Assembly: GCA_949299535.1 (NCBI GenBank)
Contig: CASGAQ010000002.1
Coordinates: 39,790-103,789 of the forward strand
Length of the DNA: 64,000 nt
From: an uncultured Eubacteriales bacterium
GTDB taxonomy: Bacteria; Bacillota; Clostridia; Oscillospirales; CAG-272
Direction of reading: 5' to 3'
The notes beneath the pieces are model-generated. The model saw only the letters and a list, made by a program, of their open reading frames with translations. It made no database searches and was not told the origin of the DNA. Position numbers and translations under genes: made by a program. Positions 1 through 64,000 of this stretch are shown here, one piece after another. The first letter of the stretch is position 1; each line of letters starts with the position of its first letter.

Positions 1-1
1 C

Positions 2-616
2 GGCGCGGGAAAGACGACTATCACAAACCTTATCAACCGATTCTACGATATCGCGGACGGCAAGATACGTTACGACGGTATCAATATCAATAAGATAAAG
101 AAAGCGGATCTTCGGCGTTCTCTGGGTGTTGTGCTTCAGGAAACGAATCTTTTCACCGGCACGGTAAGAGATAATATACGTTACGGTAAGCTTGACGCGA
201 CCGATGAAGAAGTTGTAGCTGCGGCAAGGCTTGCAAACGCTCATGAATTTATCGAACGTTTGCCGCAGGGTTATGATACGATGCTCACAGGCGGCGGCGC
301 TAATCTTTCTCAGGGTCAGCGCCAGCTCATAGCAATAGCAAGAGCCGCAGTTGCCGACCCTCCCGTTATGATATTGGACGAGGCAACATCGAGTATAGAC
401 ACGCGCACCGAGGCTATTGTGCAGGCGGGAATGGATTCGCTTATGTACGGCAGAACGGTCTTTGTTATCGCGCACAGACTTTCGACTGTCCGCAATTCCG
501 ACGTTATAATGGTGCTTGAACGCGGACGTATAATAGAACGCGGAAACCATGAAAAACTTATCGCCCAAAAGGGCAAATATTATCAGCTTTATACAGGCGC
601 TTTTGAGCTTGAATAA
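2..616 (+). CDS. ABC transporter ATP-binding domain, 3' part of a fused permease/ATPase exporter (5' end outside window)
   Basis: The frame is open to the window edge. Translation from nt 2 gives Walker A GAGKTT, then signature LSQGQRQ, Walker B MILDEATS and H-loop IAHRLST. Confidence 0.9.
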   Translation, partial: GAGKTTITNLINRFYDIADGKIRYDGININKIKKADLRRSLGVVLQETNLFTGTVRDNIRYGKLDATDEEVVAAARLANAHEFIERLPQGYDTMLTGGGANLSQGQRQLIAIARAAVADPPVMILDEATSSIDTRTEAIVQAGMDSLMYGRTVFVIAHRLSTVRNSDVIMVLERGRIIERGNHEKLIAQKGKYYQLYTGAFELE

Positions 617-646
617 TTTTAAATTTTCAGAAATCAGGTGTGAACA

Positions 647-1483
647 ATGAAAAGAATAGTTACAATACAGGATATTTCCTGTGTGGGCAAATGCTCGCTT
701 ACGGTTGCGCTTCCTATAATCTCTGCCATGGGAACGGAAGCCGCCGTTATTCCTACGGCAGTACTCTCCACTCATACGGCTTTTAAAAAATTTACGTTCT
801 GCGATCTCACAAAAGAGATAACTCCCATATGCGAGCATTGGAAGAACACAGGAATCGGTTTTGACGCCATTTATACGGGCTATCTCGGTTCTTTTGAGCA
901 GATCGAGCTTACGGAAAAGCTTATAGCCGATTTTAAGACAGAGAACAGTTTGACTCTCGTAGATCCTGCTATGGCGGACGGAGGCAAACTCTACGCCGGA
1001 TTTACCGTTGATTTTGCAAAGCGCATGAGCCTGCTTTGTTCAAAAGCCGATATCATCGTTCCCAATATTACTGAAGCTTCGTTTATGCTCGGTGTTCCCT
1101 ATATAGAAGAGGGTTATGATGAGGAATATATCAAAGATATCCTTAAAAAACTCACGGACCTCGGATGCAAAACAGCCGTACTCACGGGCGTAAGCTTTGA
1201 GAAAGACAAGATAGGCGTAATGTCATATAACAGTGAAAGCGGTAAATATTTCTCGTATTTCCGTGAGAGAATCCCCGAAAGCTTCCATGGTACGGGCGAT
1301 GTTTTTGCTTCCACTTTCTTGGGCGCGCTCATGCGCGGCAGAAGCGTCGACGATGCACTCAAAGTTGCCACCGACTTTACAGTTGAGAGTATTAAAGCTA
1401 CTGTCGGCAATGCTCCTGACAGAAAATACGGCGTAAACTTCGAAGAAGTCGTTCCTTATCTCGTTTCCAGAATGGATAAATAA
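647..1483 (+). CDS. pdxK: pyridoxamine/pyridoxal kinase
   Basis: 278 aa. N-terminus IQDISCVGKCSLTVALPI and C-terminal GTGDVFAS anion-hole motif are typical of PdxK/PdxY ribokinase-fold kinases. RBS aggtg lies upstream. Confidence 0.85.
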   Translation: MKRIVTIQDISCVGKCSLTVALPIISAMGTEAAVIPTAVLSTHTAFKKFTFCDLTKEITPICEHWKNTGIGFDAIYTGYLGSFEQIELTEKLIADFKTENSLTLVDPAMADGGKLYAGFTVDFAKRMSLLCSKADIIVPNITEASFMLGVPYIEEGYDEEYIKDILKKLTDLGCKTAVLTGVSFEKDKIGVMSYNSESGKYFSYFRERIPESFHGTGDVFASTFLGALMRGRSVDDALKVATDFTVESIKATVGNAPDRKYGVNFEEVVPYLVSRMDK

Positions 1484-1491
1484 ACTTAAAA

Positions 1492-1526
1492 AATACCGAT
1501 GTTCTAAAGAAACATCGGTATTTTTA
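1492..1526 (+). terminator. intrinsic terminator after pdxK
   Basis: 12-bp stem aataccgatgtt/aacatcggtatt followed by a T-run. Confidence 0.8.
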
Positions 1527-1662
1527 TGTATTTTCGTCATTTTTTCTCTGTTAATAATTTCTTAAAACATTTTTCGATTGTTTCTTAATCGGGCTTGATA
1601 TATAATACTTTTGACAATAATATACAAGTAAATTTAAGGTATTTTTATTAAAGGAGAGGACC

Positions 1663-2922
1663 ATGGAATTTTTAGAAACTGCCGCACGCATTATAGGAAT
1701 ATTGTTTTTTATATGCTATTTTTATCAGATAGTTTATATAGCTGTACCGTTCTTTAAGAAACGAAAAGAAGTAAACAAAGCAAAAGCCAATTCTTTCGCG
1801 GTGCTTATCTGCGCCAGAAACGAGGAAAATGTAATATGCGAACTTATAGAAAGCATAAAGAGACAAACATATGACAAAAAACTTATAAAGGTATTCGTCA
1901 TGGCGGACAACTGTACGGATTCGACCGCGAAACGCGCAAGAGAGTCCGGTGCCGTCGTATATGAAAGATATGATAAAAAACTTGTGGGCAAGGGATACGC
2001 TTTAAACGCGCTGCTTGAAAATATATCCCGCGACTATCCCGAAAAATTCGACGGTTATTTTGTTTTCGATGCGGACAACCTCCTTGACGAGGATTATATC
2101 GAAAACATGAACCGCGTTTTTTCCGATGGATACGACATAGTGACAAGTTACAGAAATTCCAAAAATTTCGGCGACAACTGGATATCCGCAGGATATGCTC
2201 TGTGGTTTTTGCGCGAATCGAAATATCTGAATGAAGCGAGAATGTTATCCGGGACAAGCTGTGCCGTTTCCGGCACGGGTTTCATGTTCAGCAGCAAGAT
2301 ACTTGAAGAGCAGGGTTTTTGGCCGTTCCATCTTCTCACCGAGGATATCGAATTTTCAGTGCATCATATTCTTAAAGGCTATAAGATAGGTTTTGCGGAC
2401 GCTGTGCTTTACGATGAACAACCCACGACATTTGCTCAGTCATGGCGTCAGAGAATGAGATGGGCCTGCGGATTTTTGCAGGTTTTCAAAAAATACGGAA
2501 AAAAACTCGCTTCCGGTATGGCGCAGGGAAGCTTTTCGTGTTATGATATGTGTATGAATATTATGCCTGCTCTCGTGCTGACGCTTGCAAGTCTTGTTAT
2601 CAACGTCATTCTCATCTGCATGGGAATTGCGAGCGGAGATATGCTTCTTGCTTTGACGACATTGCTCAAAACTTTTACACGGCTTTATCTCGCAGTATTT
2701 GCCGTGGGAATTATAACGCTTATAACGGAATGGAAGCGCATATATGTCAGCGTGCCGAAAAAGATATTGTATGCGTTTACCTTTCCTTTGTTCATGGCTA
2801 CTTATATTCCGATTTCGATAGCGGCTTTTTTCAAAAAGAATCCGGAATGGAAGCCTATAATACACCATAAAAAAGCTACTTCGGTTCCCGCGCGCTTGGA
2901 CAGCGGCATAAAAATACAATAA
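1663..2922 (+). CDS. membrane-embedded family 2 glycosyltransferase, processive synthase type (PgaC/IcaA/cellulose-synthase-like)
   Basis: 419 aa. N-terminal TM helix, CARNEE, DxD (FDADN), TED, and the QxxRW-type motif RQRMRW, followed by about 4 C-terminal TM helices. RBS aaaggagagg. Confidence 0.85.
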   Translation: MEFLETAARIIGILFFICYFYQIVYIAVPFFKKRKEVNKAKANSFAVLICARNEENVICELIESIKRQTYDKKLIKVFVMADNCTDSTAKRARESGAVVYERYDKKLVGKGYALNALLENISRDYPEKFDGYFVFDADNLLDEDYIENMNRVFSDGYDIVTSYRNSKNFGDNWISAGYALWFLRESKYLNEARMLSGTSCAVSGTGFMFSSKILEEQGFWPFHLLTEDIEFSVHHILKGYKIGFADAVLYDEQPTTFAQSWRQRMRWACGFLQVFKKYGKKLASGMAQGSFSCYDMCMNIMPALVLTLASLVINVILICMGIASGDMLLALTTLLKTFTRLYLAVFAVGIITLITEWKRIYVSVPKKILYAFTFPLFMATYIPISIAAFFKKNPEWKPIIHHKKATSVPARLDSGIKIQ

Positions 2923-2933
2923 AAAAGAGGTGT

Positions 2934-3635
2934 ATCATCATATATAACATTCTTATCTGCGATGATGAAAAAGATATCGTCAACGCGCTCAAACTTTATC
3001 TTGCGGCAGAGGGATACGGAGTTTTCGCCGCTTATAACGGCAAGGAAGCATTGGATATCGTTTGCCGAGAAGAAGTACATCTTGTCCTTCTTGATATAAT
3101 GATGCCGCAAATGGACGGTATTACCGCAACGACAAAGATCCGAGAGATATCAAATGTGCCGATAATACTGCTTACTGCAAAGTCTGAGGATACGGATAAG
3201 GTTTTGGGGCTTAATATAGGTGCGGATGACTATATAACAAAACCGTTCAATCCGGTAGAAGTCATGGCCCGCGTCCGTTCGAACATACGCCGATATACAC
3301 AGCTCGGAGGCGGCGAGGTAAGACCTTCGCGCATACGCATAGGCAGTATAACTCTTGATGACAGCGAAAAATCCGTATACCTTGACGGAGATATCGTCGC
3401 GCTCACTCCTCGTGAATACGATATTTTGAAACTGTTCATGAAGAATCCCGGAATGGTTTTTTCTCCTAAGGATATATACCGCAAAGTTTGGGGAGAGATC
3501 CCGATAAACGCGGAAAATGCCGTAGCGGTACATATACGTCATCTGCGCGAAAAACTTGAGATAGATCCTGCCGAACCTCGATATATAAAAGTCGTTTGGG
3601 GACAGGGTTACAAGATCGAAAGGGACGCAAAATGA
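2934..3635 (+). CDS. OmpR/PhoB-family response regulator (start codon uncertain, no canonical start available)
   Basis: Receiver domain (ILICDDE...LLDIMMP...LTAK) plus winged-helix output (YIKVVWGQGYK). The frame opens at 2871 and has no ATG/GTG/TTG before the CDDE acidic pocket. RBS aagagg at 2925-2930 precedes ATC/ATC/ATA codons at 2934-2942. Confidence 0.8.
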   Translation: MIIYNILICDDEKDIVNALKLYLAAEGYGVFAAYNGKEALDIVCREEVHLVLLDIMMPQMDGITATTKIREISNVPIILLTAKSEDTDKVLGLNIGADDYITKPFNPVEVMARVRSNIRRYTQLGGGEVRPSRIRIGSITLDDSEKSVYLDGDIVALTPREYDILKLFMKNPGMVFSPKDIYRKVWGEIPINAENAVAVHIRHLREKLEIDPAEPRYIKVVWGQGYKIERDAK

Positions 3636-5656
3636 AAAAATTCAAATCGAGTCTTACCGCCAAGATATGCGCTTGGATATTGCTTGCGCTTTTTGTATTG
3701 CTGTTTTCTGTCAGCGTCGCGGGCGTTACGGTTCTTGTCGGCTCGCAGGCGTATTTCGACGGCGGAAGAAACCTGAGGAAGATAGTTGCCAACGAAGTTT
3801 TTTCTTTTGACCGTCACAGAATATCTCTTTACGCAGAGAGCGTGCTTCAAGGCGAGGAAGACATCGCTCAATACGGATATGATGAGATATACGATCCCAA
3901 GAACAGCAATATCTTTTTCTCGGTCGAAAATGAAAACGGAGAAGTGATTATCGATCACATGGACAATGTCGATTGGTGTGAAAAGATAGAATACGAGAGT
4001 TTTTATCATATCATCAATACCGATGGCGAGCCGAAAATAAATGAGATGATTGAATATTTCTCTACGTACGAAGAAGCTGTCCGGTTTACCACATCAGAAG
4101 ATTCTAAAATGATATATGATAAAAGTATAGTTACAACCGAAAACGGATATAAAGCGACCATCAGATATTATGATATCGGCAATTATACCGTAAAGGCGTT
4201 TATACGTTCGGACTTTACAGCGAAAGATAAGTATTATTATACTCTGAGTGCGGTGAACATACTTACTGAAATGCGTTTTGCGATAATTTTCATAGGACTT
4301 GCTTCTGCCGTCATATGCCTTGTCATAATGATATTTCTGTGTTCGGCGGCAGGGCATAAAGCCGGAAGCGAAGAAATATATCTTTCGCGTATCCATCGTA
4401 TACCGTTAGATCTTTATGCGGCTGTTTGCATATCATGCTCAATATTCTCGATAAGTATGTTTTTTAACAAAATTTTCGACGGCTCTCTTACACTCGGACT
4501 TATTATCGTTCTTCTCTTGCCTTTTTGCGCCGTTTTGCCGGCGTCGGTAGCCGTGACATTTGCGGCAAGATTAAAAAAAGGCGGCTGGTGGAGAAATACG
4601 CTGATATATAAATTTTTCGCTTTGATATTCAGAGTGCTCAAATATATCGTTGTGAATCTGCCGTTTTACTGGAAAGCTATAATGCTTATCTGCGCCGTTA
4701 AGATAGTAGAATTTATCTTTATTTTGGAAAGAAATGTATATCCGATATTTTGGCTCTTGGAATCTTTTGTATTGATAGCTGTCGTTATATATGCCGTAGT
4801 ATCGCTCAGAAAATTACAGAAAGCCGCTTCCGAGATAGCAAAGGGAGATCTCGAATACCGCGTAGATGTGCGCGGCATGACTCATTCGCTCAGGAGCCAC
4901 GGAGAAAATCTCAACAATATAAGCAACGGTCTTAAAGCGGCTCTTGACGAGCGCGTTAAAAGCGAGCGCATGAAAGCGGAACTTATAACGAATGTTTCTC
5001 ACGATATAAAAACGCCTCTTACGTCGATAGTAAATTACATAGGTCTGCTAAGGCGCGACGGATTGGCTTCAGCTTCTGCTCCCGAATATCTCGACGTGCT
5101 TGAAAATCAAGCCGTACGACTTAAAAAACTGACTGAGGACCTTATCGAAGCTTCAAAAGCTTCATCAGGCTGTATCGCAGTGAATGCGGAAAACACAGAC
5201 GTAAACGTTCTTCTTTCGCAGGCGGCGGCAGAATACGACGAGAGATTCTCCGAAAACTCTCTGGAACTTGTTATGAATCTTTCCGATAAAGCGCCGGTTA
5301 TATTTGCCGACGGAAGGCTTATGTGGCGCGTTTTTGACAATCTTTTCAACAACATCTGCAAATACGCGTTGAAAGGCACTCGGATATACATTAAATCTGA
5401 TATAAAAGACAACAGGTGCGTTATAGTGTTCAGCAATATTTCAGCGGCGCCGCTGAATATTTCCGGCGAGGAACTTGTAGAGCGTTTTGTGCGCGGAGAT
5501 GCTTCGCGCAATACGGAGGGAAGCGGCTTAGGTCTTTCCATAGCTCAAAGCCTTATAGAGCTTCAGGGCGGAACATTCAAAATAAAGATAGATGCAGACC
5601 TTTTTAAAGCCGAGATGACATTTGAAAACGTTGCGGCTGACAAGGAGCAGTCCTGA
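3632..5656 (+). CDS. sensor histidine kinase (two TM regions, large extracytoplasmic domain, HAMP, HisKA, HATPase)
   Basis: ATG overlaps the regulator stop (ATGA). H-box SHDIKTPLTSI, N-box NNICKYA, G-box GSGLGLSIAQ. Confidence 0.9.
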   Translation: MKKFKSSLTAKICAWILLALFVLLFSVSVAGVTVLVGSQAYFDGGRNLRKIVANEVFSFDRHRISLYAESVLQGEEDIAQYGYDEIYDPKNSNIFFSVENENGEVIIDHMDNVDWCEKIEYESFYHIINTDGEPKINEMIEYFSTYEEAVRFTTSEDSKMIYDKSIVTTENGYKATIRYYDIGNYTVKAFIRSDFTAKDKYYYTLSAVNILTEMRFAIIFIGLASAVICLVIMIFLCSAAGHKAGSEEIYLSRIHRIPLDLYAAVCISCSIFSISMFFNKIFDGSLTLGLIIVLLLPFCAVLPASVAVTFAARLKKGGWWRNTLIYKFFALIFRVLKYIVVNLPFYWKAIMLICAVKIVEFIFILERNVYPIFWLLESFVLIAVVIYAVVSLRKLQKAASEIAKGDLEYRVDVRGMTHSLRSHGENLNNISNGLKAALDERVKSERMKAELITNVSHDIKTPLTSIVNYIGLLRRDGLASASAPEYLDVLENQAVRLKKLTEDLIEASKASSGCIAVNAENTDVNVLLSQAAAEYDERFSENSLELVMNLSDKAPVIFADGRLMWRVFDNLFNNICKYALKGTRIYIKSDIKDNRCVIVFSNISAAPLNISGEELVERFVRGDASRNTEGSGLGLSIAQSLIELQGGTFKIKIDADLFKAEMTFENVAADKEQS

Positions 5657-5785
5657 AAAAACCCAAAAATTATGTTGACATGTACGAGTTATTAGTGTAT
5701 ATTAGTTGTAAGATTTAAAATTATGTGTTTTAAATTTAGAATAATAATGTATACGAATTTTTGCGTATATTTTTCGGAGGTAAAA

Positions 5786-6916
5786 ATGTTAGTTAAAAAA
5801 CCGCCAATGGGATGGAACTCATGGAACACATTCACATCAGACATCAATGAAGAGATGATCATGCAGACAGCTGATGTTATGGTAGATAAAGGGCTTCTCC
5901 AATCAGGTTACGAATACCTTACCATCGACGACTGCTGGTGTGAGATGGAACGCGATGCCAACGGAAATCTTGTTGCAGACGCAAAAAAATTCCCACACGG
6001 CATGAAATATGTTGCTGACTATGTTCATTCAAAAGGTCTTAAATTCGGTATGTATACATGTTGCGGTCCCAAGACATGTGCCGGATATCCCGGAAGCTTC
6101 GGATATGAATTTAAAGATGCGGAATATTTCGCAAATGTAGGCGTTGACTTTCTTAAATATGACAACTGCTATCACCCGTCTACACCTGCCATGCTTCGCT
6201 ATAACAGAATGTCTATGGCTCTCAAAGCGACCGGCAGAGATATCGTTTTCTCTGCGTGCAACTGGGGCGGCGAAAAAGTATGGCAGTGGGCTCGTTCCGT
6301 CGGCGCGCATATGTACCGCACGACAGGAGATATAACAGATACTTTTGAATCTATACGCAAACTCTCTGAAAGCCAGATTGAGAACCTTGCTTATTCTGCG
6401 CCCGGCTCTTTTAACGATATAGATATGCTTGTATGCGGACTTTACGGAAAGGGCAATATAGGTTTCGGCAATGGTTGCACGGAATCGCAGTATCGTTATC
6501 ATTTTGCTCTGTGGTGTATGTTTATGTCGCCTCTTATGATAGGTTGCGATATTCGCAATATGAGCGAGGAAACGTATAAGCTCATCACAAACAAAGAGCT
6601 TATAGCAATAAATCAGGACGCAGAGGGACGTCCGCCCATGTTTGTTAAAGACAATCACGGTATGCCCGATAATATCATATGCTTCCGCCATCTTGCAAAC
6701 GGCGAATACGCTATCGGATTCTTCAATCCGTATGAAAAAGAAACTACAATTATGCTTCCTTATTTCGAGATAGGACTTGATCCTCTCTGCGGCTACGGTT
6801 TTGAAATTACCGATTGCTTTACGGGAGAAAATCTCGGCGTAAAGAGAGATTATTTTGAAGCGACCGTTCCAGCTCAGGACTGCTGCGTATTCCGTGCGAA
6901 AATAGTAAAGCTTTGA
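5786..6916 (+). CDS. alpha-galactosidase, GH27 family, no signal peptide
   Basis: PPMGWNSWN, DDCW and LKYDNC motifs. RBS ggagg lies 6 nt upstream of the ATG at 5786. The ORF-track start at 5723 is rejected because it has no RBS. Confidence 0.88.
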   Translation: MLVKKPPMGWNSWNTFTSDINEEMIMQTADVMVDKGLLQSGYEYLTIDDCWCEMERDANGNLVADAKKFPHGMKYVADYVHSKGLKFGMYTCCGPKTCAGYPGSFGYEFKDAEYFANVGVDFLKYDNCYHPSTPAMLRYNRMSMALKATGRDIVFSACNWGGEKVWQWARSVGAHMYRTTGDITDTFESIRKLSESQIENLAYSAPGSFNDIDMLVCGLYGKGNIGFGNGCTESQYRYHFALWCMFMSPLMIGCDIRNMSEETYKLITNKELIAINQDAEGRPPMFVKDNHGMPDNIICFRHLANGEYAIGFFNPYEKETTIMLPYFEIGLDPLCGYGFEITDCFTGENLGVKRDYFEATVPAQDCCVFRAKIVKL

Positions 6917-6923
6917 TTTCTAT

Positions 6924-7115
6924 ATGACTTGCTGTAAAGAATGCGGGAAGATCCTCGGCATAGACGACATAGCCATATATCGTCGCCTTATACACCGCGA
7001 AGCGGAGGAATTTCTTTGCAGAAATTGTCTTGCGGATTTTCTTAAGGTCGATGTAGGCGAAATAAACGATAAGATAGAGTACTTCAAAAGAATCGGCTGC
7101 ACCCTTTTCAAATAA
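6924..7115 (+). CDS. small Cys-rich protein (CxxC...CxxC...GC), unknown function
   Basis: 63 aa with CKEC and CRNC pairs plus a terminal GCTLF. It starts 7 nt after the alpha-galactosidase stop. No obvious RBS, so translation is uncertain. Confidence 0.45.
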   Translation: MTCCKECGKILGIDDIAIYRRLIHREAEEFLCRNCLADFLKVDVGEINDKIEYFKRIGCTLFK

Positions 7116-7141
7116 ACTCCGTTTTAAAAATCAGATAGGAT

Positions 7142-7180
7142 ATGACTCGTTTCCGAAAAGAAGTTTCGGAAACGAGTCAT
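7142..7180 (+). terminator. strong hairpin after the small Cys-rich ORF
   Basis: 17-bp stem atgactcgtttccgaaa/tttcggaaacgagtcat. The trailing T-run is weak. Confidence 0.6.
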
Positions 7181-7298
7181 TAAAAATTTATTTGCCTTGA
7201 ACAATTATGAGAAAAACAGGTGTTTTAAGCGACTTATAATAAACGGATTAATTTAAGTTAAAACATGATCTATCAAAGATCGTAGGGGATATTTATAA

Positions 7299-8990
7299 AT
7301 GGAAAAGACAAAAAATAATTTAAAAATAACCGATATTTTATTATCGGAAAAGGCCAAAGGGGCATACAGGCAGATACCGTCTGTTCTGTGTTGGCTCTAT
7401 GCGATATTAGCGCTTGCGGCAGTGCTTTATTATACGATATGGCCCGCGGAAGGATATTTTCATTCCGATTGTACCGATACTATTTATTGGGCGCAGGCGT
7501 CTGTTGACGGCGGCTCGGTGTTCAATTCGGATTTCGGCTATGCGGCGCTGCTTCCGTTCGGCGCTTCCGTTTGGCTCATCCCGCTTATAAATATGTTCGG
7601 AGTGACGATGACGACTCACGTTATCGGCATGGTGATTTTTGCGCTCTTATTTTTCCTTTCGATAATCTTCCTCTGCCGAAGTCTTGAATGGTCATGGAAT
7701 CTGACGCTTGTCTGCGCCGGTTCCTTTATGCTCCTGCTTTCTTCAAGCGACAAAATGCGCGAGATAATGTGGGGACACGTTATATATTACAGTCTCGGCT
7801 TACTTATTTTGTTTGTAGGTCTGGGACTTTTCTTTCGAATGTGCAAACATTTCGTGGCGGGCGGGTGCAAGAAGGCTTATATATACGCGGCGCTTCTTTT
7901 CGTTTTTATGACGCTTGGCGCGACAAACGGACTTCAGTGTATTGCGATATATACGCTTCCCATGATAGCTGCTATTGCGGCGGATATCTTTTTCAATTCA
8001 AAGGAAAAGATTATATCCGAATATAATAAGTATTACGGATTCGGCGCGCTTATTTTATGTGTGTCGATGTTGGCCGGTCTTGTTTTGCTCGGACTTTGGA
8101 AAGGAGATATCATTGCAGGATATGCAGAGGCATATTCGCTCCTTGACGAAGTATCTGATTGGATGGATAATCTTCTGAAATTTCCGGAGAGCTATTTTTC
8201 TCTCTTCGGCGTAACCGTTTCCGACGGAGCTTCGCTTTCGTCTGCGGAAACTATCGGAAGTCTTATAAAAGCGGTCGTATCTGTTGTTATTTTGGTTTTA
8301 CCTATAGTTTTGTTGTTTAACTATAAAAAAATCGAGGACAGACGCACGAAAATAATTTTGTGGGTACACATAGCTGTTTCTGCCGTTATTATGATAGGCT
8401 TTGTCTGCGGCAGGCTTTCTGCCGGAAACTGGCGTCTTATACCAATGGTGGGAACGTCAATACTTGCGTCTTTTGCCGCAGTCAAGACTATGTTTGAAAT
8501 GAAAGATTGCCTTATGACATGGCGGCGTCTTGCTGTTGTGATGATGATAATCCCCATAATGGGTTCTTTTGTAAATTTCAGAGAGATATCATCAATGCCA
8601 AAGGATTACGGGCGAGACAACAGTCTGCATCAGCTTGCGGAATTTCTTGAGGAGAAAGACCTTGAATACGGTTATGCGACATTCTGGAACTCTCAGGCGG
8701 TAACGCTTATTGCAGATTCCAATGTAAAAGTCAGATGTGTTACCGTTGACGGAAATAACGGTGTGGATATATACTTCTATCAGACGAACCGTAAATGGTA
8801 CGAAGACCAGGAGGGCGTGGACGATTATTTCGTTGCTCTTTCTTCTTATGAAACATCAGTCATCAGAAACAACGCAGAGTGGACGGAACTTAAACAAAAG
8901 TATCTTGTTCAAACTTATGAGTGCGGAGATTTCAATATATTTGTGTTTGACACAAATATATTTACAGTCCAGCTTGATTCGGCACAGTAA
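7299..8990 (+). CDS. polytopic membrane protein with C-terminal soluble domain, possibly a GT-C-fold glycosyltransferase
   Basis: 563 aa, about 12 hydrophobic segments. The acidic first-loop motif HSDCTDTIYW resembles the GT-C DxD/ExD loop. The C-terminal ~140 aa are hydrophilic. RBS tagggga. Confidence 0.6.
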   Translation: MEKTKNNLKITDILLSEKAKGAYRQIPSVLCWLYAILALAAVLYYTIWPAEGYFHSDCTDTIYWAQASVDGGSVFNSDFGYAALLPFGASVWLIPLINMFGVTMTTHVIGMVIFALLFFLSIIFLCRSLEWSWNLTLVCAGSFMLLLSSSDKMREIMWGHVIYYSLGLLILFVGLGLFFRMCKHFVAGGCKKAYIYAALLFVFMTLGATNGLQCIAIYTLPMIAAIAADIFFNSKEKIISEYNKYYGFGALILCVSMLAGLVLLGLWKGDIIAGYAEAYSLLDEVSDWMDNLLKFPESYFSLFGVTVSDGASLSSAETIGSLIKAVVSVVILVLPIVLLFNYKKIEDRRTKIILWVHIAVSAVIMIGFVCGRLSAGNWRLIPMVGTSILASFAAVKTMFEMKDCLMTWRRLAVVMMIIPIMGSFVNFREISSMPKDYGRDNSLHQLAEFLEEKDLEYGYATFWNSQAVTLIADSNVKVRCVTVDGNNGVDIYFYQTNRKWYEDQEGVDDYFVALSSYETSVIRNNAEWTELKQKYLVQTYECGDFNIFVFDTNIFTVQLDSAQ

Positions 8991-9005
8991 ATAATTATGG
9001 AAATT

Positions 9006-9035
9006 AAAAAATCCGCTCAACGAGCGGATTTTTTG
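9006..9035. terminator. bidirectional terminator between convergent genes
   Basis: Stem atccgctc/gagcggat flanked by an A-run and a T-run. Confidence 0.8.
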
Positions 9036-9054
9036 TGTGTTGCCTTGAATAACG

Positions 9055-9681
9055 CTAATTTAACTTTGAAAGAATAATAAGGAGTGTCCCTTTTGAAAGC
9101 GATATCCGTGCCTTGTCGGCTGTTATCTCGTTGCTTACGCCCAAAGGGAAGGAGTCAGTAAGAGAAGAGCCGCAAATCGGATATTTTACGCCTTCTGCGT
9201 AAATCCCCTCGGCTTTTTCTCCGTAAGAGAAAAGGGAAAGTGAATATCCTTCCTTTTTAGTTATAGATATTTCACCGGGATTCATAAGAAACGCTTCATT
9301 GTCACCGTCGGATATGACTGCTTTTATTCCGCGGCTCTCTGCATATGCCAAAGATTGTATGTTGGCGTATGTATGGTCGAGTCTGCCGGAAAGACCGCCG
9401 ACTATCGTTATTTCCGAAAAGCCGCGTTTTTCGGTTTCTTTTATGCAAAGCATTGTGTCCGTATCGTCTTTTTCACTCGGGAATTTGATAATGTCCGTAT
9501 CAGATGGAAATTCTTCCGCTTTGCCGGTGTCAAAATCACCGATAATAAGATCAGGCTTTATGTTTTCTGCCAAGGCTTTTGAAAACGAATTGTCCGCGCA
9601 GATTATGAGATCTTCTTTACCGATATCTACCGCTTCTTTGATCTGCGAAGTCAGACAAGGGGTGATGATAACTGCTTTCAT
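9055..9681 (-). CDS. thiN: thiamine diphosphokinase
   Basis: 208 aa. GDFDT, KDDTD and GGLSGRLDH motifs match the TPK family. Confidence 0.9.
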   Translation of the reverse strand: MKAVIITPCLTSQIKEAVDIGKEDLIICADNSFSKALAENIKPDLIIGDFDTGKAEEFPSDTDIIKFPSEKDDTDTMLCIKETEKRGFSEITIVGGLSGRLDHTYANIQSLAYAESRGIKAVISDGDNEAFLMNPGEISITKKEGYSLSLFSYGEKAEGIYAEGVKYPICGSSLTDSFPLGVSNEITADKARISLSKGTLLIILSKLN

Positions 9682-9713
9682 AATTATTATTTCTTTTGTG
9701 TCAGATGAAGTTT

Positions 9714-10538
9714 TCAGGCTTTATTGCCTTTTTTTATGAGCTGTTTGCGAACTATGAGAAGCGCTGTAACGACTGCTGCGACAACTGCTGTCATAATGAT
9801 GAGTTCGAGCCATTCTACATTGGCAATACCGGTTATATCAAATTCGCCTGTTTCTTCGGCCTGGAGCTGTTCAAAGATTTTGGCAACGTCGAATATTACA
9901 GCAAGGCAAGCAAGAAGTCCTGCCGCAGGATATATCCATGCAACGTTTGCGGGAGTGTTTTCTTTTATCATTCTTGTGGGAACTTCCGCACGGAAATCAA
10001 CGGCGGAGCCGACATAGAGAGCAGCTATGACGAGAACTATCGTTTCGGGTACCATGTATGTGGCGTTATATATAAAGGAGTATGAAAGTGCTGCCGCCTT
10101 GGGAATGGAAACACCTTCCCAGACCGTCGCTCCGGATATGACGTGGCAAATATAGCGCAAAACGGAAACGAGGATACAACCGAGTGCGAGAGCGGAAGCT
10201 TGATTTTTGATGACTTTGCGGAACACACCTGCAAAACCTATAACAGAGAAGGCTATGATATAATCGAGCAGGATTATGGCAATTATGCTTTGCCATGTGG
10301 TGAAATATGAAAGCGTTGAAATTCCGATGAGCTGTTGTATTACGCTGTGTACCAAGCCTGCCATAAGTCCTGTACCCACGCCGTAGCGATAAGCGATTAT
10401 TGCTATCGGAAGGGCGGAGGCGATTGTTACCGAGCCGCCGTAAGGCATATCGGCAATTTTGAGAATGCTGAGAACTGTCGAAAGTGCTATCATAATGGCG
10501 CTTTCAGTCAGAACTTTTGCTGTGTTTTTGTTTTTCAT
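9714..10538 (-). CDS. thiT: thiamine transporter ThiT (ECF S-component) with an extra C-terminal ~85 aa carrying two TM helices
   Basis: 274 aa. ThiT-like N-terminus LTESAIMIALSTVLS...MPYGGSVT. It lies directly downstream of a TPP riboswitch. Confidence 0.8.
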   Translation of the reverse strand: MKNKNTAKVLTESAIMIALSTVLSILKIADMPYGGSVTIASALPIAIIAYRYGVGTGLMAGLVHSVIQQLIGISTLSYFTTWQSIIAIILLDYIIAFSVIGFAGVFRKVIKNQASALALGCILVSVLRYICHVISGATVWEGVSIPKAAALSYSFIYNATYMVPETIVLVIAALYVGSAVDFRAEVPTRMIKENTPANVAWIYPAAGLLACLAVIFDVAKIFEQLQAEETGEFDITGIANVEWLELIIMTAVVAAVVTALLIVRKQLIKKGNKA

Positions 10539-10565
10539 TGCGCGAAAAACCTCCTGTAAATGTAA

Positions 10566-10600
10566 AATTACCGCACTAAAAATGTCGATGTGCGGTAATT
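10566..10600 (-). terminator. expression-platform hairpin of the TPP riboswitch
   Basis: On the minus strand, aattaccgcac/gtgcggtaatt followed by a T-rich tract, just upstream of the thiT RBS aggagg. Confidence 0.6.
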
Positions 10601-10627
10601 ATACAAAACAAGAATAGTTTTTATAAT

Positions 10628-10713
10628 CTTCCTACGCCGGCATTATCCGTATCAGGTTAAGGGTTTTCGGAAAATTATCCTCATCTCAGCCGATTCGATT
10701 ATCAGCACCCCCG
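10628..10713 (-). promoter_or_regulatory. TPP (THI-box) riboswitch
   Basis: The minus strand reads ggggtgctga...ggctgagatga...aacccttaacctgatacggataatgccggcgtaggaag. This matches the conserved CUGAGA and ACCUGAUCUGGAUAAUGCCAGCG cores. Confidence 0.9.
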
Positions 10714-10737
10714 ACTATTCAGTTGCGGTTATTATAT

Positions 10738-10766
10738 ATAATAATATGAAAAGAATTTTTTGTCAA
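10738..10766 (-). promoter_or_regulatory. sigma-A type promoter of the thiT-thiN operon
   Basis: Minus strand: TTGACA, 17 nt, TATTAT. Confidence 0.65.
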
Positions 10767-10917
10767 TAGTAGCTATATTATTTGTTTTAAAGGATTTTTA
10801 TGTTTCTTTTGAGCTGAAGTTTTAAAATAAAATGGTATTTTAACGCTCGTTTTTGGCAAACATAATGTTCAAGTGATGAAATTCACAAATTATTAACAAA
10901 AAAATATCTGAAAACTA

Positions 10918-10946
10918 TTGACAAAAATCCGTATTGGTGGTAAATT
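10918..10946 (+). promoter_or_regulatory. sigma-A type promoter of the hrcA operon
   Basis: TTGACA, 17 nt, TAAATT, immediately upstream of CIRCE. Confidence 0.7.
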
Positions 10947-10957
10947 CTTATTATAGA

Positions 10958-10984
10958 TTAGCACTTGAACAAAACGAGTGCTAA
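10958..10984 (+). promoter_or_regulatory. CIRCE operator (HrcA binding site)
   Basis: TTAGCACTT-N9-GAGTGCTAA, against the consensus TTAGCACTC-N9-GAGTGCTAA. Confidence 0.95.
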
Positions 10985-11004
10985 AATTAAGTGCAGGTGA
11001 TAAA

Positions 11005-12078
11005 ATGTCAGGTGAACTTGTTTATGGCGGTCCTCTCAGTGAGAGAAAAAAACGCATACTTCGTTCCATAATCGAGGCTCATATTGAAAACGGAGAACCT
11101 ATCGGCTCCAAATATCTTGTCACTTCTGCCGAGATACCTTTTTCTTCGGCGACCATAAGAAATGAAATGGCTGAGCTTGAAGAAATGGGTTACCTTGAAC
11201 AGCCTCACACTTCAGCCGGACGCGTTCCCACCAAACTCGGTTATCGCTTTTATGTGGATGCCCTTATGGAAAGCTACAAGCTGACGGCTGCGGAGATCGT
11301 AACTCTCAACAATATGCTCAAAAGCAAGATGGGTGAAATGGATACGATCATTCAAACAGCTTCCAAACTTGTTGCAAATCTTACCAACTATACTTCGGTC
11401 GCCATAAAGGCGAGCGAGAAAGAAAAGGTAAGAGCCTTTTCATATATGGTGCTCGATGAACACAAGTTTCTTTTGGTAATGAAAATGACCGGCGGCAGTG
11501 TTAAGACAAAACAGGTCGGAACCGATATCCTCGTTGACGACAATAATTTGTCGCGGCTGATTTCTCTTTTGAATCAGTTCTGCGTAAACGTCACTCCGGA
11601 TGAGATAACATATTCCGCAATCGTGAAGATGGAAAGCGTAATGGGAGATTCCGCAAGACTCGTAAATCCCGCGGTAAAAGCTTTCTATAACGCAGTATCC
11701 GCTTCATCGGATACGGACGTTAAATTCGCGGGCGTGAACAAATTGCTCGAATATCCCGAATTTTCAAGCGTGGAGCAGCTCAAACGAGTTTTTTCAATGT
11801 TGGAGAATAAAGAGGACTTCATAGATATCCTTTCCAAATCGGACAGGAACAAAGTAAACGTCTTTATAGGAGATAACGGAGAAAGTAAATTTGCTTCTAA
11901 CTCGGCTTTCATCTTCAGAACGCTTACGGTAGACGATAAGGTAGTCGGCGCGATAGGAGTATTCGGTCCGAGCCGAATGGATTATTCGAAAGTTATTTCC
12001 ACGGTGGAATATCTCACTCAGAAAATAACGGGTATAATAGAAGGAAAAACGCTGATAGAAGGCGATGATTCGCAGTAG
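11005..12078 (+). CDS. hrcA: heat-inducible transcription repressor HrcA
   Basis: LSERKKRILRSIIEAHIENGEPIGSKYL N-terminus. RBS aggtga before the ATG at 11005. Confidence 0.93.
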   Translation: MSGELVYGGPLSERKKRILRSIIEAHIENGEPIGSKYLVTSAEIPFSSATIRNEMAELEEMGYLEQPHTSAGRVPTKLGYRFYVDALMESYKLTAAEIVTLNNMLKSKMGEMDTIIQTASKLVANLTNYTSVAIKASEKEKVRAFSYMVLDEHKFLLVMKMTGGSVKTKQVGTDILVDDNNLSRLISLLNQFCVNVTPDEITYSAIVKMESVMGDSARLVNPAVKAFYNAVSASSDTDVKFAGVNKLLEYPEFSSVEQLKRVFSMLENKEDFIDILSKSDRNKVNVFIGDNGESKFASNSAFIFRTLTVDDKVVGAIGVFGPSRMDYSKVISTVEYLTQKITGIIEGKTLIEGDDSQ

Positions 12079-12121
12079 CGTCAACTCCTTTTTTCATAAA
12101 ATTTTTGAAAGGAAACGTATA

Positions 12122-12676
12122 ATGGACGAAAAAATCACAGACACTCCCGAAACGGAAGTTGAAAATGAAGGAACAGGCGCTTCCGAAAATGTAAAAGAAA
12201 CAGCCGAAAAGTCTGAAGACAGCAGCAATGCATCCGAAGAACTTGAAAAAGCAAAAGCCGAGCTTGAGGATATGAAGAGAAAATATCTTGTAATGCTCGC
12301 GGAATATGATAATTACCGTAAAAGAGCTCAGAAGGAACGCGAAAATGTTTACAGCGACGCTTACGCCGACGCGATAAAAACACTTCTTCCCGTATTTGAC
12401 AATATAGAACGCGCAAACACTTTTGTCGGTACGGACGGAATATCCGAAGGACTCAAAATGATAATCAATCAGTTCAAAGACGCTCTTTCGGGACTCGGCA
12501 TTGAAACTTTCGGAGAGGCGGGCGACAATTTCGATCCGAATCTTCACAATGCAGTCATGCAGACGGAAGATGAAAGTCTCGGTGAAAACACCATCGCCGA
12601 AGTATTTCAAAAGGGATACAAACGCGGCGATAAGATAATAAGATTTGCAATGGTAAAAGTTGCAAACTGCGTCTGA
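12122..12676 (+). CDS. grpE: nucleotide exchange factor GrpE
   Basis: Acidic N-terminus, then LRMLAEYDNYRKR-like and FDPNLHNAV motifs. The ATG at 12122 is preferred over the ORF-track start at 12065. Confidence 0.93.
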   Translation: MDEKITDTPETEVENEGTGASENVKETAEKSEDSSNASEELEKAKAELEDMKRKYLVMLAEYDNYRKRAQKERENVYSDAYADAIKTLLPVFDNIERANTFVGTDGISEGLKMIINQFKDALSGLGIETFGEAGDNFDPNLHNAVMQTEDESLGENTIAEVFQKGYKRGDKIIRFAMVKVANCV

Positions 12677-12790
12677 AACTTTATATCAAATAAATATTGA
12701 TTCAAAGTTTCGGAATCGATCGGATAGTTTTATCATAAACATATAAAATATTTATTTTTAAGATATTATTCATTACGGAGGATATATATT

Positions 12791-14605
12791 ATGGGAAAAA
12801 TTATTGGTATAGATCTTGGTACAACAAACTCTTGCGTAGCCGTTTATGAAGGCGGCGAACCTACTGTCATAACAAATCCTGAAGGAGCAAGAACAACTCC
12901 TTCCGTAGTAGCTTTCAACAAAGCGGGCGAAAGACTTGTAGGTCAGGTCGCAAAAAGACAGAGTATCACAAACCCCACAAGAACCATTATGAGTATAAAA
13001 CGTCATATGGGTACGGATTACAAAGTAGATATCGACGGCAAAAAGTATACGCCTCAGGAAATATCCGCGATGATCCTTCAGAAACTCAAAGCGGACGCTG
13101 AAGCATATCTCGGAACAAGCGTAACACAGGCAGTTATCACTGTTCCCGCATATTTCTCTGACTCTCAGCGCCAGGCAACGAAAGATGCAGGAAAGATCGC
13201 CGGACTTGAAGTTTTGCGTATTATAAACGAGCCTACTGCTGCAGCTCTTGCTTACGGCGTAGATAAGGAAACAACGGAACAGAAGATAATGATATTTGAC
13301 CTCGGCGGCGGTACGTTCGATGTTTCCATTCTCGAAATTTCCGACGGCGTGTTCGAAGTTCTTGCAACCAACGGTAATACTATGCTCGGCGGCGATGACT
13401 TTGACAACAGGATCATAGACTGGATCGCAGACAAATTCCAGAGAGAAGAGGGTATTGATCTTCGCAAAGATAAATCCGCGCTTCAGAGACTTAAAGAAGC
13501 TGCTGAAAAGGCTAAAATCGAGCTTTCCGGTATGACGAGCGCTAATATCAACCTTCCTTTCATCACAGCGGACGCAACAGGTCCCAAACACTTCGACGCA
13601 ACTCTCACACGCGCCGAGTTTGATAAGATCACGGCTGACCTCGTTGAAGCTACTATCGAACCTTGCAAGAAAGCTCTTGCAGACGCTGGTCTTTCCGTTT
13701 CTCAGATAGACAAAGTCCTTCTTGTCGGCGGTTCTACGAGAATACCAGCTGTTCAGGAAACTGTTAAGAAATTCACAGGCAAAGATCCCTTTAAGGGAAT
13801 CAATCCCGACGAATGTGTCGCTATCGGCGCGGCTATCCAGGGCGGCGTACTCGGCGGTGAAGTTAAAGACCTTCTTTTGCTTGATGTTACACCTCTTTCT
13901 CTCGGTATCGAGACGCTCGGCGGTATCTGCACGAAGATCATTGAAAGAAATACAACTATTCCTGTAAAGAAATCTCAGGTATTCTCTACGGCGGCAGATA
14001 ATCAGACATCTGTTGACATTCATGTGCTTCAGGGCGAACGTGAACTCGCAAGCGCCAATACAACACTTGGCAGATTCTCTCTTGATGGTATCCCCGCAGC
14101 ACGCAAAGGCGTTCCTCAGATCGAAGTAACTTTCGATATCGACGCGAACGGTATCGTAAACGTTACGGCAAAAGATCTCGGAACGGGCAAGGAACAGCAC
14201 GTTACCATCACATCTTCCACGAATATGAGCAAGGAAGATATCGACCGCGCAGTTAAAGAAGCAGAAAAATTTGCTGACGAAGACAGAAAAGTAAAAGAAG
14301 CTGTCGATACGAAGAACGAAGCTGAATCTCTCCTTTATCAGAGTGAAAAAACGCTTGAGGAAGCAGGCGATAAAATAAGCGCTGAGGATAAGGCAGCAGC
14401 TCAGGCTGAAGCTGATAAACTCCGCGAAGCTATCAACACGAACGACACGGAAAAGATCAAAGCAGCTGTTGAATCTTTCAAGAAAGCTTACTATGCAATA
14501 GCTGAAAAACTTTATCAGGCAAATGCAGCAAACGGCGGCGCACAAGGTGCAGGAACACAGAATGAAGACGGCAGTTTCAATGCTGATTTCACGGAAAAAC
14601 AGTAA
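12791..14605 (+). CDS. dnaK: molecular chaperone DnaK (Hsp70)
   Basis: [17 protein letters not shown] and [11 protein letters not shown] motifs. 604 aa. Confidence 0.99.
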
Positions 14606-14624
14606 TTTTTAATATAAAAATAGG

Positions 14625-14649
14625 GGGCGGACAGATAAGTCCGCCCTTT
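14625..14649 (+). terminator. hairpin between dnaK and dnaJ (partial terminator/attenuator)
   Basis: gggcggac/gtccgccc stem with a 6-nt loop, followed by ttt. Confidence 0.5.
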
Positions 14650-14651
14650 GA

Positions 14652-16762
<2,111 letters not shown>

Positions 16763-16889
16763 AGTCTTTGACAAATTGTTATTGATGTTGTATACTATAA
16801 TAAGCATTTGAAAGCGGGAGATATATTTTATATATTATCCCGCTAATCTTTGTAGATGACCATTTATTTAAACAGTTTTGAGGGGATAT

Positions 16890-17657
16890 ATGGCGGAAAA
16901 GAAAAATAAGACAAACATCTCTGACGTCGGCGACAAGTCAAGAAAAGACGATATCTCTATTTATCGCATTCTGATACTGCTTTTGATCGGAATGATAGGA
17001 TTTCCCGCTATCGGTGCATTGGATAATATTTTTGAAACAACTTTACTGTATCTCTGTGCGGCAGGAGGCATTTTGATCGCATCTGTCGCGGTTATATATA
17101 TATATTCAAGAATATTTGCCGAAAAAAATGCGGGCGCAAAACTTTTGATATCGTTCGGTATTTCATTCGGTATGGCGACGGCAGGTCTTTTTCTGGTTCT
17201 GTATCCGTTTTTTGACGGTGCTTCAGGCAAATTTCAAGCAGCCTTTATAATGATAATTTTGCTTGGATGTATATATAATTTGTATACGCGAGGATTTTTC
17301 GGAATAAGTCTGGCGATATTCTTGTGTATATTTTTACTCTATTTTATAAATATCGTTCCCGTTACGGCTTTGGAGTTTATATTGCAGCGCTTTTCCCGTA
17401 TAGCGGTTTTCCCTTTGACGGTTTGCGGCATGATTTTTGCCGCATTTAAAATATTCGGCGTGAAGATACCGCAAAAGATAGAGAGATTTTTGCCTGAAAG
17501 CAGATTTTATGCCGTACTTTCGCTCCTTGTTTGGAGTTCGAATATTGTCGCGGCGGCGTGTTTGATGGCATTTCCTGCGGTTTATGCTTTTATTTTGGCT
17601 TATTTTATCGTACTTTTTATTGTGCTTGGTATAATCTGCACGATAAAATTATTGTGA
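16890..17657 (+). CDS. polytopic membrane protein, unknown function
   Basis: About 255 aa, 7-8 hydrophobic segments. RBS gagggg before the ATG at 16890. A TTGACA-17-TATACT promoter lies at 16768-16796. Confidence 0.6.
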   Translation: MAEKKNKTNISDVGDKSRKDDISIYRILILLLIGMIGFPAIGALDNIFETTLLYLCAAGGILIASVAVIYIYSRIFAEKNAGAKLLISFGISFGMATAGLFLVLYPFFDGASGKFQAAFIMIILLGCIYNLYTRGFFGISLAIFLCIFLLYFINIVPVTALEFILQRFSRIAVFPLTVCGMIFAAFKIFGVKIPQKIERFLPESRFYAVLSLLVWSSNIVAAACLMAFPAVYAFILAYFIVLFIVLGIICTIKLL

Positions 17658-17772
17658 TTTTAGATATTTTTACGAAGAAACTATTGAAATATCACAAAAT
17701 TTGAGTTAAAATATATTATAGATATATTAAAAAAGCTATTACTTCGTAAAAACGAAAGGGGCAATAAAATAA

Positions 17773-18861
17773 ATGTCAGGAAGATTGTTTCAGGGTGTCA
17801 TACACCAAATGAAAGATGCCGTTGGTCGTACCATCGGTGTTATTGATGAAAACGGAGTCGTTATTGCTTGCAGCGACCTTATGAAGATAGGCGAAACGCG
17901 CCAGGCTGCCAAAGAAGAACTTATATACTCCTCCGAATCCGTTGTTTATTCCGGCTATACATACCGGTCAATGGCGACAGATACTCATCCGGAATATATC
18001 GTGTTTGTGGAAGGTGAAGATGTCATGGCGGATAAGTTTGCCGCTGTTCTTGCGATATCTTTCAACAATATAAAGAGTTTTCACGATGATAAGTATGACA
18101 AAACCTCTTTTATAAAAAATATCCTTTTGGATAATATCCTTCCAAGCGATATATACGTTAAAAGCAAAGAACTGCATTTTGCTACCGATGTTACTCGCGT
18201 AGTTTTCTTGCTTAAATTCAGCAACGTAGGTGAAAATTCTCCTTATGATATCATGCTCAATATGTTCCCGAACACAAATCAGGATTATGTTATAAGCATG
18301 GGCGAGAATGACGTAGTGCTTGTTCGTGAGCTCAAATCTTCAACTGTAGAGCTTCACGAAACAGAGAAGATCGCCAAGACTATTGCAGATACCATCGCGT
18401 CTGATTTCTTTATAAAAGCGTCTATAGGCATAGGCACGCCCGTAACGAATATAAAAGATGTTTCGCGCTCTTACAGAGAGGCTCAGGCGGCTCTTGAAGT
18501 AGGCAGAGTATTCGATACCGATAAGAATATAATCAGCTATGAAAACCTCGGTATAGGAAGACTCATTTATCAGCTCCCCACAACTCTTTGCGAAATGTTT
18601 CTCAACGAAGTTTTTCAAAAAGGTTCGCTTGACACGCTCGACAGAGAAACTTTGCTGACAATACAGTGCTTTTTTGAGAACAATCTCAATGTTTCGGAAA
18701 CTTCGAGAAAGATGTTCGTTCATAGAAATACTCTCGTATACAGACTTGATAAGATCAAAAAACTCACGGGACTTGATCTGCGCGAGTTCGAAAACGCCAT
18801 AACGTTTAAAGTGGCGCTCATGGTAAAAAGTTATCTCTCATATAAACAGAACAGATATTGA
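17773..18861 (+). CDS. PucR/CdaR-family transcriptional regulator
   Basis: The C-terminal HTH NVSETSRKMFVHRNTLVYRLDKIKKLTGLDL is typical of PucR C-terminal domains. Confidence 0.8.
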   Translation: MSGRLFQGVIHQMKDAVGRTIGVIDENGVVIACSDLMKIGETRQAAKEELIYSSESVVYSGYTYRSMATDTHPEYIVFVEGEDVMADKFAAVLAISFNNIKSFHDDKYDKTSFIKNILLDNILPSDIYVKSKELHFATDVTRVVFLLKFSNVGENSPYDIMLNMFPNTNQDYVISMGENDVVLVRELKSSTVELHETEKIAKTIADTIASDFFIKASIGIGTPVTNIKDVSRSYREAQAALEVGRVFDTDKNIISYENLGIGRLIYQLPTTLCEMFLNEVFQKGSLDTLDRETLLTIQCFFENNLNVSETSRKMFVHRNTLVYRLDKIKKLTGLDLREFENAITFKVALMVKSYLSYKQNRY

Positions 18862-19000
18862 TTTTTTCGGATATTCAAAATAAATCAGGCGATCCCGCTG
18901 TAAAATATAAAGACTACGGCAGGCTCGCTTTTGCGTATAACCGTATGAATGAGCAGTTCATTTATTCGGTTCATCTTGTTTTAATTTTTTTGAGGTTTTT

Positions 19001-20272
19001 ATGGGTTTTAATAACGATATTAAGAGCGGAACCAAAAATGAAGAAAACAGCTCCGCTTCTGCAAATAGCAAAAAAAAGATAACAGAGCTTAAAATTTCTT
19101 TGCTTTGGACGATATTTATTGTTATCCTGGCTGTGCTTGTAACTTTTCAGACAACTTTTGTTGTTCTTACGGGAAAGCACAAGCTGGAGCTTAACAAGGC
19201 AAAAGAAACTGTTTCAAAATTTTCTCTTTTGCTGGAAGCTTATGAGTTGTTTGAAGATAATTATGTTTACGACATAGATGATGAAAATCTTTTAAATTAT
19301 ATGCTGTATGCTTTTTCTGCGGAAGATAAGTATTCTTCTTATATGACTCCCGAAGAATTTAAAAACATGCAGCTTGAAAGCGCGGGAAATGCAAGCGGTA
19401 TAGGTCTATATGTCGCTTATGCGGAAGATTGCATAAGAGTTGCTCATGTTATGGCAGATTCTCCCGCCGACAGAGCAGGAATGATGTCCGGAGACCAAAT
19501 CGTTGCAGTGGACGGCAATGAGGTTTCCGAAGTAGGATATGACAAAGCCGTAAATCTTGTTGCCGGCGAAGAGGGAACTGACGTAAGACTTACCGTTGTG
19601 CGCGGAGAGAATACTCTCGAATTTGCCGTAACGCGCGGCGATTATACGCCTGAAACAGTCATCTTTAATACGATAGAGGAAAACGGATATAAGATAGGCT
19701 ATATAAAAATATTGCAGTTTGATCAGATAACGGTTTCTCAGTTTAAAACGGCGGTTGAAGCGTTGCGCGCCGACGGCTGTGAAAAACTTTTATTCGATCT
19801 GCGCGATAACCTCGGCGGCGAGCTTAACGCTATTGTTGAGATACTCGATTATCTGCTTCCTCAAGGTCCGATCGTAAGGATACTTGATTCTGATAAAAAA
19901 GAGATACAGGTTTATGAATCCGATAAACATGAACTTGATATGCAAATGGCGGTGCTTGCAAACGGAAACACGGCTTCTGCTGCGGAACTTTTCACATCGG
20001 CTTTGCGCGATTATGAAAAAGCCGAGATAATAGGCGAAAAAACATACGGCAAAGGCTGCGGACAAACGTATGAAAGACTGTCAAACGGCGGATATATATC
20101 GATAACATCATTTTTCTATAATCCGCCTTTCGGTGAAAATTATGACGGTGTGGGGATCTATCCCGACATAGAGGTAGAACTTCCCGAAGAATACAAGAAT
20201 GAAAATCTTTTCTTTGTTCCTTATGAAAGCGATACTCAGTTAAAAACTGCGGTCGCTTATCTGACTAAATAA
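19001..20272 (+). CDS. ctpA: S41 family C-terminal processing peptidase with PDZ domain and N-terminal membrane anchor
   Basis: PDZ region (SPADRAGMMSGDQIVAVDG). Catalytic Ser context NGNTASAAE and Lys context GEKTYGKG. Confidence 0.88.
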   Translation: MGFNNDIKSGTKNEENSSASANSKKKITELKISLLWTIFIVILAVLVTFQTTFVVLTGKHKLELNKAKETVSKFSLLLEAYELFEDNYVYDIDDENLLNYMLYAFSAEDKYSSYMTPEEFKNMQLESAGNASGIGLYVAYAEDCIRVAHVMADSPADRAGMMSGDQIVAVDGNEVSEVGYDKAVNLVAGEEGTDVRLTVVRGENTLEFAVTRGDYTPETVIFNTIEENGYKIGYIKILQFDQITVSQFKTAVEALRADGCEKLLFDLRDNLGGELNAIVEILDYLLPQGPIVRILDSDKKEIQVYESDKHELDMQMAVLANGNTASAAELFTSALRDYEKAEIIGEKTYGKGCGQTYERLSNGGYISITSFFYNPPFGENYDGVGIYPDIEVELPEEYKNENLFFVPYESDTQLKTAVAYLTK

Positions 20273-20304
20273 AAAATATATAATCCAAGGAGAATTCTAT
20301 AATT

Positions 20305-20793
20305 ATGGCAAAACAAATGACATCTGTTACAGAAGCAGGATTTCATAAACTGAAAGAAGAACTTGAGTTTTTAAAGAATGTAAAGCGCCGTGAGGCGGCA
20401 GAAGCGGTCGGCGTGGCTCGTTCTTACGGAGACCTTTCCGAAAACAGCGAATATGATGAGGCTAAAAATGAACAGGCAAAAGTAGAAGCTCAGATAGCTG
20501 AACTTGAAGAAACTCTTGCTCACATAAAGATAGTAAACGATGAAGAGATAAACACGAGCATTGCAAATATCGGTCTTACCGTAAAAGTGCTTTACATCGA
20601 CGATGAAGATGAAGTTGAGTATCATCTTGTCGGTTCCAGAGAAGTAAACGTGCTTGAAAACAAAATTTCGGACCAGTCTCCGATAGGCAAAGCTATAATG
20701 GGAACTAAAGCCGGCGACATAATAACCGTTGAAATTCCTTCCGGTTCTATCAAAATCAAGATTCTTGAAGTAAGAAAAACAGAACAAAACTAA
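20305..20793 (+). CDS. greA: transcription elongation factor GreA (canonical copy)
   Basis: 162 aa. Coiled-coil tip [13 protein letters not shown] and C-terminal [12 protein letters not shown]. Conserved greA-lysS arrangement. Confidence 0.95.
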
Positions 20794-20815
20794 GACAAAA
20801 ATCAGGAGAATACAA

Positions 20816-22768
20816 ATGACAGAAGCAATAAACAACATAAACGAAGAATTGAACGAAGAAAAGCTCAGCGAGATATTGCAGATACGCCGCAATAAACTTT
20901 CCGCGCTCAAAGAGAACGGCAAGGACCCTTTTGAAATAGTAAAATACGATGTAACATCAGATTCAAAAGCCATATTCGAAAACTTCGAACAAATGGAAGG
21001 CAAAGAGGTATACGTCGCGGGAAGAATGATGAGCCGCAGAATCATGGGAAAAGCTTCTTTTGCTCATATCGCAGATTCCACAGGCAAGATACAGGTTTAT
21101 GTAAAGCGCGACGATGTCGGCGAAGGAGATTACGCTGATTTCAAAAAATGGGATATCGGCGATATCATAGGTCTTTCAGGCGTTGTTTTCAAAACTCAGA
21201 CAGGAGAGATTTCAATACACGCACATTCTGTGACGCTTCTTGCAAAATCTCTTCTTCCCCTGCCCGAGAAATTCCACGGACTTAAGGATACGGATCTTCG
21301 TTATCGTCAGCGCTATGTTGATCTTATTGTAAATCCCGATGTTCGTGATACATTTGTAAAACGCTCCCGGATTTTGAAAGAGATCCGTGCATACCTCGAC
21401 GGCAAGGGCTTCCTTGAAGTTGACACCCCTATCCTTCTTCCGATAGAGATCGGCGCTTCGGCACGCTCTTTTAAAACTCATCATAACACGCTCGATATCG
21501 ATATGTATCTCCGCATAGAAACAGAGCTTTACCTCAAACGCCTTATCGTCGGCGGAATGAACAAGGTTTACGAGGTAGGACGTATTTTCAGAAATGAAGG
21601 TATGGATACAAAGCACAATCCCGAATTTACAACGGTAGAGCTTTATCAGGCATTTACCGACTATCACGGCATGATGGACCTTGTAGAGGAACTTTACAAG
21701 AGACTTGCGCTTAATGTATGCGGTTCTTTGAACATCACATATCAAGGCAAAGAGATCGATATGAGTCACTGGGAAAGACTCACTATGATCGAAGCAGTGA
21801 AGAAATACGCAGGCTGCGACTACAATGATTGGGCGACAGATGAAGACGCTCGTGCTTGTGCAAAATCCATGCATGTGGAAGTTCCCGAAAATGCAACCAA
21901 AGGTACCGTTCTTATTGAATTATTTGACGCTTTCGTAGAGGAAAAACTTATTCAGCCTACATTTATCTATGACTATCCCGTTGAAAACAGTCCTCTTGCA
22001 AAACGCAAACCCTCCGATCCCGCATTTACGGAGAGATTTGAATACTTCATTAACGCTACGGAATTTGGCAATGCGTTCAGCGAGCTTAACGATCCCATAG
22101 ATCAGAAAGAACGCTTTGAAAAGCAGGTTGCCGCTAAAAAAGCCGAAGACCCTAACAGCAAGGCTGAGGTTGACTACGACTATATCACGGCGCTTGAATA
22201 CGGTATGCCTCCCACAGGCGGACTTGGATTCGGTGTCGATCGTCTTGTAATGTTGCTTACAGACTCTCCTTCCATAAGAGATGTGCTGTTATTCCCGACA
22301 ATGAAACCCTTAGATGGTGTAAAGAAAGAAATTGGTGTAAATTCTGAAGCTGCAAAAGCTCCTGATACACCAAAAGCAGAACCGGAGAAAATTGATTTTT
22401 CCAATGTGAAAATCGAGCCGCTGTTTGAGGAGTTTGTAGATTTTGAAACATTCTCAAAATCTGATTTCAGAGCTGTAAAGGTAAAAGAATGTGAAGCTGT
22501 GCCAAAGAGCAAAAAGCTCCTTAAATTCGTTTTAGATGACGGTACAGGCACAGACAGAGTGATTTTAAGCGGTATTCACGAGTATTACGAGCCGGAAGAA
22601 CTGGTCGGAAAGACCTGTATCGCTATTACAAATCTGCCGCCTCGTCCAATGACGGGCATTGACTCCTGTGGTATGCTGATTTCGGCAGTACACGAAGAAA
22701 ACGGCAGAGAAGGTCTTAACCTTTTGATGGTTGATGACCGCATTCCGGCAGGTGCAAAACTCTATTAA
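20816..22768 (+). CDS. lysS: lysine--tRNA ligase (class II) with a C-terminal Trbp111/MetRS-C-like tRNA-binding domain
   Basis: Class II motifs ([19 protein letters not shown]). The canonical end ...LLFPTMKP is at ~22309. The ORF then continues ~150 codons into an OB-fold-like domain, [29 protein letters not shown]...GMLISA. Confidence 0.93.
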
Positions 22769-22904
22769 GATGTATCGTTTTGCCTGTGAAAACGGGATGT
22801 ACTTCATTTTCTGAAAAGCTCAGATTTTACACAAATACACCAATTTTACACCAATCGATGTCAAAATCGGTGCAGAGGTAAAAAAATCGCATAATTAACG
22901 GAAT

Positions 22905-22940
22905 AAATGGGCAGTCCCTTAATGGGGTTGCCCATTTTTA
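22905..22940 (+). terminator. hairpin downstream of lysS
   Basis: aaatgggca/tgcccattt stem followed by T-rich sequence. Confidence 0.6.
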
Positions 22941-22975
22941 GAAGAAAGAGAAATATAAAGTTACAGAGGTATAGT

Positions 22976-23488
22976 ATGGATATAAGACAAGAGAGAATAG
23001 AAGATTATAATTTAATATATACGGTAGTAAAAGCTGCTTTTGACAGTGCAGAACACGCAGATGGCAACGAGCAGGAGTTAGTAACTGCGCTAAGAAAAGG
23101 TGAAAACTATATTCCACAGTTAGCGTTAGTAGCTGAGGAAAAAGGGGAAATTGTAGGTCATATTATGTTTACAAAGGCAAGAGTTGGTGAGACTGATGTT
23201 TTAGCACTGGCGCCATTATCTGTTTTGCCGGAATATCAAAGAAAAGGGATTGGAACTGCTCTGATAAAGGAAGGACATAAAATTGCAAAAGATTTAGGAT
23301 ATGGCTATTCTGTCGTTTTGGGAAGCGACACCTATTACCCAAGAGTAGGCTATGTGCCGGCGGATACATTAGGAATATTCCCTCCTTTTGAGATCCCAAG
23401 AGAAAATTTTATGGCTTATAAAATAAATGAAAAGTCTCCTGATGTTACTGGCGTTATAACTTATGCAAAAGAGTTCGGTATTGAATAA
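22976..23488 (+). CDS. GNAT family N-acetyltransferase (YhbS-like)
   Basis: 170 aa. Acetyl-CoA motif PEYQRKGIGTALI. RBS agagg before the ATG at 22976. TTA-rich Leu codon usage is unlike its neighbours. Confidence 0.85.
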   Translation: MDIRQERIEDYNLIYTVVKAAFDSAEHADGNEQELVTALRKGENYIPQLALVAEEKGEIVGHIMFTKARVGETDVLALAPLSVLPEYQRKGIGTALIKEGHKIAKDLGYGYSVVLGSDTYYPRVGYVPADTLGIFPPFEIPRENFMAYKINEKSPDVTGVITYAKEFGIE

Positions 23489-23511
23489 TATGACTTCCGG
23501 TTGTCAAATCA

Positions 23512-23551
23512 CCCTTTGAGAGAGAAATACTTCTTTCTCAAAGGGCTTTTT
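23512..23551 (+). terminator. intrinsic terminator after the GNAT gene
   Basis: 15-bp stem ccctttgagagagaa/ttctttctcaaaggg (one mismatch) followed by cttttt. Confidence 0.8.
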
Positions 23552-23809
23552 ATCTGCATTTTGTGTGCTATTTCAATCTTTCTTTTCAGATATAATGCAA
23601 TTATAGGGCGAATAGCTCCAATGTTAATATGTGTTGCTTGTAGCAACGGCTTGTTTTGAATACAATAATGGTAACAACTGAAAGGAAGGTGGTTATATTT
23701 CCCAGTTTTTCCGCTCCTCACCAATTCTTCTTCGTTTGAGTGTTGATCATCCGTGACTTACATAAACTGCGATGATGTAAACGGAGCGGGAAATTTTGTT
23801 TTTGCTTGA

Positions 23810-23838
23810 TTGATAAATATAATCTTTTATGATATAAT
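23810..23838 (+). promoter_or_regulatory. sigma-A type promoter of the Gre-paralog operon
   Basis: TTGATA, 17 nt, TATAAT. Confidence 0.65.
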
Positions 23839-23902
23839 GTCTATGACGATTTGCAATATATTTGCCGCCATATACACTTGCGTATTTTAAGGAGAAAAAC
23901 TT

Positions 23903-24406
23903 ATGCATGATGAGTTGACAAAAGTCGATATAAAAAAGATGCAGGATGAGATAGATTACCGCGTAAATGTTCTTACCCCGAAGCTTAAAGAAGAACTAAG
24001 TAAAGCGCGAGCACTCGGCGATCTGAGCGAAAATTTTGAGTATAAATCATCAAAAAGGGAACTCAGCCGCAATTACAGCAGGATAAATTATTTACAGCGC
24101 ATGATAGCTACTGCCGTAATCGTTTCTACGGATACCGACGAAGGAAAAGTAGGGCTTTTCAGTAAAGTACGCCTTTATGTTGAAGAAGACGACGAGGAGA
24201 TGGATATAGTTATAGTTACAACTCTTCGCCAAAACTCAACGGAGGGTTTTATAAGCAAGGAATCGCCTTTGGGCAAAGCCATAATGGGAAAGAAAGTCGG
24301 AGATAGAGTTCTTGTTAAAGTGAATGACAATTACAGTTACTATGTCGTTATTCGTTCGGTTGAAAAGGGCGAGGACGATGAGAATCTTGAGATAAGTTCT
24401 TTCTGA
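23903..24406 (+). CDS. GreA/GreB-family protein, second paralog
   Basis: 167 aa. Coiled-coil tip GDLSENFEYKSSK retains the acidic residues. C-terminal SKESPLGKAIMGKKVGD. RBS aaggag. Confidence 0.85.
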   Translation: MHDELTKVDIKKMQDEIDYRVNVLTPKLKEELSKARALGDLSENFEYKSSKRELSRNYSRINYLQRMIATAVIVSTDTDEGKVGLFSKVRLYVEEDDEEMDIVIVTTLRQNSTEGFISKESPLGKAIMGKKVGDRVLVKVNDNYSYYVVIRSVEKGEDDENLEISSF

Positions 24407-24407
24407 T

Positions 24408-24989
24408 ATGCCGCGCGAAGACAGACCTCTTTTGTTTGATGAAGATATACGCATACTTCTTTTTGATTATCTTGATTTCAAATATCCGAAAGTGCGGACA
24501 TTTGAAGAAAAGATAATAGGTCGTTCACGCTCAGACGTAGTAGTTGTATTACCGGACGCTGTTATCGGTATAGAGATAAAAAGTGATGCAGATTCATACG
24601 CGCGCCTTTCGACACAAATCAAAGATTATGATAAATATTTCGATATGAACTATATTCTTGTCGGCGAGAGCCATCTGACTCAAGTGGGAAAACACATTCC
24701 AGGTCATTGGGGTATTCTTTATGTAGATCAGAGAGAGGAAGAGCCTATCGTTCGAGAAGCGCGTTCAGCTTGTCAAAATCCCAAGATAAAGCTTAAAACT
24801 CAGTTTGCTTTTATATGGAAGCGCGAACTTTTGGAACTGCTCAGGATAAACGGTCTTTACTCGCACAGACACAAAAAAAGAATGCTTATCGTTGACACTC
24901 TTACGGCAAATGTGGAGCCGAAACTATTAAAACTTCAAATGTGCGATATCCTTTTTGAAAGAGATTATTCTATATTCGAAGAAGAATAA
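24408..24989 (+). CDS. sce7726-like protein with PD-(D/E)xK-type motif
   Basis: 193 aa. SDVVVV...GIEIKSD matches a D...E-x-K nuclease-fold core. The overall pattern (DIR..L..YL, EIKSD.DS..RL..Q...Y...FD, WGIL, W.RELLELL) fits my recollection of the sce7726 family. It starts 1 nt after the Gre-paralog stop. Confidence 0.6.
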   Translation: MPREDRPLLFDEDIRILLFDYLDFKYPKVRTFEEKIIGRSRSDVVVVLPDAVIGIEIKSDADSYARLSTQIKDYDKYFDMNYILVGESHLTQVGKHIPGHWGILYVDQREEEPIVREARSACQNPKIKLKTQFAFIWKRELLELLRINGLYSHRHKKRMLIVDTLTANVEPKLLKLQMCDILFERDYSIFEEE

Positions 24990-24995
24990 AATATG

Positions 24996-25032
24996 AAAAA
25001 CCGCTATGAACAAGCATAGCGGTTTTGTTTTT
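24996..25032. terminator. bidirectional terminator
   Basis: ccgctatg/catagcgg stem flanked by an A-run and a T-run, between convergent genes. Confidence 0.8.
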
Positions 25033-25045
25033 GAACGACAGGTTT

Positions 25046-26068
25046 TTATGTTTCAAGCTCGCTTTTTATATCTCGTGACATCAATTCTTTCATGACATCG
25101 TACGGTGAACGGTCGTTTTTTATAATATCGCGTACGGCGAGAGTTATCGGCATCTCTACACCGTATTTTTCGGAAAGCTCTACCGCCGCTTCAAGCGCAT
25201 AGTAACCTTCAACGACCATGCCTATTTCTTTTGAGGCTTCTTCATATGTTTTTCCTTTGCCGATGAGTTCGCCGCAACGGTTGTTTCGGCTGTGTACAGA
25301 CGTACATGTTACGATAAGATCGCCTATACCGGCAAGTCCCATGAATGTTCTGCGGCGGCACCCCATGGCAAGACCTATACGCGTCATTTCAGATATGCCG
25401 CGAGTCATAAGCATGGCTTTTGCATTGTCGCCAAGTCCCATTCCTCGCAGAATGCCTGAGGCAATGGCGATGATATTTTTAAGCGCGCCACATATCTCTA
25501 CTCCGAGAATATCTTTATTCGTGTATACTCTCATGCATGAAGCAAAAAATGCGCTGGCTATTTTCAGTGATATTTCTTCATTTTCACATGCCGCTACGAT
25601 AGATGTAGGCATACCAAGAGCAACTTCTTCCGCGTGCGTCGGTCCTGAGAGAGCGGCGATGTCATATTTCAACTCCTTGTTGTTATTTGATATTTCGTCT
25701 TCGATTATTTGAGTCATGGTCATAAGCGTGCCGCTTTCGATTCCTTTTGCGGCGCTTGCTATAATGACGCCGTTTTCAAGATGTTTAGCTGCCAAAACGG
25801 CGGTGTTGCGTATAAATGCAGAGGGAACTGCAAAAATGACCATATCTTTTTCGCGGCAGCCATCTTCTATTTTTTTTGTATATGATATTTGTTCCGGAAG
25901 GATAGTACAGGGAAGATTTTTGTGTTTGCGAGTGCTTTGAAGTTCGTCTATTTCCTGCGGAATTGCAGACCATACGAGAACATCATGACCGTTATTGGCA
26001 AGGAGTGCGGCAAGAGCTATGCCCCAGGTACCTGCGCCGAGTATTCCGATTTTCATTGCGTTATCCAA
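25046..26068 (-). CDS. gpsA: NAD(P)H-dependent glycerol-3-phosphate dehydrogenase
   Basis: MKIGILGAGTWGIALA Rossmann N-terminus. The start is either TTG at 26068 or ATG at 26056. Confidence 0.93.
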   Translation of the reverse strand: MDNAMKIGILGAGTWGIALAALLANNGHDVLVWSAIPQEIDELQSTRKHKNLPCTILPEQISYTKKIEDGCREKDMVIFAVPSAFIRNTAVLAAKHLENGVIIASAAKGIESGTLMTMTQIIEDEISNNNKELKYDIAALSGPTHAEEVALGMPTSIVAACENEEISLKIASAFFASCMRVYTNKDILGVEICGALKNIIAIASGILRGMGLGDNAKAMLMTRGISEMTRIGLAMGCRRRTFMGLAGIGDLIVTCTSVHSRNNRCGELIGKGKTYEEASKEIGMVVEGYYALEAAVELSEKYGVEMPITLAVRDIIKNDRSPYDVMKELMSRDIKSELET

Positions 26069-26194
26069 CTTTCATCTATTGATAGATTTTATCAGTATAT
26101 ATTGTTAATACTATACCACATTTTTGGAAAAATATCAAGTTTTGCCCTGATAAAAGTAATATATTAAGAAATACTAAAACTTTTCGTCAGTACA

Positions 26195-26231
26195 AAAAAC
26201 TTCCGATAAAACTATTTATCGGAAGTTTTTT
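26195..26231. terminator. bidirectional terminator after fhs
   Basis: 16-bp stem aaaaacttccgataaa/tttatcggaagttttt. Confidence 0.8.
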
Positions 26232-26249
26232 CTTATATTTGTATGGATA

Positions 26250-27917
26250 TCAGAACAAGCCGGAAATTACTCCGTTGTCGTCTATATCGATACGTTCTGC
26301 CGCGGGTTCTTTGGGAAGTCCCGGCATGGTCATTATATCGCCTGTGAGTACTACTATAAAGCCGGCGCCGGCAGATATTTTTACATTCTTTATCGTGACT
26401 GTGAAATTATCGGGAGCGCCTATCTTTTTCGCATCGTCAGAGAAGCTGTACTGCGTTTTAGCCATGCAGATGGGCAGATTAGAGTATCCGAGTTCTGTGA
26501 GATGGTCTATCTGTTTTTTTGCCGCAGGAAGAATGGAAATGTCTTTTCCGCGGTAAACTTTTTGAACTATCGCGCGTATCTTGTCTTCGATAGTTCCCTC
26601 GAGTTCATATGCATAATGGAAATCGTTTTCTTCTTCGCAAAGTTTTACTATCTCGTTTGCAAGCTCTATACCTCCGTTTCCTCCATTTGCATGTACGGTG
26701 GAAAGAACGGCATTTACGCCGAGTTCACGGCATTTTTTTATTACGAGGTCTATCTCTGCGTCTGTGTCTGTCGGGAATTTGTTGAGCGCGACAACGGCGG
26801 GAAGTCCGTAAACTTCTTTTATGTTCTCAACGTGGCGCAGAAGATTGGGAAGTCCCTTTTCAAGCGCTTCGAGATTTTCGGGACCGAGGTTTTTCTTGTC
26901 GACGCCGCCGTGCATTTTGAGCGCGCGTATAGTTGCGACTATTACTACGGCAGATGGTTTGAGTTCTGCAGATCTGCATTTTATATCCAAGAACTTTTCA
27001 GCGCCCAAGTCCGCGCCGAATCCTGCTTCCGTGATAGCATAGTCACCAAGCTTCATAGCCATTTTCGTAGCCATTACGGAGTTACAGCCGTGAGCTATGT
27101 TTGCGAAAGGACCGCCGTGAACGAGCGCAGGAGTACCTTCAAGAGTCTGAACGAGATTAGGTTTGATTGCGTCCTTGAGAAGCGCTGCCATAGCGCCTAC
27201 TGCTTTGAGATCGCCTGCGGTGACAGGCTTTTCGTCATATGTATAGCCTATAACTATCTTAGAAAGTCTTTCCTTGAGATTAGAACGAGAGGTGGCAAGG
27301 CAGAGAACAGCCATTATCTCGGAAGCAACGGTGATATCGTAAGAATCTTCGCGTGTAACGCCGTTTACTTTTCCGCCACAGCCGTCAACGATAAAACGGA
27401 GCTGACGGTCGTTCATATCGACGCACCTGTGCCAAGTTATTCTCTGGGGATTGATACGGAGAGCGTTGCCCTGATATATATGGTTGTCTATCATGGCAGC
27501 CAAAAGGTTGTTTGCAGCGCCGATAGCATGGAAGTCGCCCGTGAAGTGAAGATTTATATCTTCCATGGGAACTACCTGTGCGTATCCGCCGCCGGCGGCG
27601 CCGCCTTTGACACCGAAGACCGGTCCCAAAGACGGTTCTCGCAGAGCGACAACAACATTTTTTCCTATCTTACGCAGACCGTCTGCAAGACCTATTGTGG
27701 TTGTTGTTTTTCCTTCTCCAGCAGGAGTAGGTGTTATAGCTGTGACAAGAATAAGCTTGCCTTCTTCTTTTTTGCTTTCGGAAAGGAGGGAAAGATTGAT
27801 CTTAGCTTTATATCTTCCGTAATATTCAAGATATTTTTCATCTATACCGGCAGTTTCGGCAATTTCGGAAATGCGGCGCATTTCAACCGATTGAGCTATT
27901 TCGATATCTGTTTTCAT
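26250..27917 (-). CDS. fhs: formate--tetrahydrofolate ligase
   Basis: 555 aa. [17 protein letters not shown]-loop region, full-length FTHFS pattern. Confidence 0.97.
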
Positions 27918-27938
27918 CTATATCCTCCATTGTGATTT

Positions 27939-30900
27939 TTATTTGAAGTATTTTACCGCGGAACGGAACATGCCCATTTCAAAAACACCGTCAACGTTCT
28001 TGTAAAGACCGTTGCCAATACGTTCGGAATGTCCCATTTTACCGAATACGCGTCCGTCGGGAGATGTTATACCTTCGACAGCGCCGATGGAGTTGTTGGG
28101 GTTAAAGAGAATATTGCTTGTGGGGTTGCCGTCCAAGTCAACGTATTGAGTTGCTATCTGACCGTTTTCTGCAAGTTTTGCAAGGAGTTCTTCATTGCAG
28201 AGGAAGCGTCCTTCGCCGTGAGATATCGGCACGGTGTAGATATCGCCTACGCTTGTTTCGGCAAGCCAGGGAGATTTGTTTGAGGCTATTCTTGTGCGTA
28301 CAAGTCTTGACTGGTGTCTGCCGATGGAGTTGAATGTAAGAGTGGGACATGTTTCATCTGTATCGATGATCTTGCCGTAGGGAACAAGTCCGAGTTTTAT
28401 AAGTGCCTGGAAACCATTGCATATACCGCACATCAAACCATCGCGTTTTTCAAGAAGTTCTGTTACTGCTTCTTTTACAGCCGCGTTTCTGAAGAATGCG
28501 GTTATAAACTTACCGCTGCCGTCCGGTTCATCACCGCCGGAGAAGCCGCCTGGAACGAAGATTATCTGAGAAGATTTTACCTTTTCGGAAAATTCTTCAA
28601 CAGAAGCTGAGATAGCTTCCGAAGTAAGGTTTCTTACGACAAAGAGTTCTGCTTTTGCGCCTGCGTCTTCGAGTACGCGTGCTGTGTCATATTCGCAGTT
28701 TGTACCGGGGAATATCGGAATAAGAACTGTCGGTCTTGCCGTTTTAACAGCGGGAGCAACACGGGATTCTGCCTTATAGGAGAATGTTTCGATGATCTTT
28801 TTGTCTTCTTTGGCTTTTGTCGGGAATACCGGCTCAAGCTTCTTCTCATATATGGAGATGAGTTCTTCAAGGCAGAGCTTTTCGTTCCCTTTGACTATCG
28901 CACGGTCGCTTGTCGTTTTACCGAAGAGCAAAGCGCCCTCGGGAACTGTATCGTCAGCAATTTCTAGGACGAATGCTCCGTAGTTGTATCCGAAGATATC
29001 GTCGGCAGATACGCCGTCTTCGTATGCAAAGCCTATCTTGTTACCGAAGGACATCTTCATTATTGCTTCAGCCACGCCGCCGTATACGGGTGTGTAAGCC
29101 GCAACAGCTTTGCCTGTTGAAGTGAGTGCGAATACTTTTGCAAAAAGTTCTGTAAGAGATTTTGCGTCGGGAAGGTTTTTTTCGTTATAGGTCGGTTTTA
29201 CGAGGTAAACATTGTGACCTGCCGCTTTAAATTCGGGAGATATGATATTCTGAACTTTTTCAGTCGTAACGGCAAAAGATACGAGCGTCGGAGGAACGTC
29301 AAGTTCGTCGAAAGAGCCGCTCATGGAGTCTTTGCCGCCGATAGCTGCGATGCCGAGATCGAGCTGAGCGTCAAGAGCACCGAGAAGAGCCGCGAAAGGT
29401 TTGCCCCAACGCTTGCCTTCGTTTCTGGGTTTTTCGAAATATTCTTGGAAAGTAAGATATACATCTTTGTATTCAGCGCCGGCCGCAACGAGTTTCGCCG
29501 CAGATTCAACAACAGCCAAATATGCGCCGTGATAAGGACTCTTTTCGGATATAAACGGGTTGTAGCCGTAAGACATGAGCGAGCAGTCGTCCGTGTGACC
29601 GTGTTCAAGGGATATCTTGTGAGCCATTGCCTGAATGGGAGTGAGCTGATATTTGCCGCCGAAAGGCATAAGAACAGTGCCTGCGCCGATCGTGGAGTCA
29701 AAGCGTTCGGAAAGACCGCGTTTTGAGCAGATATTAAGGTCGCCTGCAAGAGATTTGTATTTTTCGGAGAAATCTCCGCTCGTGTCTTTGTCAAATGCTT
29801 TGGGAGCTTCGGGCGCAACATTTGTGTGTTTTTCGGCGCCGTTGGAGTTGAGAAACTCTCTGGAAATATCGACTATCTTCTTACCGTTCCAAGTCATTGT
29901 AAGACGAGGTTCTGCAGTTACTGTTGCAACAACAGTTGCTTCAAGGTTTTCTTTTGCCGCCAAAGCGAGGAATTTTTCGACGTCTTTTGATTCTACTGCA
30001 ACAGCCATTCTCTCCTGAGATTCGCTTATTGCAAGCTCTGTTCCGTCAAGACCTTCGTATTTTTTGGGAACAGCGTTAAGGTCTATTGCAAGACCGTCTG
30101 CTATCTCGCCGATGGCAACGGAAACACCGCCGGCACCGAAGTCATTACATCTCTTGATAAGGAGAGAAGCTTCGGGGTTGCGGAACAATCTTTGGAGCTT
30201 GCGTTCTTCGGGAGCGTTACCTTTCTGAACTTCAGCGCCGCAAGTTTCAAGCGAAGTAGCTGTATGAGATTTAGAAGAACCGGTAGCGCCGCCGCAGCCG
30301 TCGCGGCCTGTTCTGCCTCCGAGGAGGATAACGACATCTCCGGGTTCGGGGCATTCACGGCGTACATTAGCCTGAGGAGTAGCCGCGATGACTGCGCCTA
30401 TCTCCATGCGTTTAGCGGCATAGCCGGGATGATATATCTCATCTACTTCACCTGTTGCAAGACCTATCTGGTTGCCATAAGAGGAATAACCTGCGGCAGC
30501 TGTCTGAACGATAGTTCTCTGGGGAAGCTTGCCGGGGATTGTCTGTTCCGTGGGAACGAGCGGGTCTGCCGCGCCGGTAACGCGCATTGCGCCGTAAACA
30601 TAAGAACGTCCGGAAAGCGGATCGCGGATAGCGCCGCCGATACATGTTGCCGCACCGCCGAAAGGTTCAATTTCCGTCGGGTGATTGTGCGTTTCGTTCT
30701 TGAAGAGAAGGAACCATTTTTCTGTCTTACCGTCGATGGTCACATCGATCTTGACAGTGCAGGCGTTTATTTCGTCTGATTCGTCAAGCTTGTCGAGCTT
30801 GCCTGTTTTTTTGAGGTATTTAGCCGCGATAGTACCGATATCCATAAGGTTTTGGGGTTTGGTTCTGCCAAGAGCTTTGCGTGTTTCGATATAACGGTTA

Positions 30901-31634
30901 TAAGCTTCTTCGAGAAGTTTGTCCTCAAATTTTACCTCATCTATCGTGGTAAGGAATGTCGTATGTCTGCAATGGTCGGACCAATATGTGTCGATCATGC
31001 GTATCTCTGTTATAGTGGGATTTCTGTTCTCTGTTTTGAAGTAATCCTGGCAGAATTTGATATCGTCGTTATCCATGGCAAGACCGTAGGATTTTACAAA
31101 ATCCGCAAGACCTTGTGCGTCAAGCTCAAGGAATCCGTCAAGAGTTTTTACTTCTGTGGGGATATCGCATTCGTTTTCGAGCGTTTCGGGCTTTTCAAGG
31201 CTTGCTTCGCGCGCTTCAACGGGATTGATAACGTGCTTTTTAACAGCGGCGATATCGGCGTCCGAGGGGGTTCCCTCTATTATGTAGATTTTAGCCGTGC
31301 GTACTGTGGGACGATTGCCTTTGGAAATTATCTGTATGCATTGAGCAGCGGAATCCGCTCTCATATCGAACTGACCGGGGAGGTATTCAACAGCGAAAAC
31401 TTTCGCTCCGTTTGCGTCGAAATCATCTGTTGCTATATCAAGCTGGGGTTCGGAAAATACTGTTTTGCAGGAATAATCGAAAAGCTCTTCGGAAATGTTT
31501 TCAACATCGTATCTGTTGAGTATGCGAACTCCCGTGATGCTTTCGATCTTTAAAAGCGATTTGATGTCGGAAAGAAGGGAAGCAGCTTCATTTGCAAGCT
31601 CTTTTTTCTTTTCGACGTAAACTCTGTAAACCAT
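27939..31634 (-). CDS. purL: phosphoribosylformylglycinamidine synthase, single-chain large form
   Basis: 1231 aa. An N-terminal PurS-like region, the FGAM synthase core and a C-terminal glutaminase (GICNGFQ) are in one ORF. Confidence 0.96.
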   Translation of the reverse strand: MVYRVYVEKKKELANEAASLLSDIKSLLKIESITGVRILNRYDVENISEELFDYSCKTVFSEPQLDIATDDFDANGAKVFAVEYLPGQFDMRADSAAQCIQIISKGNRPTVRTAKIYIIEGTPSDADIAAVKKHVINPVEAREASLEKPETLENECDIPTEVKTLDGFLELDAQGLADFVKSYGLAMDNDDIKFCQDYFKTENRNPTITEIRMIDTYWSDHCRHTTFLTTIDEVKFEDKLLEEAYNRYIETRKALGRTKPQNLMDIGTIAAKYLKKTGKLDKLDESDEINACTVKIDVTIDGKTEKWFLLFKNETHNHPTEIEPFGGAATCIGGAIRDPLSGRSYVYGAMRVTGAADPLVPTEQTIPGKLPQRTIVQTAAAGYSSYGNQIGLATGEVDEIYHPGYAAKRMEIGAVIAATPQANVRRECPEPGDVVILLGGRTGRDGCGGATGSSKSHTATSLETCGAEVQKGNAPEERKLQRLFRNPEASLLIKRCNDFGAGGVSVAIGEIADGLAIDLNAVPKKYEGLDGTELAISESQERMAVAVESKDVEKFLALAAKENLEATVVATVTAEPRLTMTWNGKKIVDISREFLNSNGAEKHTNVAPEAPKAFDKDTSGDFSEKYKSLAGDLNICSKRGLSERFDSTIGAGTVLMPFGGKYQLTPIQAMAHKISLEHGHTDDCSLMSYGYNPFISEKSPYHGAYLAVVESAAKLVAAGAEYKDVYLTFQEYFEKPRNEGKRWGKPFAALLGALDAQLDLGIAAIGGKDSMSGSFDELDVPPTLVSFAVTTEKVQNIISPEFKAAGHNVYLVKPTYNEKNLPDAKSLTELFAKVFALTSTGKAVAAYTPVYGGVAEAIMKMSFGNKIGFAYEDGVSADDIFGYNYGAFVLEIADDTVPEGALLFGKTTSDRAIVKGNEKLCLEELISIYEKKLEPVFPTKAKEDKKIIETFSYKAESRVAPAVKTARPTVLIPIFPGTNCEYDTARVLEDAGAKAELFVVRNLTSEAISASVEEFSEKVKSSQIIFVPGGFSGGDEPDGSGKFITAFFRNAAVKEAVTELLEKRDGLMCGICNGFQALIKLGLVPYGKIIDTDETCPTLTFNSIGRHQSRLVRTRIASNKSPWLAETSVGDIYTVPISHGEGRFLCNEELLAKLAENGQIATQYVDLDGNPTSNILFNPNNSIGAVEGITSPDGRVFGKMGHSERIGNGLYKNVDGVFEMGMFRSAVKYFK

Positions 31635-32914
31635 CAGTTTTTGCCCTCCATAAGAATTTTCATGGCTTTTGCGCCGATGTCGCGGCGGTAAAATGCGTTT
31701 TTGAAGCAGACTTTTTCCGCTCCTGCGTAAGCTTTTTTCAATGCTTCCTCAAGCGTTGCCGCAGTAGAGGAAACACCGAGAACTCTGCCGCCCGAGTTGA
31801 CAAGTTTTCCGTCTTTGAGCTGTGCGCCCGCAACGTATATCTCGGTATCGGAAAGATTTTCGGGGAGAGTGATCTCGTAACCTTTGTCGTAACTGCCGGG
31901 ATAACCCTCCGACGCTACGACAACACAAGCTGCCGCACCGTCGGAGAATTTAACATCGCTTTCGGAAAGCTCGCCTTTGGATGTTTTTATCATTATATCA
32001 AGAAGATCTGATTCCAAAAGCGGCAGAACGACCTGCGTTTCGGGATCGCCGAATCGGCAGTTGTATTCTATCACCTTGGGACCGTCTTTTGTTATCATAA
32101 GACCGAAGTACAGACAACCGCGGAACTCTCTGCCTTCTTCGTTCATTGCTTTTATCGTGGGAAGAAAGATCTCGTTCATGCAACGGTCTGCAATTTCTTT
32201 TGTATATACCGGATTGGGAGCTATTGTACCCATACCGCCTGTGTTTAGTCCTTTGTCGCCGTCGAGCGCGCGTTTGTGGTCCATGGAAGAAACCATGGGA
32301 ACGACTATTTTTCCGTCTGTGAAAGAGAGAACGGAAACTTCCGGTCCTTCCAAAAATTCTTCAATGACTATCTTTGAACCGCTTTCGCCGAACATTTTCT
32401 CTTCCATCATTGAGCGAACTGCGGCTTTAGCTTCATCTCTTGTCATTGCGATAACAACGCCTTTACCCAGAGCAAGACCGTCTGCTTTTATAACAGTGGG
32501 GATAGGAGCGTTGTCAAGATAAGCAAGTGCTGAGTTCATATCCTCAAAAACTTCGTAAGCCGCTGTCGGTATACCGTATTTCTTCATGAGATTTTTTGAG
32601 AAAATTTTGCTGCCTTCGATAATAGCCGCATTTTTTTTAGGACCGAAAGCGGGGATACCGATCGCTTCAAGCGCATCTACTGCGCCGAGCACGAGCGGAT
32701 CGTCCGGAGCAACGACAGCGAAATCTATATTGTTGTTTTTTGCAAAATCAACAATGGCATCTATATCTTTTGCACCGATATCAATGCATTCGGCGTCTGC
32801 GGCGATACCGCCGTTGCCGGGAAGCGCATATATCTTATCGACGTTTTTGCTTTTTCTCAGTTTTTTTATGATTGCGTGTTCGCGACCGCCGCCGCCTACA
32901 ACCATTATGTTCAT
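31634..32914 (-). CDS. purD: phosphoribosylamine--glycine ligase
   Basis: MNIMVVGGGGREHAI N-terminus, ATP-grasp pattern. Confidence 0.96.
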   Translation of the reverse strand: MNIMVVGGGGREHAIIKKLRKSKNVDKIYALPGNGGIAADAECIDIGAKDIDAIVDFAKNNNIDFAVVAPDDPLVLGAVDALEAIGIPAFGPKKNAAIIEGSKIFSKNLMKKYGIPTAAYEVFEDMNSALAYLDNAPIPTVIKADGLALGKGVVIAMTRDEAKAAVRSMMEEKMFGESGSKIVIEEFLEGPEVSVLSFTDGKIVVPMVSSMDHKRALDGDKGLNTGGMGTIAPNPVYTKEIADRCMNEIFLPTIKAMNEEGREFRGCLYFGLMITKDGPKVIEYNCRFGDPETQVVLPLLESDLLDIMIKTSKGELSESDVKFSDGAAACVVVASEGYPGSYDKGYEITLPENLSDTEIYVAGAQLKDGKLVNSGGRVLGVSSTAATLEEALKKAYAGAEKVCFKNAFYRRDIGAKAMKILMEGKN

Positions 32915-32989
32915 AAGTTTTTTATTCCTCCGAATATCAGATTGCTTCTCAAAATCTTTGCGCGACAGACGCCGCGCAAAGAAAGTAGA

Positions 32990-34174
32990 TCAATGGTGGA
33001 AAAGACGCATTCCGGTAAATGCCATTACCATGCCGTAATCGTCGCAGGCTTTGATAACTACGTCGTCACGGATAGAGCCGCCTGGTTCTGCTACATAGGA
33101 GACGCCGGATTTCTTCGCGCGGTCGATATTGTCGCTGAACGGGAAGAACGCGTCCGAACCTATGGAAACGCCGGAGATGGAATCAAGGTAAGCTCTTTTC
33201 TCTTCCTTGGTGAGCGGATCGGGTCTGCGGGAGAATACTGCCTGCCATTTGCCGTCTGCAAGTACGTCTTCATAGTCGTCGGAGATATAAACGTCTATGG
33301 CGTTATCTCTGTCAGGTCTGCCGACTGTATCGAGGAATGGAAGCTCCAGAACTTTGGGATGCTGACGCAGGTGCCAAATGTCGGCTTTGTTGCCTGCAAG
33401 TCTTGTGCAGTGTATTCTGGACTGCTGTCCGGCGCCGACACCGATAGCCTGACCGTCTACGGCATAGCAAACGGAGTTGGACTGGGTGTATTTGAGCGTG
33501 ATGAGTGAAATGATAAGGTCGCGTACAGCGCTTTCAGGCAGATTTTTATTTGCCGTCACAATGTTGGAAAGGAGAGTGCGGTCGATCTTAAATTCATTTC
33601 TGCCTTGTTCGAATGTAACGCCGTAAACCTGTTTCTGCTCTATGGGATCGGGAATGTAATCCTTGTCTATCTTTACGATATTGTAAGAGCCTTTGCGTTT
33701 GGAACGGAGTATCTCAAGAGCTTCGGGAGTGTATCCGGGCGCGATGATGCCGTCGGAAACTTCGCGTTTGATGAGATTGGCCGTCGTAACGTCGCAGATG
33801 TCGGAAAGAGCTATCCAATCTCCGAAAGAAGACATTCTGTCCGTACCTCTTGCTCTTGCGTAAGCGCAAGCCAAAGGAGAATCGTCAAGTCCTTCGATGT
33901 CATCTACAAAGCATGCTTTTTTGAGTTCTGCTGAGAGAGGTGTGGCTATGGAAGCCGATGTAGGGCTTACATGCTTGAAAGATGTTGCGGCGGGAACGCC
34001 GAGTGCTTCTTTTATCTCTTTTACGAGCTGCCAGCTGTTGAAAGTGTCAAGGAAGTTTATATAACCAGGTCTGCCGCCGAGAATTTCGATAGGCAGGTCT
34101 TTTCCGTTCGCCATAAATATTTTTGCGGGCTTTTGATTGGGGTTGCAACCGTATTTGAGTTCAAATTCGTTCAT
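32990..34174 (-). CDS. purH: AICAR formyltransferase (PurH transformylase domain only, no MGS-like IMP cyclohydrolase domain)
   Basis: 394 aa starting at ...LKYGCNPNQ, which matches the AICARFT domain. Confidence 0.9.
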   Translation of the reverse strand: MNEFELKYGCNPNQKPAKIFMANGKDLPIEILGGRPGYINFLDTFNSWQLVKEIKEALGVPAATSFKHVSPTSASIATPLSAELKKACFVDDIEGLDDSPLACAYARARGTDRMSSFGDWIALSDICDVTTANLIKREVSDGIIAPGYTPEALEILRSKRKGSYNIVKIDKDYIPDPIEQKQVYGVTFEQGRNEFKIDRTLLSNIVTANKNLPESAVRDLIISLITLKYTQSNSVCYAVDGQAIGVGAGQQSRIHCTRLAGNKADIWHLRQHPKVLELPFLDTVGRPDRDNAIDVYISDDYEDVLADGKWQAVFSRRPDPLTKEEKRAYLDSISGVSIGSDAFFPFSDNIDRAKKSGVSYVAEPGGSIRDDVVIKACDDYGMVMAFTGMRLFHH

Positions 34175-34188
34175 TGGTATGACTCCTT

Positions 34189-34908
34189 TTATACGTTTTT
34201 GTTGATGAGTCTGTTTTCCGTTGCTCCTGTTTCGATATCCGTGTATCTTACATAAAGAGATATCTTGTTGTCACCGTTGAGGTTGTTCCAAATAGTATTT
34301 GTAAAATCGTCGATATCGTCGGGAACAATAACTCTTTCGGGTTCTCCCTGGAATGTGGGAATGGGGTTGCCGTCGCAAACATATGTGTGTATGAAATGGC
34401 CTGCTCCGGGGAGAGGATTATAGGAGAAAGTGTATCTGTTGCAAACAGTACCGTTTGCGTCAGCGCTCTTGAGAATGCTCATTTTATATGTGAAGTCGCC
34501 TTCCATAAACGTGAGCATTGCGCTTATACGGGGAGTGAAGTTCGGAAAATCGGGTTCGAAAGCGCGTGTTTCGAGCGCTTCTTCAAAGGATTTACCGTTC
34601 TTTATATAATCATAGATAGTGTCTGTCTGATTGCCGTTTGTAACAATGAGTTTGTTCTTATATTTTCTTATCGGGGAATAAATAATAAGTGTAGGGTCTT
34701 CTACTTTGGAAGCATCGAAAGGATAAATTATTACTTCATCGCCTTTTTCTTCGAATATGCGGTTGCGGCTGTTGTCGCTTCTGCCCATTATGAAATAAGC
34801 AGTAACGGCTTTTTTGCCGTCCGGAGTTTTACCGCAGACAATGCCTCTGCCGACATATGAATTGTTTCTTATAAGTTCGCCAATGTCGTGATTTTTATAT
34901 ATGTTCAT
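34189..34908 (-). CDS. purO: IMP cyclohydrolase, PurO-like (archaeal type)
   Basis: 239 aa. SYVGRGIVCGKT...YFIMGRSDNSRNRIF is typical of the PurO family. Confidence 0.85.
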   Translation of the reverse strand: MNIYKNHDIGELIRNNSYVGRGIVCGKTPDGKKAVTAYFIMGRSDNSRNRIFEEKGDEVIIYPFDASKVEDPTLIIYSPIRKYKNKLIVTNGNQTDTIYDYIKNGKSFEEALETRAFEPDFPNFTPRISAMLTFMEGDFTYKMSILKSADANGTVCNRYTFSYNPLPGAGHFIHTYVCDGNPIPTFQGEPERVIVPDDIDDFTNTIWNNLNGDNKISLYVRYTDIETGATENRLINKNV

Positions 34909-35534
34909 TGGTTTGACCTCTTTTCATTCATTATTTGTGCTGAAACCAGTTCAGCGGCTGCGGGAAGTATCTTCCATTCCGCTTCCTGCATAACGCGTTT
35001 CTGAAGCGTTTGCGGTGTATCATCTTCTTGTATATCAACTGCTTTTTGCATGATTATCTTTCCGCCGTCCGTCACTTCATTTACAAAGTGTACGGTAGCG
35101 CCGGTGACTTTTACTCCGTATGCAAGAGCGGCTTCGTGAACATGAAGACCGTAGAAGCCGTCTCCGCAGAATGAAGGTATAAGCGAAGGATGAACGTTTA
35201 TCATACGATCCCTGTAGTGAGCGATGAAAGCCGGACTTAATATATACATAAATCCCGCAAGTATGATAAGCTCTATCTTTTTCTCGTCCAGAAAAGCTAT
35301 TAGCTGTTTTTCAAATTCCTCTTTGGTGGAATAGGAATGTCTGTCGGCAACAGCCGTTTCAATGCCGGCATTCTTAGCTCTTTCAAGTGCGTATGCTTTC
35401 GGAGAGGAGGAAACTACAAGCGAGATCGTTCCGCTTTTTATTATTCCTGCGTTCTGTGCATCGATTAGCGCTTGGAGATTTGTGCCGCCTCCGGAAACGA
35501 GAACGGCAATCCTTGTCTTTTCCGTATTCAGCAT
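34905..35534 (-). CDS. purN: phosphoribosylglycinamide formyltransferase
   Basis: [15 protein letters not shown] and NVHPSLIP motifs. Confidence 0.95.
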
Positions 35535-36568
35535 AAGATAACGCCCTCGTCGGATTTTACAGCTTCGCCGACGATATATGCATCGATGCCGTTTGCTTTG
35601 AGAATAGCAAGGGATTTGTCCGCATCTTCTTTTGCGACCGTAACGCTCATGCCGACGCCCATGTTGAAAGTGTTGAACATATCACGTTCGGGAATGTTGC
35701 CGGTTTTTGCTATAAGATCAAAGATAGGAAGAATTTTGACTGCGCTCTTTTCTATCTTTGCGGAGAAGCCTTCGGGAAGGCTGCGCGGAATATTTTCATA
35801 GAAACCGCCGCCTGTGATATGAGAAACCGCTTTAACTTTTACTTCTTTGAAAAGAGCCGTCATTGGCTTAACGTATATTTTTGTAGGGGTGAGAAGTGTT
35901 TCGCCAACGGATTTGCCGCCGAGTTCGGCAACGGGAGTTTTGATATCGTTCTTTTCTACGTCGAAAACTTTGCGAACAAGAGAGAAGCCGTTGGAATGAA
36001 CTCCGCTTGAAGGAAGCGCGATGATAACGTCGCCCGCTTTTACTGTCTTGTTGTCGAGAATATTTTTTCTGTCTACTATACCGACCGCAAAACCTGCAAG
36101 GTCATACTCGTCTTCGGGGTAAAATCCGGGCATTTCAGCCGTTTCTCCGCCGATGAGAGCGGCGCCGGACTGTACACAGCCTTCGGAAACGCCGGCAACT
36201 ATCTGTTCGATTCTTTCAGGAACATTTTTGCCGCATGCAATATAGTCGAGGAAGAAGAGGGGAGAAGCGCCGCAGCAGATAACGTCGTTTACGCACATTG
36301 CAACGCAGTCGATACCTACAGTGTCATGCTTGTCCATAAGGAACGCCATTTTAAGTTTTGTTCCGACGCCGTCAGTACCGGAAACAAGTACCGGTTCTTC
36401 CATGCCGACAAGGTTGGGAAGGAAAAGTCCTCCGAAACCGCCGACTTCTCCCATTGCTCCGGGAGTGAGCGTTCTTGCAATGTGTTTTTTCATAAGTTCA
36501 ACAGCACGGTAGCCGGCTGTTATATCGACGCCGGCTGCTGCGTAGCTGTCGGATTTAGAATTTTTCAT
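35528..36568 (-). CDS. purM: phosphoribosylformylglycinamidine cyclo-ligase (AIR synthetase)
   Basis: YAAAGVDI and GTDGVGTKL motifs. Confidence 0.96.
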
Positions 36569-36636
36569 GTTCGTTTATTCCTTTCAATATTTTTTGCAAT
36601 GGAGTTTATTGCGGTCTTTTTATCGTTCTTGCTGTA

Positions 36637-37350
36637 TTAGCCGAAAACGCGCTTCATCATTTCAGCATAAGCGCCTTCTACGTTGCCAAGATCTCTGCGG
36701 AAACGGTCTTTATCGAGTTTTTCGTGTGTTTTGCTGTCCCAGAAACGGCATGTGTCGGGAGAGATCTCGTCTGCAAGGATGATTTTGCCGTCAGGTGTTT
36801 TACCAAATTCGATCTTGAAGTCTACAAGGTCTACGCCGATACCTTTGAAGTAGTTTTTGAGGTATTCGTTTATGCGGAAAGTGTAGTCCGTGATGATATC
36901 AAGGTCTTCGCGTGTTGCCCAGCCGCAAGCGATGATATGATAATCGTTTACCATAGGATCGTGAAGGTTGTCGTCTTTGTAGCAGAACTCAAGCGTGGGG
37001 CAGAGAAGAACAGTGCCTTCTTCAACGCCGAATCTCTTTGAGAATGAACCTGCCGCGATGTTGCGGACGATAACTTCAAGCGGAACGATGGAAACTTTTT
37101 TTACCACTGCTTCGCGGTCGTTGATCTCTTCAACGAAGTGCGTGGGAATACCGGCTTCTTCTTCAAGTTTTTTCATAAGATAGTTAGACATTCTGTTGTT
37201 TACGACGCCTTTGCCGGATATGCTGCCTTTTTTGAGTCCGTCGAACGCCGTTGCATCGTCTTTATAAGAAACTATGCACAAAGCGGGATCGTCTGTTGCA
37301 AACACTTTCTTTGCTTTTCCTTCATAAAGCTGTTCTGTTTTTACTGCCAT
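36637..37350 (-). CDS. purC: SAICAR synthase
   Basis: LYEGKAKKVF N-terminus, PLEVIVRN and ADEISPDTCRFWD motifs. Confidence 0.96.
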   Translation of the reverse strand: MAVKTEQLYEGKAKKVFATDDPALCIVSYKDDATAFDGLKKGSISGKGVVNNRMSNYLMKKLEEEAGIPTHFVEEINDREAVVKKVSIVPLEVIVRNIAAGSFSKRFGVEEGTVLLCPTLEFCYKDDNLHDPMVNDYHIIACGWATREDLDIITDYTFRINEYLKNYFKGIGVDLVDFKIEFGKTPDGKIILADEISPDTCRFWDSKTHEKLDKDRFRRDLGNVEGAYAEMMKRVFG

Positions 37351-37412
37351 GATATTTATCCTCCCGAAATTTAAATGAGTTTTATTTGTGTTTTATATTT
37401 GTCTGAAAATTT

Positions 37413-37907
37413 TTATTTAGCGTATTTTTCCGCTATCTCTTTGTCTTTGGCAAGTACGTCGTCTGCCGCTTTTTTTCTTGCCTGTGCGAGTTTTGCGGCG
37501 AGTTCCGCGTCTTCTACGGCAATGATCTGTGCGGCGAGAAGAGCGGCGTTTGCCGCGCCGTCTATTGCAACGGTGGCGACGGGAATGCCGGCAGGCATCT
37601 GAACTGTGGATAAGAGAGCGTCAAGTCCGTCGAGTGTGGAAGATTTTACGGGTATGCCGATTACAGGCAGAGTTGTATTTGCGGCTATGGCGCCTGCAAG
37701 ATGAGCTGCTTTTCCGGCAGCGGCGATGATTACGCCAAACCCGTTTTGACGCGCATTTTCGGAAAACGCTTTGGCTTCGACAGGCGTTCTGTGTGCGGAA
37801 TACACATGCACCTCGTAAGGCACGCCGTACGCGCCGAGTGTTTCGATTGCTTTTTCTACTACGGGAAGGTCTGATGCGCTTCCCATGACTATTGCGACTT
37901 TTTTCAT
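37413..37907 (-). CDS. purE: 5-(carboxyamino)imidazole ribonucleotide mutase
   Basis: MKKVAIVMGSASD and SAHRTP motifs. RBS aggagg before the ATG at 37907. The ORF-track start at 37982 is rejected. Confidence 0.95.
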   Translation of the reverse strand: MKKVAIVMGSASDLPVVEKAIETLGAYGVPYEVHVYSAHRTPVEAKAFSENARQNGFGVIIAAAGKAAHLAGAIAANTTLPVIGIPVKSSTLDGLDALLSTVQMPAGIPVATVAIDGAANAALLAAQIIAVEDAELAAKLAQARKKAADDVLAKDKEIAEKYAK

Positions 37908-37924
37908 ATAACCTCCTGTGAAAA

Positions 37925-37969
37925 TAAAAAAGGGCAGGTCTATCCCTTCATTAGGTAATAGAACTGCCC
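37925..37969 (-). terminator. terminator stem of the ZTP riboswitch expression platform
   Basis: Minus strand gggcag(ttc)...(gac)ctgccc followed by ttttttatttt. The 5' arm overlaps the CTGGGCA pseudoknot segment. Confidence 0.7.
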
Positions 37970-38040
37970 AGACGGTCGGCAAAATATATTCCCGAAAGCT
38001 TCCATGCGGTGCTCCGCTGTTCCGTCAGTTGCAGTCAGGT
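37964..38040 (-). promoter_or_regulatory. ZTP riboswitch (pfl motif)
   Basis: The minus strand reads ctGACGGaacagcggagcaccgcatggaagc, a linker, then gaCCGTCTGGGCAg. GACGG and CCGTC can form the pfl pseudoknot. The 3' CCGNCUGGGCA-type core is present, and the element sits upstream of the purine/fhs operon. Confidence 0.75.
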
Positions 38041-38069
38041 ATTCTTACAATTAATATTTTACTAAATAT

Positions 38070-38098
38070 ATAATATCACGCCGCGCTATTAAAGTCAA
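38070..38098 (-). promoter_or_regulatory. sigma-A type promoter of the pur operon
   Basis: Minus strand: TTGACT, 17 nt, TATTAT. Confidence 0.65.
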
Positions 38099-38263
38099 GA
38101 TATTTAGCTTTCGAGGTCATGCTTTTTTTGCAATGGTTCATTGTAAAATGAAATAATATAAATAGAAAGAGCCAAAGCAGAATGTGGTATAATTGAAGAA
38201 ATCACCCAACAAAAAACCACGGGGGATTGCTATGACTCAAGAACATTATATCACAGATAACGC

Positions 38264-38299
38264 AAGGTAGCGGTACAGCTTTCGCTGTACCGCTACCTT
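38264..38299. terminator. perfect 16-bp hairpin, likely terminator of the GT8-DedA gene and of a small plus-strand transcript
   Basis: aaggtagcggtacagc-tttc-gctgtaccgctacctt. No clear U-tract on either strand. Confidence 0.5.
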
Positions 38300-38359
38300 A
38301 CTAAATACTTCGTTATCGCATCTCGGCTAAAGACGGTTTCCTTGTTTTTTTGTTCGATA

Positions 38360-39934
38360 TTATTGCTCTACTTCATGTAACTTGTTATACGGCTTTTTTG
38401 AAAAATATTTTTTGTATATCAGCAATCCCGCCAAAGTGATTGCTATCGTTACGGCAAAAATAATTCCGGAGATAAAGAACTGCTTGTTTGCGAGTGTCGC
38501 TCCGCAAAATGTGGAGGAAAATATTGAAGGTATGCGCGCTATGCTTGTTATTATGAGAAACGGAACGGTTTTTATCTGCATAAGACCTGCTACATAGGTA
38601 AGGCCGTCCTTGGGAGTGCCGGGTATAAGATATATGATGAAAATTAAAGGATAAGCTTTATTTCCGTTCTGAAAGAATTTTTGGATCTTTGTATTTTTTG
38701 AGTTCAGAAATATATATGCGAATTTTTTTCCGAAGCGTTTTGTAAGTGAGAGTATTGCTATACTTCCCAAAATATTTCCCAAAAGGCAGTATATTACGCC
38801 TAAAACAGCGCCGTAAGCGTATCCGGAAACGATCTCGACGGCTCCCGATGGGATAAATTTGACGATAGTCTGCGCGGCTCTCAGGATTATAAAAACAATT
38901 TCATCGAAAATGCCGAATCCCGCAAGCCAAGAGCGAAATTTCTCAGGATCGGATACCAGCTCGATCATCTCGTTTCCGAAAATAAGATAAGATATGAGGC
39001 AGAAAATTATAACGCTCAAAGTACCGAGGAGCAGAATGTTCTGTTGTTTGTTGCACCGTATAATATTGAAAATAGCCTTTGCCTGAGCTTTTTTCTTGCC
39101 TTTTGGAGCAGGACCCTTTTCCTCTTGTTCGGGATAAAATTTATTGAGATATCCTTTATATCCGTTTAGCCATGGTTTGTATTTTCCGTCATAGTGGATT
39201 ATAGCCGTGTTATTTTTTATTGTTTGGTCATCTAATTCTTTACTGCGGCGCTTATATGTGCGTTCGTCCAGATTGTAGATACATTCGTCTATAAGAACTG
39301 TTTTTTCGCCGAAAAGAATGTTTATGAGGTCTTGATCTCCCATAAGTAGCTTCTGAATGTTTTTATTCAAGCTTTCAAGTATCGTTTCAATAGAAAAGTC
39401 TCGGCGTATGGCGGAAATATTCATAAGCATTATGCCTGAATTTATATACCTTTCAGGCTCGTCTATGCCGAGTCTTGCTTTGTTTATGATGTTTACAAAT
39501 CCGCGCATATGGCTTGCCGCCGCGATATAATTGTCTCCGATATCCATATTGTAGAGAGGGAGCAACGACTTTTGTATAAGTATATCCGGATCAAGATAAA
39601 GACATTTATTTGTTGTTGACGGCAAATAATGAAACGCCATAAGTCTGAAAAAAGATTCTTGCGGCAGCCGCTCCAAAACAGGAGTGCCTGCAAACCATTT
39701 TTCAGTTATGAGTATGGGAGAGAGCTCGATGTCATAATGTATTATCGTTTTTTTGAGAAAGTCTATATCGTTATCATCCAGTTCCGAATGTGCGATGTAT
39801 ACGGTCGTAGGAACGTTTTTGTGGCATTGTCCGTAAGAAACAAGCATTGTGGCAAGAGGTTTTAAATATCTTTTGTCTATTGTTACAAGTATTTCAATGC
39901 GAGAATCTTCTGTTAAGTTTGCATTGTTTTCCAT
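38360..39934 (-). CDS. fusion protein: N-terminal GT8 glycosyltransferase plus C-terminal TVP38/TMEM64 (DedA-superfamily, VTT) membrane domain
   Basis: 524 aa. GT8 features: ILVTIDKRYL, YLDPDIL (DxD) and NSGIMLMN. After a KKAQAK linker come ~6 TM helices with FIPSGAVEIVSGYAYG and YLIPGTPKDGLTYVAG, matching VTT-domain motifs. Confidence 0.75.
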   Translation of the reverse strand: MENNANLTEDSRIEILVTIDKRYLKPLATMLVSYGQCHKNVPTTVYIAHSELDDNDIDFLKKTIIHYDIELSPILITEKWFAGTPVLERLPQESFFRLMAFHYLPSTTNKCLYLDPDILIQKSLLPLYNMDIGDNYIAAASHMRGFVNIINKARLGIDEPERYINSGIMLMNISAIRRDFSIETILESLNKNIQKLLMGDQDLINILFGEKTVLIDECIYNLDERTYKRRSKELDDQTIKNNTAIIHYDGKYKPWLNGYKGYLNKFYPEQEEKGPAPKGKKKAQAKAIFNIIRCNKQQNILLLGTLSVIIFCLISYLIFGNEMIELVSDPEKFRSWLAGFGIFDEIVFIILRAAQTIVKFIPSGAVEIVSGYAYGAVLGVIYCLLGNILGSIAILSLTKRFGKKFAYIFLNSKNTKIQKFFQNGNKAYPLIFIIYLIPGTPKDGLTYVAGLMQIKTVPFLIITSIARIPSIFSSTFCGATLANKQFFISGIIFAVTIAITLAGLLIYKKYFSKKPYNKLHEVEQ

Positions 39935-40133
39935 ATAATGCCTTCTTTTGTAAAATAGTTGTATATAAATATTATACCAAATATCTATTATTATATCAAT
40001 ATTTATGATATAAGCAATGAAAAAATTATTAATAAATCTTATTTATTTTTTAAAGTTTGAATCAAAATCATTCACGCCGTTTTTGTTTTTCGAATATAAT
40101 GGCGAGAAGTATAATAAAGAAAGAGGCGACTGT

Positions 40134-40628
40134 ATGAATAAAGTTTATCCCGATTTTTTTGCTCTTCTCAGGCGGCGGCCTTCGGCATATTCATATTTGC
40201 ACGGAAGCGCACGCTGGCCGGATATAAACGGGACGGTGCGATTTTATGAAACGAAGTACGGCGTAGTAGTCGCGGCACAGATAACGGGACTTCCATCGTC
40301 AAATGAGCCGTGTAAAAGTCCTATATTTGGATTCCATATCCATGAGGGAGGTGCTTGTTCAGGTACGGAGGAGGCTCCTTTTTCTGCGGCAATGGGACAT
40401 TATAATCCTCACTCGTGTCCGCATCCGTATCATGCAGGCGATATGCCTCCGATATTCGGTGCAGAGGGTAGGGCGTTTCTCGCTTTTTTGAGCAGCAGAT
40501 TTTCCGTAAAAGAGATAGTGGGCAAAACCGTCATTATCCATGCGGGACCTGATGATTTCAAAACACAACCCTCCGGAAACGCGGGAAGCATGATAGCCTG
40601 CGGCGTGATAAAAGCGTCGGGTTTCTGA
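40134..40628 (+). CDS. Cu/Zn superoxide dismutase-like protein without signal peptide
   Basis: 164 aa. FHIHEGG, GHYNPH and HAGDMPP copper/zinc ligand contexts. RBS agagg before the ATG at 40134. Confidence 0.8.
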   Translation: MNKVYPDFFALLRRRPSAYSYLHGSARWPDINGTVRFYETKYGVVVAAQITGLPSSNEPCKSPIFGFHIHEGGACSGTEEAPFSAAMGHYNPHSCPHPYHAGDMPPIFGAEGRAFLAFLSSRFSVKEIVGKTVIIHAGPDDFKTQPSGNAGSMIACGVIKASGF

Positions 40629-40635
40629 AAAACAA

Positions 40636-40671
40636 AAAAAATCAAGCCTTTGTCGTAAGGCTTGATTTTTT
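40636..40671. terminator. bidirectional terminator
   Basis: aaaaatcaagcctt/aaggcttgattttt stem with a 6-nt loop. Confidence 0.8.
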
Positions 40672-40721
40672 ATGATGATATAAACGGATTCGGGGCAAAA
40701 TACCATGTCGATAATATCTGT

Positions 40722-42407
40722 TTACTGTGATTTTTTTGTGTTTTGTGCTTCTTTCGCATCTCTGTTACGGATCTCAACATGGCGTATTTTGCCGCTGAAT
40801 GTTTGAGGAAGTTTATCGACATATGAAATGACTCGCGGAACTTTATAATCTGCCGTTTTGTTTTTTACGAAATCCTTGAGCATGTTAGTCATGGCGCGAT
40901 CGGGAGTAAATCCTTCGCGCAGAACGATGGTCGCTTTAACCACAAATCCGCGCTGTTCATCGGGTATACCCGTAACGGCACATTCCATAACAGCAGGATG
41001 CTTTATGAGTACGCTTTCGACTTCAAACGGACTTATTCTGTAACCTCTGGATTTTATAACATCATCGACTCTGCCTACGAACCAGAAATAGCCGTCTTTA
41101 TCGCGGCGGGCTATATCACCTGTGTGGTAAAGATCGCCTTCCCAAACGGAACTGCCCATATTAAATCCCTCAGCTTCGGGCACACAAAGACCGACATTGC
41201 AACGTTTTGCAGGGGGAATAACTATCTCGCCGGGTTCTTCGTCTGCACATTCTCTTCCGTTTTCGTCGACTATTATGGGGTTGTAAAGAGGAGAGGGGCG
41301 TCCCATGGCGCCGGGACAGACAGGACTGTTTACAAATTCGGCTACAAGAAGCGCGGATTCGGTCTGTCCGTATCCCGCATGTATTTCAAGTCCTGTAAGT
41401 TCGTGGAATTGTTCCACTATCTCTGCATTTATAGCTTCGCCTGCCGTTGCCGCATATTCAACTTTTGCAAATCCGTTGTCTAAAAGATGATTCTTTACAA
41501 GGAAACGGTATATTGTAGGCGGAGCGCAGAAAGTGGTTACACCGTGTTCGTTCAGTATCTTAAGTAATTTCACAGCGGAAAAAGTATCGTAGTCATATAC
41601 CATTACAGCGCTTCCGCAAAGCCATTGACCATAAATCTTTCCCCATGATGCTTTTGCCCAACCTGTGTCGGCAACGGAGAGATGTAAGCCTCTGTCGCGG
41701 ACATTCTGCCAAAGCAGTGCTGTTTGTATATGAGCAAGCGGATATGATGCGTCCTGAAGTACTATTTTAGGATTGCCTGTCGTACCCGATGTAAAATAAA
41801 GAAGGAGAGGATCTGTGCGTTTTGTTTCGCCTCTTTCGAAAGTATCGGGAAAGGAGAAGATCTCTTTATCTATTCGTACAAAACCCTCTGCATCGGCTCC
41901 GACGCAGAAAAGAGAATGTACGGACGGACTTTCCAAAGCCGCGTTCTTTACTTTACGGCATATGCTTTCTTCGCCTATGCAGACGATTGCACATGCATTC
42001 GTTTCGTGCATACGATGGATAAGGTCATCATGGTTGAGCATGAATGTTGCAGGAAGTGCGATAACTCCTATTTTGTGAAGTGCGGTAAGAATATACCAGT
42101 ATGTATAGTGACGCTTCATTATGAGCATTACTCTGTCGCCGCGGCGCACGCCTTTTGACACAAGGTAATTTGCCGCCATGGATGAAAGTTTAGACATATC
42201 CTCAAAAGAAAATTCTTTTGTGTGCTCTTCGGTCTTGGAGTACAGCACGCAGCTTTCGTCCTGTTCCCAGACCAAAGCGCGGCGGGCAGGCTCTTCTTTT
42301 GCTATTCTGTCTACGACATCAAACGCGAAATTGAAGTTTTCGGGAACGTTCAGAGAAATTGAGCCGTCATCTCTTGTTTCAAAATAATCAGTGTATATAG
42401 GCTTCAT
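40722..42407 (-). CDS. AMP-dependent acyl-CoA synthetase/ligase (ANL superfamily)
   Basis: 561 aa. AMP-binding motif LLYFTSGTTGNPK, YGQTE, YHTGD and a C-terminal SGKIRH-type lysine motif. 4-nt overlap with accA. Confidence 0.88.
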   Translation of the reverse strand: MKPIYTDYFETRDDGSISLNVPENFNFAFDVVDRIAKEEPARRALVWEQDESCVLYSKTEEHTKEFSFEDMSKLSSMAANYLVSKGVRRGDRVMLIMKRHYTYWYILTALHKIGVIALPATFMLNHDDLIHRMHETNACAIVCIGEESICRKVKNAALESPSVHSLFCVGADAEGFVRIDKEIFSFPDTFERGETKRTDPLLLYFTSGTTGNPKIVLQDASYPLAHIQTALLWQNVRDRGLHLSVADTGWAKASWGKIYGQWLCGSAVMVYDYDTFSAVKLLKILNEHGVTTFCAPPTIYRFLVKNHLLDNGFAKVEYAATAGEAINAEIVEQFHELTGLEIHAGYGQTESALLVAEFVNSPVCPGAMGRPSPLYNPIIVDENGRECADEEPGEIVIPPAKRCNVGLCVPEAEGFNMGSSVWEGDLYHTGDIARRDKDGYFWFVGRVDDVIKSRGYRISPFEVESVLIKHPAVMECAVTGIPDEQRGFVVKATIVLREGFTPDRAMTNMLKDFVKNKTADYKVPRVISYVDKLPQTFSGKIRHVEIRNRDAKEAQNTKKSQ

Positions 42408-43255
42408 TGTTTTACGCTCCCGTTTTCTTCATAAATTCCGATCTTTCTGAAACGCTCGTATCGTTCATCGAGCAAGCGCTGAGATGAGAGTCCGCACAGT
42501 GTTCTCAAATCTGAGAGTATAATGCTCTTCATCTCTTTGCACATTTTATCGAAATTATTGAAGTCTTCGGCTATGATTCTTTCCGCAACTCCGAAATCTA
42601 CCATGTCTTGTGCTGTAATGTGAAGACATTCAACAGCTTCCTCAACTCTTGAAGCGTCTTTCCATATAATGCTGGCGCAACCATCGGGCGTGATAACGGA
42701 ATATACCGCATTTTCAAGCATATAAACTCTGTCTGCCACAGCGAGCGCGAGCGCGCCGCCGCTTCCGCCTTCGCCTATTACAACAGAGATGATAGGCGTG
42801 CGTATTCCCATCATTTCAAAGAGATTTTCAGCTATCGCCTGACCTTGGCCTCTCTCTTCGCCTTCCGCGCCGGGATATGCGCCGAGAGTATCTACGATAC
42901 ATACTATCGGTCTGCCGAATTTTTCGGCTTGTTTCATAAGACGCAGAGCCTTGCGGTATCCCTCCGGCATAGGACAGCCGAAGTGTTTTTTTATCCTGTC
43001 GGCAAGGTCGTTGCCTTTATCTATTGCGATATAAGTCGCTACGGTATCTCCCAGATATCCGATGCCGCCCATAATAGCGGGGTCTTCCGCGTATCTTCGG
43101 TCGCCGCAAAGCTCTACACGATTAGTGAAAAGAGCTTTGACAAAATCGCTTCCGTGTGGTCTTTCAGGGGAGCGAGCTATCTTGAGCCTTTCATAAGGAG
43201 TTATGATACCGTTTGCTTTGTTAGCTTTGTTATTATTGTTATTATTATTGCTCAT
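42404..43255 (-). CDS. accA: acetyl-CoA carboxylase carboxyltransferase subunit alpha
   Basis: ERLKIARSPERP, DTLGAYPG and GEGGSGGALA motifs. An N-terminal poly-Asn tract is present. ATGA overlap with accD. Confidence 0.93.
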   Translation of the reverse strand: MSNNNNNNNKANKANGIITPYERLKIARSPERPHGSDFVKALFTNRVELCGDRRYAEDPAIMGGIGYLGDTVATYIAIDKGNDLADRIKKHFGCPMPEGYRKALRLMKQAEKFGRPIVCIVDTLGAYPGAEGEERGQGQAIAENLFEMMGIRTPIISVVIGEGGSGGALALAVADRVYMLENAVYSVITPDGCASIIWKDASRVEEAVECLHITAQDMVDFGVAERIIAEDFNNFDKMCKEMKSIILSDLRTLCGLSSQRLLDERYERFRKIGIYEENGSVKQ

Positions 43256-44091
43256 ACGACCTCCCTTTGGTGTTGGCAGAGCAGAAGATGGATTACGCTG
43301 CGCTGATTTTCACGAGGTAAAATCATATCCACAAAGCCGTGATCGAAAAGAAATTCAGCTGTCTGGAAGTCAGAGGGAAGTTCGCTTCCCGTTGTCTGCT
43401 CTATGACGCGCCTTCCTGCAAATCCTACGAGCGCGCCAGGCTCTGCCAAAGTAATGTCGCCTTCCATTGCAAACGAAGCCGTAACACCGCCTGTGGTGGG
43501 ATCTGTGAGCATTACCATATACAGAAGTCCCGCCTCGCTGTGTCTTTTAACGGCGCCGCTGCATTTTGCCATCTGCATAAGAGAAACTATTCCTTCCTGC
43601 ATACGCGCACCGCCTGAGCAGGTAAATCCCAAAACGGGCAGTCTCATTTTCGTGGCATATTCGAAAAGACGCGTTATCTTTTCTCCTACGGCGCTTCCCA
43701 TGCTTGCCATAATAAATCGGGAATCCATGGCGAATACCGCGCAAGGCAGACCTTCTATCTGCATAACTCCCGTTATTACGGCGCAGTTCTCACCGGTTGT
43801 TTTGCGTGCTTTTTCAAGTTTTTCCTTATAACCGGGAAAATTGAGAAAGTCCGTTGATGTAAGAGATGCATCTAATTCGGCAAAGCTGTTTGTGTCAGCT
43901 AAAAGCTGTATGCGATCTCTCGCCGGTATGCGAGCGTAAGCGCCGCATACCGGGCATATATAGGAATGAGCCAACAAAACGGAACGTTTGTGAACAGTTT
44001 TGCATATAGGACATGCTATGTCGAATTCCTCATTGGAAAACGGCTTTCCCTGTGGCAAACGGCGGAAAATGCGAGAAATCAGTTTAAACAT
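43252..44091 (-). CDS. accD: acetyl-CoA carboxylase carboxyltransferase subunit beta
   Basis: Zn-ribbon CPICKT...CPVCG, then GGARMQEG. RBS ggaggg before the ATG at 44091. Confidence 0.93.
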   Translation of the reverse strand: MFKLISRIFRRLPQGKPFSNEEFDIACPICKTVHKRSVLLAHSYICPVCGAYARIPARDRIQLLADTNSFAELDASLTSTDFLNFPGYKEKLEKARKTTGENCAVITGVMQIEGLPCAVFAMDSRFIMASMGSAVGEKITRLFEYATKMRLPVLGFTCSGGARMQEGIVSLMQMAKCSGAVKRHSEAGLLYMVMLTDPTTGGVTASFAMEGDITLAEPGALVGFAGRRVIEQTTGSELPSDFQTAEFLFDHGFVDMILPRENQRSVIHLLLCQHQREVV

Positions 44092-44093
44092 AT

Positions 44094-44522
44094 TCAACCC
44101 TCCTCGTCGGGGAATATCGCAAAGGAGAAAGAAGCGGAAACGCAAAGCTCTGTGCCTACATAGCCTTTGCCTTTTGCCCAGTAAAACGGACCTTTGCTCT
44201 TTTCTATCTCGCAGACCGTTTCAAAAACTTCGCCCGGACGTACAGAACGTTTGAAACGTACGCCGTCAAGACCTGTAAAAAGAGTCTTTATTTTTTTGCC
44301 TTCTGCTTTGTCTCCGAGCAGAACACAGGCGGACTGAGCCATTATTTCGCACTGGATAACGCCGGGAACTATCGGATCCCCGGGAAAATGCCCGCGAAGG
44401 AAAAATTCGTCGCCGCGGATGAGTTTTTTGCCATGAGCCTTTCCGTCTTCGATGTATGCTTCGTCAAGAAGAAGCATATCGTCTCTGTGCGGAAGAAGGT
44501 TTTTCAGTTCTTCTCTTGTCAT
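44094..44522 (-). CDS. fabZ: 3-hydroxyacyl-ACP dehydratase
   Basis: LPHRDDMLLLD and GHFPGDPIVPGV motifs. Confidence 0.95.
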   Translation of the reverse strand: MTREELKNLLPHRDDMLLLDEAYIEDGKAHGKKLIRGDEFFLRGHFPGDPIVPGVIQCEIMAQSACVLLGDKAEGKKIKTLFTGLDGVRFKRSVRPGEVFETVCEIEKSKGPFYWAKGKGYVGTELCVSASFSFAIFPDEEG

Positions 44523-45751
44523 GCTTTCACCTTCTTAAGAACAAGGCAAGCGTTGTGACCGCCGAAACCGAGAGATGTGGAAACGGCTGTATCTATCTGA
44601 GCGTTGACCGCCTTGTTGGGAGTGTAGTCGAGATCAAGTTCGGGGTCGGGGGAGAGGAGGTTTATTGTAGGAGGAACGACATTTTCGTTGAGCGCAAGTA
44701 CACAGGCAAGAGCTTCTGCCGCGCCTGCCGCACCGAGCATATGCCCCGTCATTGATTTTGTGGAGCTTACATGAATTTTGCTTGCGTCTTCGCCGAAGAA
44801 AGTCTTGAATGCGAGAGTTTCAGTCTTATCGTTGAGTTTTGTACCCGTACCGTGAGCGTTCACATATGTTGTTGCGGGATCGTATTCAACGCCTTCCATA
44901 GCCTGAGCGATGGCTCTCGTAGTCTGCTTTGCGGAAGGATCGGGGGCAGTTACATGGTGAGCGTCGCATGTCGCACCGTAACCGCATACTTCGGCGTATA
45001 TTTTTGCGCCGCGCGCTACTGCGTGTTCATATTCTTCGAGAATGAGTATAGCTGCGCCTTCGCCGAGTACGAAGCCGGCGCGTCTTGAATCGAAGGGAAG
45101 AGAAGCTTCGTTGGGATCGTTAGCCTGAGAAAGCGCCATGCAGTTTACAAATCCTGCAACTGCAAGAGAGTTTACGGAAGCTTCCGTACCGCCGCATATA
45201 GCCGCGCTCATATATCCGTCGCGGATTGCGCGGTATGCTTCGCCGATAGCCGTGGTGCCTGTCGCACAAGCAGTTGCAACGCACAAAGCGGGACCGTGAG
45301 CGCCGAAACGTATTGCAATCTGACCTGCGGCGATATTGATTATCATTTTTGCGATAAAGTGAGGGCTTACGCCTTTTGCACCGATTTTCGCCATTTTTGC
45401 TTCTTCGTCGCAGAGAGTATTGATGCCGCCTACGCCGGAACCGACATAAACACCGAATTCATCTGCATCAATATTTCCCAAAATCCCGCTGTCATCAACA
45501 GCTTCTTTTGCGGCGCATACTGCGTATTGAACATAGAGGTCGGTTTTGCCTCTGGAGAGTTTGTCGAAGCAAGCAGAAGGATCGAAGTTTTTGACCTCGG
45601 CTGCAACCTTGCATTTGCTGTCTGTCACATCGAAGCGCGAAATGAAATCAACGCCGCATTTGCCCGCTTTAAGGGCTTCAAAATATTCGGGTACGCTGTT
45701 ACCGATAGGCGTTATAGCGCCGATACCGGTTATAACTACTCTTTTTTTCAT
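44519..45751 (-). CDS. fabF: beta-ketoacyl-ACP synthase II
   Basis: MKKRVVITGIGAITPIGN start, active-site ATACATG, and HGTGT and GHMLGAAG motifs. The ATG at 45751 has RBS aaggaa. Confidence 0.95.
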   Translation of the reverse strand: MKKRVVITGIGAITPIGNSVPEYFEALKAGKCGVDFISRFDVTDSKCKVAAEVKNFDPSACFDKLSRGKTDLYVQYAVCAAKEAVDDSGILGNIDADEFGVYVGSGVGGINTLCDEEAKMAKIGAKGVSPHFIAKMIINIAAGQIAIRFGAHGPALCVATACATGTTAIGEAYRAIRDGYMSAAICGGTEASVNSLAVAGFVNCMALSQANDPNEASLPFDSRRAGFVLGEGAAILILEEYEHAVARGAKIYAEVCGYGATCDAHHVTAPDPSAKQTTRAIAQAMEGVEYDPATTYVNAHGTGTKLNDKTETLAFKTFFGEDASKIHVSSTKSMTGHMLGAAGAAEALACVLALNENVVPPTINLLSPDPELDLDYTPNKAVNAQIDTAVSTSLGFGGHNACLVLKKVKA

Positions 45752-45916
45752 GGGAATTTTTCCTTTCTTGAGTCTTGCATTTAAAGCGAAAACTTTGTAA
45801 ACAGATGGATAAAAGCATACGCTCTGTTGAATCCGCTCTGGAAAAGAGCGCTCGGAAAAACCGAAAGTTCGCACAGAGCGTATGAATCATTTCAATAAAT
45901 ATTAAATATTAAATTT

Positions 45917-46654
45917 TTACATGGCCAGACCGCCGTCTATCCTGATAACTTCGCCTGTTATATAATCTGCGGCAGGGGAAGCAAGGAAAGCGACAAGACC
46001 AGCTATTTCTTCCGGTTTAGCAAAACGGCGTAGCGGAATGCTGTCGGCAAGCGTCTTACCGCCGTCGGGCAGATTTTTTGTCATGTCTGTCTCGACAAAA
46101 CCGGGAGCGACTGCATTACATGTTATATTGCGTGAAGCGAGTTCGCGGGCAAGGCTTTTCGTCATGCCGATAAGACCTGCTTTGGATGCTGAATAGTTTA
46201 CCTGTCCCGCATTTCCGATTATACCGGAAATGGAAGATATGTTTATGATCTTACCGCTGTGTTTTTTAAGCATAACGGGAATAACTTCCTTCGAAGTGCG
46301 GAAAGCACCGGAAAGATTTACATCGAGAACTTTTTCAAAATCGTCTTCGCTCATCATCATAGCAAGCTTATCTTTTGTGATACCTGCATTGTTGACAAGG
46401 ATATCAATTGTGCCGAAATCCGCGAGGATGGCTTTGAATGTTTCCTTTACGCTTGCTCCGTCTGTAACGTCGCAACGATAAGCGCGGACTTTTACCCCTT
46501 TGGATTCAATAGCGGAGGCTGTTTCGCGCGCGGCGTTTTCGTCGCACATATCTATGATTGCAATGTCTGCACCGTATTCGGCGAGCTTTTCACATATAGC
46601 TCTGCCTATACCGCGCTGACCGCCTGTTACGGCGGCAACTTTTCCTTTAAGCAT
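45917..46654 (-). CDS. fabG: 3-oxoacyl-ACP reductase
   Basis: VTGGQRGIG, NNAG and YSASKAG SDR motifs. RBS aagagg before the ATG at 46654. Confidence 0.95.
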   Translation of the reverse strand: MLKGKVAAVTGGQRGIGRAICEKLAEYGADIAIIDMCDENAARETASAIESKGVKVRAYRCDVTDGASVKETFKAILADFGTIDILVNNAGITKDKLAMMMSEDDFEKVLDVNLSGAFRTSKEVIPVMLKKHSGKIINISSISGIIGNAGQVNYSASKAGLIGMTKSLARELASRNITCNAVAPGFVETDMTKNLPDGGKTLADSIPLRRFAKPEEIAGLVAFLASPAADYITGEVIRIDGGLAM

Positions 46655-47567
46655 TTTGCAGCACCTCTTTTGCGATTTTTTCACAAGCTTCCATGCTGTC
46701 CGCCGTATATACGCGTGCGCCGGGAAGTATCTTTGTGATAAGTTTTGTCAGAACGTTTCCGACACCTGTTTCGATAAATATGTCAAAACCGTCTGCCGCC
46801 ATCTGTTTGATGGTATTTTCCCAAAGTACGGGGTGATTCATCTGTTCGCGGAGAACGGAAACGATATCTTCACCGTACTGCTTGCCGGTGCGGTTTGCAT
46901 AAATTGCGACCGTCGGAGCGGAAAATGTTGTGTTTTCAAGCACAGAAGCGAATTTTTTCGCCGCTTCATCCATGAATGGGGAGTGGAAACCGCCGGAAAC
47001 TTTCAGCGGCAGAGCCATACCGCCGCGTTCTTTTATCTTTGCGGAAAATTCTGTGATCTGATCTTTCTCACCTGAAACGACGAGCTGACCGTGGCAGTTG
47101 TAGTTTACGGGATATACGGCAGTAAATTCACGGCAAACTTCTTCAACGACTTCGTTGTCAAGTTTTACTGCCGCCACCATAGCCGCATTCTGCGTGCTTG
47201 CCGCTTCTCCCATTATCTCGCCGCGGCGAACCGTAAGTTCAAAGCCGTCGATAGGAGAAAGCGCGCCGGAAAAAGCAAGCGCCGGCATTTCGCCAAGGGA
47301 AAAACCTGCTACACCTTCTGCACATACGCCCATTTCTTTGAGGACGATTGCCGGGGCAAGGTCTGCAAGATAGAGACAGGGCTGAGTGTTTTCGGTTTTG
47401 CGAAGTTCTGCTTCATCGCCTTCAAACATCTGAGCGAGTGTTCCTGCTCGTTTTGCTTCCGCTGCGTCGAAAAGCGCGCGGACGGAAGCGTTTCCTTCAT
47501 AAAAATCTTTTCCCATGCCTACGTGCTGTGCGCCTTGACCTGAGAAAACGAATGTTATCTTACCCAT
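46647..47567 (-). CDS. fabD: malonyl CoA-ACP transacylase
   Basis: FVFSGQGAQ and GFSLGE motifs. Confidence 0.95.
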   Translation of the reverse strand: MGKITFVFSGQGAQHVGMGKDFYEGNASVRALFDAAEAKRAGTLAQMFEGDEAELRKTENTQPCLYLADLAPAIVLKEMGVCAEGVAGFSLGEMPALAFSGALSPIDGFELTVRRGEIMGEAASTQNAAMVAAVKLDNEVVEEVCREFTAVYPVNYNCHGQLVVSGEKDQITEFSAKIKERGGMALPLKVSGGFHSPFMDEAAKKFASVLENTTFSAPTVAIYANRTGKQYGEDIVSVLREQMNHPVLWENTIKQMAADGFDIFIETGVGNVLTKLITKILPGARVYTADSMEACEKIAKEVLQNA

Positions 47568-48505
47568 GTTTGGCTCCTTTTGAGGATAGTTTCACAATCT
47601 TCGCAAACTTCTTTGACTATCTGTTCGGCTGTCATTTCTTCTTTTACCATGCCTGATATTTGACCGGCAAGGAAACAACCGAGCTTTGTATCGCCTTCTA
47701 CGGCAGCTTTGCGGAGAGCGCCCGTACCGAGACTTGCAACATCTTCAGCTGTCGTTTCGGGCAGATATTCTACGCGAAGAAATTCACGGCTGAAAGGATT
47801 CTTTATGCAACGGCAAGTGTTTCCGCCGAATCTGCGTCCCGTTGTGACGGTTGAAATATCCGTCGCGCGAAGAACCATATCTTTATAATTCCGGTGTACG
47901 CCGCATTCCTTTGCCACAAGGAAACGCGTACCCATCTGTACGCCGCATGCACCGAGCATGAAAGATGCAGCCATGCCGCGTCCGTCGGCGATACCGCCTG
48001 CTGCAAGTACGGGAACGCTTACTGCATCGCATACCTGAGGAACGAGCGTCATCGTTGTAAGCTCGCCGATATGACCGCCGCTTTCCTGACCTTCTGCGAT
48101 AAGAGCGTCAGCGCCTGCGCGTTCCGCCATCTTTGCGGAAGCAACAGAAGCTACTACCGGGATAACTTTTATTCCCGCAGCTTTCCATGCGGGCATATAT
48201 TTTGCGGGAGAACCCGCGCCCGTCGTAACAACGGGAACTTTTTCTTCTATAACGGCTTGTGCAACCTCGTCGGCGTGCGGACTCATAAGCATTATGTTCA
48301 CGCCAAAAGGCTTATCTGTAAGTGAGCGCGCTGTTTTTATCTGCTCTCGAAGATATCCCGCCTCTGCATTCATCGCGGAGATGATGCCAAGACCGCCGGC
48401 GTTGGATACCGCGGCGGCAAGTTTGCCGTCGGATATCCATGCCATGCCGCCCTGAAAAACGGGGTAGCTTATGCCGAGCATTTCACATATAGGAGATTTC
48501 AGCAT
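47555..48505 (-). CDS. fabK: enoyl-ACP reductase II (FMN-dependent, FabK type)
   Basis: ISYPVFQGGMAWIS N-terminus, nitronate monooxygenase fold, located within the fab operon. Confidence 0.9.
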   Translation of the reverse strand: MLKSPICEMLGISYPVFQGGMAWISDGKLAAAVSNAGGLGIISAMNAEAGYLREQIKTARSLTDKPFGVNIMLMSPHADEVAQAVIEEKVPVVTTGAGSPAKYMPAWKAAGIKVIPVVASVASAKMAERAGADALIAEGQESGGHIGELTTMTLVPQVCDAVSVPVLAAGGIADGRGMAASFMLGACGVQMGTRFLVAKECGVHRNYKDMVLRATDISTVTTGRRFGGNTCRCIKNPFSREFLRVEYLPETTAEDVASLGTGALRKAAVEGDTKLGCFLAGQISGMVKEEMTAEQIVKEVCEDCETILKRSQTWVR

Positions 48506-48508
48506 AAC

Positions 48509-48730
48509 TTATTTCTGGAGCTCTTCGATTTTTGCAACGATAGCGCCGACAGTCGTAAGGGAAGCGTCTGCTTCAACGGTAACGCCGAATTCCGCTTCAA
48601 TGTTCATAAGCATTTCAGCAATGTCAAGAGAGTCGAGTCCGAGTTCTGTGAAGTTGGATTCCGCTGTGATCTCATCTGCGGAAATTCCGAGCTTATCTGC
48701 CAACATTTCTTTGATTTTTTCGAGTACCAT
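48509..48730 (-). CDS. acpP: acyl carrier protein
   Basis: 73 aa. LGLDSLD phosphopantetheine attachment motif. RBS aaggag. Confidence 0.96.
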   Translation of the reverse strand: MVLEKIKEMLADKLGISADEITAESNFTELGLDSLDIAEMLMNIEAEFGVTVEADASLTTVGAIVAKIEELQK

Positions 48731-48879
48731 AATAATTTCTCCTTAAAAATAAAATTAGTTATTGTTTTGAGAGATAATTTTGTGATTATAATACGATGGT
48801 TTGTTTTGCGCTCAAAGCTATCTCTGCTTTCTGATTCGAAGTTGACACGTCAACATCAAAGCCATAATAAAGCGGCTTC

Positions 48880-48908
48880 ATTATAGCAAAAAGTTGTTGA
48901 CGTGTCAA
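48880..48908 (-). promoter_or_regulatory. consensus sigma-A promoter of the acpP-fab-acc operon
   Basis: Minus strand: TTGACA, 17 nt, TATAAT. Confidence 0.75.
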
Positions 48909-49045
48909 TACCCTTTTTGAATTTTAGGTGCTTTAGGACCGCGTTGAAAAGGGAAAATAAAAAAACAAAGCATTATGCACGATAAAAATAGCATAATACT
49001 TTGGTTCCGATAATGAAAATCATACATTTCAAAAAAGCAAAAAGA

Positions 49046-49075
49046 AAACCCCTTTGAATACTCGAAGGGGTTTTT
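49046..49075. terminator. terminator downstream of tRNA-Ser
   Basis: aaaacccctt/aaggggtttt stem with a 10-nt loop. Confidence 0.8.
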
Positions 49076-49076
49076 A

Positions 49077-49168
49077 TGGCGGAGAGAATGAGATTCGAAC
49101 TCATGGACCGGTATTAGCGGTCACACGATTTCCAGTCGTGCGCCTTAGACCAACTCAGCCATCTCTCC
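49077..49168 (-). tRNA. tRNA-Ser (anticodon GGA), class II with long variable arm, CCA encoded
   Basis: Minus strand: GGAGAGA acceptor stem, anticodon stem-loop cacga-CTGGAAA-tcgtg, long variable arm gaccgctaataccggtc, T-loop TTCGAAT, and 3' GCCA. Confidence 0.95.
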
Positions 49169-49181
49169 ATCGGACTTGTCT

Positions 49182-49210
49182 ATCATAACACAATAAACTC
49201 AAAATGTCAA
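49182..49210 (-). promoter_or_regulatory. sigma-A promoter of tRNA-Ser
   Basis: Minus strand: TTGACA, 17 nt, TATGAT, ending 13 nt upstream of the mature tRNA 5' end. Confidence 0.75.
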
Positions 49211-49252
49211 TACCTTTTTTAAAAAAATCAAAAAAATGTTTCGGCGCATTTG

Positions 49253-49331
49253 TTGACCGTGATTTGTTGACTATAAAAAACAGTTGACTATAAAAAAAAC
49301 AGTTGACTATAAAAAACAAAAGTATTATAAT
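49253..49331 (+). repeat. tandem array of TTGAC-containing units ending in a consensus promoter
   Basis: TTGACC at 49253, then three TTGACTATAAAAAA(AA)CAG units at 49267, 49284 and 49303. The last TTGACT is followed by 17 nt and TATAAT (49326-49331). Confidence 0.85.
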
Positions 49332-49407
49332 TAAACCATAAACAGTCAGTTTTTTACTGTATTTTGATTTTAATTATAATTTAAAAATTTATGGAGGATT
49401 CAGAGCA

Positions 49408-50337
49408 TTGAAATTAAGCGTTCAGACAGGCGGAACAGTTGAGGTCCTCGGCATAGACGCAGGTTTTGCGGCTATAAAAGAGGCAGGATTTGATGCAGTC
49501 GATTTCGGGTTCAACGGCGACGCTTCATGGGAAGACCTTCGTGCCGGCAAAAAAATCGATTTTTATGAAAATGAAGAAACACTTCAAAGTTACATAAGCG
49601 AAGTCAAGTCCGCGTCCGAGAAGTACGGTATTGCCATCGGTCAGACACATGCGCCTTTTCCGACATATATACCGCGCTCGGAACAGGGTACGATAAACTG
49701 CTGCAACTATAATCGAAAATGCATAGAACTTACGGCGAAGCTCGGCTGCCGTTACATCATAATACATCCTGTTTTTGACGGAAGCATGCGTTTTCCATCT
49801 TTAACAAAGGAAGAAGAATATAAACGTAATATAGAGTTTTATACTTCTTTGATTCCTTTGCTTAAAAAACATAATGTGATTTGCTGTCTTGAGAACATGT
49901 GGTCGCAAGATTGGAAAACGAAAAAAATTTATACTGCCTGCTGTTCCGAGGTGAACGAAACAATAAGATACATAGATGAACTCAATGCCGCCGCAGGCGA
50001 AGAACTTTTCGGTTTCTGCCTTGATACCGGACACCTTCTGCTGTTGGGGCAGAATCCTGCTTTTTGGATAGAAAGGCTCGGAAGCAGAATAAAAACGCTT
50101 CATGTTCACGACAACGACGGCGTCGGCGACGACCACACGCTTCCTTACCTCGGCTGTTGCAACTGGGATAAGGTTGCCGCAGAACTTCACAAGATAGGCT
50201 ATGACGGCAATTTTAATTTTGAAACGGCTGGATTCAACAACAAATTTCCCTCGGAACTTTGCGGTGCGGCGCTCAAAATGCTCTCGTCGGTAGGACGTTA
50301 CCTTATCGGAATAATTACCTCCGAAGAAACTAAATAA
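49408..50337 (+). CDS. sugar phosphate isomerase/epimerase (xylose isomerase-like TIM barrel)
   Basis: 309 aa. Pattern HAPF...IIHP...LENM...DTGH...HVHDN matches the AP-endonuclease-2/TIM barrel family. TTG start with RBS ggagga. Confidence 0.8.
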   Translation: MKLSVQTGGTVEVLGIDAGFAAIKEAGFDAVDFGFNGDASWEDLRAGKKIDFYENEETLQSYISEVKSASEKYGIAIGQTHAPFPTYIPRSEQGTINCCNYNRKCIELTAKLGCRYIIIHPVFDGSMRFPSLTKEEEYKRNIEFYTSLIPLLKKHNVICCLENMWSQDWKTKKIYTACCSEVNETIRYIDELNAAAGEELFGFCLDTGHLLLLGQNPAFWIERLGSRIKTLHVHDNDGVGDDHTLPYLGCCNWDKVAAELHKIGYDGNFNFETAGFNNKFPSELCGAALKMLSSVGRYLIGIITSEETK

Positions 50338-50357
50338 CATACAAAAATAAAAAAGCA

Positions 50358-50385
50358 AGAAAGACCGTTTAAAGACGGTCTTTCT
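50358..50385. terminator. bidirectional terminator
   Basis: agaaagaccgt/acggtctttct stem. Confidence 0.8.
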
Positions 50386-50398
50386 GATTTTATTTGCT

Positions 50399-50953
50399 TT
50401 ATTTTTTGTTTTTGCCTTGTTCTTCTTCGAGATATTCAAGCAGTGCTGCGGAGTCGTCAAACATCTTGTAGCCGGCTTTTGCTTCTGCCGTCGTAAAACC
50501 GGTATTTAATGTATGGAGCATAAATTCTTCAAACTTATCGAAGTAACCGTTTATATTGAGGACAGCTATCGGTTTTGTATGCTTGCCGAGCTGTTTGAGC
50601 GCAAGAACTTCGAAAAATTCCTCATAAGTTCCGATACCGCCCGGCACCATTACGAAGGCATCGGACATATCTTCCATCAGTTTTTTACGTTCCGCAGTTG
50701 TTTTGGTAAAGATAAGCTCCGTGCATTTTTTGTAGATTATATCTCCCTCGTCAAAGAATGAGGGCGATATGCCGATGATATCTCCGTTTTCTTTTTCTGC
50801 TCCGCGTGCCGCCGCGCCCATAAGACCGTGGGCACCCGCTCCGAATATCAAGGTGTGCGAACGGCGGGCAATGTTTTTGCCAAATTCTTCTGTTTTATCG
50901 AAATATATTTTTTCGATGTTATCGCTTGAAGCTCCGAAAACACATATCTTCAT
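50399..50953 (-). CDS. LOG-family (TIGR00730-type) Rossmann-fold protein
   Basis: 184 aa. MKICVFGASS, GAGAHGLMGA and VMVPGGIGTYEE(F)FE motifs. RBS ggaagga before the ATG at 50953. The longer ORF-track start is rejected. Confidence 0.85.
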   Translation of the reverse strand: MKICVFGASSDNIEKIYFDKTEEFGKNIARRSHTLIFGAGAHGLMGAAARGAEKENGDIIGISPSFFDEGDIIYKKCTELIFTKTTAERKKLMEDMSDAFVMVPGGIGTYEEFFEVLALKQLGKHTKPIAVLNINGYFDKFEEFMLHTLNTGFTTAEAKAGYKMFDDSAALLEYLEEEQGKNKK

Positions 50954-51145
50954 GGTGAGAGTTCCTTCCGAAAAAATAAAAAATAATGAATGTTTTGAAA
51001 TATACTTTGTTATTTTATCATAAGACGCGGAGAAAGGCAATCGTTTCGGTAAAAATAACGTTTTTGAAGATGATAAAAATAAAAAAGAGATTTTGCAAGG
51101 ATTTTTTGTTTTTCGATCGTATAATAAATGAAAAGGAGGTGTCAT

Positions 51146-51697
51146 ATGGATAAAGGAGCCGACAGCTACCGTCGTTTTTTGGACGGTGAAGAAAGTGCTT
51201 TTGATGAGCTTATCGAAAATTACTACGAAATGCTCGCTCGCTTTATTAACGGATATGTGAAGGATTACGCAGTTGCCGAGGATATTGCCGTTGACGTTTA
51301 TACTTATATCATAATCCACAAGCACAAATATAATTTCAAAACATCTTTTAAAACGTATCTTTTCATGATAGGCAGAAGCAGGGCGCTTGACTACCTGAAG
51401 CGGTCAAAAAAATTAAAAACGGTCGACTTTTCGGATATCGAGAATGAAATTTCGGAATCGGCTGTTCCTGAAGATATTGTTTTTGCCGATGAGAGAAGAG
51501 AGATCGTAAGTAATTACCTTAATAAACTGCCGACAGATATGAGAGAAGTGTTAAGGCTCGTATATTTTGAAGGACTTTCATATGAAGAGACGGCTGCGAT
51601 AATGAAAAAAAGCCGAAAACAAGTGGACAATCTCCTTTATCGATCGAAGGAAAAACTGCGTTCCGCCATGGGAAAGGAAGGTGAACTTCTTCTATGA
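51146..51697 (+). CDS. ECF-type RNA polymerase sigma factor
   Basis: Region 2 (AEDIAVDVYTYII) and region 4 HTH (LSYEETAAIMKKSRKQVDNLLYRSKEKL). RBS aaggagg before the ATG at 51146. Confidence 0.88.
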   Translation: MDKGADSYRRFLDGEESAFDELIENYYEMLARFINGYVKDYAVAEDIAVDVYTYIIIHKHKYNFKTSFKTYLFMIGRSRALDYLKRSKKLKTVDFSDIENEISESAVPEDIVFADERREIVSNYLNKLPTDMREVLRLVYFEGLSYEETAAIMKKSRKQVDNLLYRSKEKLRSAMGKEGELLL

Positions 51698-52236
51698 GAA
51701 GAACAACGGAAGAAATAAAAACAGAGATCTTTCGTCGGCGTGATGAATACTTGAAAAAGAGGAAGGCTCGTATATTTGCAGTATCCTCTCTGGCAGTTCC
51801 TCTTGCGATTTTTGCGGTAATATGCTCGGCGGTTTTTCCACGCGATATATTTCCTTATGTTGAGGAGAGCGTTTACTTTGGGAAGACAGAGAAAGTACAT
51901 TTTATCGTATTATCGGACGAAGCTTTTTTGAGCGAGGCAGAGAAGGTCGATTTTGTTGAATATGGCAAAGACCGAGTGATACCGGAGAGGACTTATCAGG
52001 ACGAGATAATTTCATTTATGAGAGAATTTACAAAGTCTGCGTCTCTGTTGGACGAGACAGAGAGCATTACCGAATCAAATTCTGAAAAACCGTTATATGT
52101 ACTGAGATTTTTCTCGAAAAGCGGAGAAATGCGTGAGTATGCCGTGTATCAAAATTATATCGTCAGCACGGTAGAAAACTATCTTTTGTCACAGTCTGAC
52201 TTTGAATTTCTTAAAGAAATACTCGAAAGGAGTTGA
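51694..52236 (+). CDS. putative anti-sigma factor (short cytoplasmic N-terminus, one TM helix, extracytoplasmic domain)
   Basis: ATGA overlap with the sigma gene. TM segment IFAVSSLAVPLAIFAVICSAVF. No ZAS motif. Confidence 0.55.
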   Translation: MRRTTEEIKTEIFRRRDEYLKKRKARIFAVSSLAVPLAIFAVICSAVFPRDIFPYVEESVYFGKTEKVHFIVLSDEAFLSEAEKVDFVEYGKDRVIPERTYQDEIISFMREFTKSASLLDETESITESNSEKPLYVLRFFSKSGEMREYAVYQNYIVSTVENYLLSQSDFEFLKEILERS

Positions 52237-52241
52237 TATAT

Positions 52242-53198
52242 ATGAAAAACAAAAGTCTTTTAAAAAAAATACTTGCTCTGTTCATGTTTACCGCATTTAC
52301 GGCGCTGTCGGCCTCCTGCGGAGAAGTTGTATTTAAAGCTACCGATTCTCTTAATGATGGAATTGTGTCAGTTGTTTCCTCATCGGGAACTGCCACGGTG
52401 CAAATTCCTGAGCCGATAAACGGAACATATGATAAATACGGCTGCACGGATCTTTTTCACGGTGATTATCATATCTCGGTGAAAAATGTTCAAATCACCA
52501 AAGACGGCAAGAGTATAACGCGCGAAGAACTGAATAAAGGTGATATAATCGCCGTTTATTTCAACGGACTTATAGCCGAATCTTATCCTGCTCGGCCGAT
52601 GGGCGTTACGAAAATAGAGGTCGTAACGTGCGATCCGGCTGAATATAAAAGCAGTTCAGATAAATATGAATGCAAGCTTTTCAGAATAACCTGTCTTATA
52701 AGCGACATATTTGCCGAAGAATATGTTCCTCCCGTTGTTTCTTCTGTTTCCTGGGTGAACTGGTCAGATGACCTAAAAATCAGGGAACTGGCATTGAACA
52801 AAGATACTTTTGTATTCAGCTCAGTCTGCCATATTCCGATATACAGATGTACTTCTCCGGAAGAACTGAACCAATTCAAAGCAGAATTTTCAGATGTATT
52901 TTGCATGAATGCAACATGGGACGAAGTGCCGTCTTTAAATGAAGTGACCGCCGATTACACGGAAGATTTCTTCGCGGAAAACGATCTTTTTCTTGTTTAT
53001 GTGGAGGCAGGCAGCTGTACTCCGCGGTTTGGTGTGGATTCCGTTTCAGTAGAGGACGGTATGCTCTGTGTTTATGTCAGGTATACCTATAATCCTGAAG
53101 AGGGTGACACCGCAATGGCGGGTTGGATCATAACTATTCCCGTAAACAAAGATTTGACACAGGATTGCACAAAGTTTGATGCTGTTTTAATGTCATGA
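52242..53198 (+). CDS. putative lipoprotein with DUF3221/YobA-like N-terminal domain
   Basis: Signal peptide with lipobox LSASC. GDIIAVYFNGLIAESYPARP resembles the DUF3221 OB-like motif. Cys-rich C-terminal part. Confidence 0.65.
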   Translation: MKNKSLLKKILALFMFTAFTALSASCGEVVFKATDSLNDGIVSVVSSSGTATVQIPEPINGTYDKYGCTDLFHGDYHISVKNVQITKDGKSITREELNKGDIIAVYFNGLIAESYPARPMGVTKIEVVTCDPAEYKSSSDKYECKLFRITCLISDIFAEEYVPPVVSSVSWVNWSDDLKIRELALNKDTFVFSSVCHIPIYRCTSPEELNQFKAEFSDVFCMNATWDEVPSLNEVTADYTEDFFAENDLFLVYVEAGSCTPRFGVDSVSVEDGMLCVYVRYTYNPEEGDTAMAGWIITIPVNKDLTQDCTKFDAVLMS

Positions 53199-53237
53199 GA
53201 GAGTTTTTTAATCAACATCAAAAGTAATACGACCTCA

Positions 53238-53282
53238 AACAGCCGCAAGTTTAATGTGACGGAACTTGCGGCTGTTTTTTTG
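53238..53282. terminator. bidirectional terminator
   Basis: 14-bp stem aacagccgcaagtt/aacttgcggctgtt followed by a T-run. Confidence 0.85.
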
Positions 53283-53323
53283 TTTCGCTCATAACTCATA
53301 TTTGAAATATTATTCATCAGGTA

Positions 53324-55981
53324 TTATTCATCAGGGAAATACGTTGTTGTTTGGTCTGGAACGGTTGAGGTGTCGGAAGTTTGCGGTCTGCTGTTTTGCG
53401 TTGTGCTAGGCACTGTCTGAGGAGTCGTCGTGTTAGCACTCGAAGTGCACGATGTCGTTGACGGTACAGCCGTCGATTGCGTATTTGTCGTTTGAGCAGT
53501 TGTCGTCCGAGCAGTTGTCATTTGAGATGTTGTCGTCTTATCGGTCGTTTCCGTAGTTATTTCCGTAGTTGCTTCTGTTTCCGAAAAGTGTTCTCGGCAA
53601 TAACGGTTGTATGCCTTGTCCTTTCCCGATGTTCCGAAATATTCCCCTTTTTTTCTGAGATTTGCAAAAAAAGGCATATTTTCTTCAAGAGCAGGCTCTT
53701 CTCCTATCGGAAGATACCTATAGGTATACTGAGAGTCGGTTATTTTTATTTCACAAGGGAAAGACCGCGCAACTTTTAAAAGAGCGGTCTTTATTATATT
53801 TTCCGAAGGGCATTTGTCGCACGCCACTGCGCGGGTAGTTTTGTCGTAAGACACGAGTATATGCGTGTCGCAGTGATTTTTCGGCTCCGTTCCGCGCTTG
53901 AAATATCCCGTTTCTATACGATTGCCGCGCGGGTCGCAATGGCACGCTTTTGAGGCAAGCTCGCCCGAATCCGCGCAGAAAGCGCAGTTTACGACTCCAT
54001 CGCAGGAACTGAATTTTTTTGTATATTCGGGAAGGGAATCATACACTTTATCCATTATGCCGTCAAATACGGTGCAGGCGGGATTCTTTTTGTATTCTCC
54101 TATATCGCGTCCGTCTTTGTATCCTACCCAAACGCCGCAAACGTAATCCGGTGTGCATCCTATGAACCATCTGTCTGCTCCTGAATTGGAGGTTCCCGTT
54201 TTTCCCGCAACCTCGACATGCCCGGCAAGTTCAAGTCCTTTTGCTGTTCCTTTTGTGACGACATCTTTCAACATTCTCGTCATTATATAAGCGGTTTCTT
54301 CTGAGATAAGGCGTTCGGCTTTTTCACCGTGAGATAGAAGGAGAGTGCCGTCTTTGTCATATACCGCCGTGTAGGTGTACGTTTTTTCAAATTCTCCGCC
54401 GCGTGTGAACATGGTGTATGCTCCCGCCATATCGCGTACGGTTACGCCGAGACTTGTTGCACCGAGCGCTAAAGGCGCTTCAGCTATATCCGAAAGAGTT
54501 TGTCCGCCTTCTCCTGCGGCGCTTTCTACAAGTCCGGATATGCCGGCTTTTTTGCAGAAATCAAAGGAATTTCTGAGTCCTACTTTTTCCAGTACGCGGA
54601 CAGCGACAGTATTTACCGAATTTGTGACTGCTTTGCTTACCGTAGTGAGTCCTGAATAAATGCGAGGATTATTTTTCGGCCAAAGTACATAATTTTCTCC
54701 GCTTTTTGTTATATCTACGGGGACGTCGTCGAAAACGGTCGCCCATGTTACTAAATTCTTTTCGATAGCAGGGGCGTAGACTGATATGGGTTTAAGCGAC
54801 GAACCCGGAGAGCGTCGCGCTTTGGTCGCAAGACAAAAGGCTCTGTTGGAACTTTTTTTTCCTCTGCCACCCGCAACAGCGCGTACCGCACCTGTTCTGC
54901 CGTCTATTATTACGGCTGCGCTGTCGGGAATCCCTTCCTCGTTCTTGGGAAAATTTGAGGCTTTTGCGTAGAAGGCTTCTATCATATCCTGCATATCTTT
55001 ATCCAGAGTGGAGCGTATGGTAAGACCGCCGGAGTAAACTTTGGCGCTTGCCTGCTCGCGTGATATTCCGTGTAACTCCATAAGGTCGGATATAACATCT
55101 TCTATAAGTGCGTCTGTAAACCACGAATAAATTTCCTCGGTATCGGAGATTTCTTTTTGCTCTGCCGTGACAAGTTCTTCCGCGACGGCGCTGTCGTATT
55201 CTGCGTCGCTGATGAATCCCAGCTCGTTCATGCGGAAAAGCACTGTGTTGCGGCGCTCAATATTATTTTCAGGCTTTTTAAAAGGATCGTAGTAAGACGG
55301 ATTCTGCACTATCGCCGCAAGAGACGCCGCTTCTGCCAGAGAAACTTCCGAAGCACTCTTGCCGAAGAATTTTTCCGCGGCTGTTTCAACTCCGAAACAG
55401 CCTGAAGAAAGATATACATTGTTGAGGTACATTTCGAGAATATCGTCTTTGGAAGTGTTTTTTTCAAGTTCTATGGCGCGGACTATCTCAGTCAGCTTGC
55501 GTTTTACCGTGACTTGATTCTCTCCGGTGAGATTTTTTATGAGCTGCTGCGTTATTGTCGAGCCGCCGTAGCTCTTTCCGCTGAAGAAATTGAGTACTGC
55601 TCCGGCAAGCCGTTTTACGTCTATTCCGCAATGCTCGTAAAACCTATGGTCCTCTATTGCTATAAATGCATTTTTGATGTTCGGGGAAATATTTTCGCTT
55701 TCAACCCAAATGCGGTTTTCTTTGCCGTGCAGCCGCAGAAGTTCCAGTTCTTCGCCTTCGGGGGAAGTGTAGTATATTTTTGTCGTAAGTCCGAGTCCTC
55801 CGGCAAGGGTTTGAACATCAAGTTCCGCATCTATATTTTTCATATACATAAAAAGCGCGCCGGATACCGTGACGGCGCACAGCAAGCCTACAAGGAATAC
55901 AGCCAAAAAGGCATAAAAAATTCTTTTGAATATCTTTTTTGTACGTTTAATAAAAATCACCTCTTTTTGAATATTGTGCAT
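53324..55981 (-). CDS. PBP1A-family bifunctional penicillin-binding protein with Cys-rich insert and Thr-rich C-terminal tail
   Basis: N-terminal TM helix. GT51 motifs (EDHRFYEH, GGSTITQQ). Transpeptidase motifs SSLKP, SVN and KTGTS. C-terminal ~90 aa rich in Thr/Ser/Gln/Pro. Confidence 0.92.
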   Translation of the reverse strand: MHNIQKEVIFIKRTKKIFKRIFYAFLAVFLVGLLCAVTVSGALFMYMKNIDAELDVQTLAGGLGLTTKIYYTSPEGEELELLRLHGKENRIWVESENISPNIKNAFIAIEDHRFYEHCGIDVKRLAGAVLNFFSGKSYGGSTITQQLIKNLTGENQVTVKRKLTEIVRAIELEKNTSKDDILEMYLNNVYLSSGCFGVETAAEKFFGKSASEVSLAEAASLAAIVQNPSYYDPFKKPENNIERRNTVLFRMNELGFISDAEYDSAVAEELVTAEQKEISDTEEIYSWFTDALIEDVISDLMELHGISREQASAKVYSGGLTIRSTLDKDMQDMIEAFYAKASNFPKNEEGIPDSAAVIIDGRTGAVRAVAGGRGKKSSNRAFCLATKARRSPGSSLKPISVYAPAIEKNLVTWATVFDDVPVDITKSGENYVLWPKNNPRIYSGLTTVSKAVTNSVNTVAVRVLEKVGLRNSFDFCKKAGISGLVESAAGEGGQTLSDIAEAPLALGATSLGVTVRDMAGAYTMFTRGGEFEKTYTYTAVYDKDGTLLLSHGEKAERLISEETAYIMTRMLKDVVTKGTAKGLELAGHVEVAGKTGTSNSGADRWFIGCTPDYVCGVWVGYKDGRDIGEYKKNPACTVFDGIMDKVYDSLPEYTKKFSSCDGVVNCAFCADSGELASKACHCDPRGNRIETGYFKRGTEPKNHCDTHILVSYDKTTRAVACDKCPSENIIKTALLKVARSFPCEIKITDSQYTYRYLPIGEEPALEENMPFFANLRKKGEYFGTSGKDKAYNRYCREHFSETEATTEITTETTDKTTTSQMTTARTTTAQTTNTQSTAVPSTTSCTSSANTTTPQTVPSTTQNSRPQTSDTSTVPDQTTTYFPDE

Positions 55982-56032
55982 GGAGAGTGAAAATAATATT
56001 ACATGAAAAATTCTGTAAAAAGAGGTGATTTT

Positions 56033-56419
56033 ATGGAGCGTTCAAGACTGGTTTCGGGAATGATCGGATTTTTTGTTTTTCTTGTGCTTGTTATAAGCAT
56101 ACTCACAATGAGTCTTTGTCTTGGCATAAGAAAAAATGTAAAGGCGGCGATATTCGGCACGGGAAGCGGGGAAGTAGAGGCGATGGCAAGTCAAGACGAT
56201 ATGAGTGAGATATCCGAAAACGAAGATACGCCCATTGTCCTTTATTCCGCGATCCTTGCGGATGGGGAGATCTATATTTACGACTCATACGGCACTCTTT
56301 ATGATAAGTTGGCGCCGTATGCCGAATTTATGACTGAGAGCGACAAAAATCTGCTTTCCGACGGCGTTGATTTTTACAGCGAAGAAGAGCTTGAATCATT
56401 TATGAATGATTTCAGCTGA
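56033..56419 (+). CDS. small membrane-anchored acidic protein, unknown function
   Basis: 128 aa. One TM helix (MIGFFVFLVLVISILTMSL). RBS agagg before the ATG at 56033. Confidence 0.5.
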   Translation: MERSRLVSGMIGFFVFLVLVISILTMSLCLGIRKNVKAAIFGTGSGEVEAMASQDDMSEISENEDTPIVLYSAILADGEIYIYDSYGTLYDKLAPYAEFMTESDKNLLSDGVDFYSEEELESFMNDFS

Positions 56420-56421
56420 TA

Positions 56422-56466
56422 AAAGACGAAAGAGAGGTTCAATAAGCGAACCTCTCTTTCGTCTTT
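56422..56466. terminator. bidirectional terminator
   Basis: 19-bp stem aaagacgaaagagaggttc/gaacctctctttcgtcttt. Confidence 0.85.
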
Positions 56467-56475
56467 ATATTATAA

Positions 56476-59400
56476 CTACTTTATAACTACACCGTCATTG
56501 CCCAATAGCTTTTTGAGATATGAGAGCATATTCGGTCTTATGTCTGTGCCGACGCTGTATTTTTCGTATTTTTTTTCTTTTTCGTTATATATCACGACAG
56601 GTGTAGCTCCTTCGAATATGGAAATCACGCTCATCACCTGAGTGAAAAGTTTTCCTTCCTTGTCGGGAACTTTAAGATATATTTTCTGCTGTTTTGTCGG
56701 CTCTTGCCTAAGCGGTGTTGGAGCAGTCTGTCCGTGTTTTGCCGTCGTCTCTTTTTGTGGGGCGGAGGCCGCGGGGTTTTCTTCCGGAAGTCCTTCAGCG
56801 AGAAGATTTATTGCCGAAACAAGTATTTTAGGCTCTCGGTTTTCCTCGGCGGATATCTCTCCGCGCAGACATACGGCAGAATCTTTTGTGAGTATATGGG
56901 AAGAATCCGCGAATATCTTGGGGAATATTATCAGTTCTATCTCTCCGGTCTTATCCTCCAGTGTGAGGAACGCCATGGAAGCACCGTTTTTTGTCGTTTT
57001 TACCGTTTTGGACGTTATTATGCCGCATAGTTTTACTTTTTGCTTGTCTGCGAACGGAATGATGTCGTTTTCTGCTTCTTCTTCGGAAAATGAAGCGAGT
57101 ATGGCGCCTATCGGCATTGGTATTATATTTTCGATATATTCGCTGTAATCGTCGAGCGGATGGCCTGAAAAATACATACCGGTCAGTTCCTTTTCCTGAC
57201 GCAGTTTTTCTTTGACTGAATATTCGGGAATGTCGGGGTAATCGTATGCGTCGGTTTCTCCGAAAGTTTCACGGGCGCATAAGTTATCCATCGTGAAAAG
57301 GTTCATCTGGTCGGTATTCTGTTCTCTGGCGCGGCGCACATAAATATCGATTATCTTTTCATATTCGCTGTGAAGCGCGCTTCTTTTTATACCGAGCGAG
57401 TCGAATGCTCCGCTGAAGATAAGGGATTCTATCTGCCGTTTGTTAATCTCATATTTGCTCATTCGCTTTACGAAATCCACAAACGATGAATAAGGGCCGT
57501 TTTCATCTCTTTCGGCTATGACCTGCGAAAGAAATGCGTCTCCTACACTTTTGATTCCCAAAAGACCGAAACGTATCGATTTTCTGCCGCTCTTATCCGT
57601 TGTGACGTGATATGTCTTTCGGCTCTCGTTTATGTCGGGGCCAAAGACTTCGATACGTATTTTTTTCGCTTCCTCTATGTAAGAGGCGCTTTTGGTAATG
57701 TTATCTGAAACGGAGGAGATGAGCGCGGCAAAATATTCGCATGGATAGTGCGTTTTCAGATATGCCGTTCGGTAAGAGATATACGCGTAAGGAGTCGCAT
57801 GATTTTTGTTGAAGGCATATTTGGCAAAAGATGCCATGCTATCAAAGATCTCTTCCGCGTCTTTTTCGGAAAGACCGCGGGCAACAGCTCCTTCGCAGAG
57901 AACGTTACCGTTTTCATCTTTTTCTCCGTAAATGAAAGCGTTGCGTTCTTTTTCCATCTCACCGCTTTTTTTCTTGCCCATGGCGCGCCGTATGATATCG
58001 GCTCTGCCGAGGGAAAAACCTGCCAGACGGCGGCATATTTCCATGACCTGCTCTTGATATATTATACACCCTGATGTACCCGAAAGTATCTCTTTGAGAG
58101 CTTCGCATTTGTAGCTTACTTTGTCGGGGTTTCTGCGGTTTTCAAGGAACGTCGGAATGGAACTCATCGGTCCCGGACGGTATATGGCAATGGCGAGAAC
58201 GATATCCTCTATATTGCGCGGCTGCATACCTGTAAGAAGTTTTCGCATACCTGCGCTTTCAAGCTGGAAAAGACCTTCGGTTTTGCCTTGCGAAAGAAGT
58301 TCGTACGTTTTTTTGTCGTCGGTCGGTATGGATGTTATATCAAAATCAGGCTCTTTTTCACGTATCTGCTTCTCCGTGTCTGATATTATGGTCAGATATC
58401 TCAGACCGAGAAAGTCGAATTTGAGAAGTCCTAGTTCTGCTATCGTGTCCATCGTGAACTGAGTCAGTGTCATATCGCTCGATACCGCGACGGGAACGTA
58501 TTCATAGACAGGTCTTTCTGTTATGACTATACCTGCGGCATGAGCGGAAACATGGCGAGGCATACCTTCAAGCGACATCGATATGTCGATGAGTTTTTTT
58601 ACTTCCTCACTGTTTTTGTACATTTCTCCGACCCTGCCGAGCATCGCGTCCGCAAGCGTGACATGAAGGTCATCCGGCACCGCCTTTGCGACGACGTCCA
58701 CATCCGCATAACTCATTCCCAATGCTCGTCCGACGTCTCGTATGACCGCTTTTGCAGAGAGCGTACCGAATGTGGCGATACCGCAGACGTGGTCGGCACC
58801 ATATTTTTTTGAAACATAGTCTATGACTTCGCCTCGTCTGTCGTAACAGAAATCAGTATCGAAATCTGGCATGCTTATTCGCTCGGGGTTGAGAAAACGC
58901 TCGAACATAAGATCGTATTTTATTGAATCTACATCCGTTATACCGCAAAGATAAGCGACAAGGCTTCCGGCACCTGAGCCTCGTCCGGGGCCTGTCGGAA
59001 TACCTCTCTTTTTGGCGGCGGCGATAAAATCGTTGACTATAAGATAATATTCCGCATAACCCATTCGGCATATGACGGAAAGCTCGTAGTCTATCCTCTC
59101 GCGGTATTCGCTTTTCGGGTGCTTTTCGCTGAAATTTATCGCGCCTGAGGAGATCTTGTTTTTGAAACCTTCGTTTGCAAGACGCGTAAGGTATTCCTCG
59201 GGGCTTTCTCCTGTTTCGGGCTTGAAACGAGGCTGATATATTTTTCCAAATTCAAAATCGAAATTACACATATCGGCAATTTTTTGCGTGTTTTCGCAAG
59301 CTTCCGGATATGCGGAAAAGAGCTTTTCCATCTCCGATGTACTTTTATAATAAAACTCGTCCGTTTCAAATCCGAACGGACGTCCGTCGGATATCTTGGA

Positions 59401-60078
59401 GTTTGTCTGTATGCACATAAGAACTGCTTGAGTGTCGGCGTCGGCGCGGCGAAGATAATGCACGTCGTTTGTTGCGACGAGAGGTATGCCCGTTTTATTA
59501 TGCATGGCGAGAAGGGCTTGGCAAACTTCTCTTTGACCGTTCATTCCGTGCTCCTGGAGTTCAAGATAAAAATTGCCTCTGCCGAATATGCTGTCGAGCA
59601 TGAGCGCGTGATCTTCGGCTTTTTCAAAGTCTCCTGCAAGAATCGCTCTCGGTATAGCTCCGGCAAGACAGGCGGAAAGGCAAATAAGTCCTTCGCTGTG
59701 CGCTCTCAGAAGTTCGAGGTCTATACGCGGCTTCACATAAAAACCTTCGGTATAACCTTTTGATACCATAAAACACAGGTTTTTATATCCCGTTTCATTC
59801 TTGCAGAGCAGAACGAGGTGGTTACGCAAAGCTCCGTCGTTTCGGTCTTTATCGAAGCGGGATCCGGAGGCAACGTAGACTTCGCATCCGATGATAGGCT
59901 TTATTCCCGCGCTCTTGCACGCTTTGTAGAACTCTACGACGCCGAACATCGCGCCGTGGTCTGTTATAGCTACGGCCGAATGTCCGTTTTGCGCCGCGGT
60001 TTTCGGTATTTCCGAAATTCTGCACGCACCGTCAAGCAAGCTGTATTCCGAGTGCAGATGAAGATGTACAAAAGACAT
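56476..60078 (-). CDS. dnaE: DNA polymerase III subunit alpha
   Basis: 1200 aa. PHP domain FVHLHLHSEYSLLDGA, with polymerase core and OB-fold regions. Confidence 0.97.
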   Translation of the reverse strand: MSFVHLHLHSEYSLLDGACRISEIPKTAAQNGHSAVAITDHGAMFGVVEFYKACKSAGIKPIIGCEVYVASGSRFDKDRNDGALRNHLVLLCKNETGYKNLCFMVSKGYTEGFYVKPRIDLELLRAHSEGLICLSACLAGAIPRAILAGDFEKAEDHALMLDSIFGRGNFYLELQEHGMNGQREVCQALLAMHNKTGIPLVATNDVHYLRRADADTQAVLMCIQTNSKISDGRPFGFETDEFYYKSTSEMEKLFSAYPEACENTQKIADMCNFDFEFGKIYQPRFKPETGESPEEYLTRLANEGFKNKISSGAINFSEKHPKSEYRERIDYELSVICRMGYAEYYLIVNDFIAAAKKRGIPTGPGRGSGAGSLVAYLCGITDVDSIKYDLMFERFLNPERISMPDFDTDFCYDRRGEVIDYVSKKYGADHVCGIATFGTLSAKAVIRDVGRALGMSYADVDVVAKAVPDDLHVTLADAMLGRVGEMYKNSEEVKKLIDISMSLEGMPRHVSAHAAGIVITERPVYEYVPVAVSSDMTLTQFTMDTIAELGLLKFDFLGLRYLTIISDTEKQIREKEPDFDITSIPTDDKKTYELLSQGKTEGLFQLESAGMRKLLTGMQPRNIEDIVLAIAIYRPGPMSSIPTFLENRRNPDKVSYKCEALKEILSGTSGCIIYQEQVMEICRRLAGFSLGRADIIRRAMGKKKSGEMEKERNAFIYGEKDENGNVLCEGAVARGLSEKDAEEIFDSMASFAKYAFNKNHATPYAYISYRTAYLKTHYPCEYFAALISSVSDNITKSASYIEEAKKIRIEVFGPDINESRKTYHVTTDKSGRKSIRFGLLGIKSVGDAFLSQVIAERDENGPYSSFVDFVKRMSKYEINKRQIESLIFSGAFDSLGIKRSALHSEYEKIIDIYVRRAREQNTDQMNLFTMDNLCARETFGETDAYDYPDIPEYSVKEKLRQEKELTGMYFSGHPLDDYSEYIENIIPMPIGAILASFSEEEAENDIIPFADKQKVKLCGIITSKTVKTTKNGASMAFLTLEDKTGEIELIIFPKIFADSSHILTKDSAVCLRGEISAEENREPKILVSAINLLAEGLPEENPAASAPQKETTAKHGQTAPTPLRQEPTKQQKIYLKVPDKEGKLFTQVMSVISIFEGATPVVIYNEKEKKYEKYSVGTDIRPNMLSYLKKLLGNDGVVIK

Positions 60079-60101
60079 TCCTTATCACCTTCTTTGAATC
60101 T

Positions 60102-61007
60102 TTATTTTTTCTCTTTGCAGAGTTCATGAAATTTCATTATTTTGGAGAGTATCTTGCTCACCTGGGATTTGGATATGGGCGGCTGCATAAGCTCGCCGAG
60201 TTCCTTTTGCGACATATCGTCATGCTCTGTGCGAAGGTTTGCAAGCATCTGCATCTGCGGCGTCATCTGATCGAATTTGCCATAGGCGCGTATCTCGCTT
60301 ATGGCGTTTATCTGGGCGTTTGCCGCGTCAACTGTCTTGCCGAGGTTTGCTACCTCAAAGTTTGACTGCCTGTTTGCCTGATTGCGAAGTTCTCTTTTTA
60401 TCTGTTCGGACATGATATCCATAGCGGCTTTCGACGCGCCTATGAAAGTGAGAAAATCCTCTACGAGCGCGCTTTCGCGGTAATATATTATCTGGTTTGA
60501 CTTTCTTGCAGAGATCTTGGGCATGCCTATCTTCTCTGAAAGCAGAACCGCGGTGTCCACGGCGAGATCCGCGTGAGGCGATGAAATTTCCAAATGATAG
60601 GAATGTTCCGGAGAATTTACGAATCCTGCGGCAAGGAACGCTCCGCGTATATAGGCGGAGGCGCATTTTTCACATTTAAAAAGTTCTTTGTTGACTTTAT
60701 GTATATTTTTTTCGCCGCCGAACAGGGAAAAGAGCTTTTTTAAAGAAGTTTTGTCGGTTATTTCAGTTTTGTAAGTCGTGACGGTCTTTTTTTCGCTCAT
60801 TTCCGGCGTTGCCGCCGTATCCGTGCATATGAGAAGAAGTGAGGTGAATATATCCGAAACTTCAGGTGTTTCAGTGATGAATCTGAGTCCTTTTTCGTCA
60901 AATGAGGCGCTGTATGAAAGCATTGCGCGAAGCTGTGTGGAAGCGCAGCAGTCGCGCTCCGGCGGCAGCGACGAAACAGATGCTTTTGTATTTCCTGAAA
61001 AAGACAT
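60102..61007 (-). CDS. whiA: DNA-binding protein WhiA
   Basis: 301 aa. LAGLIDADG-like degenerate middle domain and a C-terminal HTH (MSQKELGELMQPPISKSQVSKIL). Confidence 0.9.
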   Translation of the reverse strand: MSFSGNTKASVSSLPPERDCCASTQLRAMLSYSASFDEKGLRFITETPEVSDIFTSLLLICTDTAATPEMSEKKTVTTYKTEITDKTSLKKLFSLFGGEKNIHKVNKELFKCEKCASAYIRGAFLAAGFVNSPEHSYHLEISSPHADLAVDTAVLLSEKIGMPKISARKSNQIIYYRESALVEDFLTFIGASKAAMDIMSEQIKRELRNQANRQSNFEVANLGKTVDAANAQINAISEIRAYGKFDQMTPQMQMLANLRTEHDDMSQKELGELMQPPISKSQVSKILSKIMKFHELCKEKK

Positions 61008-61020
61008 TGCATATTATCCT

Positions 61021-61923
61021 TTACTTAACATAGATTATTTCAAGTTCGAGCATTATGCCGAACTTCATAAAAACTTCGCGTTTTATCATATCCGTAAGTG
61101 CCAATACGTCCGACGATGTGGCTTCCCCGGTGTTTATAACAAATCCTGCGTGCTTTTCGGAAACTTTCGCGCCTCCTATGCACACGCCTTTAAGTCCTGC
61201 GTCTTCGATAAGTTTTCCTGCAAACGCGTCTTTGGGACGCTTGAACGTACTGCCCGCGCTTGGAAATGACAGAGGTTGTTTTGAACGCCGTTTCTCCGCG
61301 TTTTCTTTCATGAGAGCTTCTATATCCTCTTTGTTTCCTTTTCGGAGTTTAAAACTCGAAGAAAGCAAGACGGCTCCGTTTTTTTGAAATATACTGCTTC
61401 GGTAGGAGAACTCATGTTCCGCTGAGGAAAGAACGGATATCTCTCCCGTCTGAGGGAAAAGACAGGTGCTTTCGATAAGTATGTTTGATATATCGCCGCC
61501 GTAAGCTCCTGCGTTCATGTAAACGGCGCCGCCGACCGTTCCGGGAATACCGTATGCGAACTCAAGACCCGAAAGAGAGTTCTTTGCGGCAAGAAGCGAA
61601 AGCGAGGTGAGCCGAGCGCCGCTTCCGCACGTTATTGCGTCGCCTTTTACCTGTGTTTTCGAGAGTCTGCCGGTGAATATCAGGAGTCCGCTGACTCCTT
61701 GGCTGTCGAAGAGCACGTTGGATCCGTTTCCGAAGACGCGCGTCTGCAAGCCTTCTTTTCGTGACAGGAAGATGAGATCGGCAAGTTCTTGCTCGTTTTG
61801 AGGGAATGCTGCAAATTCCGCTTTCCCGCCTATTTTGAAAGTGCTGTGCCCGGACAGCTCAAAATCTTTGTAAAACTCATTGCAGAGCTTTTTTGCGCTT
61901 TCGTAAAATGAGTTGCTTGCCAT
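61021..61923 (-). CDS. murB: UDP-N-acetylenolpyruvoylglucosamine reductase
   Basis: FKIGG, GNGSN, PGTVGGAVYMNAGAYG and AGSTFKRP motifs. Confidence 0.95.
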   Translation of the reverse strand: MASNSFYESAKKLCNEFYKDFELSGHSTFKIGGKAEFAAFPQNEQELADLIFLSRKEGLQTRVFGNGSNVLFDSQGVSGLLIFTGRLSKTQVKGDAITCGSGARLTSLSLLAAKNSLSGLEFAYGIPGTVGGAVYMNAGAYGGDISNILIESTCLFPQTGEISVLSSAEHEFSYRSSIFQKNGAVLLSSSFKLRKGNKEDIEALMKENAEKRRSKQPLSFPSAGSTFKRPKDAFAGKLIEDAGLKGVCIGGAKVSEKHAGFVINTGEATSSDVLALTDMIKREVFMKFGIMLELEIIYVK

Positions 61924-62282
61924 GCTTTGCTCCCTTTAATTATTGTAGATTTTAACTTATATAATGTTATGAATAAAGTATATCAAAAAAAATATGTTTT
62001 GGCTATATCATTTGCGGAAAAATCCGAGGGGAATATTTTAATTTTTTCTTTATGGTCTGTGCATTTTGATAATTATGACTGAAAGATATCCGAAAAATCA
62101 ACATGTTTAACAAAAAATTCAAAAATTCCTAAAAACTACTTCCGATCGCTTGAATTTACTGATTTTATATTGTATAATATTAACAAAATATAGTACATAA
62201 TATTAAGTTTGCCGATTTTATAATTGTGATCTTACATAGCGTCATAGTGAAAAAGGCAAAAAAATTGATCAACGGAGGGTAT

Positions 62283-64000
62283 ATGGAGAATACAAAATCT
62301 GATCTTGCCGCTTATCTTTTCTGTCAGGGTACCAATACCCACGCCTATGAATATATGGGTGTTCATACGACGAAAGAAGACGGAGTTTATAACTACGTTT
62401 TCCGTGTGTGGGCTCCAAACGCTTTCAATATTTTCGTCTGCGGCGACTTCAACGATTGGGACGATTCCGTTCCCATGGAAAAAGACTGGGATTCCGGGAT
62501 ATGGATCGCTGTGATCTCAAGTAAAAAAAGCCTTGACGGCAAAAGATATAAATACAAGATCATAGGTAAAAACGGCACTCATATGAAAGCGGATCCATAT
62601 GCGTTTTACAACGAAACTCTGAAGAAGACCGCTTCCGTTATATGCGATATCAGTGATTTTAAATGGCATGACGAAGAGTGGCGAAAAAATGCGAAAAAAC
62701 GTTTCGGAACGTGTCAAAATCATTTTTATTCTGCGCCTATGAACATCTATGAGATGCATCTGGGTTCATGGAAGACAAGGGACGGCAAAACGAACAAGGA
62801 CGGCGACGCATATCTTAATTACCGTGAGATAGCGGATAAGCTTGCTCCTTATCTTACGGATATGGGATACACTCATGTGGAACTAATGCCGATAGCAGAG
62901 CATCCGTTCGACGGCTCATGGGGATATCAAGTATGCGGATATTATTCTCCTACTTCCCGCTTCGGCAAACCGGAGGATTTTGCTTACTTTGTAGATAAGC
63001 TTCACGACAGCGGCATAGGTGTGATATTGGACTGGGTGCCGGCGCATTTTCCCAAGGACGAACATGGACTTTATGAATTTGACGGAGACCTGCTTTACGA
63101 ATATAAGGGCAGGGATCGTATGGAGCATAAGGGCTGGGGCACGAGATGTTTCGACGTCGGTTATCCTGCGGTGCAGTCTTTCCTTATTTCCAACGCGTTG
63201 TTCTGGCTCAGAGAATATCATATAGACGGACTTCGCGTAGACGCGGTGGCGTCCATGCTGTATCTCGATTACGACAGGGAACCCGGCGAATGGATACCGA
63301 ACAAGTACGGTGAAAACAAGAACTTAGAGGCGATAGCATTTTTTCAGAAACTCAATAAAGAGATCTTTGCAGAATTTCCTTATGCGCTTATGATAGCGGA
63401 AGAATCCACCTCATGGGCAAATATTACAAAGCCTGTTCATGAAGGCGGTTTGGGTTTCAACTTCAAATGGAATATGGGCTGGGCGAACGATATGTTCGAA
63501 TATGTTTCCGTCGACCCGTTTTTCAGAAAAGGCTGCCACTCAAAGCTTACTTTCCCCATGATGTATGCTTTTACGGAAAATTTCATACTTCCGGTTTCGC
63601 ATGACGAGGTCGTGCACGGAAAAAAATCTCTTATTGACAAAATGTACGGCGCATACGAAGAAAAGTTCCATATGATGAGAGCCTTTCTCGGATATATGAT
63701 GACCTTTCCTGGAAAGAAGCTTCTCTTTATGGGAACGGAATATGCGCCTTTCCGCGAGTGGGATTATGAAAATCAGTTGGAATGGTTCATGCTCGATTAT
63801 CCGAAACATTCCGAAATGAAACTATATGTAAAAGCGCTGAATAATTTTTATAAATCATCTCCCTCGCTCTGGGAAATAGACGATTCATGGGAAGGATTCA
63901 GATGGATAGACGCAGATCTGAACGAACTCAATATAATTTCTTATCGCAGAATAGATGCAAAAGGAAATGAATATATTGTAGTTATCAATTTTTCTCCGGC
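62283..64000 (+). CDS. glgB: 1,4-alpha-glucan branching enzyme (3' end outside window)
   Basis: Not in the ORF track because it runs off the window. Translation from the ATG at 62283 (RBS ggaggg) gives GVHT...FRVWAP, HPFDGSWGYQ, DWVPAHF, GLRVDAVASMLY, AEEST and SHDEVVHGK GH13 motifs with no stop to nt 64000. Confidence 0.93.
   Translation, partial: MENTKSDLAAYLFCQGTNTHAYEYMGVHTTKEDGVYNYVFRVWAPNAFNIFVCGDFNDWDDSVPMEKDWDSGIWIAVISSKKSLDGKRYKYKIIGKNGTHMKADPYAFYNETLKKTASVICDISDFKWHDEEWRKNAKKRFGTCQNHFYSAPMNIYEMHLGSWKTRDGKTNKDGDAYLNYREIADKLAPYLTDMGYTHVELMPIAEHPFDGSWGYQVCGYYSPTSRFGKPEDFAYFVDKLHDSGIGVILDWVPAHFPKDEHGLYEFDGDLLYEYKGRDRMEHKGWGTRCFDVGYPAVQSFLISNALFWLREYHIDGLRVDAVASMLYLDYDREPGEWIPNKYGENKNLEAIAFFQKLNKEIFAEFPYALMIAEESTSWANITKPVHEGGLGFNFKWNMGWANDMFEYVSVDPFFRKGCHSKLTFPMMYAFTENFILPVSHDEVVHGKKSLIDKMYGAYEEKFHMMRAFLGYMMTFPGKKLLFMGTEYAPFREWDYENQLEWFMLDYPKHSEMKLYVKALNNFYKSSPSLWEIDDSWEGFRWIDADLNELNIISYRRIDAKGNEYIVVINFSP

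What the first reader, a model, noticed from the sequence alone, without database searches (positions are those of the whole stretch)
22283..23552. Mosaic lysS: codon-usage break inside the conserved C-terminal motif, appended MetRS-C/Trbp111-like tRNA-binding domain, and a co-imported GNAT gene
Seen in sequence:
- Class II LysRS normally ends a few residues after ...SIRDVLLFP. Here the ORF continues ~150 codons.
- The extension is an A/P/E/K-rich linker, then a domain ([42 protein letters not shown]...[21 protein letters not shown]). This domain matches the OB-fold tRNA-binding domain usually found at the C-terminus of bacterial MetRS and in Trbp111/CsaA.
- Codon usage flips at about nt 22283, inside the SIRDVLLFP motif. 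Upstream, lysS uses ATA for Ile and CTT/CTC for Leu. The extension has 8 ATT, 2 ATC and 0 ATA for Ile, and uses TTA/CTG for Leu.
- The following GNAT gene is also TTA-rich.

Inference: the 3' end of lysS plus the GNAT gene was replaced by recombination with foreign DNA. The crossover used the conserved motif as homology and produced or imported a LysRS-tRNA-binding-domain fusion.
Basis: partly seen in the sequence, partly recalled or inferred. Interest (0 to 1): 0.55.

Follow-up and report, generated by a model that had tools for sequence, protein, structure and literature searches.

The report
Mobile-element scar that extended lysS
The last quarter of this bacterium's lysyl-tRNA synthetase gene, which adds a whole extra tRNA-binding domain, is the left-over end of a mobile element that inserts into lysS, so a mobile element has rebuilt an essential translation enzyme.

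Summary
lysS (20816-22768) encodes 650 aa: a canonical class II LysRS up to residue ~498, then a linker and a Trbp111/MetRS-C-type tRNA-binding domain. Codon usage breaks at about nt 22280, and the GNAT gene is the strongest codon outlier in the window.

The cause is more specific than general recombination. Window 22292-22947 covers the last 159 codons of lysS, its 3' UTR and its terminator. This block is ~99% identical in DNA to the left end of a MerR-DUF4379-ParA-ParB-SpaA element found behind lysS genes whose cores are only 70-79% identical. The block begins at TTCCCGACAATGA, the 13-bp direct repeat published for lysS-targeting vanD genomic islands. In related loci this repeat sits beside Xis and Tn916-type integrases, with the displaced native lysS 3' end on the far side.

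The closest core relatives (86-89% aa) have a short ~500-aa LysRS. Insertion therefore most likely turned a short LysRS into a fusion.

The element body is missing from the window: no integrase and no second repeat in 64 kb. The GNAT segment (22948-23696) has a different nearest relative.

Across 184 long LysRS proteins, core and extension identities are largely uncoupled, which suggests the extension is a swappable cassette.

Verdict: a real feature, a new variant of a known kind.

The parts
20816..22291 (+). Native part of lysS (codons 1-492): anticodon-binding OB fold and class II catalytic core
   Evidence: Pfam and NCBIfam. Codon usage is typical of the window, score 0.137. It is 76-78% nt and 86-89% aa identical to the short-form lysS of L020, L023 and L027, which share the upstream gene order PucR-like, S41 peptidase, greA.
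22292..22304 (+). 13-bp attachment-site repeat TTCCCGACAATGA (attL copy). The strand exchange is inferred to lie within about 22298-22308.
   Evidence: Same sequence as the direct repeats of lysS-inserted vanD islands (PMC10765050, PMC8301612). Every junction in related loci falls on it. Host-specific bases persist up to 22297 in L083 and L090. The first element-versus-host difference after it is at 22309. It is the only copy in the window on this strand.
22292..22768 (+). Element-derived 3' end of lysS (block A): the FPTMKP codons, an A/P/E/K-rich linker, the tRNA-binding domain and the stop codon (22766-22768)
   Evidence: About 99% nt identical to L081-L085, L089-L091 and L181-L190, whose lysS cores are only 70-79% identical. 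Aberrant codon usage. dN/dS of 0.05-0.2 against other extension types.
22469..22756 (+). Trbp111/MetRS-C-type OB-fold tRNA-binding domain (residues 552-647)
   Evidence: PF01588 E 4e-21. PDB 1pyb E 1.6e-18, 8vtz E 1.2e-18, Entamoeba LysRS 4up8 E 3.5e-7. TIGR00399 metG_C_term E 7e-30.
22769..22947 (+). Block B: conserved non-coding left arm of the element. It holds a hairpin CGTTTT-N7-AAAACG (22775-22793), TACAC[AC]AA repeats (22828-22854), an invariant AAAAATCGCATAAT (22882-22895), and the terminator.
   Evidence: 98-99% identical to the MerR-element copies. 72-86% identical to the sequence behind lysS in L030, L048, L004, L066, L075, L076 and L088. L030 and L075 also carry MerR and/or DUF4379 genes next to it. 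No Rfam family matches. Reading the repeats as integrase arm sites is inference.
22905..22937 (+). lysS terminator hairpin followed by a T run
   Evidence: Inverted repeat I11. The stem is kept by compensatory changes in L066 and L075.
22948..23696 (+). Second foreign segment, with a different nearest relative, containing the GNAT gene
   Evidence: 97.5% identical over 22836-23696 to L086 and L088, and about 99% within the gene. In L088 this DNA follows a short lysS end (...FPTMKPLDK*) and a B-like arm. In L086 the same DNA follows Xis x3, an integrase and the repeat ATCCCGACAATGA.
22976..23488 (+). GNAT N-acetyltransferase gene (170 aa from the ATG at 22976)
   Evidence: Pfam Acetyltransf_1/7/9/10. 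Lowest codon-fit score in the window. The exact protein is also found in L086, L087 and L088. Relatives at 60-78% identity elsewhere are not next to lysS.
23512..23545 (+). Terminator hairpin after the GNAT gene
23697..23838 (.). Non-coding stretch of unassigned origin, ending at a point that varies between strains
   Evidence: Homology to L086 and L088 stops at 23696. L087 (same species) is 100% identical up to 23838 and then diverges. A promoter-like site lies at 23810-23838.

Best explanation
Window 22292-22947 is the left-end (attL) module of a lysS-specific integrative, probably conjugative, element.

**How these elements work**
- They encode a Tn916-type tyrosine integrase and Xis proteins.
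- They recombine at the 13-bp sequence TTCCCNACNATGA, which lies in the codons for the conserved LysRS motif FPTM(K).
- They carry their own replacement for everything downstream of that point.
- In this family the replacement is a 156-codon cassette (linker plus Trbp111-like tRNA-binding domain), followed by a 3' UTR with conserved repeats and a terminator.

**What happened here**
- Insertion into an ancestor of this organism swapped its native few-codon ending (as in its nearest relatives, ...TMKPxx*) for the element's cassette. The result is a 650-aa LysRS-tRNA_bind fusion expressed from the native promoter.
- The element body, with its integrase, partition and transfer genes and the displaced native end, was later lost.
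- The scar had to stay, because it is now the only 3' end and terminator of an essential gene.
- The neighbouring GNAT segment comes from a related lysS-linked context. It occupies the position that MerR holds in the full element. It was probably joined by recombination within the shared arm B, or by exchange between elements.

**Function (inferred from the family).** The appended domain most likely acts in cis as a general tRNA-binding cofactor that raises affinity for tRNA, as in MetRS. LysRS is a dimer, so two copies could pair as Trbp111 does.

**Shown**
- The mosaic structure and its exact boundaries.
- Near-identity to element ends in unrelated hosts.
- The repeat sequence.
- Integrase-adjacent displaced ends in related loci.

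**Inferred**
- That the ancestral form was short.
- The order of events.
- The route by which the element body was lost.
- The biochemical role.
For: 1. **Split comparison.** 13 full-length homologues have cores 72-79% identical to the window's core but extensions 99.3% identical.
2. **DNA profile.** Identity to L081 and L083 is 50-85% per 60-nt bin (mostly 65-80% in the 3' half) up to 22291-22297. It is then 95-100% per bin (99% overall) to 22947, then nothing.
3. **Mobility.** L081 and L083 differ upstream (S41-greA versus tRNA-synt_1b-greA). They are about 100% identical downstream through MerR, DUF4379, ParA, ParB and a SpaA-domain protein.
4. **Spread.** The same block occurs in 341 index blocks as a 155-aa orphan ORF. 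In 9 of the 10 contexts shown it is preceded by the Xis-integrase end of other elements, inserted in tandem.
5. **Right ends (attR).**
   - In L086, integrase, 286 bp and ATCCCGACAATGA are followed by the native end PLDK*.
   - In L092-L098, integrases of 410-422 aa are followed by orphan native tRNA_bind ORFs and then different host genes.
   - The five integrases compared are 45-64% identical. All contain Integrase_DNA and Phage_integrase.
6. **Published repeat.** The direct repeat of lysS-inserted vanD elements is TTCCC[g/a/c]AC[a/g]ATGA. The integration module of ICEVREfm_vanD (integrase 1233 bp, a 171-bp ORF, DUF6462, HTH, sigma-70) has the same architecture as L094 and L187 (versus 31, 70).
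7. **Relatives.** The nearest core relatives have short LysRS.
8. **Independent assemblies.** L087 reproduces both junctions. L191 reproduces the left junction.
9. **Decay precedent.** L184 holds a 2.9-kb remnant of the same element, bounded by two repeats.
10. **Cassette behaviour.** For 184 long LysRS, core-versus-extension identity correlates at r = 0.52.
    - The window's extension type sits on 6 core clusters.
    - 236 of 1089 pairs with cores at least 99% identical have tRNA-binding domains under 90% identical.
    - 119 pairs with cores under 65% identical have tRNA-binding domains at least 97% identical.
11. **Selection.** dN/dS of 0.05-0.2 shows the domain is under purifying selection.
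Against: - The 64-kb window holds no integrase, Xis, MerR, DUF4379 or ParAB gene, and no second repeat. Insertion is therefore inferred from the scar alone.
- I did not recover the right end or the integrase of the MerR element itself. I could not align any locus with a vanD island. That link rests on the repeat, the target gene and the published gene order.
- The ancestral state is not certain. A long-form protein with an 86%-identical core also exists (P0004; its extension is only 81% identical).
- The switch from element-type to GNAT-type DNA falls within only 8 shared bases (22940-22947) at the edge of the homologous arm. That is short for homologous recombination.
- Only 5 of 62 long-form reference loci carry this particular arm motif. 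Not every extension can be tied to this element family.
Confidence: 0.8

Rival explanations
1. General (RecA-type) homologous recombination with incoming foreign lysS DNA. The conserved motif served as the left homology, and no site-specific integrase was involved.
For: - No integrase is present in the window.
- The junction lies in the most conserved DNA stretch of lysS.
- The B to GNAT joint looks like exchange between homologous arms.
Against: - The break coincides to the base with the 13-bp repeat that bounds integrase-bearing elements in more than 20 other loci and in the published vanD islands.
- Only 13-17 identical bases are available there. That is far below what homologous recombination normally needs.
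- The imported block is the invariant end of a mobile element, not a chromosomal allele.
Confidence: 0.1
2. Assembly chimera. The 655-bp block is shared by many genomes in gut samples, so an assembler could have joined contigs of different organisms through it.
For: - The block is a multi-genome repeat.
- L191 ends inside it.
- L087 diverges from the window at 23838.
Against: - Three assemblies from different samples agree on the left junction, and two agree on the B-GNAT junction.
- The sequence shared at the left junction is only 13-17 nt, shorter than usual assembly k-mers.
- Without the block, lysS would have no 3' end.
- DNA on both sides of 22292-23838 has the same native codon usage.
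Confidence: 0.04
3. An ancestral, vertically inherited long-form lysS whose tail merely has odd composition.
For: The LysRS-tRNA_bind architecture is common in Oscillospirales, Lachnospiraceae and Christensenellales. All 120 best hits have it, and 62 of 78 reference loci are long-form.
Against: - The tail is 99% nt identical to copies behind cores that are 70-75% nt identical.
- The sixteen closest reference cores (78-89% aa) are short.
- There is a sharp identity step and a codon change point at the same place.
Confidence: 0.02

Closest known systems
vanD genomic islands and ICEs inserted in lysS (Tn6711-Tn6713, ICEVREfm_vanD; enterococci and gut Eubacteriales)
   Same: - Target gene and position: the 3' end of lysS.
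- The 13-bp repeat TTCCC[g/a/c]AC[a/g]ATGA, which is the window's 22292-22304.
- The integrase sits at the end distal to lysS.
- The integration-module order (integrase about 410 aa, a small ORF, DUF6462, HTH, sigma-70) matches L094 and L187.
- Hosts are spread across gut Clostridia.
   Different: - The window holds only a ~0.65-kb left-end scar plus a GNAT segment. It has no island body and no van genes.
- I made no sequence alignment to a vanD island.
- The papers read describe lysS as 'disrupted'. They do not report that the element supplies a new 3' end encoding a tRNA-binding domain. Whether vanD islands do so is untested.
Streptococcal ICEs integrated in the 3' end of lysS (Ambroset et al. 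2016, PMC4701971)
   Same: Site-specific tyrosine integrases target the extreme 3' end of lysS. The direct repeats are 13-17 bp, and the design spares the host gene.
   Different: - The repeats there correspond to the last 13-17 bp of the gene, so the gene is restored essentially unchanged.
- Here the element-borne end is 474 bp and adds a ~150-aa domain.
- The host group is different.
MetRS C-terminal domain, Trbp111 and CsaA (PF01588 OB-fold tRNA-binding domain)
   Same: Strong sequence match over the whole domain, including the part that forms the Trbp111 dimer. By analogy the expected role is a cis-acting, non-specific tRNA-binding cofactor. This rests on the literature summarised in PMC11286949.
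   Different: The domain is attached to LysRS, not MetRS. It scores below the NCBIfam metG_C_term cut-off (103.7 versus 116.65 bits). Its activity is untested.
Entamoeba histolytica LysRS with a C-terminal EMAPII-like domain (PDB 4UP7-4UPA)
   Same: A class II LysRS carries a C-terminal OB-fold domain of the same superfamily (E 3.5e-7, reference 43).
   Different: It is eukaryotic and only distantly related, with a longer EMAPII-type domain. No mobile-element origin is involved.
Tandem accretion and decay of site-specific ICEs into att-flanked remnants (CIME-type elements of the ICESt1/ICESt3 family; from my own knowledge, not checked here)
   Same: - Several elements sit in a row at one att site (L091, L181-L190).
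- L184 is a remnant bounded by two repeats.
- The window is a remnant that has lost its recombination genes.
   Different: The window's remnant has only one repeat, so it is not a mobilisable CIME. What is retained is a functional part of an essential gene.

Membership tests
lysS-specific integrative (conjugative) elements with tyrosine integrase (vanD-island type) | Attachment repeat TTCCCNACNATGA at the junction within the 3' end of lysS | tested here: met
   Window 22292-22304 is TTCCCGACAATGA, exactly where DNA identity to the element copies begins.
lysS-specific integrative (conjugative) elements with tyrosine integrase (vanD-island type) | A second copy of the repeat at the far end, followed by the displaced native lysS 3' end | tested here: not met
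   There is no second copy on the + strand in 64 kb. One 1-mismatch match lies on the - strand at 56669, inside a long ORF. The feature is present in the related loci L086, L092-L098 and L184.
lysS-specific integrative (conjugative) elements with tyrosine integrase (vanD-island type) | Integrase and excisionase genes next to the distal repeat | tested here: not met
   tblastn of the integrase and Xis proteins of L086 against the window gave no hit. The genes are present in L086, L091-L100 and L181-L189.
lysS-specific integrative (conjugative) elements with tyrosine integrase (vanD-island type) | Transfer, partition or cargo genes of the element body | tested here: not met
   The window has no MerR, DUF4379, ParA, ParB or SpaA homologues. 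The window therefore holds a remnant, not an element.
lysS-specific integrative (conjugative) elements with tyrosine integrase (vanD-island type) | The same end sequence, near-identical, in unrelated host backgrounds (evidence of mobility) | tested here: met
   The block is 99% identical behind six core clusters, with core identity down to 71%.
lysS-specific integrative (conjugative) elements with tyrosine integrase (vanD-island type) | Excision to a circle and integration shown experimentally | not testable with these tools
   Needs culture or PCR. Tandem junctions such as L091 resemble attP hybrids but are not proof.
Class II lysyl-tRNA synthetase (LysS) | Full-length match to the lysS equivalog model above its cut-off | tested here: met
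   TIGR00499 scores 636.8 bits (cut-off 427.6) over residues 17-498. NF001756 scores 696 bits. PF01336 and PF00152 also match.
tRNA_bind / Trbp111 / MetRS-C OB-fold domain (PF01588) | Match above the Pfam gathering score across the whole model | tested here: met
   75.3 bits against 27, covering model positions 2-95 of 96. PDB 1pyb residues 6-110 of 111 align.
tRNA_bind / Trbp111 / MetRS-C OB-fold domain (PF01588) | Binds tRNA and improves aminoacylation | not testable with these tools
   There is only indirect support: purifying selection, dN/dS 0.05-0.2.
GNAT N-acetyltransferases | Acetyltransferase domain above the Pfam cut-offs | tested here: met
   PF00583 49.4 bits against 20.7; PF13508 41.8 against 27; PF13527 31.8 against 25. 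No NCBIfam equivalog reaches its cut-off, so the substrate is unknown.

The most novel reading that the evidence does not exclude
In gut Clostridia the C-terminal tRNA-binding domain of LysRS behaves as a mobile cassette.

- lysS-targeting integrative elements, the family that includes the vanD islands, each carry their own copy.
- Every insertion swaps or adds the domain on an essential synthetase.
- Tandem insertions and decay leave orphan copies and permanent scars.
- Much of the patchy distribution of long and short LysRS would then reflect element traffic rather than descent.

A corollary can be tested directly. Enterococci that acquire a vanD island should, depending on the island's left end, express a LysRS with a foreign C-terminus, possibly a 650-aa fusion.
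Probability: 0.5. Interest if true: 0.75.

Novelty: new variant of a known kind. Interest (0 to 1): 0.6.

Why it matters
**What is unusual.** Elements that insert into the 3' ends of genes normally restore the gene almost unchanged. Here the element-borne end is a complete, selected protein domain of about 150 aa. Insertion therefore changes the domain architecture of an essential translation enzyme, and loss of the element can fix that change.

**What it explains**
- The patchy occurrence of LysRS-tRNA_bind fusions.
- The many stand-alone 'methionine--tRNA ligase beta chain' ORFs in gut metagenomes, which are displaced lysS ends.
- Why assemblies break at this locus.

**Clinical link.** The locus shares its attachment site with the vanD vancomycin-resistance islands. 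This suggests that acquiring such an island may also alter the recipient's LysRS.

Tried and rejected
- **Second repeat or displaced native lysS end in the window.** None found.
- **Element genes anywhere in the 64 kb.** None. The single hit is an unrelated ECF sigma factor at 40% identity.
- **Known RNA family in the conserved non-coding arm.** Only sub-threshold chance hits.
- **Is GNAT-next-to-lysS a general arrangement?** No. Relatives at 60-78% identity in 34 gut contigs have no lysS or repeat nearby.
- **L068.** Its short lysS ends ...TMKPLDK* and is followed by a similar hairpin. I checked whether it might be the GNAT donor. It is followed by a MATE transporter, so I rejected it.
- **Right end of the MerR element.** I searched for the integrase of L086 hoping to hit the long contigs of L081 or L083. 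No listed integrase lies on those contigs.
- **Does the vanD ICE encode the extension?** I read the supplementary gene table of PMC10765050. It lists only the genes between the repeats, and the stored file is cut, so the question stays open.
- **Is every long-form lysS followed by this element arm?** No, only 5 of 62. I therefore do not claim that all extensions derive from this family.
- **Other.** The first MAFFT run for the 184-protein comparison timed out and was repeated with faster settings.
Full report
**1. What is in the sequence**

lysS is the ORF 20816..22768 (650 aa). greA lies upstream. Downstream are a GNAT gene, a second greA paralogue and an sce7726-family gene.

The curated bacterial LysRS model TIGR00499 ends at residue 498. 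Beyond that come an A/P/E/K-rich linker and a domain at residues 552-647. This domain matches:
- Pfam tRNA_bind, E 4e-21, over the full model;
- Trbp111 (1pyb) and the MetRS beta subunit (8vtz), at E about 1e-18;
- more distantly, the Entamoeba LysRS that carries an EMAPII-like domain.

**2. The codon-usage break is real**

- Across 51 ORFs the window uses ATA for 52% of Ile and CTT for 47% of Leu.
- The extension's fit to that usage is -0.014. Other 156-codon windows have mean 0.120 and sd 0.052, and only 0.7% are as low.
- The GNAT gene scores lowest of all genes.
- The best change point in lysS is nt 22280.

**3. The break is a DNA-identity step at a defined site**

All 120 best full-length hits have the same architecture. 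Splitting the comparison changes the picture. Thirteen proteins have cores 72-79% identical to the query's core but extensions 99.3% identical.

At the DNA level, identity to L081 and L083 behaves as follows:
- 50-85% per 60-nt bin (mostly 65-80% in the 3' half) up to 22291 (L081) or 22297 (L083);
- 95-100% per bin (99% overall) from there to 22947;
- no similarity after 22947.

L081 and L083 come from different genomes, because their upstream genes differ. Downstream they are about 100% identical to each other through MerR, DUF4379, a 59-aa ORF, ParA, ParB, a 221-aa ORF and a 1418-aa SpaA-domain protein. That is a mobile element abutting lysS.

**4. The closest relatives have a short enzyme**

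In the reference-genome scan, the loci with the most similar cores match only residues 1-500: L020 at 89%, L023 at 88%, L027 at 86%, plus 13 more at 78-82%. Their ORFs end ...FPTMKPID*...IQ* and ...LAD*. L023 and L027 also share the upstream gene order. Homology between them and the window stops at about 22309.

**5. The site is a known attachment site**

- The identity step begins at TTCCCGACAATGA (22292-22304).
- Published lysS-inserted vanD islands in enterococci and gut Eubacteriales are flanked by 13-bp repeats TTCCC[g/a/c]AC[a/g]ATGA (PMC10765050, PMC8301612, PMC8725431).
- Streptococcal ICEs also use the lysS 3' end (PMC4701971).
- In my loci every junction falls on this repeat.

*Left junctions.* These read host DNA, then TTCCC[G/C]ACAATGA, then identical element DNA. 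This holds for the window, L081, L083, L089 and L090.

*Right junctions.* These read element DNA, then [A/T]TCCCNACNATGA, then the displaced host end.
- In L086, three Xis genes, a 422-aa integrase and 286 bp precede ATCCCGACAATGA-AACCGTTAGACAAGTAA (PTMKPLDK*).
- In L092-L095, three different elements end in DUF6462 and a 410-413-aa integrase. They sit directly before an orphan 155-aa tRNA_bind ORF and the same host genes.
- In L096-L098, one element (integrase 98% identical to that of L086) precedes orphan ORFs of 176-190 aa in three different host contexts.

*Integrases.* The five compared are 45-64% identical. All have the Tn916-type arm-binding domain plus the catalytic domain.

*Match to the vanD ICE.* Its published gene table lists integrase (1233 bp), a 171-bp ORF, DUF6462, HTH and sigma-70. 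This is the order seen in L094 and L187.

*Position of the exchange.* Host-specific bases survive up to 22297, and up to the ninth repeat base in tandem junctions. Element-versus-host differences resume at 22309. The exchange therefore lies within about 22298-22308. This is inference.

**6. What the element carries**

*Block A (22292-22768).* This is the replacement 3' end. It is under purifying selection, with dN/dS 0.05-0.2 against 13 other extension types. Outside the element copies, its nearest DNA relatives reach only 80-84% and are mostly named as Lachnospiraceae or Clostridium-type MAGs (L066, L053 Hungatella, L028 Ruminococcus sp., L029 Blautia, L092-95). One member of its 90% protein cluster is named Anaerobutyricum hallii. 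This suggests, but does not show, a source outside this organism's own lineage for its ATT/CCG/GGT-rich codons.

*Block B (22769-22947).* This is a conserved non-coding module. It contains:
- a hairpin just after the stop codon;
- TACAC[AC]AA repeats;
- an invariant AAAAATCGCATAAT;
- a terminator whose stem is kept by compensatory changes.

B-like sequence follows lysS in L030, L048, L004, L066, L075 and L076. L030 and L075 also carry MerR and/or DUF4379 genes. I read the repeats as integrase or Xis arm sites. That is inference, and no Rfam family matches.

**7. The window has only a scar**

No integrase, Xis, MerR, DUF4379 or ParAB gene and no second repeat occur in the 64 kb.

From 22948 the sequence switches to a different relative. 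Window 22836-23696 is 97.5% identical to L086 and L088, and about 99% within the GNAT gene. In those loci this DNA follows a short lysS end and a B-like arm that is 85% identical to B. The window is element-type up to 22939 and GNAT-type from 22948. The joint therefore lies in 8 shared bases at the edge of the arm.

The GNAT gene sits where MerR sits in the full element. Two histories would fit:
- deletion of an element body by recombination between the B arms of tandem elements;
- an element variant with GNAT as its first cargo gene, later truncated.

I cannot choose between them. L184 shows that decay of this very element happens. It holds a 2.9-kb remnant (extension, MerR, truncated DUF4379) between two repeats, followed by a native short end KTIDK*.

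The scar is expected to persist, because it now supplies the 3' end and terminator of an essential gene.

**8. Artefact check**

- L087 is 100% identical over 18000-23838 and reproduces both junctions.
- L191 has 3 SNPs over 19662-22913. It reproduces the left junction and ends inside B.
- L087 and L191 come from other samples.
- The sequence shared at the left junction is only 13-17 nt.
- L087 diverges from the window at 23838, so the link between the GNAT segment and the DNA to its right rests on the window alone.

**9. A wider pattern**

For 184 long-form LysRS, core and extension identities correlate only weakly, r = 0.52.
- The window's extension type occurs on 6 core clusters. Another type occurs on 9, with core identity down to 59%.
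- One core cluster (at least 95% identical, n = 53) carries 11 extension types.
- Using only the last 100 residues, 236 of 1089 pairs with cores at least 99% identical have domains under 90% identical.
- 119 pairs with cores under 65% identical have domains at least 97% identical, for example Spyradocola, Catabacter and Coprococcus.
- The element-type extension also exists as a 155-aa orphan ORF in 341 index blocks. Sources label it 'methionine--tRNA ligase beta chain'. In 9 of the 10 contexts shown it is preceded by the integrase end of other elements inserted in tandem.
- Only 5 of 62 long-form reference loci carry this particular arm. Other extensions may be native or belong to other element families.

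**10. Comparison with what is known, and novelty**

Site-specific insertion of ICEs and genomic islands into the lysS 3' end at this repeat is known.

I found no description of three things in the searched library (and the papers read):
- that such elements supply a whole tRNA-binding domain and so convert a short LysRS into a fusion;
- that the domain is exchanged like a cassette;
- that scars fix it in the host gene.

The papers read call lysS 'disrupted'. The window itself is a remnant, not an element, because three defining features were tested and not met. I rate it a new variant of a known kind.

**11. Confidence**

- About 0.8 that 22292-22947 is an integrative-element left end joined at the attachment repeat.
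- About 0.5 for the general cassette model.
- Lower, about 0.4, for any particular history of element loss and GNAT acquisition.

Noticed in passing
window 23903-24989: A second GreA paralogue (167 aa) is followed, one base later, by an sce7726-family protein (NCBIfam NF033832, E 4e-42). Both have native-like codon usage and look like a two-gene unit.
   Followed up: partly
window 23810-23838; L087 6100-6372: L087, another assembly of the same species, is 100% identical up to 23838. It diverges immediately after a promoter-like TTGATA-17-TATAAT into unrelated AT-rich DNA with a different gene. This is either a strain polymorphism or a misjoin just right of the scar.
   Followed up: partly
L181-L190, L092-L098 (orphan ORFs, e.g. 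L181 6001-6468): Stand-alone tRNA_bind ORFs of 155-190 aa are labelled 'methionine--tRNA ligase beta chain' or 'tRNA-binding protein' by their sources. They are displaced or element-borne lysS 3' ends that start at the ATG inside the attachment repeat. This is probably a systematic misannotation.
   Followed up: yes
L184 5992-8890: A 2.9-kb remnant of the MerR element (extension, MerR, truncated DUF4379) is bounded by two attachment repeats. It is followed by a native short lysS end (KTIDK*) and host genes.
   Followed up: yes
L091, L181-L189: At least six different Xis-integrase elements are inserted in tandem to the left of the MerR element. Their cargo includes IMS polymerase, LexA-like, PemK, MobA/primase and NikA genes. 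lysS is therefore a heavily used insertion hotspot.
   Followed up: partly
L023 4001-5509: The short-form lysS of this close relative is split into two ORFs (4001-4936 and 4976-5509) by an in-frame interruption. This is either a sequencing error or a pseudogene.
   Followed up: no
window 56669 (- strand): TTCCCGACAAGGA, a one-mismatch copy of the attachment repeat, lies inside a 1200-aa ORF. It has no lysS-like or element sequence beside it and is probably chance.
   Followed up: partly
window 51128-52236 and 40017-40628: After the GNAT gene, three further ORFs have the lowest codon-fit scores in the window (-0.017 to -0.006). One of them is an ECF-type sigma factor 40% identical to the one next to GNAT in L086. 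They may be other foreign genes.
   Followed up: no
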